A stretch of DNA of 64,000 nucleotides, taken from the NCBI GenBank assembly GCA_049724395.1, contig JAUGWO010000104.1:62001-126000 (forward strand). The letters run 5' to 3'. Positions 1 through 64,000 of the stretch are shown in pieces; position 1 is the stretch's first letter, and every line of letters starts with the position of its first letter. The translations under genes were made by a program, and so were the position numbers. The stretch comes from Spongospora subterranea f. sp. subterranea (taxonomy: Eukaryota). The notes under the pieces were generated by a model that searched no databases, was not told where the DNA came from, and worked only from the letters and a program-made list of their open reading frames with translations.

Positions 1-236
1 TACGGACAAACGATACACAGGCAGGACATGCGTGACACGGTGACAGTGGAATGTCGCAGTCTCGGAACATTCCTGTTACGGAGAAACCCTCAACCCATCG
101 AGTTACACGTTTCGCTGTCTGAAAAACCACAGCCGCGCACATTTGGGCGTCGTGACGATATCGTAATGACGAAACTGCGTGACAGGTGACCCTTCCGATA
201 CACAGTGATCGCTGGGATTTATCGCCGTACACAATA

Positions 237-1032
237 ATGATCGGGACGACATTGGGTAAGGAATATCACCTATTCACCATATTCGGCATCGAAGTATGCT
301 GCGATATCGGTCTCCCCATACTCATGGCCTTCATGGCGCTCACGTCGTTGCAGCGGATGCATAGCGTCACTCTGGCTGTGATCGATGCGCTCGCCGTCGT
401 CGTCATTATCCTTGTCCATGTATTGTGATCACCTGATCTGGATCGCCGTGTGCTCTCGCTAAAATGTCCATTGGAATAACGTTTAGGAATTCGGACATGC
501 TTTAATGGCGAAATCATTCAAATTATCGCCGGGAATCCATTTGAGCTTGTTTAATGGATTCTGTCGGCATTCTGGGGAGACAACTTCATTTCGGCGATTT
601 CTGATTCTTGCTGCTGGTGGATTATCGGGAATTGCCTTTGGCCTTGCAATGCTTGGCGTTTTGTCAGCGGTTTCGACCAGATCCCTTATCTACGGGGCGC
701 TGAAAAATTGGACCTGGCAATCTATCTACGTAAACGTGGGCAACCTCGTTCTCCCTATTTATTCACTGGACGGTGGCCAAATTTTCGACATCTTTGTTAG
801 AAAATGCGTTAGCGGCCAATATCTGTGCACATGGATCGTTCATGGAACGGGGTTCATTCTGTCCTTAATCATGCTGATGCTCAGCGTAGTTTATATGAGA
901 GGAAGTTACTTTCTGGCCGCGATCGCCTTCATGCTGTTGTACGAGAATGGCCAGACGTTGGCCAATGCCATGCAAGAAAAACGTCGCCAGCGGGTGTTGA
1001 TAACATCTGGATCGTATCGAGACCACGTCTGA
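237..1032 (+). CDS. Site-2 protease (peptidase M50) intramembrane Zn-metalloprotease, 2 exons
   Basis: Removing GT-AG intron 420-486 joins ...IILVH to EFGHALMAK, giving the HEFGH (HExxH) motif. AAGG and NLVLPIYSLDGG (NxxPxxxLDG) motifs and several TM helices follow. Confidence 0.85.
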
Positions 1033-1370
1033 TGTCCGATCATGCGGATTGTACCAAACAATAATAGACAATCTCAGTAAATTCAGCAAGCGATAACCAA
1101 AAATAATTTGTCAACAGGGTGAGACCCCCGATTTTCGCAGGAGATCAACAGTTTGTTGGTGGTCAGAGGATGTCAGAGGTATCTCTTGGGTGTGTGTGGG
1201 CGGAGCCTCTCACTTTATATATACACTGGGTTAAGTCGCTCCCGCCGCTGTAGCGCCAGGAACACTGTTCGTCCCGATACGGGACAACGGCTTCCTGCAA
1301 TCTTTTCGAATTGATTTTTGGCGAAAAAATCAATCCGGGAACAACTCTATCTGGCCGGGTCGACGGTAGC

Positions 1371-3738
1371 ATGATCGTCGACGATCATGATCAAAACCCG
1401 GCATCCACGTTCAGTACTTTGGTCGTCGATCGTGCCGCTCTGGTCGTTTCATTCGCGATATTCGCGAGGTTGGCCGCTTCCGACGATGCCAGCGCCCTGA
1501 TCATCGCTTGCCCTATTTTCTGCATCCAGGCGCTGATAGCTGCTCTGCAGATGGGGAAAACCCTGTTTTCAACCAAGCGGTTTTCCTACAAACAGGTTTT
1601 ATCGATATCCTCGTCGGCGATTGCAATGTCGGCAACAGTCGTTCTATCAATATGTGGTGTACGATCGCTAGGATTGTTCAAAAGCTTAATCGTTTTCCGG
1701 TATTCCGAGTATCTCCTGGTGCTAACGCCTGCGCTAGCGATCATTCAGCAAGTTATCCCCATTGGCGCTCGTTCCTCAATCGGTTCCAGTCGGCCATTAT
1801 CAAGTCGCAAAATCAAGACCATTCTCCTGTGCATCGCCGCAGCAATGTTGATCGTTGTTTTCACCCCGTCATCTTCTGTATCATCTCTCGAGCCAGATCG
1901 TGCCGAATCCAAGCCGTCTTCATCACAAGATCCGCTGACAGGTTTGTTGTGCGCTTTCCAATCTGCGTTATGATTTGTTCATTGAATCTCTCAGATAAAG
2001 TCGAAATTGCATTAGTCGCTCTTCCAAACAACGGCGTCCTTCCAAATTTTATTGCCCTTGTTTCCCTCGTTCTGGGGTCATCGATTTCTTGCATAAACAG
2101 ACGTTTTCTCTCTGGCGGAAATAGGATCACCGGATTTTCTAGTGTCAAAAAGATGTATTCAATGTCGATTTTCTTAGCTGCGGGGGTATCGATCCCTTTG
2201 GCACTGTTCACGTGGCTGCTTCAAAGGAAAAGCAACCCGGGCGACCATCTGTCGCCAGGTCCAGGTGTTCCCCAGTTCACTCTTTATTCGATCGGTGCCA
2301 TATCGTGGTTCGTTTGCAATTCTCCCAATCGGGTAAATACTCGCGTTTTTCGTTTTCCAGCCAGAATGGGACTAAATTGGTTTTCGAACAGGTCCTGCCA
2401 GAAAGGTCAGATTCATTGCGAGGGGTATTCATCACGACCGCTTTGTCGTTCATATCATGGATGATTAGCGGTGATGGTTCGATTCATTTTTCCTCCATTC
2501 CAGTGTTCTCTTTAGCGTTTTTAGCTGCCGTGCAGCTCTCCAGCTCGTCCATGATATCTTCCGTTATGGTCCGCTACTCGCTTTCGGTCAACTTCCGTGG
2601 AATCTTTCGCCATATCATGGAGACGCAAACCACGCGCCGCATCTTCATCTTCCTTTGTCTCAATTTCTCGTTCACTATTGTCGAAATAGCCTATGGCTAT
2701 TGGAACAATAGCATTGGGCTGATCTCAGATGCAGTCCATATGCTGTTTGATTGTTCGGCGCTGTTGATAGGTTTATACGCATCATATGTTGCTCGGCTGC
2801 AACCCAACGATACTTTTCCTTATGGTTATGCAAGGTTTGAAGTTCTATCCGGTTTCATCAACGGGATCTTTCTTGTCCTTATTAGCTTCAGCATCTTTGT
2901 GGAATCTGTCGAGCGATTGTTTTTCCCTCCGGATATTGGGGGATTCGAGACACTTGTTGTTGCCGTACTCGGATTGTTGGTGAATATGGTGGGCATTCTT
3001 TTCTTTCACGATATCCATGGCCATGCACATGGTGGAAGTGGCTCTTGCGACAGCGGCCATAACAGCAACATGGAAGGGATATATCTTCACGTTGTGGCGG
3101 ATGCTCTTGGTAGTGTCGGTGTCATAATCTCGTCTTTGTGCGTCCATTTTTTCAATTGGAAAATAGCGGTAGGCATCCGTTCAATGCCGGTTATCTGTCT
3201 GCATTAGCTGAGCAGCATCACAGGACCCTATATGCTCCTTAGTCATTGCAGTCCTGATATTTATTAGCGTTTTCAGTTTGCTTAAGGAATCGTCGCTGAT
3301 TTTGCTGCAACGAGTGCCAGCAGGATTAGAGCACCGTGCATCTAAAGCTTTAAATGACGTCGCTTCTATCAAAGGCGTCGTTGGCTACAGAGATTTTCGA
3401 TTGTGAGGTCGTATGTAACAAAGAAAAACGTTGGATCAGTCTGCGTACATATCGACGAAAGCGCCGATTGCAATGACATGCTGTCGAAGTTCAAAAATAT
3501 TTTCCGGAATCTGGGTATTGGTCAAATGACAATTCAAGTGGAAAAAGAAGAGTTTGTCAGTAAATTGGATCCAGAGACCAGAACTAGGTATCATGGTTTT
3601 GATCCGACTCTCGATACGTTGGAGATGGTGAGTGGGGACTGCAGTGACCACGATGGGCATTCACATTCTCATGGCGCTGCTCATTCACATAGCCATGGCG
3701 CTACCCATTCACACAGCCATGGCGATGCGCATTCCTGA
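1371..3738 (+). CDS. CDF zinc transporter, ZnT5/ZnT7/Msc2-like, multi-exon, with an apparent 2-nt frameshift at ~3406
   Basis: Motifs SIGLISDAVHMLFD, FPYGYARFEVLSGFING, His-rich loop, NMEGIYLHVVADALGSVG and DPICSLVIA; extra N-terminal TM region; His-rich tail. Confidence 0.88.
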
Positions 3739-3859
3739 TTCTTTCTATTTCATCTATGCTATTATTCATGAACTTTATTCATCATATTTATAATGTCATC
3801 ATACATATCAATTTTCATCTGTGTTGCCTGTGTCACAATATTTGGCAGATAATCAATTA

Positions 3860-6800
3860 TCACGACTTTATCGGGGCCTGTATTGATGCATTCTGCGTGA
3901 TACGGATGGTACGCCGACTTGGGAAGAAGAACAACCTTGGAACATCACCTTGCAACATGAACCGGAAACGATTCAGCGTATAAACGCCGGGATGGGTAAA
4001 ACACGCATCAAGCTGAAACGAGATGCTTCCATTGGCATCTAGATCAAATCAAACACACCGTTAGCTAGAAACGAGACGCGGTGGAGGGGCGAATATTGCT
4101 ACCAAGCTTAGTTCCGGTCTTTTTAGTTAAGCCTGACCAAAAATATCTACCTCTGGCACATGACGTTGTGACCGTTTGAAATTGTCGCGTCCTGAAGAAA
4201 ATTAGAAAAAACCATTTTCTGGGCCTTGAAATTACTCTGGGTCGAAAACTGTTTCCGGCGATAGAGTCTCGAAGTCAAAAATTAGCGATTTGGGGCTGCT
4301 ATTACAGATGGCGATAGTGACAGGAACGAACATTAGCCTGAATAATATTTAAACGAGCCCATACTTGATACGAGTTTCAACTTACAAATTTGCAGAAAAA
4401 TCATGGACTGCAATGTCAGCGAAGTCGACAGTTATTCGAAAAGGGCAATTTGAAGCTTCACTGGCAGGGGATAGGTCAACAGGTAGTTCTGAGACGCCGG
4501 AGCGAGTTCCATTTTCGCACGACCAATGACATGATAGACGGTGCCCTCTTGATGACAATTCCATGAATTCTATACAGATTCCATCTCATTCATAAGACAA
4601 TATGTGAGAAACAAGAACAGCACACAAAAACAGTCGAATAAAACTGCAACATGAACTATCAAAATGAGATGGAACAAATCTTAGGAAGGCATAGAAAGGG
4701 ATTAACGATCGACACAAAAACTGAAGGCAGTACCTGACGAAATGGTTTCATCAGAACGAATCTGGGGAACGGCGCGCGCAATTAGATTGGTGGAACTGCT
4801 GCGTTCCACTCCGGTTGTCACAAGACCAATCGTCTCGAGTGTATAAGGTCGCGAGCCAGTACTGAAGACACAAAAATGTTTATGAACCGAAGAAACAGCA
4901 GTGCAAACTATGAAAAAAAAACAAATTCAGAGACAAAAACGGAAATATCGTTGCAAAAACATTACACTCGATAGAAAACCACATTACCCATTGATGAGCA
5001 CGATCTTGCCTAGATCGAAATAAGTGGAATCGCTGATGTTGCTAGCGGTTATTTCCATGGTGTGATTCAACGTGTGCTCAGTTGACGGACGCATTGCGAC
5101 GCTGAATTGCAGGGATGGCATTACGTTCAATGTTTCAGTTGTGCTTGTGGTCCGAAATTCAAGTGACTGTTTTGCCCCTGTCGAATACCGCAAGAGTAGG
5201 CGAACTTTACATGCTCCCATTGTATACCCAAAAACAGCAGCGGTGTACACGCTCCTAAATATGGAGAAGATTAATGTCGACAACATAACCCACACCTTTA
5301 CAAAAACCTACGTTCCTGGTGGCAGCATCATCTTTGTCAGATCCTCGCTAATATTAATTGATCGGGAATCCGAAATGTGCAGTTGAGCAGGGACAGCAAC
5401 GTCACTTGTTACCGTTATCTGTAACAAGACCTGACGCTGCTCGCAAAAAAAAAGCGAATCAGGAAATGCTTCAAATTGCATTGTCACAAGTGGCAGCGTC
5501 GGCTGAAAGTCGGCAAACTGTTCAAAATTACATGAATCACCAATCGACTGCGAGATTGAAAGCAATACCTGTAGTTCTGGTATTATAGGCAATGGAACAC
5601 GCCAGAGAGTGGAAGGGCGAAAGCCACGCTGGAGCCAACGCTTGATACGAGGCAGTTGAGTGGCAGAAGATATGCCTGAAGATTGAATGTTGCTTATAAG
5701 AGGGAGAACGGTTAACAACATTTGGATGAAGACAGAAGATAACGAAAATAGGCAAAACGAATACCATTGAAAGACTCCGATAATGGAGAAGAAGCCCGAA
5801 TTACATCCAGCATAGTCCAACAGAGGCCGTGGATAAGGAATCTGCCGGGAACGCTACAAGACACGGTCAGCACGATTGTCTGCGATTCTGAACCGTCCAG
5901 CGACAAGTCGTGCTCAGATACGGAGATCCCTTCCTAACGAAACAGTTTCAGCAGACAAAGTACACAACAAAAATATGAAAAGAACACTAAGTACCACTGA
6001 CGAAAAAACTGACTGAGAGTTGTGAACAAATTCACATGAAAAACGGCTCAAAAAAGCAATAGCCATTGAAGAATACTATCAATTTATGCGAAAACGGAAC
6101 TGCATGAAAACGAACAAATTAGGACAAATTATGCTGTACAAATATAACTTCTCTACATTATTCACACAATCAAAAACATCACAGAATACCGTAATCACCA
6201 ACGGCGCAATAAAAAAACAAGTAATGCTGTACGAACATGACTTTCCGAGCCATCAACTGTGCAATTTAAACGCAATCGAGACAGTTCCAGTGGGATGGCG
6301 AGAGGGTTTTGCAACCGACAGCGGATAGATATGGAGGTTCCCGTTGGCACTATCTGCGACCAGAAACACAAAGTCCAGCACAACGAAAGATCTATTTTGC
6401 AAAGTAAGTACAGGAAAACTAGTAGACAATTTTCCGTAGATATACCGAAACGCGAATACAGTTGCGGTTGCAACCAAATACTTTCTTCAATCATGTCCGG
6501 CAAGGTCAGACGATCTCCGATTACGAATTCCTCTACGATGATACGGGGAATGTCAAGCCTGAAGGTTAGACAAAGAAACGATCAAAAGAAGACACCGCGC
6601 TGATTCGCATAATAGACAGTAAGCACTCGCTGCAAATCAATGGAGTTCCAAAATATGATTATTAATCGTAGCAGTGTAACATTTTCACCCTGACTTTCGA
6701 AGAATGAAACTGCATAAAACACACGTTGATAACGCTTTTTTTTAGACTTGTAAAAAAGATTAAATGGTGACAATGACTCGAATAAATATTTAAACATTTT

Positions 6801-9371
6801 AACAAATTATAACACTTGCGGCTTCAGGCTGCAGTTGGCCATCAAACATGCTGAAATTGACATTGGAATTGATACTCGAACCATACTTAAAAGTCTGATC
6901 GATGCGTCCTGAGCGTTTGGCGACGATTACAAATTCTTTCAAAAGCGTGTCTTGTCGTTGCCGTCCGCCGCCGACTAACGATGTGTATTGCGACAAAGAC
7001 GCATCGTAATCCCCGGTATTGAAAAATTCACGACCCAGTTTAAACCGAATGTGGTCCTCGATATGGAGCCATGATCTAAGAAAAATTACTTATAGCCAAG
7101 AATATACAAAAAGGTGTAAAACAAATGTGCAAAACAAACTGATAAAGCGCGCAAGAAAACCCTTTTAAAACCGCCATTACCTTCCTTGATACACGGCAAA
7201 TGCTTGCTTGTAACATCGAATAGCATGCATTCTATGGGATAACTTTTGATAAAGATGCCCAGCGCGAATCATATGGAGCGCATATTGTCGATATAAGGGG
7301 GGGCGAGCACACAGAAAAGCGAATGCGGTCTGTTCCAGCAATATTGCAGCTACACAGAAACGAGAGTCAATTAGCTTTATGGTATCGTTAATCGATATGA
7401 GACAAATTATTGCAGTTAAAAAAACGTTCTTGATGAGTTGTTTTAACTGATGTTCAAGCAAGAGGTAATCGAGAACCGGGTAGAATTGATGCCAACGAGA
7501 TGAGTACCTAAATCAGTGTCGTCTTTGGATCCGATTCTCAGCAGAAGCGATGCAGCAGACCTGGACAGCGCAGGGAGTGTGCGCGCAAGCAAACCGGCAT
7601 AGCACGCCACTCGCACGGCGCAAGCATATCGTGAATCGCTTAAATAAGCATGCACTGCTGCATCCAGACTGGTTTCGATGTCACGAAGACTAAATTTGTC
7701 TAAGATACAACGAAAACGTCAAGCAAAATTTGAAGTACCTGATCGACGGAGGTGGCATCGTTACGCCGATCCCGGAACGGTTCTGATTGCTTGAGCTGAG
7801 AATGGCAGCACAAATGGCAACACCAGTTTCAGCATGAGCATATTCAATCCGTAATCGATCCTTGCTGCGACAATCGTTGGCATACATGCGGTAATGTTCT
7901 AGCGCTAACGGAATATCCCCTATTATGTAAGCGTAATCCGCCAACTAATAGGCACCGAAAGAACATATCAACAACCGGTGTCGACTAAAAGCCGAAATTA
8001 TAGCACAAGCTTAGCAGATGTCTAGTTCACGAAAGAGCAAAATATAGTACACGGAAGGAAGCTCAGCACTGTCACAACGATATGCATAGACTTGTAAAAA
8101 GACAATTACCTGTCGGGTTTGAATTTCTATAGACGTTGTCGGCGTGTAACCAGAGTCTACCACGCACACTGAGCTTCAGCAATTGCATGCAGGACCATTA
8201 AAATGAAGATACCTGGTCTTGATGTGGGTTTTCGAGCCCCAAAAAAACTCTTCAGTTGATTTCGAAAACCTGAAACGGGACGAATGTTCAGGGCTTGAGA
8301 ATACCCCTAAAATCTGGCGTTGCGCGAAACCAAAAAAACGCAAGCTCTTATATGCGAAAAAAAAATCTCAGTTAACCTGAACAAACCTTTTCTGATGGTC
8401 GAAATTGAAGTGTTGAGGGCACGAATTCGAAATTCAAGGTCAGGAAGAACCAGTAATGTCAGCAGATCGAAGACGAAGCTGTTGACAGCGGGACTGGGGA
8501 CATTAGGAGAAAGCGTCGATAGATCCAACGAAAGAATTGTGCAAAGGCTTGGATGAAATACCGACTGCATTGCTTCAAATGTTGGTTTTGCTTGAGCACC
8601 ACCAAGAACTGGATCGGAAAGCAACACGTACTTCATCTGCAAGGTACGAACAGTAGTTTGAAAGCGCTGGGCGGTGTGGACATGATATTTACCGGTATCT
8701 GCATATCTGGTGATAACTGAAAATAATCATAGGACTCGGACATAACGTCTTTCCGTAACTCTTTGAAAAGCTCAATTGGATTAGGTTCTTCCTATTAAGT
8801 AATTTAGAGTTAGAGGTCAAATATGCCAGAATGGGGGCTTGCTAATACCAACGAACCTCGGAAACAACACAAACGCAGCAAAACGGTTCATGGATGAACT
8901 GGGCAGGATTAAACATGAGCGCATCATCAAGATCGCTAAGAAATTCCGTAAACCAAGGTGTCGGATCTGGAACTCTTTTGAAAAAGCATCAGCAGCATCG
9001 GCGCCTTCGCGTACTGGGGTGCCAGCGTCGAAATTTGGGTGCTCTACTAAGGCCGGGATGACGGCGGGGCTGGGTGTCGTAAAAACGCGAGATATCGGAA
9101 TACATCGGACAGATATACTTTCCAATGGAAATGATCGGGTTGCTGAATGAAATGTACGTCCTACAAAGCGAATATATTTCAGATTGCAGTATATCCGGTC
9201 ATATATCGGATAATCAAGAAGGAATGGCAACAGCCCAGAGGGGAAAATAATACCAATAGTGTAAGTTGTGGACCCTTGGAAGGCAAGAGAGGGCGTTACG
9301 GATCGGGACTGCAGCTTCTGGGACACGACTTCGGACAATGCCAAGCCGATGACCACGATGCCCTGATCCAT
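3860..9371 (-). CDS. TRAPPC8: TRAPP III subunit TRAPPC8/Trs85, many exons
   Basis: Exons translate to ADYAYIIGDIPLALEHY, AAILLEQTAFAFL..YRQYALHMIRAGHLYQK..HAIRCYKQA, WLHIEDHIRFKLGR and C-terminal ACFTHPGVYTL. Internal exon borders not fully resolved. Confidence 0.85.
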
Positions 9372-9548
9372 GGCGAAACGGTGTCTGCGTCCCTGGCTAA
9401 CCCCTGATCCGGGCCAGTAGCGATCGCGGCTCCTATGATCGTGCCCGTTAAGTTGTCATATAGCCACGGCTTACTCCGCTCTGATGCAATCCCATAGAGC
9501 GAATCAGCGATTGTGGCTCTTGAACTCGTGCGATTATTGTCCGCCTAT

Positions 9549-11822
9549 TGTTACCACTGGAGTATTCATTACCACTGCAGTAGCAGGACAGTGTCGCCAG
9601 CACTCATTTGAATCGAATCACTGGAGCCACTGCAGTAGCAGGACAGTGTCGCCAGCACTCATTTGAATCGAATCACTGGAGCCACTGCAGTAGCAGGACA
9701 GTGTCGCCAGCACTCATTTGAATCGAATCACTGGAGTATTCATTACCACTGCAGTAGCAGGCCAGTGTCGCCAGCACTCATTTGAATCGAATCACTGGAG
9801 TATTCATTACCACTGCAGTCAAAGCAGGACAGTGTCGCCAGCACTCATTTGAATCGAATCACTGGAGTATTCATTACCACTGCAGTAGCAGGCCAGTGTC
9901 GCCAGCACTCATTTGAATCGAATCACTGGAGTATTCATTACCACTGCAGTAGCAGGACAGTGTCGCCAGCACCCATTTGAATCGAATCACTGGAGTATTC
10001 ATTACCACTGCAGTAGCAGGACAGTGTCGCCAGCACTCATTTGAATCGAATCACTGGAGTATTCATTACCACTGCAGTAGCAGGCCAGTGTCGCCAGCAC
10101 TCATTTGAATCGAATCACTGGAGTATTCATTACCACTGCAGTAGCAGGACAGTGTCGCCAGCACCCATTTGAATCGAATCACTGGAGTATTCATTACCAC
10201 TGCAGTAGCAGGACAGTGTCGCCAGCACTCATTTGAATCGAATCACTGGAGTATTCATTACCACTGCAGTAGCAGGACAGTGTCGCCAGCACTCATTTGA
10301 ATCGAATCACTGGAGTATTCATTACCACTGCAGTAGCAGGACAGTGTCGCCAGCACTCATTTGAATCGAATCACTGGAGTATTCATTACCACTGCAGTAG
10401 CAGGACAGTGTCGCCAGCACTCATTTGAATCGAATCACTGGAGTATTCATTACCACTGCAGTAGCAGGACAGTGTCGCCAGCACCCGAATCACTGGAGTA
10501 TTCATTACCACTGCAGTAGCAGGACAGTGTCGCCAGCACTCATTTGAATCGAATCACTGGAGTATTCATTACCACTGCAGTAGCAGGACAGTGTCGCCAG
10601 CACTCATTTGAATCGAATCACTGGAGTATTCATTACCACTGCAGTAGCAGGACAGTGTCGCCAGCACTCATCGAATCACTGGAGTATTCATTACCACTGC
10701 AGTAGCAGGACAGTGTCGCCAGCACTCATTTGAATCGAATCACTGGAGTATTCATTACCACTGCAGTAGCAGGACAGTGTCGCCAGCACCCATTTGAATC
10801 GAATCACTGGAGTATTCATTACCACTGCAGTAGCAGGACAGTGTCGCCAGCACTCATTTGAATCGAATCACTGGAGTATTCATTACCACTGCAGTAGCAG
10901 GACAGTGTCGCCAGCACTCATTTGAATCGAATCACTGGAGTATTCATTACCACTGCAGTAGCAGGACAGTGTCGCCAGCACCCATTTGAATCGAATCACT
11001 GGAGTATTCATTACCACTGCAGTAGCAGGACAGTGTCGCCAGCACCCATTTGAATCGAATCACTGGAGTATTCATTACCACTGCAGTAGCAGGACAGTGT
11101 CGCCAGCACCCATTTGAATCGAATCACTGGAGTATTCATTACCACTGCAGTAGCAGGACAGTGTCGCCAGCACCCATTTGAATCGAATCACTGGAGTATT
11201 CATTACCACTGCAGTAGCAGGACAGTGTCGCCAGCACCCATTTGAATCGAATCACTGGAGTATTCATTACCACTGCAGTAGCAGGACAGTGTCGCCAGCA
11301 CTCATTTGAATCGAATCACTGGAGTATTCATTACCACTGCAGTAGCAGGACAGTGTCGCCAGCACTCAATCGAATCACTGGAGTATTCATTACCACTGCA
11401 GTAGCAGGACAGTGTCGCCAGCACTCATTTGAATCGAATCACTGGAGTATTCATTACCACTGCAGTAGCAGGACAGTGTCGCCAGCACTCATTTGAATCG
11501 AATCACTGGAGTATTCATTACCACTGCAGTAGCAGGACAGTGTCGCCAGCACCCATTTGAATCGAATCACTGGAGTATTCATTACCACTGCAGTAGCAGG
11601 ACAGTGTCGCCAGCACTCATTTGAATCGAATCACTGGAGTATTCATTACCACTGCAGTAGCAGGACAGTGTCGCCAGCACCCATTTGAATCGAATCACTG
11701 GAGTATTCATTACCACTGCAGTAGCAGGACAGTGTCGCCAGCACCCATTTGAATCGAATCACTGGAGTATTCATTACCACTGCAGTAGCAGGACCGTGTC
11801 GCCAGCACCCATTTGAATCGAT
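9549..11822. repeat. Tandem satellite, 64-bp unit, about 36 copies
   Basis: Unit CCACTGCAGTAGCAGGACAGTGTCGCCAGCACTCATTTGAATCGAATCACTGGAGTATTCATTA repeated head-to-tail with few SNPs or short deletions and no unique spacers. Confidence 0.98.
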
Positions 11823-11912
11823 CATTCTACTGGAACTATTTCGATGAGCGTATTGCTATTGAACGACGATATTTGCAAATGTCGTATTCGTGATAATATT
11901 TAATCAACTAAA

Positions 11913-12455
11913 TTAGGAAGAACCGTAGATATTCCGGCCAGCAGATAATAAGATGGCGCTAATGTAGATTAGAAATGACTGCAATACAATCGAAATTCCT
12001 GGCCACGAGACAATCTCCGCGTTTTCAGCACCTGAATACTTTGTGATCAATACAAACCTGTCAGAACATGTTAGCTAAACTACTTGCATGCGGTGAAGGT
12101 GTTGTACGTACATTCCTAGGATTAACGACCCTGTAAAAATGGCCACTGACACGAGAAACCAGAACCTCGCTTGCGTCACCTCAACTCCTCCAAAAACACT
12201 CCCGCGAAGGGACTCAAAGTCAATGCCAATCAAAATTCTTGGTGAACAGCAGTAAATAATGATGATATAAATTGAAACGAATGCTTACATTGCCGCCAAT
12301 GTTGACATGATGCCAGGAAGCGCAAAGTACCATAAGATGGGCTGTGAGATACTAGCGCCATAGGAGGCACCGTCGATAAAAAGCCACCAACCAAGGCCAC
12401 AGAGGGCTCCGGCGGTTCCACACATAGCTTGAATCTTTCCACCTCCATTACTCAT
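11913..12455 (-). CDS. Vps68/TMEM50 (UPF0220) membrane protein, 3 exons
   Basis: ATG at 12455, in a frame not shown in the ORF track, gives MSNGGGKIQAMCGTAGALCGLGWWLFIDGA..WYFALPGIMSTL, then ARFWFLVSV and WPGISIVLQSFLIYISAILL. Confidence 0.8.
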
Positions 12456-13017
12456 TGCTTAGGTAGATGAACGAACGACCCACTTTACACTCGACTGGAC
12501 TTCTCACTTGACATTTGACCCGGCAAAATTGTATCGACAGATCACGCAGTTTTTTTTATGAAGTTGGAACTGTTTTCGGTGATGGAGATCGCATTGATAA
12601 TGTGCATCAACTCGAAAGCAGAGTAGTAATCACGTATCTTGTCTATCCCTCTCAATCAACCTCAGAAAACCAACGTGTCAACAGCAACGTTAGCTCTGAC
12701 GTGAAATTAGCTCCGAGTGAAAACGTAAATTTTGTACCGCGCCGAGTAATCACCCGTGCCCCTGTTCGCCGATCTGGAATCGCATGGCCAACGCGATACA
12801 GTCGGGTGGTGCTCCTCAAGGGACAGGAAACCCATTTGTGGACTGCCTCTTCACCGATCACTGATCACTCATCAGTAACGTTACACGGGGCAGGGCAGGT
12901 CCATCTCAAAAATTGCGCTCTATAGTCCTAATCAGTGCTGGGACCTGGGAAGCCGATTAATTCATTATTGGTTCTGTTCGCGGCTGAGGCGACCACAATA
13001 CCTGTTTCCGCACCGGC

Positions 13018-15416
13018 ATGAGCGGCGTCGCTCACCGCATCTTATATTCGAATGACGAGTTACGTGCGCTGGCTATGTCGCCTGCCGCTCTGGAGAAGCC
13101 ACCGGATCTGTTGAGAGCCGTTGATAGGTTGATTAGCTGTGGAGCGTTTCAATTAAGATTGTAATGCACGTTTTCAAATTGCAGGTCTTCACATAATGGA
13201 ACGGTAGCTATTCCTTCTAGGCTCTCCAGGACAAATAAACAGAAATCAATTCCCCAAGGTTTCCCAGCGTCGTTCCTTTCGCTTTCAAAGTTTCTGATCA
13301 TATATTCTCAGTCGCACCTGCGCCCCCTATGCCTCCGAAATGGAAACCGAAGCCTTTAGAACAAAAACCGAATGCCCAAACTGAATTCAGAAGGTAATCA
13401 ACGAACCAGTTTGAATCTCCGGTTTACCAATGGTGGTTTTAGTCGTCACTGGGAGGCAGATTCAGGTCGCATCTTCGTGTTTGCAGTTGTAATGACCTAA
13501 CAATCTATCCAGTAGGCTCAGAAGATGCTGAAGATATGGATACCCCAGCATGGGCTAATGATAGTGTTGATTTCACCGAAAACTTTGATTTCAGGTCTGT
13601 CCGTTTCATATCCATTTGACCGATTTTCATTTTTTCTCAGCCAAGCGACTTTAGAAAGAGACCGTGAAAAACTAGGTATTGCAGCGTTTACGCCCGCTCA
13701 TTACGTGGGAAGATTGACTCTGAGGAATCCTCATCGTAGTTGAACCGGCTGCGCAATCCTCATCACACTCACGTTTTTCTTTTGTTGAGTCTGGAGCGCA
13801 CTCACATTCCGATGAAGGTTCAAACGTTAGGCAACAATCATCAAGGTTGCTAGTACCTGATGTTTCGAATCCGCCTTCCGCGGCTGTATTAAGTTCCGCT
13901 TCAAAGTCTAGGTAAAAATCGTATTCAATGATGAGCGTCAAGATTAAGTTATTCGAAAAGGTTTAATTTTGTCAATGAACCTGAGAAACCAAATGCTCCG
14001 GTGGGTCAACATTTTCTGACTAAGACTACATCAAGCCAGTCCTCGCTGCATGTAAGGTTTTGTTGTCATTGAGGCAGACTTTAAACGAATGCACAGCAAA
14101 AGCGCCCAAGTGCTCGAGCTTCAGAAAACACTAGACCTTCAAGCTCACAAGTCCCACCAAGAACACCGCAAATGTATGGCTTAAAGGTGTCCAATAGCAA
14201 TGTTTTAACTTTCAGCAGGCCTCTTTCGTTACCGAAAGGAACCGTTATTGAGGTTGAACAAATGTTTCAGATGTTTGCAATGGCCAACCCTAACAATCAG
14301 CCCACTCATGTTCCCCATCCGCCGTTACCGACAATGCCATCGCCTTATTTTCCTGGTCGGACTGGTAATTCTTCTGATCTGCTGAGGCTTCCGAGAGGGG
14401 GAGATCCACAGAACCATTTCAACAATGAGGATAACATTGCCCATGCTCGAGTCTCCGCTTCCCGGAAAAATAACGCTGAGCGTCCTGTATCTCATTCATC
14501 CGGTTCTTCTCAATCCTCAATCCCTGCTGGGCTTCGTTCCCAAAGTGGTAGCCCGCTAAATCAGACCAGTATTAACGTGCATTTGACGCGCACACAATCG
14601 TCCGCTCCTCCAGGTATTGTCATTAGGGGTTCACCGGATTCTGAGCTTCGGTTCGACACACCCTCGGAGCAGTCCAAGCGTTTACAAGGCCGTACCTCAC
14701 CGAATGTCCAAGGCCAATCTCAACTTTCCAATTCTGCTTCTGCTAATTCAATCGATCAGTTGACCCGTTCACAAGGCCGTTCTTCGCCGCAGCAACGGAA
14801 TTTGCAAGGTCATTCCCCTTCTAATCAGGTGATCATCAAAAGTTTGGCTGAGCATACCGAAGTTTCAGTTTTGCCACCTACCATCAATGGTAAATTATCT
14901 CAATCCATAGCCGCCAGTTTGCAGCAAAAGTCGAGGGTCATGGATCCATACCGTCAGGCGCCTGTTCCAGTCAGGGTTCAGACTGATGATATACATGCGA
15001 GGACTCATGTTCCGCGTTCACCAGCTGGATTACACCAGGCACCCTTGTCTCGTATCGATTCACGCCCGCCGAGCGGAATTCAATCAATCTCGCCTTCAAA
15101 ACCGGCTGCGGCGCGACTTGCATCAGATGACCCATCAGGTTTCCCATATTGTCTTCTGCTTTAGTTTACTGTTAACCTTCTTCCAGGAAATCCTAAATCA
15201 ATTCCATCAGCGAATCCCAGAAATAGACCAAAGCCTATTGTACCCGCCGGTTCAGCCCCTCCTGCTTATGTTCGGTCATACATGAATATGCAAACAACCG
15301 AGCATGCTCCTTTGGTCCCATATGCGCCTCCTGGTATGTCCGGTCCACCATTCTTCTCGACAGCTCACTATCCCCCGCCTGCTCGGTATCCTCCTCCTCA
15401 CTCGCCATTTAGATAG
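13018..15416 (+). CDS. Disordered Ser/Pro/Gln-rich protein with an N-terminal eIF4E-binding-like motif (4E-T/GIGYF-like), multi-exon
   Basis: Exon 1 reads MSGVAHRILYSNDELRALAMSPAALEKPPDLL. The large low-complexity exon lies in ORF 14172-15164. The Pro/Tyr-rich last exon ends at TAG 15414-15416. Confidence 0.5.
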
Positions 15417-15618
15417 CTTTACCAATCAGCATAATATTGAGTATTATGAATATACGATACGAATTTATTTTTTCAGCATCTAAAAGTCTGAATCGTCAAC
15501 TAAACTCATTTGTCGGTACAGAGATGCAATTCGCAGTCCGCGCGGATAGAACATACAGTTTGGTCTTTCCTCTCAGTCGGTTGGCGATTCTTCCACACAG
15601 CCGTTGGGTCACTTCACC

Positions 15619-16234
15619 ATGGTTGTCGGCCGGGTTGATTTGGTGATACTTTTCTGATGCCTGGTTCAGGTGAAGGTTGGAGATGTTGCTCCGAATTTCT
15701 CGATCCCAGACCAGGACGGGGCAACGATTTCGTTATCGGATTTCAAAGGCAAACGCAATGTGGTTATATTTTTCTATCCGAAAGATAACACGCCTGGCTG
15801 CACCAAAGAGGCTTGTTCGTTTCGTGATAATATGGCCGTTTTCAACGAGCTTGACGCAGAAGGTAGAGATTGCGACGGTTATTCAGGCTCGATCGTTCGG
15901 CAGGTTGACGCTAATCTTTTACAGTGATCGGGATCAGCAATGACACCATTGAATCGCATAAAAAATTCGCTGAGCAGTTCCAGCTGAAGTTCCGCCTTGG
16001 ATCCGATCATCAGGGTGACGTCCGGAAGCTCTACAATGTCACCAGCACATTTGGCATTCCTGGCCGTGTCACTTTCGTTGTCGATAAGAGCGGAATCATA
16101 CAGGAGATGTACGATAGCCAGGTAATTCCGACAAAAACAAATCGATTATTGTGGATCTGAGTCTGAACAGGATTTGGATGCATGAGCACATGAAGCGAGC
16201 CAAATCGGCAATAACCGCCATTTCCGCTCTTTAA
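15619..16234 (+). CDS. Peroxiredoxin BCP/PrxQ, 4 exons
   Basis: [29 protein letters not shown] (CxxxxC), IGISND and [11 protein letters not shown]. The last splice junction looks 1 nt out of frame. Confidence 0.9.
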
Positions 16235-16559
16235 ATACAGACAAATCTTCGCCGTTCATCATTTTTACTGTGAGTTATAAACATCGATTTATCTATATCT
16301 TCGCCATATCAATATCATTTCGCATTACTCCTCGTCTAGCCAAATGTCTCATTTCGGATTTAGACCCTTTTCGAAGTTCAGGAAGGATCAACAGCGCCTG
16401 ACGCATTGTTGCACCTGTGCAGGAGCCGGACGGGCTGCGCCCTGGCGCAATGGCGAGTGGTTGTGTAACCGTGACCCGTATACATATAGGTAGGGGATAG
16501 GGGGCTGCGCTTTGGATGGCGACAACCAATCGAAGTGCAGCACGGTCAACGAGCGCCCA

Positions 16560-17202
16560 ATGTCCGGTTTACCGGACGATTTCTTCTCGGCATCGTCGGG
16601 CCTGTCCCAGAAGAAGGGCAGGAAATCACAGGTGGGCGCCTTGTCCAAACCCAAACGCCCGGCCGATGAAGACAAGACGACTTCTTTACCAAAGCGATTG
16701 AAACCCACTCCCTCCGTCGTGGGTTGAAGTTCCCGCCCCGGTGTCGTTCCCAGTGATTGCGACGTCAACGCCGAACCAATTGATGTAGTTTTAGAGCTCC
16801 TAAATGGAGATATATATATATCGCTAATATCCCTCTCGTCAATAGAGATGCGTTTCGCGACTTCGAACAGGACGTTGCTGCGATATCCGCCGAACAGACA
16901 ATGCATAATAAGGAAATGGTGGAGGCCCTCAACCGGCAAAGAACAGAAACGGAGTCTGATGAACAAAAGTACAATTGCGACATTGGTTGATCCGACGCGT
17001 TTTCTGATCGGTTTTAATTCACAGAGAAATGGTCGACCGGGTCGGAGAACTGAGAAAACGCAGCGAGGCGTACAAGGCCAGGAAAGCGGACCGGCGCCGA
17101 GCACAGCCGCCATCAGGGCACAAACCTGCAGAACCGCAATCCGAACTTGCTCGGGACGACTTACTCGACCCCGATACGGTTTGGAGGAATCGCGCCCTAT
17201 AA
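16560..17202 (+). CDS. Short ZNF830/CCDC16-like coiled-coil protein, multi-exon
   Basis: Spliced product SGLPDDFF...FRDFEQDVAAI...ESDEQ.EMVDRVGELRKR...DTVWRNRAL* resembles the LPxxFF / EQ..RV..L / WR-terminal pattern of ZNF830. Confidence 0.55.
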
Positions 17203-17381
17203 TCGTCATCCTAAAAACAGCTCATTTCTTTTCACGAAACCGCGTCCGTTATTCACCCCAGATCGGGAGATCGCCAGGTGTGGCGTCGTGGGCGATGGCC
17301 CCGCAGAGTATTCTCCAATCCCCCTGAATTTCGCTAGGGCGCCATCCTGGCCTGGATTCACCCAGTTGGACACGCCGCGCC

Positions 17382-20123
17382 ATGGGGTTCACCGAGGACG
17401 ATCTGCTTTCCACGTTCAGCGAATGGAATCGGTCGATCGTCGCCGCACCCGACGTCGACCTGCGCCAGAGCGCCGACGTGTTCGTGGCGGTCTTGCTGGG
17501 CGAAAAGGCGGCGGTTTTCGATGCGGCCACGAGCCAGATCCGATTGAGCGAGACGGTTGTTCTGGGGCGTTGCGCCATTGATCAATAAATCCACGATCTG
17601 ATTCATATCCAGGGAGACGTCCTCTCCGTTCACCGAACGCTGTTCTCGATGTTCCAGCGATCGGTGTCCGCCTTGTCCGCCGCCGATCGCTCCCGAATCG
17701 CCTCGGCGAAATGCGCCCTGCTTCGCCAGTCGCCGGTTCGCAAAGTGGGTGGCGATTACTTCACGCCAATGGTCTGGGTCAGAATTGCCCATCAAACCCT
17801 TGATCGCCATCTAGGTTGGGATTTGACTATCGTTTTCCGTTTTCGTTCAACCCAAAACACATTATCGTTTTGCTGTTTTCGCGATCGTGATTTGTTTCTG
17901 ACGAAGTCGGAAGGCGGCGAGTGGCACAAAACGCACACGGTTTGGGACGCGTCGTGCGGTACTGGAAATCTCACACGAACTCGCCAGATTCGCCAACTGC
18001 TTCTGTCAACTAAACACGAGCAGGTCCCGCGTCGTCCACGAACCGGAAACCGCCACATTTTTTCTCACGATCTGCGTGTGTCTCTGTCAGGATATTCGCA
18101 TCATGGAGCTGTTGGGCTATTGCCGGTCGTCCAACGCCCGTTGCGCCCCGTTCGATTTCCTGTCGTCGATGGGGGTGCCGGACGGGTTCGCCCCGGTCCT
18201 GTCCTGCGCCACCCGCGTCCTGTTCCTGAACAACCCCCCGTATAAGACGGCCAACGAGCAGAGCTTCATTGCCCGGGTAGAACGCCAATCTGGCGTATCG
18301 TCGACGAACGTTAAACAGGTCATTCCCAGTTCGTCCTTCTTTTCCCTTCAACTCCCGTCAATTTCCCTCATCTGTCCCAATGTCGTCATTTTTTCGATTT
18401 CAGCTTTTTTGGGACAACGAACTCGGTTCATTCTTTTGAAATATCTGAATTTTCGCCGTACCGCCCTTGTTTTGTCAATCAGTATCTCCTTTTTCGCTTG
18501 GCGGCAATTGGTGATTTACGACTGATGAATGGCAACAGATGATGAAGAAGGCGAAGCTGACCAGGGACGGGAACCAGGTCGGTAAATGAAGCGACTTTTG
18601 CCAACGGACCCCCGCTGGGGGATTCACCAATCGCAGTTGACGGTCCAGTTCATGTTCAAGTTGAGCGAGATATCCCGTTCGGCGATCTGCCAACGAGCGC
18701 GATCCAATGGCGGCGTGTTCCTGGCCATCTTCACGCCGACCAATATCCTGATCGGCCCCGGATACGAGTCGTTCATGAGGTGATCTCGTGATCAATGGGC
18801 AACGCCTTATCAATTGATCGAAACGTCGCTTGTTTCAGGTTCTGGTCGACGCATTGGGAATACCTGGGCGGATTCATCTTCCCATCGCAATCGTTCTCCG
18901 ACGTGAAGGGCGCGTTCTCCGTCACGTTCTCTATCTGGCGAGCGTATCCATCCGTTCAACCTTCATCGTCCGCTACGACCTCCTATCCCGTTCAGGTCTT
19001 CCAACAGGTTGGCGCGCGTCCGTTCCCGCATCCAACGCAACCCGAGCTGACGGTTCCAGGTCGCCGGCGGGAACGTGACCAACGACGGCGACGGGCGGAT
19101 CCTTCTGCGCGCCGTTCCCCGCCACGAGCGCCTGAACTACTGGGCGCGATCGGATCGAGCCGGGACGGACCTGATCCCGTCGGTCCCGCTGACCAGCGCG
19201 TTATCGGTCCAGACCCCATCCTGCAGGTACGTGGGTCGTGGCGCCATCCGCCCTGACTGTGGTGGTGTGCCATTCCATGAATGATGATTCCGCACAGGTA
19301 CAGGGCGTTGGCCCAGCTGCCGCGCGACGCGCTCGGCTACTGCCACTCGAACGGGAACAGCGTCCAGCATAACGGCCAGCTGGTGGGCCTGTATTCGTCG
19401 ACGTTCGCCGCCGGGCACGGGTTCGTGGTCTGTGGCGATAACTTCCTCAGGGCCTGTGCGGTGTTCGCCGCGCGTCGCCTGATCACCCGTTCGTGGCTGA
19501 ACTGGCAATCGGAATATTCCCGTCCGATCCAGGACCATCCTGGTCTGGTGTCCTGGATGCGCGACGCCGTCGTATTCGCCCTGTTCGACACCAAATCTAA
19601 TCAGTCGTCGCTCCGGTCGCCGGTCGTCGTCGCCAATGCTTGGTTCTGGACCGATGCGCCGCGAATACGACAACTGGCCGAGGACGTCAAATTCCAATCA
19701 ATGATCGACGACCTTGATGCGTCAACGGCCCGCTCTGAACCGTTCGTCGCCCGTTGGCTGAGGGATAATCGCAGCGAACTCGGTGCGTTGTCGTCGAAAA
19801 TGCTCATGTTTTTCTCGGATTTCATTATTGACAATCGCACAGGCGCCGAGGCGATCGACCTCCTGGGGTTCGCCGACCACGTTTTGGAAACGACCATGGC
19901 GTTGCGTCGGTCGGTGCATCTGTCGGGAGCGCAGTTGGAGCTATCGTTGGCGTCGTGGGATGCCGGCTGGTATCAGATACGGAAGGCGCTGCAATCCGTC
20001 CCCTCGGGCACAGCCCACCTTCTCGCCACTTGGAAAACACGTCGCGCCGCCCTCGCCGCCCGTCTACAACCCGGGGTCTACGAGTTCGGATTCCTCGCCG
20101 ACCTCAACAATAAATCGCGCTAA
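17382..20123 (+). CDS. Bacterial RM-type (gamma-class, Type IIG/IIL-like) N6A/N4C DNA methyltransferase, 10 exons, 665 aa
   Basis: Introns 17556-17612, 17815-17913, 18024-18090, 18319-18538, 18578-18636, 18780-18838, 19008-19059, 19227-19297 and 19783-19842 are all GT-AG and give a stop-free 1998-nt CDS. Motifs: X GDYFTP, I VWDASCGTGNL, IV FLNNPPY. C-terminus WDAGWYQIR...LQPGVYEFGFL. Confidence 0.85.
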
Positions 20124-20397
20124 CATTCTAGTCTAACCGCCTTCGTGTCGCAAATTGGGTGGGTCGGTGTCGAATTCTGGTCAAACGCCATGCGTTTAGC
20201 ACCGCCCCATCGTTCACACAGCCTTGACGCATCTGTCCGGGGAAATGAGCCAGTTCGGGACCAAAACGTCGATTTTGCCAACTCGGAGTCCGACGACGCA
20301 GAACCGAAAGAAAAACGCGTTTAAAGAGTGTATTGTGAATGTGAGATCAGGACGGCCGTAATCAATCGCAACTCCACTAGTCGACTAGATCAGCCAC

Positions 20398-21114
20398 TTA
20401 GGCCATGTTCTTCGCCGTCTCCAACTTGTTCGTGACGGTGTCCACGATCGTCCTGGTCTCCGCCTTCTTCGCCTCTGCCGCCTCCAGGGCCGCCGCCTTG
20501 TCGGCGACGAACTGTTCGGATTTGCCGAATTTTGCCACGAGCAATTGCGCCTGAATAGCGGCCAGATCCATGGCGATTTTCGCCTCGGCCACCTTCTTCT
20601 TGTAATGTTCCACCTTCTGATCCCGTTTCATCTCTTTCACTTTCCCTTCGAACGATTTGGCGGCGCTGTGTTCTGAATCCACCTTCTCCTTCTCGACCAA
20701 CGCCTTCTGCTCGTCCGCGATCCTGACCTTATCGCCCGCGTCTTTTTCGGCCTTGGTCACCTTTTCGAGCTGATCCGGCGTCAGATTCGCCTTCGACTCG
20801 GACAGGAATTGCTCTAACAGCACCTTCCTCACTTGCAGATGGTGTCTAATCCTCTTGTTGAACGCCAGATCGTGTTTAACCTGTTCCAGAGCAGTGGCGA
20901 TCGCCCCGAACTTCTTCTCCACGTCCGTCACCTTCGCGAACCGGGTCTTGTCGGCGACGAACGCCACGTACGTCTCCCTGGGCGTCGGCGGGTCCTTGGT
21001 CATCGAGGCGACGACATAGAAATATGTGAGAGAGACGGCGACGATCACGCTGAGCAAGATCAGGGCCGCCGCCGATATGATCACAATCGACACGCTCCGT
21101 GGCTGTCTCGACAT
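20398..21114 (-). CDS. Intronless N-terminal TM/signal-anchor coiled-coil protein (paralog P1, 238 aa)
   Basis: Probable start MSRQPRS at 21114, then a hydrophobic stretch, PTPRETYVAF and a K/E/A-rich helical region. Confidence 0.75.
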   Translation of the reverse strand: MSRQPRSVSIVIISAAALILLSVIVAVSLTYFYVVASMTKDPPTPRETYVAFVADKTRFAKVTDVEKKFGAIATALEQVKHDLAFNKRIRHHLQVRKVLLEQFLSESKANLTPDQLEKVTKAEKDAGDKVRIADEQKALVEKEKVDSEHSAAKSFEGKVKEMKRDQKVEHYKKKVAEAKIAMDLAAIQAQLLVAKFGKSEQFVADKAAALEAAEAKKAETRTIVDTVTNKLETAKNMA

Positions 21115-22610
21115 TGCTCCAAATATGTACTGTGTCGAAAACGGGGTCGACCTGATCAACAGGCGCCACTTTTGACTCCTGGACAACTCCGTGCGGCCCA
21201 CGGTTCGGACTTGCCCCAGTGGATCACATGGTCTGGCTACAGTGACAAATGACTGGGTAACAGCAGTGTAACAGGCAGTGTAACAGGGTAGTGTAACGAT
21301 GGCGGGGGCCGGATTCATATGATACACTTTGATGACTGTTTGATCCAGTCCCAATGTGAATACATTTATGTGTACATTATTGTCAACCAGGTTGTGGTTG
21401 TGCTGTACCAGTGACCTCACCAATCGATGTGCAGTGTTGAACATGTCGAATTCCCCAGGTTTGATCTTGGAATATTGTTGTTTTGCGCTTCCGGTTGGTC
21501 AGGGGGAAACAGAGGTTGTCTGTTCGTTTGTCCGTTGGACTTCTGTGATTTGTCTGCTATAAGTGTTCATTCGCGCTTCTCGCCGGTAAACAAGGGCAGA
21601 ACGCGTCGATCTTCAGCCAGGAACTTATGAATAAGGAACACTAGCCACAAATTACAGCTAACAAGTACAAAATGGACCTTGCTCAAATCAAGAACCGGTA
21701 GCCAGAATCACCCCATTTATTCAATAGTATCGTCGTCTACCATTTTTTGCAGCCATCAAAACCCAATCGAGCAAATTTACATTGGAAATCTCTAAAAGCA
21801 TTCCTCGTACCCTGGATGCGATCTTAATCGCATCCATTTCCCGCTGCAATTGCAGCTTCTCAGCTAGCGCTATCCATTACTTTGCCCCTTTCGATGCCTA
21901 ATGTTGACTGGCCAAATAACTTGTATCTGAAAAAATAACCGCTTTTGAGATTGGGAAAGTGGTTGGGTTTATACGCATCTGTCATAGACAATGGACAATT
22001 CCAAACACAAACCTTTCAACCGCTGTCGTCGTTTCTGAGTCAAATTGGCACCTAAAGCTCCTGTCCTGGCACAGAAACAGGACCATAAAACAACGCAGAA
22101 CTGATTCCATGATCAGTTTCGTCAATCAAACCGACGAAAGATTCAGCGTCACCACGAAGAACAGTGACAAAATCTGCGAGAGTGTAACACTGTTACAGAG
22201 CGGCCAGATGGGTCGTGCAGTGTTTGAGGACGTTATTGTGTTACAATCGCCATGATCGTTCCAGATATTGTGTGTATTTTTCAACAAACTGTTCAGCGGA
22301 TTCGTTTCAATCTGGACGATGGTTTACTCTGAGACAATTGACGGAACTCGTGATTAACTGGGCCATCGTTTCACCCCTATTTATCCGGGAACAGAATAAA
22401 ACGGTCATTTGATAAACATCAATTGAATCGATCCACTAACAGAATCTCGTGAAATGAATGTGTCGGTGGCCAACACACCTACTCCATCACAGTCTCATAT
22501 CGTTGTTGGAATAACTCTGTCGCCATGTGTAATGGCCTTGAACCTTTGCCCTAATTGTTTGGTTGTGGTTGCCGTCCAACACCAATGGGTATTGAGTCGG
22601 AGTCGTCCTG

Positions 22611-23629
22611 CGTTGTCTCGATAGGGTTTTATCAGCAGTTGACCGCCATCCTCTCGTCCTATCAAATGCACCAAAACACCGTTGTCTCGATAGGGTTTTA
22701 TCAGCTGTTGACCGCCATCCTCTCGTCCTATCAATGCACCAAAACACCGTTGTCTCGATAGGGTTTTCAATCAGCAGTTGACCGCCATCCTCTCGTCCTA
22801 TCAAATGCACCAAAACACCGTTGTCTCGATAGGGTTTTATCAGCTGTTGACCGCCATCCTCTCGTCCTATCAATGCACCAAAACACCGTTGTCTCGATAG
22901 GGTTTTATCAGCAGTTGACCGCCATCCTCTCGTCCTATCAATGCACCAAAACACCGTTGTCTCGATAGGGTTTTATCAGCAGTTGACCGCCATCCTCTCG
23001 TCCTATCAATGCACCAAAACACCGTTGTCTCGATAGGGTTTTATCAGCAGTTGACCGCCATCCTCTCGTCCTATCAATGCACCAAAACACCGTTGTCTCG
23101 ATAGGGTTTTATCAGCTGTTGACCGCCATCCTCTCGTCCTATCAATGCACCAAAACACCGTTGTCTCGATAGGGTTTTATCAGCAGTTGACCGCCATCCT
23201 CTCGTCCTATCAATGCACCAAAACACCGTTGTCTCGATAGGGTTTTATCAGCAGTTGACCGCCATCCTCTCGTCCTATCAATGCACCAAAACACCGTTGT
23301 CTCGAGGGATAGGGTTTTATCAGCAGTTGACCGCCATCCTCTCGTCCTATCAATGCACCAAAACACCGTTGTCTCGATAGGGTTTTATCAGCAGTTGACC
23401 GCCATCCTCTCGTCCTATCAATGCACCAAAACACCGTTGTCTCGATAGGGTTTTATCAGCAGTTGACCGCCATCCTCTCGTCCTATCAATGCACCAAAAC
23501 ACCGTTGTCTCGATAGGGTTTTATCAGCTGTTGACCGCCATCCTCTCGTCCTATCAATGCACCAAAACACCGTTGTCTCGATAGGGTTTTATCAGCTGTT
23601 GACCGCCATCCTCTCGTCCTATCAAATGC
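22611..23629. repeat. Tandem satellite, 68-bp unit, about 15 copies
   Basis: Unit CCGTTGTCTCGATAGGGTTTTATCAGCWGTTGACCGCCATCCTCTCGTCCTATCAATGCACCAAAACA repeated head-to-tail. Confidence 0.98.
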
Positions 23630-23986
23630 GCCACAACACACACACTCACACTACCATTCTACCGGAAAACGACGTGGTGGAACATGCCGTCCCAAATGCG
23701 ATTGGCTCCGATCCCTAAATCAATACCGCCTTTGATTCTATCTTCGTGAAATCTTCTCTGTTTTCGATAACGTGTTCAAGCGGGGTTTATTACAAAGAAC
23801 GACTAATGATGATCGTGTTTCTCCCCCCCGGACACTATCGAATATCATTCAACCAATTACCGATTCGCCCCCAACAAGATAATCCCATACGCCACATTCA
23901 TTCTAGGTATTTAAGTCAATCAATCACCGTCCTCAATTGAGTCAATCTCCGACCAGTTGACTGAATCCCATTACCGGATATGATAG

Positions 23987-24004
23987 ATTGACCCGAATTG
24001 AGTC
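23987..24004 (+). promoter_or_regulatory. Upstream motif ATTGACCCGAATTGAGTC, shared with the P3 upstream region
   Basis: 17/18 identical to 33212-33195 (minus strand); about 220 nt before the P2 ATG; TATAAATA at ~24059. Confidence 0.5.
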
Positions 24005-24205
24005 AACGACCGGAACTTGTCGGCTATCGATATGGCCAATCGGGTCTGTTCTGGGGACTATAAATACGTGGGATTCCCCCCCAATATAATCATATTCCAA
24101 TCCAGTTCCTAAATATTAAAACTCTTCTCCATCTCTAACACCACTTTTCTCCATCTCTAACACCCCTCTTCTCTCTTTTATTCTATCGCCATCTCCACCT
24201 CCAAC

Positions 24206-25044
24206 ATGTTGATGTCCAAGAAATCCTCGTCCATGAAGCCGATCCTGTTCGGATCCCTATCCGTTCTCGTTGCCGCGACCATCGCCGCCGGAACAACCTG
24301 GTACCTGATGCGAGACGGCTCCGCCTGTATCAACGGCGATTGCGATCACCACACCGTTCGCGGCGAGTACGACGCGTTCCTGGCTAAGGAGAAGGTCGAG
24401 ATGGGCAAGGGATCGACGACAGCTACGAGAAGTTGACTCTCGCTGCCTCGTGGATCGTCGACAACGACGCCAACAAGAAACACGCCGCAACCGCGTTGGA
24501 CGCCATCCTGATGCGAGAATACCTGCTCAACCAGATGATCGCCGGCCTCAAGGAGTCTGCCACCGAAGATGTTCTCGCCAAGTTCACCGAGGAACAGGCG
24601 AAACTGAACAAGGACGAAGAGAAACCCGAGACGACCACGACCGCCGATGAGAGCGCGTTGACCGGTGCCGAATTGGTTGCCGAACTCGAGGGAAAACACG
24701 GGAAGGCGGTGTCCGAGGTCGAGTACGCCAAGGCGCTGTTGGCCATGCTCGGTGAGAAACTGGCCAACTCCGCCAAGAATGTCGAAGGCGAGATCGCCGA
24801 GGCCACGAAGAAGATGGTGACGTTAGAGGCCGATGCCGAAGCCCTGAAGGTTAAGTTGGAGGACGCGCGCGCCAAATTGCCGGTCGTTGCCGAACCCAAG
24901 AAAGATGGTGAAGTCGGTGAAACAGAAAATGGTCCCAATGATGAACCAGTTACTGAAGCAGTACAAGTGAATGTTGAAGATGTGCAGACCACACCTCTGA
25001 CCACGGAAGGAGGTGAATCGTCAGTCCCATCATCATCCGCCTGA
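24206..25044 (+). CDS. TM-anchored coiled-coil paralog P2, split by a 2-nt insertion at 24410-24411 (pseudogene or sequence error)
   Basis: ORFs 24206-24436 and 24433-25044 join if GG is removed (MGK-IDDSYEKLTLAA), which gives a gap-free alignment to P3. Confidence 0.7.
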
Positions 25045-26516
25045 ACAATATCTGGGGACGTCCCGAGATAGGTTCTTAAACAGTGGTGTTATCGCAACTT
25101 GTTCTAATACAATATCGTCACTTGTTTGAACTAATCATCTCCCCCCTTTGATTGTCAATCCATTCCATGACCGATCTAGGGACGTTGTTCATATTCGGAA
25201 TTCCATTTTGTATGAAATCCTTTTGACTATACCTCTTTTGAGCTGTTTGTTGTGGGCGGATTTTGTTTGGTTTTCAACCTAAATTCACAATCCATTGTCG
25301 AGCGCTCTCGAAAAAGTTCGCAATTTCCAATTTTGGGTTTATGGTAGGACTGGTACTAACGGATGGCGAATGGGTTCATATACAATAGCACTACGACCTT
25401 TCAGAGTTTGTTTGTTTGTTTGTTTGTTTTTTTGGTGACTTTATAGGTCAGAATAGGTGAACGGGTTAATTAATCATTTTAAAAAAAATTGGCGATTAGA
25501 TGGAAAGGAAGGAGAAGTGGGTCAGATCGGTTCGATGATGATGGTGAATGGGGTTCAGGGAAGAAGACGGTAAAGGAAATAGATTATGGAGATGATGGCG
25601 ACAATGGCAATATGATAACGATATGGTCGAGAGGATGGCGCTAGCGAAGCGGCGCAAGGAATGGGGTCCCCATGGAAGAATGAAGGGCGCTGGACCAGCG
25701 ATGGAGCCGTCGCCGATATAAACACAACATCGTCACGAGCGGGCGAATATCGACCTGTTGTTGGTAAAGGGATGATCAGCGATCGCCATTCACTGTCGAC
25801 AAGTATCGAACAAGAAACTCGGAAGCGAGGGGTGATATTTAAAATGAAAAGGTGAATAATCATAACCCACCAGATGATATGGCGCGTTTCATTGATCGCG
25901 ATTCACTCCATTGACGTTCTGTTCCTACACAGCAGAATATACCGCGATGACATTTGTAAAAGTATGTGTCATCCCCTGACCTGAACGAAACGGGGAGAAC
26001 AAACGCCTTCCCAATCTAGATAGGGACGATCCGATGAAGAGACCGCCGATAAACACTGTCAGAGCGCCAATCGCTTCAACGATGATCATCAGTTACTATT
26101 TCGCGGTGGATAGTGGGATGGACGGGATGGCGCTATAGCAGCCAGCCAGTTCAGGACCAGGCCCAACTGCTGCTGCCCCATCCCATGATGTGCAGTACAC
26201 CAGACCACACTTTGAACCATGTCCGGAACATGGGATACGGGAAATGAGAATGGCGACGGCCAGATTAAAACAGAAGGGATTAGAGGATTGGGGATCAGTC
26301 AATTAACAACCGGATCAGATATCCTGAAACGGCGGAGACCAGGATCGTTCATGAGAGTATTTTCTATCAACGCTCTGAACATAAGGTCGAGGTTAAACCT
26401 GTGTAGGTAGGGTAAAAAGTACTTGGCAAGGTAGGTTATACCCTACCACCACTATGGAGATATTGATTATATCTTTACCTTCTACTCTATATTTATTCTC
26501 ATCATTTAAATCCCTA

Positions 26517-26889
26517 TTACCACTGTAATTTACCCGTTTTACTCTCATCATTTACCTGTTACCACTGTAATTTACCCGTTTTACTCTCATCATTTACCTG
26601 TTACCACTGTAATTTACCCGTTTTACTCTCATCATTTACCTGTTACCACTGTAATTTACCCGTTTTACTCTCATCATTTACCTGTTACCACTGTAGTTTA
26701 CCCGTTTTACTCTCATCATTTACCTGTTACCACTGTAATTTACCCGTTTTACTCTCATCATTTACCTGTTACCACTGTAATTTACCCGTTTTACTCTCAT
26801 CATTTACCTGTTACCACTGTAATTTACCCGTTTTACTCTCATCATTTACCTGTTACCACTGTAATTTACCCGTTTTACTCTCATCATTT
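26517..26889. repeat. Tandem repeat, 42-bp unit, left part (about 9 copies)
   Basis: Unit TTACCACTGTAATTTACCCGTTTTACTCTCATCATTTACCTG. Confidence 0.97.
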
Positions 26890-26899
26890 TGTGAGCCGG

Positions 26900-27208
26900 A
26901 ACCTGTCCAGCAACATGTTCTCGCTGTGAAGCGCATATTGCGCTATATCAAGGGGACCATTGAGTATGGAATCGTTTTTGGACGAGGAAAAGGGTTGACA
27001 ATGTATCGCGAAAAATACGATACTGGGCCGCCGTTCAACGTCACAAGCATTCCAGACGTTGACCGCCTATCGTCTTGATTTCCGGCCCAATCGGAATCGC
27101 AATACATTTTCAACCCTTTTCCTCGTCCAAAAACGATTCCATACTCAATGGTCCCCTTGATATAGCGCAATACGCGCTTCACAACGAGAACATGTTGCTG
27201 GACAGGTT
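26900..27208. repeat. 107-bp inverted duplication (26900-27006 vs 27102-27208) at the truncated copia 3' end
   Basis: Direct reverse-complement comparison shows 3 mismatches. Confidence 0.92.
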
Positions 27209-30200
27209 TATCGACAAAACGTGCGACAGCGTTGACAGCTTCTGTGATATCAGGCCTTGTCATTATCGCCAAATACATTAGCGAACCGACAGCTTCGCGA
27301 TACGGAAAACTTGTTACTGCGTCGCCTTTCTCCGACCGAATAAGCTTGACAGAGGTAGAACCTGGCGTAGCCACAGGCCGCGAGTTTTCCATATGGAACC
27401 GGTGAACAACATCGCGCGCGTACGCTTCCTGACTCAACTTTATGGTTTTCGCCAATCGATCACGAACGATTTTACAACCGAGTAGAAAACCGATCGCGCC
27501 TAAGTCCTTGATTGGAAATGTTTTCCCAATACCCCTTTTAGATTCTCATACATCACTGCGTCTGTAGAAACGATAAGCATATCATCAATATGCACGGATG
27601 CCATCAAGAAAGAACTTGCGTTTTTCTGAAAGAAAACGCAGGCATCGGCATTCAAGAACTGATATCCACGTCCACCAGGATCTTGTTCATCCGAGAATTC
27701 AATTCAAAAGCCGCTTGTTTTAGACCGTATAACGCCTTTCGAAGACGTCCACAGTGCGACAAACGCGACGTACCCTCCGGGAAATTCACGCCCTCCGGCA
27801 ACTCGATAAACAATTTCTCGCGGACATCTTGATGCTGGAAGGATGTCTCAATGTCCAATTGGTACGCCTCCAGATTTTCGGCTGCGGCTTTCGCCAACAG
27901 GATTCGTTGTGAATCGGTAGATGCCACGGGGGCATACGTGTCAACGTAATCCACACCTGGTACCTGAGAGAAACCCCTGGCAACGTAACGAGCCTTATAT
28001 CGAACGGGTTTACCTTCGGCATCATGCTTTAACTTGAAAACCCAGCGTCCGTCAATAACGCTTCTATCTGCTGGCCTAGGCACTATCTCCCAAGTGCCAT
28101 TCTTGCCGAGGCTTTTCAGCTTCTCCAGCATTGCAGACTCCCATTCCGCTGCGTTATCAAAAGACAGAGCTTCTCGACGATTCTTTGGATCAAACGACGA
28201 CTGCGCCAGATACACCGCCTCTTGCGCATATCGAAGAGGGGCGATACGCCTTCGCGTTGATCTTCGCAACTCCTGGGTGACCTCAGCATCTGCAGCATCT
28301 GACCCATCACTCTTGCCGGTACTTTCAGCATCGTCACTATCCGTTTCGGCGTCGATCGCAGCTTGCTCCTCCAAACCCCACTGATTCTCCCAGAACTTGA
28401 CGTCCCGTGTCACAATAATTTTACGAGTACTCCGGTCCAGAATACGATAACCTTTCGAGGTGAGTGAATAACCCAACATGACACCTTGTCGAGCTCGTTC
28501 GTCCAACTTCTTCGCTTTATCATCCTTGTACATGACAAAACAACCAAACACTCGCAAATTGGATACATTCGGCTTCGTACCGTATACTTGCTCGTAAGGA
28601 GTGACATTTCTGGGTAACACCTTGGTATTAGCGCGATTACGCAGATAAGCGGCTGTAGATAACGCCTCGGCCCACCACTGTTTTCCCATATCCACTTGGA
28701 ACAACATGGTGCGCGCCATGCCCATCAACGTGCGATTCATCCGCTCCGCCACGCCATTCTGCGCCTGACGGCGAGGAATGCTACATTCGTGTCGGATGCC
28801 GTGATCGCTCATGAACGCTTGAAAGTCGCCGTCCATGTACTCGCCACCATTATCAGACCGAAGACATTTAATCTTCCGATCATGAGCATTCTCCACCAAT
28901 GCCTTATGACGTTTGAACCATCCAAACACTTCGGATTTGGCGGCCAGAAAATAAACAGTGACAAATCTCGAATAGTCATCGATGAAGGTCAAAACGAACT
29001 TCTTGCCGCCCGGCGATGCCACCGACATTGGACCAATCACATCAGAATGAATCAGGTCATTTACACCTTGTGCCCGCCTTGTCGCAGACTTTGGCATTTG
29101 TGTTCGTGCGGCCTTGCCTCGCATACAGTGAACGCAATCACTCGGCTTTCCACCGACCAGCTCCATACCGATCACCGTAATATTTGCAATATCCTGCGTC
29201 AGCGCGTCGTATCCGATATGACCACGTCGTCTGTGCCAAACTTGCTGAGTGGCAGCGATCAGGGCAGACTGTTGCATTGGCAAACGGATCTTGTACAGCC
29301 GTCCAACACGGAAACCGATGTTCAGCGTGCGATTTCCGAGGCGCATACTGCAATACTGCTCATTAAAATTGACCATCGTCGCACCATCGTCGCAGGCAGC
29401 ACTAATAGAGAACAAACCAGCGGCAACATGCGGAACATGGAGCATATTCTGCAGCACAATTCGACTACCGTCTAACGCCATAATCTCAAGCGACCCAACC
29501 CCAATGGCCGCAATAGTTCGCTCATTACCAAGACTGATTTCTACAGGAAAATCCAGCTCCTTGTACGAACGAAGACGGTTCTTGTCCAAACAAATTGGTC
29601 GGCGCCAATATCATTGTCGAGTTGCGCCCGGAACGCGGTCTCAGACAATTCCCCCGCTGCATGATCCGACATGGAAACATATTGAATCGGCGTTTCCACG
29701 GATATCGCGTCAGTTTTCGCCTCGGCCGTCCTGTTGACCCCATTCGATGTGCTTTTCGCGACCAAAAGCCAATCATCATTGGCCTTATGACTAGCCATGT
29801 TCCCCTTTTCGTTGTCGTGGCTCTCCTTGGTTTTCCGCAGTGGGAATTGCGCTGACAAATGACCAACCTGATGACATCGGTAACATTTACGTCAATCCTT
29901 CCCACCTGCCCGACCACCCATCTTTGCGTTCGATCGCACGTTTACGCGATCCTTGGCAAATAGCAGTCCTTCATTCTTTGCTGCTTTCTTGTGAATGCCA
30001 TTGTACTTCTCATCCTCGAGCAACAAAACACTGAACAATTCCGGGATCGTTACATTTGTCTTATTGGACAGCACAGTAACAATCACACGCATGTGGTCAG
30101 CCACCACACTGCACAGCAAGGTACGGATGAACTCATCATCCGTCATTTGACCACCAGCAGTTTTAAGATCCTCATAGAGACGGCGCATATCTTGAAAGGA

Positions 30201-30534
30201 ATCCTGATAAATTGTCTTCACGATACTGCTTGGTCCTCATTCGCTGACCAATAGCGATTACATGGCCCGTGCTCTCAGTCGCAAAACGTTGCTTTAATGC
30301 CTTCCATGCCTCATATGGGTTGCTCGTTCCCATGATTTCGACGACGACGTTGGGTTCAACTGCGGCGACCAATTCCGCAAAGACCTGCTTGGTCTGACCC
30401 TGTTCATCCTTGCGCCAATCGTGTTCGATGAGTTTCTCCCCCCCCCCTACCCTCCAAGTAAACTCGGAAGGTAAAAGCCCACTAGTTCGCAGATCCTCGC
30501 TGGCGCTCGCCTTTAAACGAGGAGGCCTTTGCGG

Positions 30535-30548
30535 CTGGGCCCATAACT
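30535..30548 (-). promoter_or_regulatory. Copia primer-binding site AGTTATGGGCCCAG
   Basis: Directly follows the LTR end CA on the minus strand and is one base from the GGTTATGGGCCCAG half-tRNAiMet PBS of copia-type elements. Confidence 0.85.
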
Positions 30549-31167
30549 TGTGAGCCGGAATTGCCACCACTGGTTTTCTGCTCATCAGAGCCACCCATCT
30601 TTCTAAGCTAAGCACACAGCTCACAAGCAAAGGACACAAACAAGGAGAGTGATTTTTAGTCATGGAAACGCGCAAAAAATGCGCAACAGCACAGCCATAC
30701 AATACCGTAGATGACAATATTATCCATCCACATTTAGGTCCGTAAATGGATGCTAATAATGTCACGGCATATATATTTTTGTTCGTGCGGTAAAAATGGA
30801 AAAAAATATGTCATAAAAAATCTGAAGAATTGAGTAATTTTGTCATGCCACCTGAAAAAATCTCCGTTTTTGCTCGTCGCACTTTTTCACGCACTTTTAA
30901 CGCAAAAAAAATCGCAAAAATGTCAAGCACAACTGTACGATTAGCAACCGAGCATCAACCAGAGGGTTGCATAGCCGCTCGGACTGTTTCTTCTACTGTG
31001 AGACCGCCAAATGGATAAATTTTTGAATTTTGTCATTACAAGGGCTCTGAGATGGATAATTTTGTCACCAAATATCTAAAAAATGGCACTAATTTTGTCA
31101 TTTCCACGGAGTTTTGCTAATTTTGTCAGATGGATAATATTGTCATCTACGGTAATGTGATCCAACA
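30549..31167 (-). repeat. Copia 5' LTR (about 169 bp once the MITE is removed)
   Basis: Minus strand reads TGTTGG...CTCACA. Its terminal 12 bp (TGTGAGCCGGAA on +) recur at 26890-26901. Confidence 0.85.
30705..31152. mobile_element. 448-bp MITE (Tc1/mariner/pogo type) nested in the LTR
   Basis: Perfect 24-bp TIRs CCGTAGATGACAATATTATCCATC (30705-30728 and 31129-31152), TA on both sides, internal AATTTTGTCA repeats, no transposase. Confidence 0.93.
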
Positions 31168-31316
31168 CATTTACCTGTTACCACTGTGATTTACCCGTTT
31201 TACTCTCATCATTTACCTGTTACCACTGTAATTTACCCGTTTTACTCTCATCATTTACCTGTTACCACTGTAATTTACCCGTTTTACTCTCATCATTTAC
31301 CTGTTACCACTGTAAT
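31168..31316. repeat. 42-bp tandem repeat, right part (about 3.5 copies)
   Basis: Same unit as 26517-26889, resuming in register after the TSD. Confidence 0.95.
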
Positions 31317-32136
31317 ATCCCCGTTCTTCCACGCTAAGGTTAGCTCACAAACGCCCAAAAGACTGTTTTGTTGACAATTACGATTTACCCAGACATAACG
31401 AAGCAATGTTTTACGATTAATTATAGACGATGAAGAGACTGTGTTTGTTAAATATAGTCACCTCTGATTTTCGTTGGCACATCCTTGAATGGTTGTAGGT
31501 AGGTTTACAGATGGATATTGTGCTCATCTACGTTGATTAATATAAATCACGCGTTAGATTCAGGGATTTCCGATGTGGAATCGCCCAGAATTCTGGTCGA
31601 CAATTGTTCAGAAACGATCATCTCAGTCTCTACCAAACGCGCCTCATCAATCATCCCAAAGTTGGTTTCAGATTGTTTTCACAATACTCCTTTTCGTCAT
31701 CCCCGACATGGCCAGATTATTGCAATTGTCTTCCCAGCTGGTTTAATCGGTTCCTTCAGTGGATACCCAAGCTACCTTTGTAGTGGTCAGGCGGAAGTAG
31801 GGAAACACTGGTAGTACACAGGATTACCCGACCAATAAGAACCCGCTATCCTTTTTATACCATACCAATTGTCTTCCCAACTTCACTCAACTCGTTTTTG
31901 CAATAGCTGTTGCGCCATCGACCCTGTGTCGCATTGCCACAATTGGTCTCGATATCGTCGGCCAAATACCAATGTCGGGCGACCCCAAATCAACCTGACC
32001 AACTCCATTCTCACCAGTGTCCAATCCGACAACACGTGGTTGTGTCGACCGTTTCTCCCCGATTTGGTTGTAGAGTAGGGGACCACCGATTCCAGTACAA
32101 CCGGCGAGATATGGACAACACGAAATCGCAGGTGAT

Positions 32137-33042
32137 TTATTCGATCAGCAGTCGACTGTCTAATTGACCTGCGACGCCTTCATTGCCACTCTGGTCCAGA
32201 TCGTTGTCGATACTGTTGGACAGTTCGCCCGCGACAGCGGTCTTCTGGCCGAATGGAGCTGGGTCGTGTTCCCCGTCTGAGACACTCCAAACAGCAGAGG
32301 ATAGGCGATTGGCGTCGCCAAAAGTAAAAGGACTCGTTCCGAAGCTTTGTTCCCGGCCGTCCCGTTCGCTCTTGAGCTCCTCCAATCTGTCCTGGAACAT
32401 TTTGACGTTTTTGATTGCTGTGGTCAATTCGGTCTTAAAACCATTTGAGTGTATGCGATCCTCCGCCAATGCAGATTCCGTATCTATATTGGTGCGCACG
32501 AACTTCACCTCGCGTTCGGCCTGTTCAACAAGTTTACTATAATACTCGATCTTTTCGTCGATATTCATATTCGTCTCATCCTGTGGTATTTCTCTCTCAT
32601 TTGCCTCCTCTTTCATCCAGTTGTCCACGATCGCATTTCCCGCCAACTTCTTCTTCTCATCAAGTGGTGCCTGGAACTCCTTGAATGCGGATTGTTCGCT
32701 CGGTGTCAGAGCGGGGGTCAGCGAGATCATCAAATCGGTCAGTAATAGCTTGCGCATGCCGAGATTATAGACGATATCTTGGTTTTTGGTAATCTTATAG
32801 TAAAGGGAATCGATCAAGATGGCGACGTGTTTGACCTGGTTCAGGTTTCCGATGATCTGGCCGATCTGCTCCCTCTCCTTGGCGAACGCTTTGTAGACGG
32901 CCCTGACTGTTGGCAGATCACCTTCCGGTTCCCTCATGATGATCCAGGTCGTCAGAGCTGTGCAGATGGCGGTCACGATCACACTGATACTAACGATAGC
33001 GCCAATCGTGTTGAACTCTGTGCTACGCTGGCTCATGATCAT
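32137..33042 (-). CDS. TM-anchored coiled-coil paralog P3 (301 aa)
   Basis: Intronless ORF with N-terminal TM, LPTVRAVYKAF, NLGMRKLLL and DEKIEYYSKLV. Confidence 0.75.
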   Translation of the reverse strand: MIMSQRSTEFNTIGAIVSISVIVTAICTALTTWIIMREPEGDLPTVRAVYKAFAKEREQIGQIIGNLNQVKHVAILIDSLYYKITKNQDIVYNLGMRKLLLTDLMISLTPALTPSEQSAFKEFQAPLDEKKKLAGNAIVDNWMKEEANEREIPQDETNMNIDEKIEYYSKLVEQAEREVKFVRTNIDTESALAEDRIHSNGFKTELTTAIKNVKMFQDRLEELKSERDGREQSFGTSPFTFGDANRLSSAVWSVSDGEHDPAPFGQKTAVAGELSNSIDNDLDQSGNEGVAGQLDSRLLIE

Positions 33043-33194
33043 GTTGTCAAGATACGCGCCGTTAAGATCTATAGATTAGTTAAATTGCTGTAAATTAAAT
33101 ACGGGATTTGAATATTTGGTCGGGGAATTGATTTCACTCAGGTTTAATGCCAGAACGGGATATGTCAGTTGCCCGTCTATCCAATGGTGACGGG

Positions 33195-33212
33195 GAGTCA
33201 ATTCGGGTCAAT
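33195..33212 (-). promoter_or_regulatory. Upstream motif ATTGACCCGAATTGACTC, shared with the P2 upstream region
   Basis: About 170 nt before the P3 ATG, on the coding strand. Confidence 0.5.
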
Positions 33213-33429
33213 ACCTCTCCAAATTCCCGTAAAACCCTAGTTCGAAAACAGTTTCTGACAATGTGATAGAGATGGTTCGCGATCGACGTTATCAGATGAT
33301 GGAATACACTGAGTCAGCAAGGATGAGGGTGTGAGTGCGGATTCGGATACGGATGGTGCAGAGCAGAGCAGCGCAGGACGAGGAGGATCAATGACCTTGA
33401 CTTTAACATAGAGCAGAAGAGCTGATCGG

Positions 33430-33590
33430 AAGTGCGAATAATCGCCTTCCTTAGCTGCTGAAAGTTCTTCGATGACGATTTGGCGGTAGGAAGGAGTCTG
33501 GTTGAAAAAAAACGATTTGGAGCCGTAATGCCAAACGAACCCCAGACCCTTGTCGGATGCGTCGGAAGCGCAAATGAAAGACCTCAAAGA
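33430..33590 (-). pseudogene. Retroelement RNase H remnant (DIRS/gypsy-like)
   Basis: ICASDASDKGLGFVW...QIVIEELSAA fits the (T/S)DAS..G.G...I...EL.A pattern. No other domains are visible. Confidence 0.4.
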
Positions 33591-34201
33591 TTATTTGTTG
33601 GGATAACACGAGAATGACCAGAATCCCAAACACTAGTTGATTATAAAGAGATGTATTTGTACTACTAGTGACATTTTGACCACAGAGAAGTAGATCGTGA
33701 TAATGGGAGTTTCATTGTATCGAGAAATGCTATTTCGCCTTCAATTAAGGACACACCATATTGCTGGCATCCATTTCAACGGTTCAATCAACTTGAGATC
33801 GAGTTAAAACCTTTTCTCAGAGATAAATCAACCAGTTCAATTCCCTTCTCAAGTATCAGAGATTGATCAGATCAAACCGTATTCGTCCCACCCTGATGAG
33901 TGACCAACACGCCCAGGCTGGTCACGGATCGGCCGATGAGAGTCCGATAAGCCCGTGGTATCGCCAGTAACAAAACCCTCAATAGGGGGCTGTGCCGTAG
34001 TACTACCCCAATTCCGGCACGCCGTCTGACTGTATAACTCAGCAGTTCCAGCAGTGTTCCAGCCCACGGTGGCCGGTGCGCTCAATGTCAGACAGATCTC
34101 CAGTAACGCGGACTTTAGGGTTTTGACCAATGCTGATGCAGTTCGCAGTCCGCTGGATCCCGTTCCAGCTCTCATTCGGTTAATTGCCAGTTCCAGCCAC
34201 G

Positions 34202-35134
34202 ATGGGTAAAGTCGTCGTTATCGCGGTCATCGCCGCAGCCGCTGTTGCCGCTATCCTTTCCGGGGTCGGTGTATGCATGTTCATGAGCGGGGGTACCTCC
34301 TCTGGAGCGGAATTCTCGATGAAGAAAATCTTCATTGCCAGCGAAGGTCAAGCTAGCAAGGTACAACTGGAGCACGAAGCCATCTCAAAGATCACATTGG
34401 TCAACAACGATGTCAACAACGCCGAACTGGGATTGGATGCTGCCGTCAAATCGTGTTATCGTCAACAGTTCTGGGCTTTCATTGCTGTTGCAAAACAGGA
34501 GGAAACTTTCCTCTCGATTATGACAGATGACAACGTGTCTGAGGATGACAAAGCGGCCGTTAAGAAGGCGTACGAGGAGTTCAATGCGCAGAAGGCCGCC
34601 AAACGTGCCGACGACCTTGCAGCTTCTATCAAGATCAAAGAGGAGAAGGCCGCTGAACAACAGAAGAACGACAAGAAGGCCCTTGACAAGAACCCTAAGG
34701 CCTATTGCAAACAGCAAAAGTTCAAACTGACCCAGGATGCCAAGCTGTTTGAACATCAAGTCAAATTCTTCACCGCGCAACAGAAGTTCGACCAGGAACG
34801 GAACGAGCGGATGTTAAAGGAAGCTGAAGAGAAGAAGGCCAAAGTCCAGGAACAGCTTGCCGAAATCGCGAAGATGATGAAAGAGTTCGAGTCGAACGAT
34901 GCGAATACGGAGAAGAAAGAGGCTGAGAAGACCAAACAGGACAGCGAAGGGCAAAACTCTGAGAGCAATGTGCCCGAAAAACAGCCTGAGATCCCGTCGA
35001 CCCAGCCTGAGATCCCGGCGACCCAGCCTGAGACCCCGGCGACCCAGCCTGAGAACGCGGCGGCTGAGCCTGAGGTCTTGAATAACATCCCAGTGATTGA
35101 AGGCGATGGCACCGATTCGTCGTCTACTCAATAA
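34202..35134 (+). CDS. TM-anchored coiled-coil protein, distant paralog P4, with C-terminal 7-aa repeats
   Basis: Intronless ORF; MGKVVVIAVIAAAAVAAIL; K/E/Q-rich helices; QPEIPST/QPEIPAT/QPETPAT repeats. Confidence 0.75.
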   Translation: MGKVVVIAVIAAAAVAAILSGVGVCMFMSGGTSSGAEFSMKKIFIASEGQASKVQLEHEAISKITLVNNDVNNAELGLDAAVKSCYRQQFWAFIAVAKQEETFLSIMTDDNVSEDDKAAVKKAYEEFNAQKAAKRADDLAASIKIKEEKAAEQQKNDKKALDKNPKAYCKQQKFKLTQDAKLFEHQVKFFTAQQKFDQERNERMLKEAEEKKAKVQEQLAEIAKMMKEFESNDANTEKKEAEKTKQDSEGQNSESNVPEKQPEIPSTQPEIPATQPETPATQPENAAAEPEVLNNIPVIEGDGTDSSSTQ

Positions 35135-35697
35135 TTCGCTTGTACTTCATATCCTTTCTTGTATATCCCTAGATACATCTCCTACACATTTCCTACTTCA
35201 TAATCAGGTCGTGTTTGCAATTATTGTCAGTTCCCCGTATATCGCTGTTGTTGCAACTGTCATGCCCGATGATCTATATTGCTCCACCTCGATCAGTGTT
35301 CCGACTCCCCCTTTCTAATTCCTGTCTGATTCAGAACAGGTCGGTCCATTGACGACTCGCCAACTCTGGTCAATTTTCATATTTCTTCCCATCTTGGCGT
35401 TAGCCACGAGTGAAGCGGATCTGAACGACCACTGGATGACCAAAACTCGTGTGTATCTGGAGCGATTACAGACGCTCAGAAGTTCAAGCCGTTGCAGCAG
35501 CGATGGTTCCGTCGTACAGAGCCTGAGCGACAGGAGAATATCAGGCCTGAGCGACTTTAAAAAAAGGATGGCGAATTGTACATGGTCGAGGCCGTCTTCA
35601 AGTTTGGCTACGGGAAGTATCGGCCATGTGCTGGCGCCGATCTCTCGGAAAGAATGAATGGACAGCTTGTTAATATTTTTGATCCATGCCTGTGCGA

Positions 35698-35866
35698 TGA
35701 TCGAATCGCTGATCAATGGCACCGGTAGCAGACGCGTGCCACAGTATCACCCAGCACAATCCTGTCGCACCAAGTTCGAATGTCGTGGCCTATCATGTGT
35801 CTATTGTGCTGGGGTCATACTGTGGCACAATTCTGCCAACGGTGCCATCAATCAGCGATTCGATCA
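35698..35866 (-). other. Long imperfect inverted repeat / hairpin (about 63-bp arms, 42-nt loop)
   Basis: 35698-35760 pairs with 35803-35866. Strand is inferred from G-U-compatible mismatches. Confidence 0.8.
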
Positions 35867-37400
35867 AATTGTTGTATGTCGCCTGAATTGAACTCAGGAA
35901 TAGGGTCGGCGCTTTGGCTGCAATTCAGCAAGGCCTTCAACATGAAATGGTCTTGATTCAAACCTGCTCACGCATTCATTGAGTACTTTCGCTTGCTTGT
36001 TGGATTGTGTAAATGATCTCTTTCTGTTAGTAACCAAGCCAGATCTGCATTTTCGCCACATAAATTCTCATACTTTTGAGCTGCGATTGTGGATTTCCGA
36101 AACAGTGAGTATTGGAGTCCGGACAGCTGGAACAGCAGACCTCTTCCAGCCTGCACTTGTTAGATTTGACAACTGTATTGAATCGACGACATCAAATGGG
36201 GCAAAACAGTCACGAGCCAATATGAAAAGAATGGCTCAAAAGTATCGAACCCGTGCGCGCCCTGAGGCTGGAGGTCGTTAGCTTTCGTCAAATGGAACAA
36301 TTCGACAATTTTTTTTTCGCCTTTGAAAAACAGCCCGCTTTCAAATTTGGCGTTATGGTAAAAGGTGTACAGTTAGAAAAATATACACCAAATGAAAGAT
36401 CGCGACGAGCCAGTTCCAATGAGCCAAAAATCGACTTCTGAACAGCTTTATTCCAGAGATATAACATGAAGAAGTTCGCTCTGCAATAAAGTCGCTGATC
36501 GTTGATCGTGGGCATTTCGTGATCCGATTGGAAGCGGATTTGTCATAGTTCAAGGACTAGTTTTGAAATTTATGTAGACGCTAATCGTGCAACACGACGC
36601 TCGTTCTTCTCCTCAAGCTCCAAACGCAGTTCATCGACGGCAATCGAGTCGGGGAGACGTCGATGTGATCGATACTTACGCGTTTGCGAAATCAGACAAT
36701 CGCCCTGTCAGGCCCCGTTCTCCCGAACCTTGCGTGCCCAGTAATAAGCTACTCGACATCTGCATCATCTGGAGGACGGTCGATCACAAGGTCAGAGACA
36801 AATGCCCGTTTTGCAAACGAGTTAGATCGTTGGCTGGACCACACCCCGATCAACCAGACTCAAACCAGTCGAGAGGTGTTGTTTATGGTTCGATGTCAAC
36901 ATGACACTTTACCCGCCAATCCAGCTCGTTGGTCCCTAGCGAATGTGCATTTTCTCGAGCAGGTACGACAGTTAGGATTCGCAGAGATCACCTTGGGGAC
37001 GATGCTGTTCAAGCAATTTCGGAACTACAGTCTTTTCTCGAGTTCAACCGATCATTCATTCAAACGCTCGTGAAAAAATCACATCAAATTTCTCATTAAC
37101 AAATTGAGGAGCGAATAGAGTTGGCGGGGATTCTAGCCGATTTGAAACCGGTTTCTAACCGGTTTGCGTCGGTTTGGAAACCGGCGTCATTTCCTGTCAA
37201 CCGATTGAGCCGGTTTGAAACCGTTGACAATCCTACGAGTCCTATTTCCAATGAATGTGTTCACTTCTCTCATTGTGTTTTAACTGTTGTTAGACAGGTA
37301 AAGAGAGGACCAAGACCGTCTCTTGTTTTATTTACCGAATCGGGGCTTTGATAATTGGAGATAATTGTGTACAGCATCTTGGGGCGAATGGAGCAAATTT

Positions 37401-38744
37401 TTAAAGGCGATCCCACGATGAGTTTGAGTCGGAGCAGAACTTGTCACTTCCCTCATAATCGTCGGCGACGTCTTCCTCGTCGTCGTCGTCGTTCTCAGCC
37501 GAGCTGACTTTGCAGCTGCTGTCGTTGGAATCGCCGTTAGCGATGCCCCAAGGAAAGTACATCAACGGCTGTCGATCTGGACTGGGGTCCTTCCAACAAA
37601 GGCCTTGGCTGGTCCCCGGTTCCAACCAATCGGGCCCTTGATTCACCCAGCCATCAGTGTGAAATTCAGTTAGCGACTTCGCGCCCGTCGGCGCCGGTGG
37701 CCGATCGTTCTCAAACCTAATGGAGCGCACATGGAACCCGACGCTCTCCGTCAGGTCGTTGATCTGCTGCAGAAATGCCATCCCTTCAACGACGCCTCTG
37801 TCCAACGGCTCGCCCAGATCCCAAAGTGCTCCGCTGATGATCGCGTACAATTCGCGCCCGGGATTCCCAGCTCCAGCCTTAACGAACGGCCTGAACTTGA
37901 CGATCTCTCCCGATACGAACAGGCCGGCGATCGGTGTCTGAACTAGCGACGTGAATCTCCCAATCGGAATATCGGTTGTTTCCACGTCGCTGTCCGGCCT
38001 CATTTCCAGTTTCACCGTCTTAAACGTCTCGTCCGAATACATTTCGTAACTGCCCGATCGGAAGAACTTCAGGCGTCCGTCAACGTTCAGACAGCGCAAG
38101 AACCCGGCCGGGACTGAAAATACACTGCGCTGATGATCGCCATCGGCCACTCTTCTGACTTCCAATGGCGTAATATCTGGCGCCGCGTCGGAGATCGGCT
38201 TTTGGCGCACGACCCAACTCGGGTACAGCGACGAATTCCAAAACACGAACGACGCGACCATGAAGATATCCGAAATCACTCCGAACATGAACAATTGAGT
38301 GACAATCGGGAGGATGATCGAGAGTAAGAACGACTTGTTCCATGACGAATCCGAGTTTGGTGGTGGACAAAGAATACCAATTGTGAAATGGGAAACGGTG
38401 AAGCTGGTGACGATTAAGGGTAGCTTGAGCCACATCTCAGGCAGAATGGCGTCGAAAACGGTACAGATCCAGTTGAAGTAGGCGGCGAGGGCGATGGCGA
38501 TAATGGACTTGGCCTGGACCTGGTGATTTGATAGAATGGATTGAACGAGGGCGAAGGAGGCGATGGAAGAGTAGGTTAGAACCAGAGCCATGTTCCATAT
38601 TGGATCGAGCCAACGAGCGGCCAGACGAAGGGCGCTATTGGTCAGGACGAAGACCAACGGGAGGAACCTCGCCTCCCATTTCATGTTCAGCAACATCGTC
38701 AAGAATGCCGTTTCAGGATTATGATGATCTGGGGAATGATTCAC
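37401..38744 (-). CDS. Intronless multi-TM hypothetical protein with acidic tail
   Basis: 447-aa ORF with about 5-6 hydrophobic segments in the N-terminal part and a soluble C-terminal part. Confidence 0.65.
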   Translation of the reverse strand: MNHSPDHHNPETAFLTMLLNMKWEARFLPLVFVLTNSALRLAARWLDPIWNMALVLTYSSIASFALVQSILSNHQVQAKSIIAIALAAYFNWICTVFDAILPEMWLKLPLIVTSFTVSHFTIGILCPPPNSDSSWNKSFLLSIILPIVTQLFMFGVISDIFMVASFVFWNSSLYPSWVVRQKPISDAAPDITPLEVRRVADGDHQRSVFSVPAGFLRCLNVDGRLKFFRSGSYEMYSDETFKTVKLEMRPDSDVETTDIPIGRFTSLVQTPIAGLFVSGEIVKFRPFVKAGAGNPGRELYAIISGALWDLGEPLDRGVVEGMAFLQQINDLTESVGFHVRSIRFENDRPPAPTGAKSLTEFHTDGWVNQGPDWLEPGTSQGLCWKDPSPDRQPLMYFPWGIANGDSNDSSCKVSSAENDDDDEEDVADDYEGSDKFCSDSNSSWDRL

Positions 38745-39925
38745 GGGATGCGCGGCCGATCACCACCAACCAATTTATGGCGACGGCGGCCGATCTGGAT
38801 TCGGTCGGTAATCAATTGATGGTTCACCGGTTAATGGCTGGTGATCTCTCTAATAATATAACACACATAATTCGACACTCGTCCATTGTCGTAAATTATC
38901 TCGGACACGAACTCAACGAGAATGTGTGTTCTTGATTGGAATTAAATTGGTCATTTCCACAGATTGTCGTAGTGCCGGTTCAATATCTGGGCCAGTACAT
39001 CAATACTGGAATCGATAGTTTCAGGGACGTGTTTGAAAGGCGATTATTGGTATTTATGGCGTATCTGTTATCGACAAAAATTATTTCCTTCTCACAGAAG
39101 ATCTTCATTGCAACGCCGTAATTCGTATTATTTGATATTCCAAATTCTCTGGATCAATTGGGCAATCGGGGTCTGTTTTGTTGAGCTCCCTGAGGTTCAA
39201 ACCAATCCATAGGAGCATTATCAACGGATCGCTATGACAATGCTCAAAAGATATGTTCTGCTTCAACTGCACAGTCTAACCAATATAAATCCTAAGCGAC
39301 CCAAAAGAAATAGAGATCGCAAACACAGGTTGATCATCAAAATAAATCAGGGGTTGGGTTTTGCGCCATCTTGCCCAATTATCAACCCAACGAACATAAA
39401 CTGTACAGTTGACCGTTTTGGTTCTCTCCTGAACAGGGTTTGCGGAAGTATTCATGTCAATGGATGTGATTGAGGGCCGACACTTCACTCAGTCCTGCTG
39501 GACGAGGAGGAGAAGACTTTAGAAAAAACATCGTGTTGAAATTGACAGAGATGCACCGATTACAGGTTATTTCCTCACGAATTTCGCGAATAAACGGTCC
39601 GACACTGGAAAGAAAAAAATCCAAAAACTGTTTATTGATATTTGGCCGATTCCGGTCTTATACCACAACGAAATTCCAACAAAACATCAACACTTGCACT
39701 TTCATAGAGTGAAACAAGTGAATTGATTACTCGTTTTAGGTCGATTCGATGTCAATCATGGATTGAAATGCAGTTAGCGACGCAACCCCTTATAGGGTTC
39801 CAGAGTACAGTGAAGGTGGCGACACCGTTTGGCCATCACTACCACTCTAAACATGCCCCGGGGCCGGTTACCACCTGGACCAAAACCCAACTGATTGAGT
39901 CGAGGGGCGACGATAATCGGCCACG

Positions 39926-41510
39926 ATGGTGGCGGGATTCCTGGTCCCGCGAAAACGGATTATCTCCAGCCAGCATCTGGACGAGTTCCTGTCATCGCAG
40001 ACCTATGCCGATTTCATCACCTATATCGAACGCCTGAACCAATCCGTGATTGGGCTGCCGATCCCGCCCGAGCACGATCAAGATAAGGAATTATCGAAGG
40101 TAGGGACAGGCAGGACTTCACATTTCCTTCACAATTTCATGCCCGACTTTTCCCGTTTTCTCGTCACCATATTTGATGAATCGTATGTTGATATAAAATC
40201 ATTGCTCCGAATTATTCAACTTAGTATATTTCGCACTCATTTAACGTGTAAAACTTTCCCAATTTCTTTATGGAAAGTCAAATTTGTTCGTCGACGATGA
40301 TAATAACCGTGAACCAATCTTAATCTGAGGCATTTTCATCAAAGTTTCAATCTTCTCAGAAGTTTCTCAGCCGTTTTCGAATGTTCGTAGTCCCTTTCAA
40401 GCACGACTTCAGGAGCAAAATCGCTAGATGTTAATTTCAGCAATGTTGAGTTTAGGCGGTGCATCAGCTTTTGTCACTATTAAACACATTGCTGCAATGG
40501 GTGGATTTAATTCCGGCGGAAGACAACGCCGTGTCCCGATTCGGCAACCCAGCGTTTCGCGAGTTCTACGATCGCGTTGCCTCATCCTTGGATTTATTAT
40601 TGGAGAATTTCGTATCGCCGCCGGAGGCAATTCCTGAAGTGGGACGCTATCTTCAGGAATGTTTTGGCGATCGGCAACGCATCGATTACGGCACTGGGCA
40701 CGAGGCGAATTTTCTGGCGTTTCTGTATTGTTTGGATACGCTCGGCGTGTTGACCAAAGGCGACGACGCCGACGTAACGCTTTTGGTGTTCGTCCGGTAC
40801 ATGAAACTGATGCGCGCTTTGCAATTCAAATATTGGCTTGAACCTGCCGGCTCTCATGGTGTTTGGGGTCTTGATGATTATCATTTCTTGCCGTTTCTAT
40901 TCGGCTCTTCGCAACTTATCGGTACTATATCTGTATGTTGTTAGGTTTTTGAGTCTTTGTTGAAAAGAGTATCCCAAGGTTTATTTGTATTCTTTTCAAT
41001 GGGTGTGCCCCGACTGTATTATGCCATAAGCTCACTAGGTTTCATCATCATCGAAACCTCGATTTCGCACATTTCCTCAAAGTTTGAAATCAGATTCTGA
41101 ACGTGTTCACAGGCCATAGGTTTCTTCGTCCGCGGGCAATTAGAGATAAGGAGATTGTCTCGCAGATGGCTCCGCAGTACTTGTACTTTGCCTGCATCGA
41201 TTTCATCAACACCGTCAAGACGTCGGTCTCTCTCCGGTGGCATTCGCCCATGCTTGACGATATTTCCGCCGTAAAGACATGGGATAAGGTCAACTCTGGT
41301 ATGTTCAAGATGTACAAGGCCGAGGTCATGGCGAAGCTCCCCATCATGCAGCATTTCCTGTTTGGTCGTCTGATCAAGTTCGACGGCGGGGCCGAGCACA
41401 CATCTCAAGACGCGTGCTGCGTTTCGACACAGTTTCCTACCTGTTGCGGGATCCCTGTTCCTAGTGCCATGAGCGCCACATCTAGAAATCGCCCTCTACC
41501 CTTCGACTGA
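39926..41510 (+). CDS. PTPA: PP2A phosphatase activator (PTPA/Rrd2), 3 exons
   Basis: SRFGNPAFR, RIDYGTGHEANF, YWLEPAGSHGVWGLDDYHFLPFLFGSSQL, HSPMLDDIS, KVNSGMFKMYKAEV. Confidence 0.95.
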
Positions 41511-41777
41511 ATTGTGTTCATTTTCTAAAACTTAAATTATCATTGATAGTACAAATTTTCCCAATTCCGTTTTCAGTTGTAAAGAATCGAAAATTGTAGC
41601 TTCATGATGGAAATATATAACACAAACAAGTTTTTGTTGCAGTGCACTCTTGTTCCTTCTAAACCTAAGGAGTGACAGTTTCTTTCAACATGATGCTAGG
41701 GTTTGTCATAGGTTAACTGTGTCATCCCGTGGCCAGATTCCCATCTGATCAGATTTATCTGTTACGATTGATTATGA

Positions 41778-44341
41778 TCAACTTGGCAATTGCTCACCGT
41801 TTCGTGCGTTAGCCTTCGTCAGCATTCGCGTCTCAAAATCGCTCAAATCTCGTCTAGACATCAGCGCGATCCGATGTGACGATTCGGTGTGTCGATGACC
41901 TGTTTTATGCACCTCCTTGATTAACGTCGCTGGCTGTTGCTCCCTGCCTCTAAATTTTTCAGGTTTCAAATCCACATTTTGAAGACGATTTTGCTTTCAA
42001 ATAAACAACTTACACCGGTTGCAATAACGATGAATAAATCTCCTGAGCGTAGGAAAAAGCCGCATTTCGAACCTCGTACGCCTTTCCAAAATATTCCAGG
42101 TCATTGCCGACGACCAGTCCACGATACTCGTCCATGTCGCAGGCAGCCTTCTCGGGATGGTTGCGTCGCTCACGGGGCCGCGCCAACTCTGTCGCCACCT
42201 GCAGCTGACGCTGCGCGGCCCTCGACCGGCATTGCCGCGGCGCCGGAACGATCGACGCACGCGTCACCGAGTCACCCGGACTGCACTGCAGTTGCCGGGA
42301 ATAGTTCTGCAAGCGTTGGACACGGAAATGGGCCAGGATCTGATCATGGCGCTCTTTACATCGCCTCTCTTCATGCAAATGCTCGCCGTACTCCCGTCGA
42401 AACCTGGCATCTATATATTCGATCGCGTCTGTAAATTAATCGTCAACACAGCACTTGTTTTAACCCCGAGGTGTGGCGGTTGTGACCTTGGTTTCTAGAT
42501 TCGCATGTGGCGTATTTCTGCCTACAAGCTGGAATACGCCAGATATTGTTCCAGCTGTTTTCTTTGTTTAGACGATAGAATCGTCGATCTCTTATCGCAT
42601 GTCTCGGCAGGAAGGCGACGCTGCTGGACAATCGAAGCGTCTTGGGAACATCGCCAGACAGGCACGACGCTAGATGTCGTTTCGCCGACCGATTCTTTAT
42701 TCTCCCCACCGTCTGTGAGCGTTGCAGATTTCGCTCTACAGGGTTTCTTAAATCCTCAACCGGTAGTTTCTTTCTAATCTCCTCTTGTTTTTCATCCTGT
42801 CCTTCTGCGTGCTCCTGTTCTGGAATATCAACTCCTTCTTGCACTAGATCCCTCGGCGTTGATAGTAAAACCTCGCCTTCGCTGATAAGATGCAACTGGC
42901 GCTGGATCTTAAGGAATCGCTCTTTGTCCCACGACGACAGCACTATCTTATTGTGGCGTATGGACGTGGGAGGATCAGCCGGAGAGTGTCGCGATAGCGG
43001 CAGTGCCGTCCCAGGTCGTCGATTTACCTCCCTCATTTCAAGATATCCTCTGTTTTCGTACCGCGGTCTTCAACCACAGAAAAATCTGTGTTAAATATCT
43101 AACAGGTTTCGTAAGGGATAAACTTCTGTGGTCATCTATCCTGGTCAAACGGTGAAATCGTTTTTGTATATATTAAACGCCTTGCTATCTCTTTGGCAGT
43201 AGAACGAACCTTTCGCCATTGGTTTCACTTTTGAATTTGCTTTCATTTACCGAATTCTGATTCCATAATCGCTGTTTTCGAAAATGCGGCTGAGCACAAT
43301 TCGGAGCGGCAATGATTTTCCAAAAATGGTTAAACTTGCAATTGATATCGATTCGTCACGCGATTCCGATCTATCCTGCATTACACCAATTTCAAGTCAT
43401 CCCGCGCCCAGAGGTTTTGTATTCGATTTGTGTATAGGTTAATGTTTTGACCGTGACATCTTGAAAAAATTCACGTTGAGCCCACCACCCGGCTTCTTTG
43501 CAGGATAAACATCGAAGCTGAGTCCCGTCATTGCCACCAAATTGGCAAACAAACCTCGATGATGAACTACTCTCCCTCTTTCTCTCCTCGGTGCTTTGCA
43601 GCGCAGCCATGGGCAAATTCAAGCTAATGTTACCAGTCAGAAGAACAGCCAAAACTGATAATGAGGCTTGTTCGATTGGATGCATTACCCAGATCAAGAA
43701 CGTGGTGTCTGACAGCGACAGCACTCTTCGATCCATTTCTATTCCTTGCTGGTACAGCTAACCGCAACGAGCTCTAATAAAACCTGAACTACTCCCTAGG
43801 CTGTGGGTTGACGATATTGGGTTTGACCATTCACGTATCTGGACCTGGTATTATGTTGACCCCTTTACATGCGGTCCTAATGTGGGTCAATGTCGCCGTC
43901 ATCTTTCCGCATCGCTCGTTGTCGTCTCCAGATGCAACCACTTCAAAGCGTCCCGGTATTCCGGACACCGAAGCGTCTGGATATCGCTCTATTTCACAAT
44001 GCTAATCGTTTCGCTGATAGTTCACGGTACCACTGACACTTTCGTATTCGATTGGGTGTCTGATTGCCCCTAGCTCTTCTTGTTGTTCTCCTGGTCGACT
44101 TCAACCGCAATGTCCGCGATATAAATTTAACAATCTCTGATGAGAAGGTGTTGAATATCTTGAAGATCTGGCACAGAGACCCGACCTTCAATTCTATTCC
44201 AATTGCTGTGGGCTGAAAATTGCAGCAGCGGGAAGCAGGCGTATTTAACACCATTGACCACTGAGATACGAAACAAGGAAAACTTTTTATCGAATTGATA
44301 TCGCTGACAGTTTGGGTGTTGCTCGCCGTTTTCGTCGTCAT
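41778..44341 (-). CDS. Hypothetical multi-exon protein; limits uncertain
   Basis: Consecutive minus-strand ORF segments (43994-44341, 42443-43036, 42010-42378, 41778-41975) separated by intron-like stretches. No recognisable family. Confidence 0.4.
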
Positions 44342-44454
44342 TCTGCAGCTAATGCTTCCCTCTCGTTATTTTGCAGAAAATTTCGAGGCTGTGGCGGAAA
44401 ACTATCCGACCTCACGTCGATCCCCATGAAAATGTTTGGAATAAATGTATTTTT

Positions 44455-45157
44455 TCAGTTTTTCTTCTGGTCCTTCAAATGCGGATACCAGTTGAGAACG
44501 ATTTTCTCCAGCCTTTTATAAGTCTCGTCCAGGTCGTCATTCACCAAGCGTTCGTCGAAAAAACCGGCGGTCTTCCCAACATCCAATTCGCCAATCGCAT
44601 TTTTCAGGCGAAGATTCAAGGAGTCATCCGATTCAGAAGCTCGGCCAAGCAGCCGCTCCCTGAGAACGTCCACGCTGGGAGGGCTGATGAACAGAAACCT
44701 CGCCTTCAATCCGGCATCATGGACCTGTTTGGCGCCTTGAACATCAATCTCCAACACACAAATTTTGTTTGCTTTCTGAACTGCCAAGACAGACGCCAGC
44801 GATGACCCATACATGTTCGAATGAACCTGGCAACAAATTAGCGATGTGACAAGTGGGAGTGGTCGTGGACTTGTACAAGAGCATGTTCCAGAAACTGCTT
44901 GTTGGAGATCATTTCTTCCATCTTTTCACGAGGGACGAAATGGTATGAGACGCCATCGACCTCGCCCTGGACAACAGGAATCAGAATATAAATTTTGCAT
45001 GAGATAATCCGTGAATGATAACCGATCTAGGAAGTCGTGTCGTATGAGAAACGCAGAACCCGAAAGAATCGGGAAACTTGTGCAGAAGCTTTTTGATGAG
45101 ACTGCCTTTCCCGACACCACTCGGTCCGACGACAACGAGCGGGCGAAAGCCAGACAT
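44455..45157 (-). CDS. GUK1: Guanylate kinase, 3 exons
   Basis: [58 protein letters not shown]. Confidence 0.95.
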
Positions 45158-45365
45158 GAACGAGTGAAGTACTGATATGGTTTAGGATTGTTTGGGCCCT
45201 CAGACAATGGAATTTTATTTGATCAGCGTCCGGTTGACCGATCCTACAAGCCGGCACAGACCGTCGGCGGTTATGACGTCCAGGGCCAGTGAGACAGCCT
45301 GTGCCGGTGTGCCCGGCCGAAAACCCTTGCAACTCTCGCCTGTGTATGTTGCGGACTCGATGACG

Positions 45366-45705
45366 GATCAGCGGATGATTACCCATTAACAGACAACTGG
45401 AGGGGCCGGCCCACCCCACACACTCATCCGAGGTTGAGGACTTGAGGGTCGAGATGATTACTCATCAACAGGGGGGACCTCCCACACTAGTACACTCATT
45501 CAAGGATGAGACCCATTAACAGGCGTGCCGGACTACCTACCCATCACTATCACACCATTCAAGGACAAGAGGAGGCCCAACCACCCACACTATCGTCAGG
45601 AAAAGCAGGTTAGGCGAGACCCATTAACAGGCGGCCGGACTTTCAATGAACTGTGAAGGCTATACGGATCAGTGGGGATCACCCATCAAAAGGCCTGCCC
45701 GGACG
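45366..45705. repeat. Degenerate modular repeat, five ACCCATTAACAG-like cores
   Basis: Cores at about 45381, 45460, 45511, 45619 and 45681, with recurring CCGGAC, CCCACACTA and CATTCAAGGA modules. Confidence 0.7.
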
Positions 45706-46343
45706 AGGGTCATCGAACAATAAAGAACACGAGCCACTGTTAAAATGTGAATAACATGGAGTGAGATGGGGAGGGCAATAAAACATCTTGTATAACAACA
45801 TCGTCAATCGTCAAAATGGTCCTCATTAATCAATGAAGATATCTTGATCAAAATAACGGAAGCTAAACGTATTCGCTTGTGCAATCAACGGTGACATGTG
45901 TTAGATTTATTCAAAAACCAAGTGATACAAAAACGATGATGTAAGGACTTGCCGAAGAAGATGGCGGGAGCTTCAAACGGACCTTGCAGGCGACGTAACC
46001 ACGCGTACTACAGTGCAACAGCGATTGCAGCGCCGACATGACAGTGTATGAGGAGTTGACTGTGGACAGTGCCGACGCCGGTTTCAATGGACGGCGTTGA
46101 CCAATGGACAGAGCACTGACAGTCCTCACTAATGTGATAAACGGACGTGACTTGGCTTGGCACTACCTGGTAGCCCACATTTGAAAGAGCCAATAATAGC
46201 GCCATGGACAGCAAAGCGGCTCGGTAAATATAAATCTGGCGCAGTTTCGTCCCTGGAGTCCGATACTCGTTTCAGGTCAAGTTTCTTATTTCCGCCAACC
46301 TTGGCCAACGTGATCCTAGTCGCCGGCGCCTTGCTGCATTGAT

Positions 46344-47130
46344 ATGACGGTAGCGTATCCACTGATTCCAGTCCCTCGCCGAGTTAGTAATTGCTGGGCG
46401 CTACCCAACAAGGCAGTCCCATTCGCGGTCGCCTTTCCCATCCACGGTAAATGCACTCCGGGGTCCGATTGACGGCGGACCCCTCACAAATATTCTTTCG
46501 CAGATCCAACCCGATATTATTGCTCACGATGCAATAAATCGTTTTCCAAACCAAGCACATTGAAATCACATTTACGAGTCCATACAGGTGATATTTTGCA
46601 AATTTTGATCGTTTCCTGAAAACGACCAAAGTTTTAATTTTGATGCTGTCTTAGGGGAGAGACCATTTGCCTGCTCAGAATGCTCCAAGGCTTTTTCAAA
46701 TTCAGGGGATCTGCGAAAGCATGCCCGCCTGCATTCTGGAGAAAGACCGTTCCTGTGCAATTTCTCTGGCTGTACCAAAGCTTTCACCAGAGCCGATCAT
46801 GTAAAATCAGTCCAGCGACATAACCAATATTGGGTCCTGATTGTGGTTTTGTAGTTGAAAACCCATGGGAGAACCCATTCTGGGAATAGGCCTTTTCAAT
46901 GCGGAATTTGCGACAAGACGTTCAGCACGGCGTCGAACGCCAAGACCCACCAAAGAACACACACGGGCGAGAAACCGTTTATATGTGCCTGCGGCAAACG
47001 GTTCAGTACGGCTGGCAACCTGACCGTTCACGAGCGGACCCATCTGTCGACGCGGCAATCGTTATCGCCAACCACATCGGGAGATGAGGCAACCTCTCTC
47101 TGCAGTAATGGGACTCAGGAATCTTCATGA
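46344..47130 (+). CDS. C2H2 zinc-finger transcription factor, 5 fingers, 4 exons
   Basis: [61 protein letters not shown]. Confidence 0.92.
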
Positions 47131-47255
47131 CTGTGGCGTCAACGGTCCGCTCAACATATCTATCCAATATAATCAATGATAAATCTCTAGAAGCTTTAAA
47201 TGTAAAAAAACTGATCTACATTCTTTTTTTTTTTAAATTTTGTTTATTGTTGCTG

Positions 47256-48197
47256 CTATCCGAAGCTGTACCATAATGTGAACAGCATGCACACAGCTAA
47301 AACAAAAGCAAGCGCAAACTTATCCCTTTGACGATGCCTGTAAGAAGTAATTTACAAATTTTGGCAAATACAAGACAGATATGATCGGAGAACCTGTTAA
47401 TTCGATTAATCGAGCTGTGAATCAGAGGAAACTTGCGTGCCAATTGGTCCAGTCTATCGGCAGTGCTAGAGAAAACGCCTCGTTGCCTGCCTAGACCGTC
47501 TCTTGTCGCTTCGGCCCTCCTAAAACCAGGAACTTACGTCAATTAAAATATTTTGGAACATCTTCGCAAAAGAAAGACGGCACGAACCCGATTAACTCGT
47601 CGATCATGTCAATCGAAGCATTGAGGTTGTTCTTTTCTCGCAGAAGCATATCGCTCTCGGAATTAGAGCCATCCCGATGTGATTTGTCGCCTGCAAATAA
47701 CTCGGCACGTTGGATGCTTGAACGCAATGCGTTCTGAGACCGCAATTTCAATGAACAACGTTTGTTTTGACTGCGATCAACCGAACCTGTGTCCTGGAAA
47801 ATTCCAGCAGATAATCACGGTTTATTTCCCTAAACCGGTCAACTACTTGCGCCATTCGCTTCCGCTGTGGGCTATGAGATGGTAGCGACTCCAAATGCTC
47901 ATCCATTCGGCTGATAGTTTCCGAGAACTGATTTTGCGTCAAAAAAATCAACAGAGATTGCAAATTTGAAAACAGAACGGGCGATACCTTTTCGAAAAGA
48001 GACTTTATACAATTTTGTAGTGCAATGGCGCCATTACTAAGGTCCTGGCTGACTGTCCTCAAAGCGAGACTCGACTGAGCTTGTCGAATAGCACCGATAT
48101 TCAACGCTGAAAGCTCCTCGAGTTTCCCATAGATCTGCTTTTCAAGCCGCCTCGCTTGGGTCTTGTAATTGTCGAAATCCGATCCCGAGCCTTCCAT
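47256..48197 (-). CDS. GOSR1: Golgi SNARE GOSR1/Gos1
   Basis: QARRLEKQIYGKL, RFREINRDYLLEFSRT, LLREKNNLNAS, C-terminal RQRDKFALAFVLAVCMLFTLWY TM. Confidence 0.88.
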
Positions 48198-49970
48198 GGC
48201 CGTCACCGGCTGTCCAACTGTCCCGGGGACGAACAGATCCAAATACCCGACTGACGCACAACAACGCACAGACAACTGCCTTTCTGTTTTTTCTGTCCTT
48301 GTTCGTTACTTTACGATACTGCGAAAGGCGCATAACAGCAAGGGGTGACCATGACTACGGTATTGGTCGCGCTGCAGTTGAAGCCTGACTGGAAATGGGG
48401 GAAGCCCCTTCAGTACAAGACTCGCAATTCATTTCAGTCCTTATCCAAAGAAGGGCGCACGTCGAATCCTGGATGGAATGAGTTCTCAACGTCTCGGTTT
48501 ACGTCGATACTAGCTCACAGACTTCAGATCATGTCAAGTTACGAAAACTCGCTCTAAATGGATGAAGTGAATGATTTTTGTATCCATCCATGGGGTACTG
48601 CTCAGCGTAAAATTGATCATGCCCATCGACGGAATGCTTTCCCTTTGTTGCATGCTATGAGTATTTTGAGACGAACCCCCCCCCCCACCTTCAGGATATG
48701 AATCGAAAAGAGTGTTGTTTGGTAATGATGCGTTTGACTTTTGATAAGATATCACAATGTCCATGACATATTTCTTGTGTTGGTGATGATGGAAGCTGAA
48801 ATTTTCTTATTGCACGACAGAACAAGAATTGCGACCGATTCCATATAGTGGATCTGCAGAAACTTCAGCTGCCTGCGTACGGCTGATAATGAGCAAATTG
48901 TAGAAAGGCTACAAATAAAGGTTGCTGAAACAGGTTCGAGACATCTGAACAAATCCAACCGACTTATTTTTTAACAAAAAAAAGACGGTGAGTCGTCAAC
49001 GCCAAGCACAGGCTCTTCGACTGATCGAAATGTATCAGCGACTAATTGATAACCGCTGTTATATCATTGTCTGAGATTGAGAAGTTGGGAAAGTCGTTTC
49101 GTTTCTGTCCAGATTTGTCCGCTGGCAGTCCATTCACAAAATTCGCCTCATGATGGACCCCTGATCAACCGTCCGATCAAGAATTTCGATCCATTAGTTG
49201 TTTTCAAAATTTCTGAAAAGCTTACGTCGTTCTCATGAAAGAACGCCCAGGTAGTCGTCACGGACTCAAGCCTAAAAAACTCAATAGATCGTCGGTCTAG
49301 CATGAACTCGAATGATTGCCATATCGAATCATAACCCAGCAATCTCGAACAAAAAACAAATTTATATTTGACCAAGATTGGGTTTTGACGGACGTTTTGT
49401 AAAGATTTAACCTGATAACCCTGAGCAAATTGTTGGAATAAGTTCCCAATTACTGTACGTGAAAATTAGCATCACTAATGAATTGCAATCGTTGGGCATG
49501 GACCCAGACATGTTCGAATGTACATAGTCACATCTTCGAGATGTGTGGACTATTCCGGCAAGCGTATACATCAGCTCGTATACCGAAGGAGATCCGCGCC
49601 TGAAAACTGCTGTTTGAGTCCTCGGACGTTGACGGGGACTTTGCACTAATCTGCTGAAACCCTTGCACATTTGGACTAATGTTGTGCGATGTCGCTACAA
49701 GTCTGAACTCTTCGACAATCGAGGATAGCGACCACCAAAAGTGGAGGACCTCCCTTGGTTCTCATCAAAGACTTTCGAACGTTCTTTTTGTGATCTTTTA
49801 GAAATGTGCGATTCAACTGCAGTGCGCAATTAATTGTTTGCGCGATACTGATTGCATTTAATGCGGCACCACGAACGCGAAATGTCATTTTTACTTTTTA
49901 CCCGAATCTAACTGGTGTAAGGTTCGTCATCGATTTGCCCCCGTAACGGGAGGCGGCAGCATTATTAGGC

Positions 49971-52900
49971 ATGGCGGCAATGGACGACATTCTTTATAAC
50001 TCAGTCGATGTTGCGTCATGGGCCGTTCACAGCGAAGTATTACGAGCCGATACCCCCTACGACGTTATTGATCATATCGATTCGTCGAATGCTGCCGTCG
50101 GTAATCGCTTTAAGAAGAGGTTAGAGCCTCGCTAACTCGCGTTGGTTTCCTGGAGACATTTTTTTCTTCAGTATCTTGTTTTTGCATAAAAAAACTATCG
50201 GTTGTGAAGACTGAAATCGTGATTGACGTTATTTTTCATATTTACAGTTGATCTCTTATAATTTTTGTAAATTGCTGTAATTTTCTGACCGAGTTTGTTC
50301 GTTATTCTGCATTTTTCACGGGCTCTCCTTTTGGTACTGCGTGTTTATTGATAGGACAGTATCTCTTTAGCGTTTGCTCTCGCCTTTGGCACCTCCTAGG
50401 GCTTTCCGGAACGCCGTTGCCATCAGGAACATCGCTGGGTGTGCACTATTCTAACAGGAGGTACTGGCACGGGGCCCGACATGGCGATTTTACGGCGGTA
50501 GGCACCTATTCTGGCATCCAACTCATTCGGTTCAACCCCGATGATAAAACGGCATCTATTCGAGACCACGACTTATTCGAAATTCATCGTAATCGACGGT
50601 TCTTTTGATTTTTATGTTTTCCCACGGTTTGCAAACAAACATTTCTTCCGATGCGACTCAGTTGTTTATAATTTGGCAAGGTCATCTGTTTCCTAATGCT
50701 CGTGTTCGCTGTTTTGTTAGCAATTGTTTATTGTCACATTTGTATCAGTTGATACACAAATGCCGATACCTCATCATTACTGTGGTTTGGTGTTTGTTTC
50801 CTGTTTTTTTCGAGACAAAGAATCTTTCACTTTTTTCAGTAATATGTTTCAAATATCAAAATGTGATAGGAAATGTTGGTTCAGGTGTCTCAGGCTCTGT
50901 AGATGTACCAACCTGCTTGACTTTCTCAGCAAGTGGACGCTATTTTGCTTGTGCTTTCTCTGGCCATGTTCACGTATATGACAGTTCAAACCTGAGCGAA
51001 ACGTTGCGGAAGATGATCAAGATGCCGATCAACGGCACCATTGTCGGCGTGGAGTTTGTCCAGGAGACCGCCCCTCCTGTTATATGTGTTGTTACGCAAC
51101 AAGCAGTAGTTTACAGTATCGACCTGGACAAGGCTGTCGCTTCGTTCAGCGGCGATTCTGCTGCTCCCCGCCGTTCTCTCAGCGACTCCATCGCTATGAC
51201 CCTTGGCAGGTTTGTATGGACATGGTTTGTTTGCTCGCACTAACTTCTGCTAGTTAGTTTCTCGCAACAATACTCGCTTCAGCATGTTTTTGAACATTTA
51301 GTCGGTGCCGTGTTTTGCGTAGAAACTAGGACTCTACTGGTATTCAGCCCGAAAACCGATCCATCTGCGTCAGAAATCTTTCATACAGAAGATCCTCGTC
51401 GTGTCGATCCAAGACTCTCTATTGTGGCTCTGCGTGTTGCGGTTGACCCACAAACGCATCATATTGACCTTCAGTCGCAGAACCGTGTTTTGAGGGATGA
51501 GCCAATTGCTGCAAATTTTACGCCATCAAGTCGCCTTGCCAACATCTTAGGTCGTTGGCTGATCAATTTGCGTTGTCATGAATCGTTAATTTTCAGAAGC
51601 AGGTCATTCACGATCAATATTGTCACGTTTATCGAAAGATTCCATCGCCCCTGTCCATGTGCGTATATCGCCTGGCGGCAAATTCGTTGCCACTCTAGAT
51701 GCATATGGTCATTTATCATTGTTTGGATTGCCACATTTCGAGACTCTAGGCGCTATGCAATTGCCGTCATTTCCGACCGATATCGCGTTCTGGAGTGACA
51801 ATGGTAAGCTTTGCTGTTTCACGTTTCCATAAGTTTCGTCGTTCTTTTTTCTTTGCAAATATTTTTCTTTTCTTTGGTAGTGTTAGTGTTTCCGTTGCTT
51901 TGAAGTAGACTCATCAATATGTATTCAGATATAGCGATCGCTTTTGTCCAAGGAATAATCAAATTGTGGTCGTTTCAATTTCCTACACCGTCCATATTCG
52001 ATTTGACGTTGCGATCTTGCCCACCAGGTAAAGTCAGATCTTTGCGCTGTTGCACATTTCCGGCAAATATTTTGCCGCGCTTAATATTGCTCTATGATGG
52101 GGTTTCCTACTTTTACATTCCGTTTTCTGTGATTGACTCAGTTGTTGTTTTTCAGTTTTGTTCATGGACGATGCTAAGCTGGAACTCTTCTCTTCCGGTC
52201 GCTCTGATATCGGCGAATTATATGTACTGCAGTCACGCTTAGGTTTTTTACGTCCTCGGCGCTCGTGGCCTGAAGCTGAATCAAAAAAAGGCGAGTCAGA
52301 CACCGGCATTTTCGAGAGAAGCAGTTTCGCCCTTTCGTGCTTGTCTAGGTAGAATGACACCATTATCATCATTTACTTTAAAGTTACGTTTCCGTATCGA
52401 TATTCAGGTATTTTGTCTTTGTCCAGAGCCGTACCTATTTCGCATTAATTACTCATTTGTTTTTCTGAAATTTGAACACATTTTACATTAACTTTTGATA
52501 TAATGTCTCTGATTTTTTTATTCAAAGCGTGTCCCCCGAGAAAGCGCTTCAGTATTGTTTGTCCAAAAATCAGTACGATACGGCGCTATCTATCTGCGTC
52601 AAACACGGTCTTTCCACCGACCCTGTTTACAAACGACAGTGGGAGCGATCTGATGTTAACTCTGACGCAATCACTGCTTTTCTGGTTAAGGTCGTGCATG
52701 ATCCTTTTTGGAGTCTCGAGCAGTGCCGGGTCCGTTGCGGTAACAATGCGGACGACCAGCGTAGACTGCTGGAGTTTGGTATTTCGCTCACTGACAATGC
52801 TTCAAAAACGTTGTTTCGCGGCGATTCTTTTATTTTGATTTATCTGATTGTTTTTTATAGATTGGATTCTCCTGATGCCGTTGTTTGGGCGTATCGTCTC

Positions 52901-55900
52901 GTCTTCCGGTTTTATTTACGTTTGCTCGCAACGTTTATCATCATTCAAGATTGGGATCCTGAACGGTAGCGTCGTTTGCCTACATGCACTTTTTTTGCGT
53001 TTTCCAATTCGCTGTTGTCGAGGTTTACTGTATTTGATGTTACATTTTCTTACTCTCTGTACATGACTAGGTATATTTCTTTTCGATCGACAACACTGGT
53101 GGAGACAGCGAAGCTTATGGCCGCATCTGAAAATATTCTTGTTGCAGAACGACCTTCTACTTTGGGAAATGTTGATGTTTTGGCAATTTTGTTTTCCCGA
53201 CATCGTCACGTGCTCTATCCCCATTTGCTGTCAATCCTTGACTGTATCCCTGAAGCTGTTCCTGTATCAACGTTCGTCTCGTCTTTTTATGAAATTGGTT
53301 TTTCATCTACTTGAATTCGATCCAAGTTCTTTGTTTCGACATTTAGTTTTACGTTTGTTCTTGTTCAAGAAAGCAGTATTGTGACTGATAATGCATTTTA
53401 GATACGCCTGTCTGATTCCCCATCAAACTCTTGCCGCTTGTAATCCTTTTGAATGCCCTCTCGGTGTTGATTGGGTAGAGGCAGATCCGGGTTTTTCGTC
53501 AGCAGCGCTTTCCAGCCCTGTGGTACAATCTTGTTCGGACCTGAAATCATGGGAGGAATATGTAACTGCACCAATTCTCAATTCAGTCGATCATGATTTT
53601 CCGTCTTGGTTTATCCGCCGAACTATTGCCATCGATTCGCATTGTGGCCTTGTCAGTAACGCCCTCGACCTTATCGAAATCGCATTTGTTCGATATCTCG
53701 AGAATCCAGAAATCCGGCATTTTACCAATCTGGTTCGCGTCTTTGCTCGATTCGTGTACGAATGGGATCCAGAGCCATCTGGCCATCATTCATTGGCTGA
53801 TTTCGTATCTGCCAATTCTTTATCGCGTGTTCAAATTCTGCTTTCAGGATCCTCTGCTTCAACAATAGTCGACAATATACGCGAACGCCTGATTGACCAA
53901 GACCGTCAGGAAGCTCTCCTTCCGTATTTGATACGACATGTAGCTCCTCATCGCCCCGCATTATTGGTTCCCGTTTTGGCTGGAGATGTTTTCCCTCATG
54001 ATCAATCCGCCGATATCGCCAGACTGGCGATTGGTGAATGTATGGAGGCGCCCGGTGACCTCAACGCCCTCAAAGAGTTAGGCGTGCTTGGTGGCGACGA
54101 GAGATCTTCCAGAATCATTAAGTCAGTTGAAATATCTGCTCGTCGGAACCGTCCACATTCTCCTAAGTTTTTCTCTCAACCTCCCACCGTGAGTGTTTAC
54201 ACAGTTGTTCCATTATTTATACTTTCTCAACTATGCCGCTGATTTGTAGCTCTTTTATCCTGTTATCAGGAACCCTCATGATCTGTTTTTTTTTTGCCAA
54301 TTACCATAGTCACGCAGTGAAGCTCAATGTGCACGTTGATTGTATTTCTTTAAAACCACAATGTACTCAATCTCTGACGACAGATGGACGCAGTATTTGA
54401 TGTTGTTCGAAAGCTGATCGATGATGAAGTGGCTTCGTCCAATTTATCTTCGCTCCTACCTGTGGGTCCACGCTACGCTCCATTGCTCAACGACGTTTAC
54501 GCCATGGTTGGGTCCGATCATGTTGGCCATGCGCAAGAAATTTTCTTAGCTTCCGTGTTTTCCCATTCCGAGTATGAAAGCGCTCTGCAACTAGCCACTT
54601 TAGTCGACGCCGGACGGTTCCAAAAGGTTGCATTAGCGGAAAGCCGCCGCTTGTTCAACCAGAGCCAGACTGTGGATACGGAAGGGGACGCATCTCTTGT
54701 TCAGTCACGTATTATTTTGGCACTGTGCGACCACTCTGCCGATGTTGCTGTTGAAAAAAACTTACACTCAGCGCTGTGCATTTTGCACAAAATCGGTACT
54801 TTTCTTATCAGTGTTCTTTTTTGCACGCTGGTTCAGGTGTTTTCGGTTGATAATGGCTTTTCAAGGTTAGCTTTGTCAGGTTGCATTGACGTAGAATATT
54901 CAGGTGTGAAAACTATAAAGCCGATTGAGCTCCGCTCAGAATCGCACCGGGCAGAGCTTTTGGGTCGCGTCATTAGCATTCTTATCGACAATCAGATTGA
55001 AGGTAAATCGCAATTTCTTCTTCACTTCGTATCATTTGGTGTGCACATCGATTGTTTTCTGCGTAGCTTCCATCCAGCCGTGTTTCGAATGTATTTTGCT
55101 CCGATTTTGGTATGATGTTTCGATCATCTTGTTCATCTTCACGTCAGGAAACGTTCAAATTGACGCCCTTGTTGAATTTTGCCGTCTACTTGGAATCAAT
55201 GACGCCCAACAATTGACCGCCATTCAAGTCAATTGCGCCCGCGAGATGTTCTTGCGCTCTCCAACACTTCAGCCATCAGCCGTTGTGCTTGCTGCCGAAT
55301 CCATGGCCACTCATGCCTACGCCGATGGATGGCAGGAGTGCACAGCGATGGGTGACCCTGTACTGTTGCGACATGCGGTTTGGGCATGCCCGGTAGCGCA
55401 ACTTACGGAGCGCGTTCGTGCAGCTCGAGCCGCTGCTTTGTCGCCAACTGCCGCGAAGCACCCTGCTGTACTCAGCTTGAACGCTTCTTTTCTATTGAAT
55501 CAGATGCTAAAAGGTTGGTTCTGGCTCTCTTTGACTGACCCTAGTTATGATTCCAATCTGTTTGTTCAGCCTCCATAGTTCTCTCTGCTATGTATTCTAC
55601 ATTTTCTTCGTCATTTTGATTGCGTTATATTGTGCGGAACGGTCTATAAATCTTTCTGTTCTCATAGTAAATCAATCGTTACCGACTGGCAAGTCACCAT
55701 CAATGATGCCTCCAGTTAGTATGTCGTCATTAATGGCGTTCGGGTTTGTCGAAACCAAACGCTCGAAAACCGCTATTCCATTACTGGAAACGTTAAAGGC
55801 CAGAGGTCTATCGCATTCTGTCGCCGTTGATGTTAGTATTCGTATCGCCTGTCTTGTGGCACTTTCATCCATCACCGACGTCGCCGAGATGGTATATGCA

Positions 55901-58900
55901 CCCGAAAAAACTCTGCACTCAGCGTTGGCTGTGAATTCGTCCCTCGACTTCGCCCACGAGATCGCGGAGCTGATTTCTATGAGGCAGCTTTTGGCCGATA
56001 CTCAAAAGACGCTGACGGCTTGCCATCAACAAGTGGATATGGATCGAATGGCTGTTGATTCGAATTATGCTCGAGACGCGCTCCATGATTTGGTTCAGAG
56101 GTATGTCCCGTGCGCTGTTTTCAGTTAAGTTCAGTGTTCTTTTTTTGTACCCGTTTTTTTTTCATTAAAGCTGTCTCGTGATGTAGCGAGTTTTCAAAAT
56201 TCTACCACGGGTCATCCCCGTTCGCGTTTTGTTTTCCGCCATGTTCCGATCGTGGTTCTTCGATCTTAGTTGCAGTTTTGGATCAAAAAACCTTTGTTTG
56301 TTGGGTGCTGCTAAATTTTGTACCTCTAAATGTGGTTTGCCTAGTGTTCCAGCTTACTTTGTTGCTGTTATAGTGCGGAAATTTCCGAAATCAACGCTGC
56401 CATATTATTGGCGCCCTCGTATCATGTTCCGTTCGGCGATCTGCTTCTTCATCATATCCGGTTTGCGTTTCGATCAATAAAGGATGACGCCGCTCTTTCG
56501 AGTCACGTCGACCGTGTTGGGTGATTAGTTCTCAGTTTTGATTTTTGTCTGTTTTTTTATATGCCTTCCTGTATACATGTCTTTATTCTCTGCTTTTCAT
56601 ATGATCTGAATCGCTTTGTTTTCCGTGTTTACAGCTGTGCGAATCGTTCCATTTGTTTTTTGAGGCAAGCGATTCGCCCTTTTGGACGTCAGTATTGGAT
56701 GAAATTGACGGTCGCGATTATTGTCGTCTGGCCCTGCAATTCAAAATGCGATCGAGGGCACAGAACGCTGCTTCCACTCCGATTTCGAATATGAACAAAC
56801 ATGTCAGCGTACGTTCTGGCAGCTTTTTGAAAATCTCTGTTTTAATTTGCTTTGACGAATTCTCAGCTATTGGAGCGGCTCCGCGGCGGAAACATCGTTT
56901 TAGATTATAAAGTTCTTATGCAGGGTGGGATTAGTTCTTATCAGCAGTTGCATAACTCCATTAGCGACTCGGTATTGCCTTTTTTTTGTTGTACTCGCGA
57001 CATTAAATCTCGTCATTGCCTTTTTGCCTTGCCATTCTTTCGTCATAAAGTTAATTGTTCGGGGCCAGTTGCGGATACGTGCACATTTATCGCCTTGATC
57101 TTTGTTCGATGATTTCTGGCAATTTTCATTTATTTTCACGGTTCGTCTTTGACTGACTATTTCTCTTTATCAATGCAATTTCATGCGAATGTCGTAGTAA
57201 TTGAGTCTTTTGTTGCCCAGAGTGTATCCATTCTTTTGCGACTAGCTCCCTGGATTCGTGAACTTCAGGAGCAGGATTCAACGCCCCCAATCACGTCCGC
57301 GCAGATTATCATCGATTATCTCTCTGCATCCCTCTCACCTTTATCTCATCTTCCACCCGACGAAGTTCTAGTCCAGTTATATGGCCAATATCTCGCTAAA
57401 TTGCCTCCTTCTTCTTGTGAGACCGATATCAAATGCCACCTTTGTTTTTTCAAGCCTACACTATTGTTTACAGTTTTGCCATTCACATTGTTTGTCTTGC
57501 GCTGCTTTTCGTACCTTGATTTCCTCTGCTTCGTTTTTTGTGCTACTGAGGTTGCTGACGTCTCAAATAGTTGTGGAATTAGTAAAGGCCATGTTCATTC
57601 CTGTATTTATTGAGTTCGGTCATCGTTACCTTCAAACAGCCCCTGGCATCGATCGCTGCTCGCGTGAATTTATTGAAGCGGTTGCAACATTAAGGTGACA
57701 GTTTCTCGTGTCAGCTTCCGTTTTCGTTATACTTACTCATGCTTTACTGTTTTTCAAACACTTTGATCGGATGAACCTGCCTGTTGTTGAGCTCTGCTTC
57801 CACTCAGGACCTTGCGCGCACTTGCAGACGTTCAGGCGCGAAGCGGGAGCGGGGCAGCGAGTGCCGCTTTACTGGCCCAGGTTCCCTTCGCGAGTGATGA
57901 CTTGCGTGCATCATTTGACTCCTGTCTCCGTTCGTGTTTATCGTTATCTATCGATTTTGACGAACTGCAGATTTTTATTTCTTGCATCAATTCCACAATT
58001 GGTATGGCTTTTCGTCGTCTGCTGTAACATGGTTCTTTGTGTTTTCCATTTCTGTGAGGAATCGATTGGTTGATATGTCTTTGTCTTAACGGATATATTT
58101 GTGATTTCTTGTTTCATTTTATGTGTGCTGTGTTGTTCCTCATTTCCGTCTCGGGTATTTGGGTTTTATCTAGAAAAATCCTGAAAGTTTTCAACAGAGG
58201 GCATGGATGAGGGCGAGGAAGCGGTTATTCCCGAATATCGTGCAGTTCGTGTAATCGAATCATACGTGATCGAGATGATGAGTGTGGTTTCCGCCGATCC
58301 CAACCCAAATTATTCAAATAACGGCCAATCTACCCATATTCTTGTTTGTATATTGACTCTAGAAATATGATTTTCACTTTGCGCAACATAATTTTTTTCG
58401 AATTCCTATGTCTGTTTTCAGCAGAAATTTTTTCAATACATCAAAATTCACGATTGTGATGCTTATGATAATTTTTACTTTTCTCAGAGCTACATTGGAG
58501 ACGATGGTCCACGACCTTGTCCCCCAAACAAGTCATCATCTGCTGCTGCCTCCCTTGTTCGCGTGTTCCGTGTCTATCCCGGTGCGGTCACACTTCTGTC
58601 CCGAGAACATGTCAAAGCCGCCGTCCAGGACGAAAGTCTTTCATTTCCCGCTCGCGCTGCTCTATCTGAAGTTCTAGTTTCTGCCTACCGTATGTGGATT
58701 TTTCTTCGAAATCTGTCTTTGGGCCTAGGAACTTTTGAGCCAACCGTTCTTATATTTTTTGACTATTTTCCGCTGCTAGCTGAATCTTGTTGCACGCCGT
58801 TTAGTTTTGTCTTTTTTCAACAGTTTTTCTTCGGTGTTTCATTATTTTCCTCATTTTTGTGAGTCATCATTCTCATCTCGGGTTCGCCACATCAAAATTA

Positions 58901-60057
58901 TACTTAGAAAGCGATCTGGATGAGGATCATGGGGAAGTTATGATTGCGGGATTATGCCAGCAGTGTTGGCCGGTCCAGGATCAACCAGACATGGCCGTCG
59001 ATGCCCCTGTTCATGTCCTCCACGGAACTCGCCCAAAATCTTATTGACAACGCGCGCGATGAACTTCAGGTCGAGTCATTTTTTTTTTGCGTCATGTGGG
59101 CTTTCACTTTTTTGGTTTAAGACTATTTTTGGTTAAATTGTTTAGTCAACGCTAATCAATTTCAAAGAACGTTCAAAAAACCCTTTTGTTAATTTTGTTT
59201 TCATCTTTGAACTTAGTAACTGTTTATTAACTTTAAGGTCATTTCAGATTTGTGCTTGCGCCACAATTATAAGGTCCCATCCTGGGTTAGCAGCAGATCA
59301 ATCGCTTCCTTTTTCATTGCTGCAGCGGGCTATGCTTGTTTTGCTGCCAAGTGCGCCCTTACGATTCCTGCATCTTTACATTGGCAGTCAGCTCACCGAT
59401 CCTGAACGATTTCGGTTGATCGAGGCTCTGAGTTCTGTCAAAGGGCTCTCGCTCGTATTTCCCATCAAGACGGCGCTTTTGAGCTCTGGAATTGAATTTG
59501 AGAAGATGGCCGCTGTCCGGATAAAGAAGATTGTGGCTGCGGACGAACTTGAAGCTTTATCATCGTTAGAGGTAATCTGGGTGTGCTTGCACTTCAATCA
59601 ATTCGTTAGAAAATGCAGTTGGTTTCGGTTTCTTTGGTTTACAAAGTGTCTGGTTTGCGCCGTTTTGAACGCTTTCCAAATTTTGTTCTGCGCGACTTAA
59701 ATGACATCTCCGATTTCACAGGCTGATCTTTCAGATTTTGGTGGCAATAGTGTCATCGGTCTGTCGCTGAGCGCCGACTTAATTTCTGAATTAGTTGACA
59801 CTCCAGTCGCTGGCCTTTTATTTCGTCATCTTCGTGCGTCGCCGGCCGACGCGCTTCGTGCAGCATGCGTTCTTTGCGCTCAGCAGCGATTCATGGCGGC
59901 TGCTGCCGTTTTGGATGCGTCTCCCAGGTTCTGTCGTGATCCACGCAGATCTCTTGCCGTTTTGGTTCGGCAACTCTCCGGTTCTCGTTCGACGGATGTA
60001 ACAGTCGTCAACGCGATTCAACAGTTATCTGCTGCAAATCTCAATACATTAACATAA
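49971..60057 (+). CDS. NBAS: NBAS/Sec39-family tethering factor, many exons
   Basis: N-terminal DDILY, beta-propeller-like exons, QYDTALSICVKHGLSTDPVYKRQWERS, LLSILDCIPE, WFIRRTIAIDSHCGLVSNALDL. Exon borders not fully resolved. Confidence 0.85.
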
Positions 60058-60125
60058 TTTCTCACTCGTTTTCTGATTAGAAATTGCATTGTTTGAAGAT
60101 TTGATACCTATACACAAGCGAGCTT

Positions 60126-60229
60126 GATCCGGCAACCAAAAATATGACCATGAGTAACGTGTGTACCATTTTTCGTCTCAACGTTCAGAACTGAAGCGTC
60201 TCCGATATCACATATTTGGTTGCCGGATC
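60126..60229. repeat. Short inverted-repeat element (possible MITE remnant)
   Basis: GATCCGGCAACCAAA(AA)TATG ... CATATTTGGTTGCCGGATC; 15 bp perfect; no clear TSD. Confidence 0.6.
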
Positions 60230-60786
60230 GATTTCGCTTTCGCTTATTCTCAGGTCAAATGAGACCTGAAGTGATGGTTAAATGGGGTCGATCGTGATGA
60301 TTTCGATGAAACAGCCGGGGTGTCAAAAAGACTGTCTCTGTGAACATTTAAAATATTTCGAGCATTCAACGCATTGATTCTGTGTTTACCTGACGTAGGT
60401 ATCAACTTGTCCACCGTCGTGAATTTCGACCAGAACAACTGAGGCGTCGCTTATGGTTTTCAGCGAATCCCTCACGCTGCATATCGGTGGAATACAGGTT
60501 GGGGTTCAAGGTTCTCGACTACAACTGATACAATGCTGCTCAAAGTGCAACTGCACCCATCTCAAAAATATTTAAATCGGAACATGATTCTTGGCAATTT
60601 CACTTGGTTTTCAAAACTAACGTTTGAGAGACATATGTTTCGTGCAAACATAAACTACACCACAGACAAGTTGTATAGAGCAAAAAGTGAGCGATTAGTT
60701 AGAAACATGTTTTGCGTTATCTGCAAAATTTCTTCACTATCAAATTTCGATAATTATCAGACTTTGCGAATAATCGGCACATTTTA

Positions 60787-61944
60787 TTACAACACAGCGT
60801 TTGGATCCCAGCAGTAGCGTTTGGAGTTCGATTCATACAGATGACCAATTTCTTCCATCTCTTGATCATCCAATTTGAAATCGAACACGTTAAGGTTCTC
60901 TTTGATTCGAGCTGGATTCCTGCTTCGTGGCAACGCTATCACATCCTGTTGAATACACCAGCGAAGGAGAACTTGAGCGGAAGTTCGCCCTTGATTGTTG
61001 GCAATTTTGACGATAACCGGATGACCTAGGAGTCGCGTATCGGCCTAAGATTGGAGACTGGTAAGCCAGTAAACAGATAAAACAGGAATTGGTTTGACTT
61101 GGCCAAGGGGTGAATACGCTTCAACTTGGATGGAATTTAAGGTACAGTATGCAAGTAGCTCTCGGTTATCAAGGAACGGATGAAACTCAACTTGATTTAC
61201 TGAGGGTGGAACCGAACATTGAGTAAGAAGTTCTGTCAAATGCCGCTCCAAGAAGTTACTAAACAAAATCACGTTTGCAGAAGTTAGAAGCCACTTTGAG
61301 AATTTTCGACCTAACCTGACGCCAATAGCTTTAGCTTTTCCTTGGTGATATAACTGTTCCAACGCTCGCCAAGAATTTAGACGATACCCGGGATTGTCTG
61401 GAGAGAGCGCGGAAACTTGTGCTCGCCCTGGCCAATGTATAAGGTACCTAGAAAGCACACAATTTGAAAAGATATCATCGGGTTTGGTTTTGAATTTCAG
61501 ACAGATCAAAATAATCAGTTCGTAATCGTGACAATGAATCTAATGCTGCTTGATATGCAACGCTTGTGACACCTGAGTCCTTCGGTTGTAACTTCGAAAC
61601 GATGAACAGTTCCGACCGACTGATACCAACACTCTCAATTGCATCAGCGATAATCGATTCATTTCCATCTGCGAAACCGAGAATCAGTCCAGTTCACAAA
61701 CGCACATTCGGTACTGGAATGAGCTACATACATACAGATGCTGTATCGATGTGGCGATAACCGCACTTCAAAGCGTGGACAACTGCATCATAGCATGACT
61801 TGCCGGAGAGCTAGGAAGATATGATCATCAATCAAGAGTCGAAAGGGCTAAATCAACTTGGATACGTACCTGATATGTCCCAAAGCCTATCATCGGCACC
61901 TTGTCCAGCATATCAACAACGTGAAAAAACTCTGGAGAAGACAT
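60787..61944 (-). CDS. Aldo-keto reductase, multi-exon
   Basis: PMIGFGTY, GYRHIDTA, LFIVSKL, YLIHWP, KAKAIGVSNF, NQVEFHPF, EAYSPLG. Confidence 0.93.
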
Positions 61945-62290
61945 GAATTCCGACTGTGGCAATGAATCCTGGTCACCGGGCCAGTCTCACCCCGGAACGA
62001 CCTTCGATCGTGGCGTAATCGTGAGCACTTTCTGAAAGCTTCCCAGCTCTAATCGTGAGCAGTATATCGATTATTGACGCACCTGACTGGTGACAAGGCT
62101 GCGGCGGCGGGCTCAGTTAAATATCGCCATAACCATGGCTGGCCCATCAGTCGGTTTCATTTCGAGTCAGGTGTATTTGATTGGATTTACGGCTATGAAG
62201 ATGAGGCAACTGTCGCAAAGATTCGTGTATTTGTTGGCTGAGTGTAATCTTTTCGGTTTGTTTTTCGAGTCCTTAGCAAGATTGTCGTCC

Positions 62291-63070
62291 TCAATGCTGT
62301 AGGGTTTTGAGTAGTTTTTTTGTTCTTGGTGGGTACATTGGTTTATTTGAGTTTGATGGTTCCGTGGTATTATCGTGTTCTGCTTGTTTCAATGTTCTGC
62401 TTGGGCCTGTTGCCATACGAGAGTTGTCCACATTCCTTTTCGTTGCGATGTGCTGTGTTGAGTTGGAGCCACGTTTTTGTTGCAGAATTGCGCCCCCTCT
62501 GGATCGCTCCCGTAAATCAACCCTGACATTTGGATCGCTTTCAGAGCACAGATTCCTATCACAACAACGCCTTTGACTACATACGGCATCTCGTTGGATA
62601 AACAAATTAAATGAAATCGAATCTGTTTTGTAACTGCGTCATGCCTTCTGTCGAAATTGTGATGGATCTGTGATACGTTCGATGCATTTAGAGTTTCTGA
62701 AGACGTTTGTTTGAGGTGGCTCATGAATGTATACTTCTTTGCGGCTTGCTCTGGTTGCCACAGGATAGACTGTTTTGTCTGAGGGGTTTGCGTTTAGTTT
62801 AGTTTGTGACAAGAGCGGCACTTCGATCAACTTCATAGTGAAGTCCATAGATGTCCTCATTTCAATAAAGAGTGCCAACAGTGTGCAATCCATGCAATAT
62901 ATCATAATTTTTGTGTAGGGACCGTTACTATATTGAAAGTGTTCAATTATTGTTTCCACAATGGTTGAGGGGGCATAAGTTCTCCAGGTGGCTTTGGGCA
63001 TCTCAGGATTTGCACTCATTCGGCGGTTCCGATTCTCGCTCTCCAGTCGATTCGTTGGCAATTGTGGCAT
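62291..63070 (-). CDS. Possible 3' exons of a hypothetical low-complexity protein
   Basis: Overlapping minus-strand ORFs with polar composition; no motif; structure unresolved. Confidence 0.25.
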
Positions 63071-64000
63071 ACATTGCTAATGTGTTTATTAGGTTCCGCC
63101 TCTGCATATTGTGATGCAACTACAGTACCCGATGTCTGATTTGCATGAGCTCAAAAATTGTTTGTCTTTGCATTTGTTGAAGTAAATGGACTGGTGTAGT
63201 TTGAAGCGGCAAATCAAGAGTAGTCGGAACACAAACTGGTTGCCAAATCACGTCGAACCCGAAGTCAATCGTAATCGAAAGGTCCACCAAAAAACGTGTT
63301 GGTCGAATCGAAAGATCGCTGACGAAAGTAATATAAAAGCAGAGGAAGGACGTGCAAATATTGGCAAAGAAAGTTGGGAATGGAAGTTGATGAAGGGTTT
63401 TGGGATTATCCTGTGCCCAAACTGGTAAGTAAAGGCCAGTATAGGCACTGGATAATTCCATAACCCTACTCCAACTTCCTAACAAATGTGACGACCGAGC
63501 TTGAGGCGAATCAATCGACATAGTTTGCTGAAAGCCATAACTGAATCAAAACAACCCTTTGCAGCGTCTGAAAATCATTGTGAAAAAGCCGCTACATCAG
63601 ACCGGAGAGCTGAATCCGAAACGAACAGGGATCGACGCTCAAGTCCTCGTAAACATTGAGTTATTAAGGTCAAACGGCCGTTTGAGTGTTGTGCTTGAGG
63701 GCCAGATAATATGCCCGAAACAAGGGGAATAATTCTCCCTGATCCGGCCAAATATCATTGGATAATATACGGGACACAACTTGACTGGAATGGCTCGTGA
63801 GACTTGGTTGTATTCGTTCGTAGCGCCTTCACAAGCAAACTGACAGTTTGTCGGCAGTACTTGAACGTGTTTGGTGAGTAATTATGATGACGACTCCAAT
63901 TCAACCTCAATCCTTATTCAGAGCTGGAAATTTCAATTCAAGATTAACCCTTAGCCTGACCATGGAAATAATGGAGCATTTTCATTTAATTACTCAACTA

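What the first reader, a model, noticed from the sequence alone, without database searches (positions are those of the whole stretch)
17382..20123. Intron-containing bacterial RM-type DNA methyltransferase in a eukaryote
Seen: nine GT-AG introns splice by hand into a stop-free 665-aa ORF with GDYFTP, VWDASCGTGNL and NNPPY in X-I-IV order, followed by a long C-terminal region; the exons look GC-richer than neighbouring housekeeping genes. Known: this motif order with a C-terminal TRD is the gamma-class amino-MTase layout of bacterial Type IIG/IIL enzymes, distinct from eukaryotic MT-A70 and DNMT families. From memory, unverified: the WDAGWYQI...VYExGFL tail occurs in a poorly characterised bacterial/phage family. 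Inference: an old horizontal acquisition, kept with intact catalytic motifs, that may write sequence-specific 6mA or 4mC in the host. The introns and eukaryotic neighbours argue against contamination.
Basis: partly seen in the sequence, partly recalled or inferred. Interest (0 to 1): 0.9.

Follow-up and report, generated by a model that had tools for sequence, protein, structure and literature searches.

The report
Domesticated restriction-enzyme methylase in a protist
A protist, likely a relative of the clubroot parasite, has a spliced nine-intron gene related to bacterial and phage restriction-modification enzymes; it lacks their DNA-cutting part, keeps the methyl-transfer motifs, and likely writes a fixed, sequence-specific adenine methyl mark on DNA.

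Summary
Nine GT-AG introns give a stop-free 665-aa protein. All nine joints occur in one RNA-type contig, and a poly(A) end lies 13 nt past the stop. Plasmodiophora brassicae has an ortholog: 48% identical, same start point, three intron positions shared. The gene is therefore old and nuclear, not contamination. It belongs to a single-gene family of bacteria, archaea and phages with no curated profile match, built as nuclease + helical domain + gamma amino-MTase + variable cassette + helical tail (Type IIG/IIL layout). The protist protein starts where the nuclease ends. The ortholog's predicted fold matches N6-adenine DNA MTases best (DrdV Z 18.7). The putative recognition cassette is 66% identical between the two protists, against 37% for equally diverged relatives (1 of 1529 pairs as high), which suggests a frozen target. 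Two corrections: high GC is shared with neighbours, and the gene does not nest in a bacterial lineage. Its sister group (100/100) is a set of unplaced metagenomic ORFs; five keep the nuclease motifs, and some carry OTU or HMG-like domains. Activity is untested.

The parts
17382..20123 (+). 10-exon gene for a 665-aa nuclease-less RM-type amino-methyltransferase
17382..17555 (+). exon 1, start of the helical domain; aligns from residue 4 to about residue 183 of 810-aa prokaryotic homologs, just after their nuclease
17613..17814 (+). exon 2; motif X GDYFTP at 17751-17768
17914..18023 (+). exon 3; motif I VWDASCGTGNL at 17940-17972
18091..18318 (+). exon 4; conserved FDFL (D184) and catalytic motif IV NPPY at 18229-18243
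18539..18577 (+). exon 5 (39 nt)
18637..18779 (+). exon 6; conserved L-x-x-Q-F
18839..19007 (+). exon 7; F318 at 18894-18896 (99% conserved; motif VIII label recalled); end of the MTase domain near residue 334, where several phage homologs are split into two ORFs
19060..19226 (+). exon 8; variable linker and start of the putative recognition cassette (residue 383 at 19141)
19298..19782 (+). exon 9; core of the putative recognition cassette (to residue 491, 19538), the part most conserved with P. brassicae
19843..20123 (+). exon 10; C-terminal helical domain with WDAGWYQI (19956-19979), VYEFGFL (20076-20096) and the stop
20124..20136 (+). 13-nt 3' UTR ending at a poly(A) addition site
   Evidence: loose end in X4 (one contig)
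16560..17202 (+). upstream eukaryotic gene with two spliced introns (ZNF830-like by recall; no Pfam or NCBIfam hit); its stop lies 179 nt before the ATG, leaving no room for a nuclease exon
20398..21111 (-). downstream convergent ORF with a hydrophobic N-terminal segment and a lysine/glutamate-rich region; no family hit

Best explanation
This is a spliced, polyadenylated gene of a protist (likely a plasmodiophorid) that descends from a single-chain restriction-modification family, lacks the nuclease, and likely works as a stand-alone, sequence-specific DNA N6-adenine methyltransferase with one long-fixed target. Shown: gene structure, splicing, ortholog, nuclease absence, intact motifs X, I and IV, unusual conservation of the cassette. 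Predicted: a gamma-class DNA MTase fold. Inferred mechanism: SAM binds at motifs X and I; the cassette (residues about 383-491) reads a short, probably asymmetric DNA site; the target adenine is flipped against NPPY and F318 and methylated, probably on one strand as in Type IIL enzymes. Inferred role: a host-kept mark on nuclear DNA. The biological use of that mark is not determined.
For: Splicing and poly(A). Ortholog P0249 318/665 identical from residue 1. P. brassicae DNA-derived ORFs leave the spliced protein at the positions of introns 5, 8 and 9, near intron 7, and read through at intron 6. Fragment P0220 departs at intron 9 too. The window protein keeps 69 of 94 family-conserved columns, including G105, T109, P110, D137, G141, D184, NPPY and F318. 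Fold of the ortholog P0001: pLDDT 84.5; the top Foldseek and VIA rows are DNA adenine MTases (DrdV Z 18.7, rmsd 3.8, 264 aligned; BseCI 17.8; TaqI 16.9; MmeI 16.7 with 381 aligned over residues 19-588), KsgA-type rows lower at 15.1-15.4. The cassette behaves like a specificity module: tandem copies in 6 of 286 proteins that have it, and it diverges faster than the MTase among relatives (37% against 51%). It is 66% identical between the two protists (1 of 1529 pairs as high; 1 high value, 0.71, among 68 disjoint pairs). A best-window control gave 0 of 510. Five of 6 exonic differences to the RNA sample are synonymous (p 0.005) and the one indel is in frame.
Against: No activity or methylome data. 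The C-terminal part folded alone gives only weak matches (BseCI Z 4.8, DrdV 4.4, within noise), so the recognition role is indirect. No prokaryotic member is experimentally characterised in anything I could search: no Pfam or NCBIfam model passes its cut-off for the proteins closest to this gene, and PADLOC and PHROGs give only weak, partial MTase matches. The window protein has no clear basic C-terminal cluster, unlike P0249, so nuclear import is not shown. All spliced evidence is from one sample. Intron 1 is retained in the X2 and X3 contigs. The polymorphism test has n = 6. The pair counts are not phylogenetically independent.
Confidence: 0.62

Rival explanations
1. Same origin and DNA target, but the mark is N4-methylcytosine rather than 6mA.
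For: NPPY fits the general amino-MTase motif (PMC4738411, section read). Some NPPY enzymes of Type I systems make 4mC (recalled); a PacII M1M2S structure is among the fold hits. The best-studied captured amino-MTase in eukaryotes, N4CMT, makes 4mC (PMC8885841, abstract).
Against: Motif IV begins with N, not S; the top fold matches DrdV, BseCI, TaqI and CamA are titled or known as adenine-specific.
Confidence: 0.08
2. The protein is kept as a sequence-specific DNA (or RNA) binder or scaffold; catalysis is weak, lost or redirected to RNA.
For: The strongest conservation lies in the cassette, not the catalytic core. Several captured bacterial MTases in eukaryotes are thought to be inactive or redirected to RNA (PMC4738411, section 9).
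Against: The SAM-binding and catalytic residues are kept in both protists; there is no RNA-binding fusion; RNA MTase folds rank below DNA MTases.
Confidence: 0.17
3. The gene is a remnant of a virus- or mobile-element-borne RM system that mainly protects or marks foreign or repeat DNA (counter-restriction, element control) instead of writing a genome-wide host mark.
For: The family is common in phage contigs (206 of 364 candidates). The sister ORFs are intronless, and 5 of the 10 examined keep the nuclease motifs. Giant viruses of Rhizaria carry motif-specific MTases (PMC13196603, passages).
Against: Nine introns, ordinary eukaryotic neighbours, and retention in at least two genera. No viral or transposon gene lies within about 6 kb. 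Three IMG/VR scans for the sister ORFs found no relative.
Confidence: 0.1
4. Bacterial contamination, a decaying pseudogene or a hand-splicing artefact.
For: Intron 1 is unspliced in two contigs.
Against: 9 of 9 joints, poly(A), an ortholog with shared introns, and mostly synonymous differences.
Confidence: 0.02

Closest known systems
Type IIG/IIL single-chain RM enzymes (DrdV 7LO5, MmeI 5HR4, BpuSI 3S1S)
   Same: Domain order helical - gamma MTase - recognition region - helical tail; best sequence-profile PDB hit is DrdV (E 0.024); best fold hit is DrdV, and MmeI aligns over residues 19-588; prokaryotic relatives carry the N-terminal nuclease.
   Different: Only 8-13% identity: a separate family. 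The protist protein has no nuclease, has nine introns, and its cassette is conserved instead of variable.
Stand-alone gamma N6-adenine DNA MTases (M.TaqI, M.BseCI, CamA)
   Same: X-I-IV order, NPPY, C-terminal recognition region, no nuclease.
   Different: It derives from a fused RM family and keeps that family's N-terminal helical domain; it is a eukaryotic gene.
N4CMT of bdelloid rotifers (PMC8885841, abstract)
   Same: Bacterial amino-MTase captured long ago by a eukaryote and kept as a host gene.
   Different: N4CMT makes 4mC and is guided by a fused chromodomain. This gene has no chromatin-reader fusion, keeps its own recognition cassette and probably makes 6mA.
Group-2 (EcoKI/TaqI-type) clades 5 and 6 of Iyer et al. 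(PMC4738411, section 9 and supplement passages)
   Same: Gamma-type N6A MTases with a specificity domain in rhizarians; one Reticulomyxa copy keeps a nuclease.
   Different: Clade 5 is Type I-like with Pfam N6_Mtase and Methylase_S hits; the Bigelowiella and fungal rows are fused to Sel1 repeats. This family has neither. 'GWYQ' and 'Plasmodiophora' occur 0 times in that supplement as held.
PBRA_006996 / SPQ92952.1 of Plasmodiophora brassicae
   Same: Ortholog, 48-51% identical, same start, shared introns.
   Different: Annotated only as hypothetical or unnamed; it has a basic C-terminal tail and lacks intron 6.

Membership tests
Gamma-class amino-methyltransferase | Motif order X, I ... IV with (D/N/S)PP(Y/F/W) | tested here: met
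   GDYFTP 105, WDASCGTG 136, NPPY 210
Gamma-class amino-methyltransferase | Class I Rossmann MTase fold like TaqI/EcoKI | tested here: met
   Model of the ortholog P0001, Z 16-18.7 to DNA adenine MTases; the spliced window protein itself was not folded whole
Gamma-class amino-methyltransferase | Target-recognition domain C-terminal to the catalytic domain | tested here: inconclusive
   Whole-model alignment to MmeI and BseCI spans it, and it is a variable, tandem-duplicated, separable cassette in relatives; alone it gives only Z 4.4-4.8
Gamma-class amino-methyltransferase | SAM-dependent methylation of DNA adenine N6 (or cytosine N4) | not testable with these tools
   No assay or methylome available
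Type IIG/IIL RM enzyme (window protein) | N-terminal PD-(D/E)xK nuclease in the same chain | tested here: not met
   A nuclease profile from homologs finds nothing in the protein or in six frames of the window (best E 3); the ortholog also starts at the helical domain
Type IIG/IIL RM enzyme (prokaryotic relatives) | Nuclease + MTase + recognition region in one gene | tested here: met
   E..ExK..QxxxY 99-100% conserved in the 146-148 of 165 rows that have the region; the domain is in the same ORF in 65 of 69 GTDB loci; the nuclease label rests on motif knowledge, not on a fold search
Type IIL | Single-strand methylation of an asymmetric site and cleavage at a distance | not testable with these tools
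   No biochemical data on any member
Eukaryotic MT-A70, DNMT, HemK, Trm11 | Pfam profile match or nearest-relative status | tested here: not met
   No such Pfam hit for the exons or the orthologs; nearest relatives are the RM family
Iyer Group-2 clades 5/6 | N6_Mtase + Methylase_S (RAGNYA) domains, or Sel1-repeat fusion | tested here: not met
   No such Pfam domains in P0001 or P0249; the family's tail motif is absent from their supplement; no direct alignment to those clades was made
Horizontally acquired gene | Nested within a donor lineage in a rooted tree | tested here: inconclusive
   The clade of 2 protist and 8 unplaced ORFs is separated from 23 other rows at 100/100, unrooted and not nested
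Horizontally acquired gene | Patchy in eukaryotes, widespread in prokaryotes and phages | tested here: met

The most novel reading that the evidence does not exclude
Eukaryotes, or their DNA viruses, harbour an unrecognised lineage of single-chain restriction-modification enzymes. Some members remain complete nuclease-methylases fused to OTU or HMG-like domains and basic tails. Plasmodiophorids domesticated the methylase half and froze its specificity, giving these parasites a bacterial-style, motif-specific adenine methylome written without any chromatin-reader domain.
Probability: 0.35. Interest if true: 0.87.

Novelty: new variant of a known kind. Interest (0 to 1): 0.63.

Why it matters
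Eukaryotic 6mA is mostly attributed to MT-A70/AMT1 enzymes, and well-characterised captured bacterial DNA amino-methylases are few. This gene names a concrete candidate for a different kind of writer, one that uses its own bacterial-type sequence reader, in an unculturable group of crop parasites. Its prediction (one conserved methylated motif shared by plasmodiophorid species) can be tested at once on existing long-read raw data. The sister ORFs raise the larger possibility of complete RM enzymes in eukaryotes or their viruses. The work also defines an uncurated, widespread prokaryote and phage RM family.

Tried and rejected
No whole genome is held, so copy number, other DNA methylases and synteny with P. 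brassicae were not examined. GC content as a sign of transfer: rejected, because neighbours share high GC3 and most viral relatives sit in lower-GC DNA. An upstream nuclease exon: not found. Donor lineage: four sequence sets (139, 178, 53 and 33 rows) gave no bacterial sister; the first set lacked the sister ORFs. A conserved partner gene in prokaryotic loci: none; the largest neighbour cluster covered 11 of 149 loci. Context for the sister ORFs: 0 loci in three IMG/VR scans. Further eukaryotic loci in JGI metagenomes: none, 0 of 28 and then 79 loci at 24-35% identity. GenBank phages: no match. The C-terminal model gave no Foldseek hit at E 0.001 and no VIA Z above 5.0. No run was on record as RNA; the second study's runs cover neighbours but give no spliced MTase contig in the rows shown, which says nothing about expression. 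OTU in P0101 and P0255 is by motif only (pairwise E 0.004); HMG box in P0255 is below the Pfam cut-off. A weak profile hit at window 57113 (E 7e-4) was not followed. Earlier findings: none. Literature: 10 searches listed no paper on this gene or on 6mA in plasmodiophorids. Term look-ups in PMC6823432, PMC12903343, PMC13746701 and bioRxiv 2026.10.14.759018 found no 'methyl', and bioRxiv 2024.10.28.620566 and 2026.05.21.726589 no 'Plasmodiophora'. bioRxiv supplements, REBASE and subscription journals were not visible.

Full report
Observation. Introns 2 and 9 are in frame and stop-free, so they needed outside evidence. Homolog alignments require their removal, and contigs show it directly: run X1 has all 9 joints, X2 and X3 have 7 of 9, X5 none. 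X1-X4 are one sample and 'RNA' is the tool's guess, but joints at GT-AG introns and a non-templated A-run with adapter at 20136 fit mRNA. A profile of 165 homologs without the protist rows gives the spliced protein 435 bits; the best of 200 shuffles gets 0.4.

Host and age. The best hit is P. brassicae PBRA_006996 (300/590 identical). A second annotation of the same gene (P0249, 675 aa, on a 2.1-Mb contig) aligns from residue 1 with 318/665 identities. Window GC is 46.9%; PMC6328671 (passage) gives 45.1% for Polymyxa betae, 45.7% for Spongospora subterranea and 58.5% for P. brassicae. The host is thus probably another plasmodiophorid; the species was not determined. Two ORFs called on P. brassicae DNA leave the spliced protein exactly at window introns 5, 8 and 9 and near 7, and read through 6; introns 1-4 were not testable. 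A 162-aa metagenomic fragment (P0220, 62-64% identical) also departs at intron 9. The gene was therefore acquired and had gained introns before these lineages split. Against the RNA sample, 5 of 6 exonic substitutions are synonymous (expected fraction 0.25, p 0.005) and the single indel is 6 nt.

The family. No curated model describes them well. Their first 180 or so residues carry E, ExK and QxxxY at 99-100% in the 146-148 of 165 rows that have the region, the pattern of a PD-(D/E)xK nuclease (label from established knowledge). The domain shares an ORF with the MTase in 65 of 69 GTDB loci. Natural variants exist: about 535-aa forms without nuclease, forms split into two ORFs near window residue 334, and one viral locus (L072) split exactly where the protist gene starts. 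No partner gene recurs. This is the anatomy of a single-gene Type IIG/IIL-like system.

The protist protein. It begins at the helical domain; a nuclease profile finds nothing in it or in the window, and the upstream gene ends 179 nt before the ATG. It keeps 69 of 94 family-conserved columns, including the SAM-binding and catalytic motifs. The AlphaFold model of the ortholog (pLDDT 84.5) matches DNA adenine MTases first: DrdV Z 18.7, BseCI 17.8, LlaGI 17.3, CamA 17.0, TaqI 16.9, MmeI 16.7 over residues 19-588; KsgA-type enzymes reach 15.1-15.4 on the catalytic domain only. Many of these Z values are tied. The C-terminal 274 residues folded alone (pLDDT 89) give only weak matches, BseCI and DrdV ranking second and third at Z 4.8 and 4.4: inconclusive.

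A frozen recognition cassette. Residues about 383-491 are tandemly repeated in 6 of 286 proteins with the module, which sets its bounds independently. Among 1529 pairs of non-eukaryote-clade relatives whose MTase domains are 48-60% identical, the cassette is 37% identical (sd 7). Between the window and P. brassicae (MTase 54%) it is 66%, reached by 1 of 1529 pairs; among 68 disjoint pairs the mean is 0.39 and the maximum 0.71. The 69-residue core is 80% identical, and none of 510 sampled pairs has any C-terminal window that high. The pairs are not independent. The inference is that diversifying selection typical of RM specificity was replaced by purifying selection on one target. It argues for a kept function but does not prove catalysis.

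Origin. With prokaryotic and viral rows alone the two protist proteins sit on a long unplaced branch. The representative search added intronless metagenomic ORFs that group with them: 13 rows at 99 in FastTree and 99 SH-aLRT in IQ-TREE. In the careful run, without long rows P0151 and P0195, fragment P0220 and P0124, 10 rows group at 100/100 (the 23 other rows were hand-picked: 9 named genomes, 4 viral, 10 unnamed). Five of these ORFs keep the nuclease motifs. P0110 has an OTU domain above the Pfam cut-off, and P0255 a sub-threshold HMG box. Eleven of 12 clade members have tails of 10 or more residues against 0 of 95 other proteins; 6 tails match a basic-cluster pattern, the window's does not. 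Their genomes are unknown: eukaryotic or eukaryote-virus origin is an inference, and long-branch attraction is not fully excluded. Transfer from the prokaryote and phage pool remains the simplest reading (about 85%), but donor, route and direction within the clade are open. High GC is not evidence: flanking genes have similar GC3.

Comparison with what is known. Capture of bacterial amino-MTases by eukaryotes is established: N4CMT (PMC8885841, abstract) and many clades in Iyer et al. (PMC4738411; part 2 of the text, section 9 and supplement passages read), including TaqI/EcoKI-type enzymes with specificity domains in rhizarians. Those clades are Type I-like or fused to Sel1 repeats; this family's tail motif and Plasmodiophora are absent from the supplement as held. 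Ten searches listed no paper on this gene. It works, most likely, like an orphan gamma N6-adenine DNA methylase; it is not itself a Type IIG/IIL enzyme, since the nuclease test fails.

Verdict. The finding is real, well supported as an old domesticated gene, and apparently undescribed. It is a new variant of a known kind. The probability of an active sequence-specific 6mA DNA methylase is about 0.6. Interest 0.63, rising to about 0.87 if the motif-specific methylome and the wider nuclease-bearing eukaryote-associated clade are confirmed.

Noticed in passing
P0101, P0110, P0116, P0210, P0255 (metagenomic proteins): Intronless 930-1360-aa relatives with intact nuclease motifs plus OTU (P0110, Pfam), OTU-like motifs (P0101, P0255), an HMG-box-like region (P0255) and basic or acidic tails: possible complete RM enzymes of eukaryotes or their viruses.
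   Followed up: partly
window 17025-17598: Contigs of the upstream gene in X2 and X4 run unspliced through MTase exon 1 and stop inside intron 1; X3 retains intron 1 (in-frame stop) but splices later introns. Overlapping 3' UTR, read-through or a shorter isoform from Met71 are all possible.
   Followed up: partly
window 16721, 21119, 21669, 22087, 24409: RNA contigs lack 1-2 bases present in the window; at 16721 this falls in the upstream gene's coding region. Probably assembly errors or strain differences.
   Followed up: no
P0021, P0039, P0041, P0196, P0278: Prokaryotic family members with large inserts; weak intein-splicing hits in P0021 and P0039 (insert in motif I), LAGLIDADG hits in P0196 and P0278.
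   Followed up: no
P0099, P0108, P0119, P0002, P0115, P0202; L123, L171: Tandem copies of the putative recognition cassette, suggesting specificity switching by recombination.
   Followed up: partly
L072:4144-6605; L089, L101, L124, L125, L127, L132, L138-L146: Naturally split versions: nuclease separate from the rest (L072), or nuclease-MTase separate from the C-terminal part.
   Followed up: partly
window 9572-11821, 22611-23639, 26513-26889, 31168-31325: Tandem arrays of 64-bp (about 34 copies), 68-bp (15 copies) and 42-bp units.
   Followed up: no
window 26943-30236 (-): Copia-type LTR retrotransposon pol (integrase, RVT_2), interrupted.
   Followed up: no
window 20398-21111 (-), 24230-25044 (+), 32137-33075 (-), 34184-35134 (+): Several single-exon ORFs with an N-terminal hydrophobic segment followed by a charged coiled-coil-like region, three of them with GC3 0.65-0.80; no family hit for the two scanned. 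Possibly a lineage-specific membrane-anchored family.
   Followed up: no
window 16120-16171: A joint listed with GG..AG ends in four runs, possibly a non-canonical or shifted splice site at the end of the peroxiredoxin gene.
   Followed up: no
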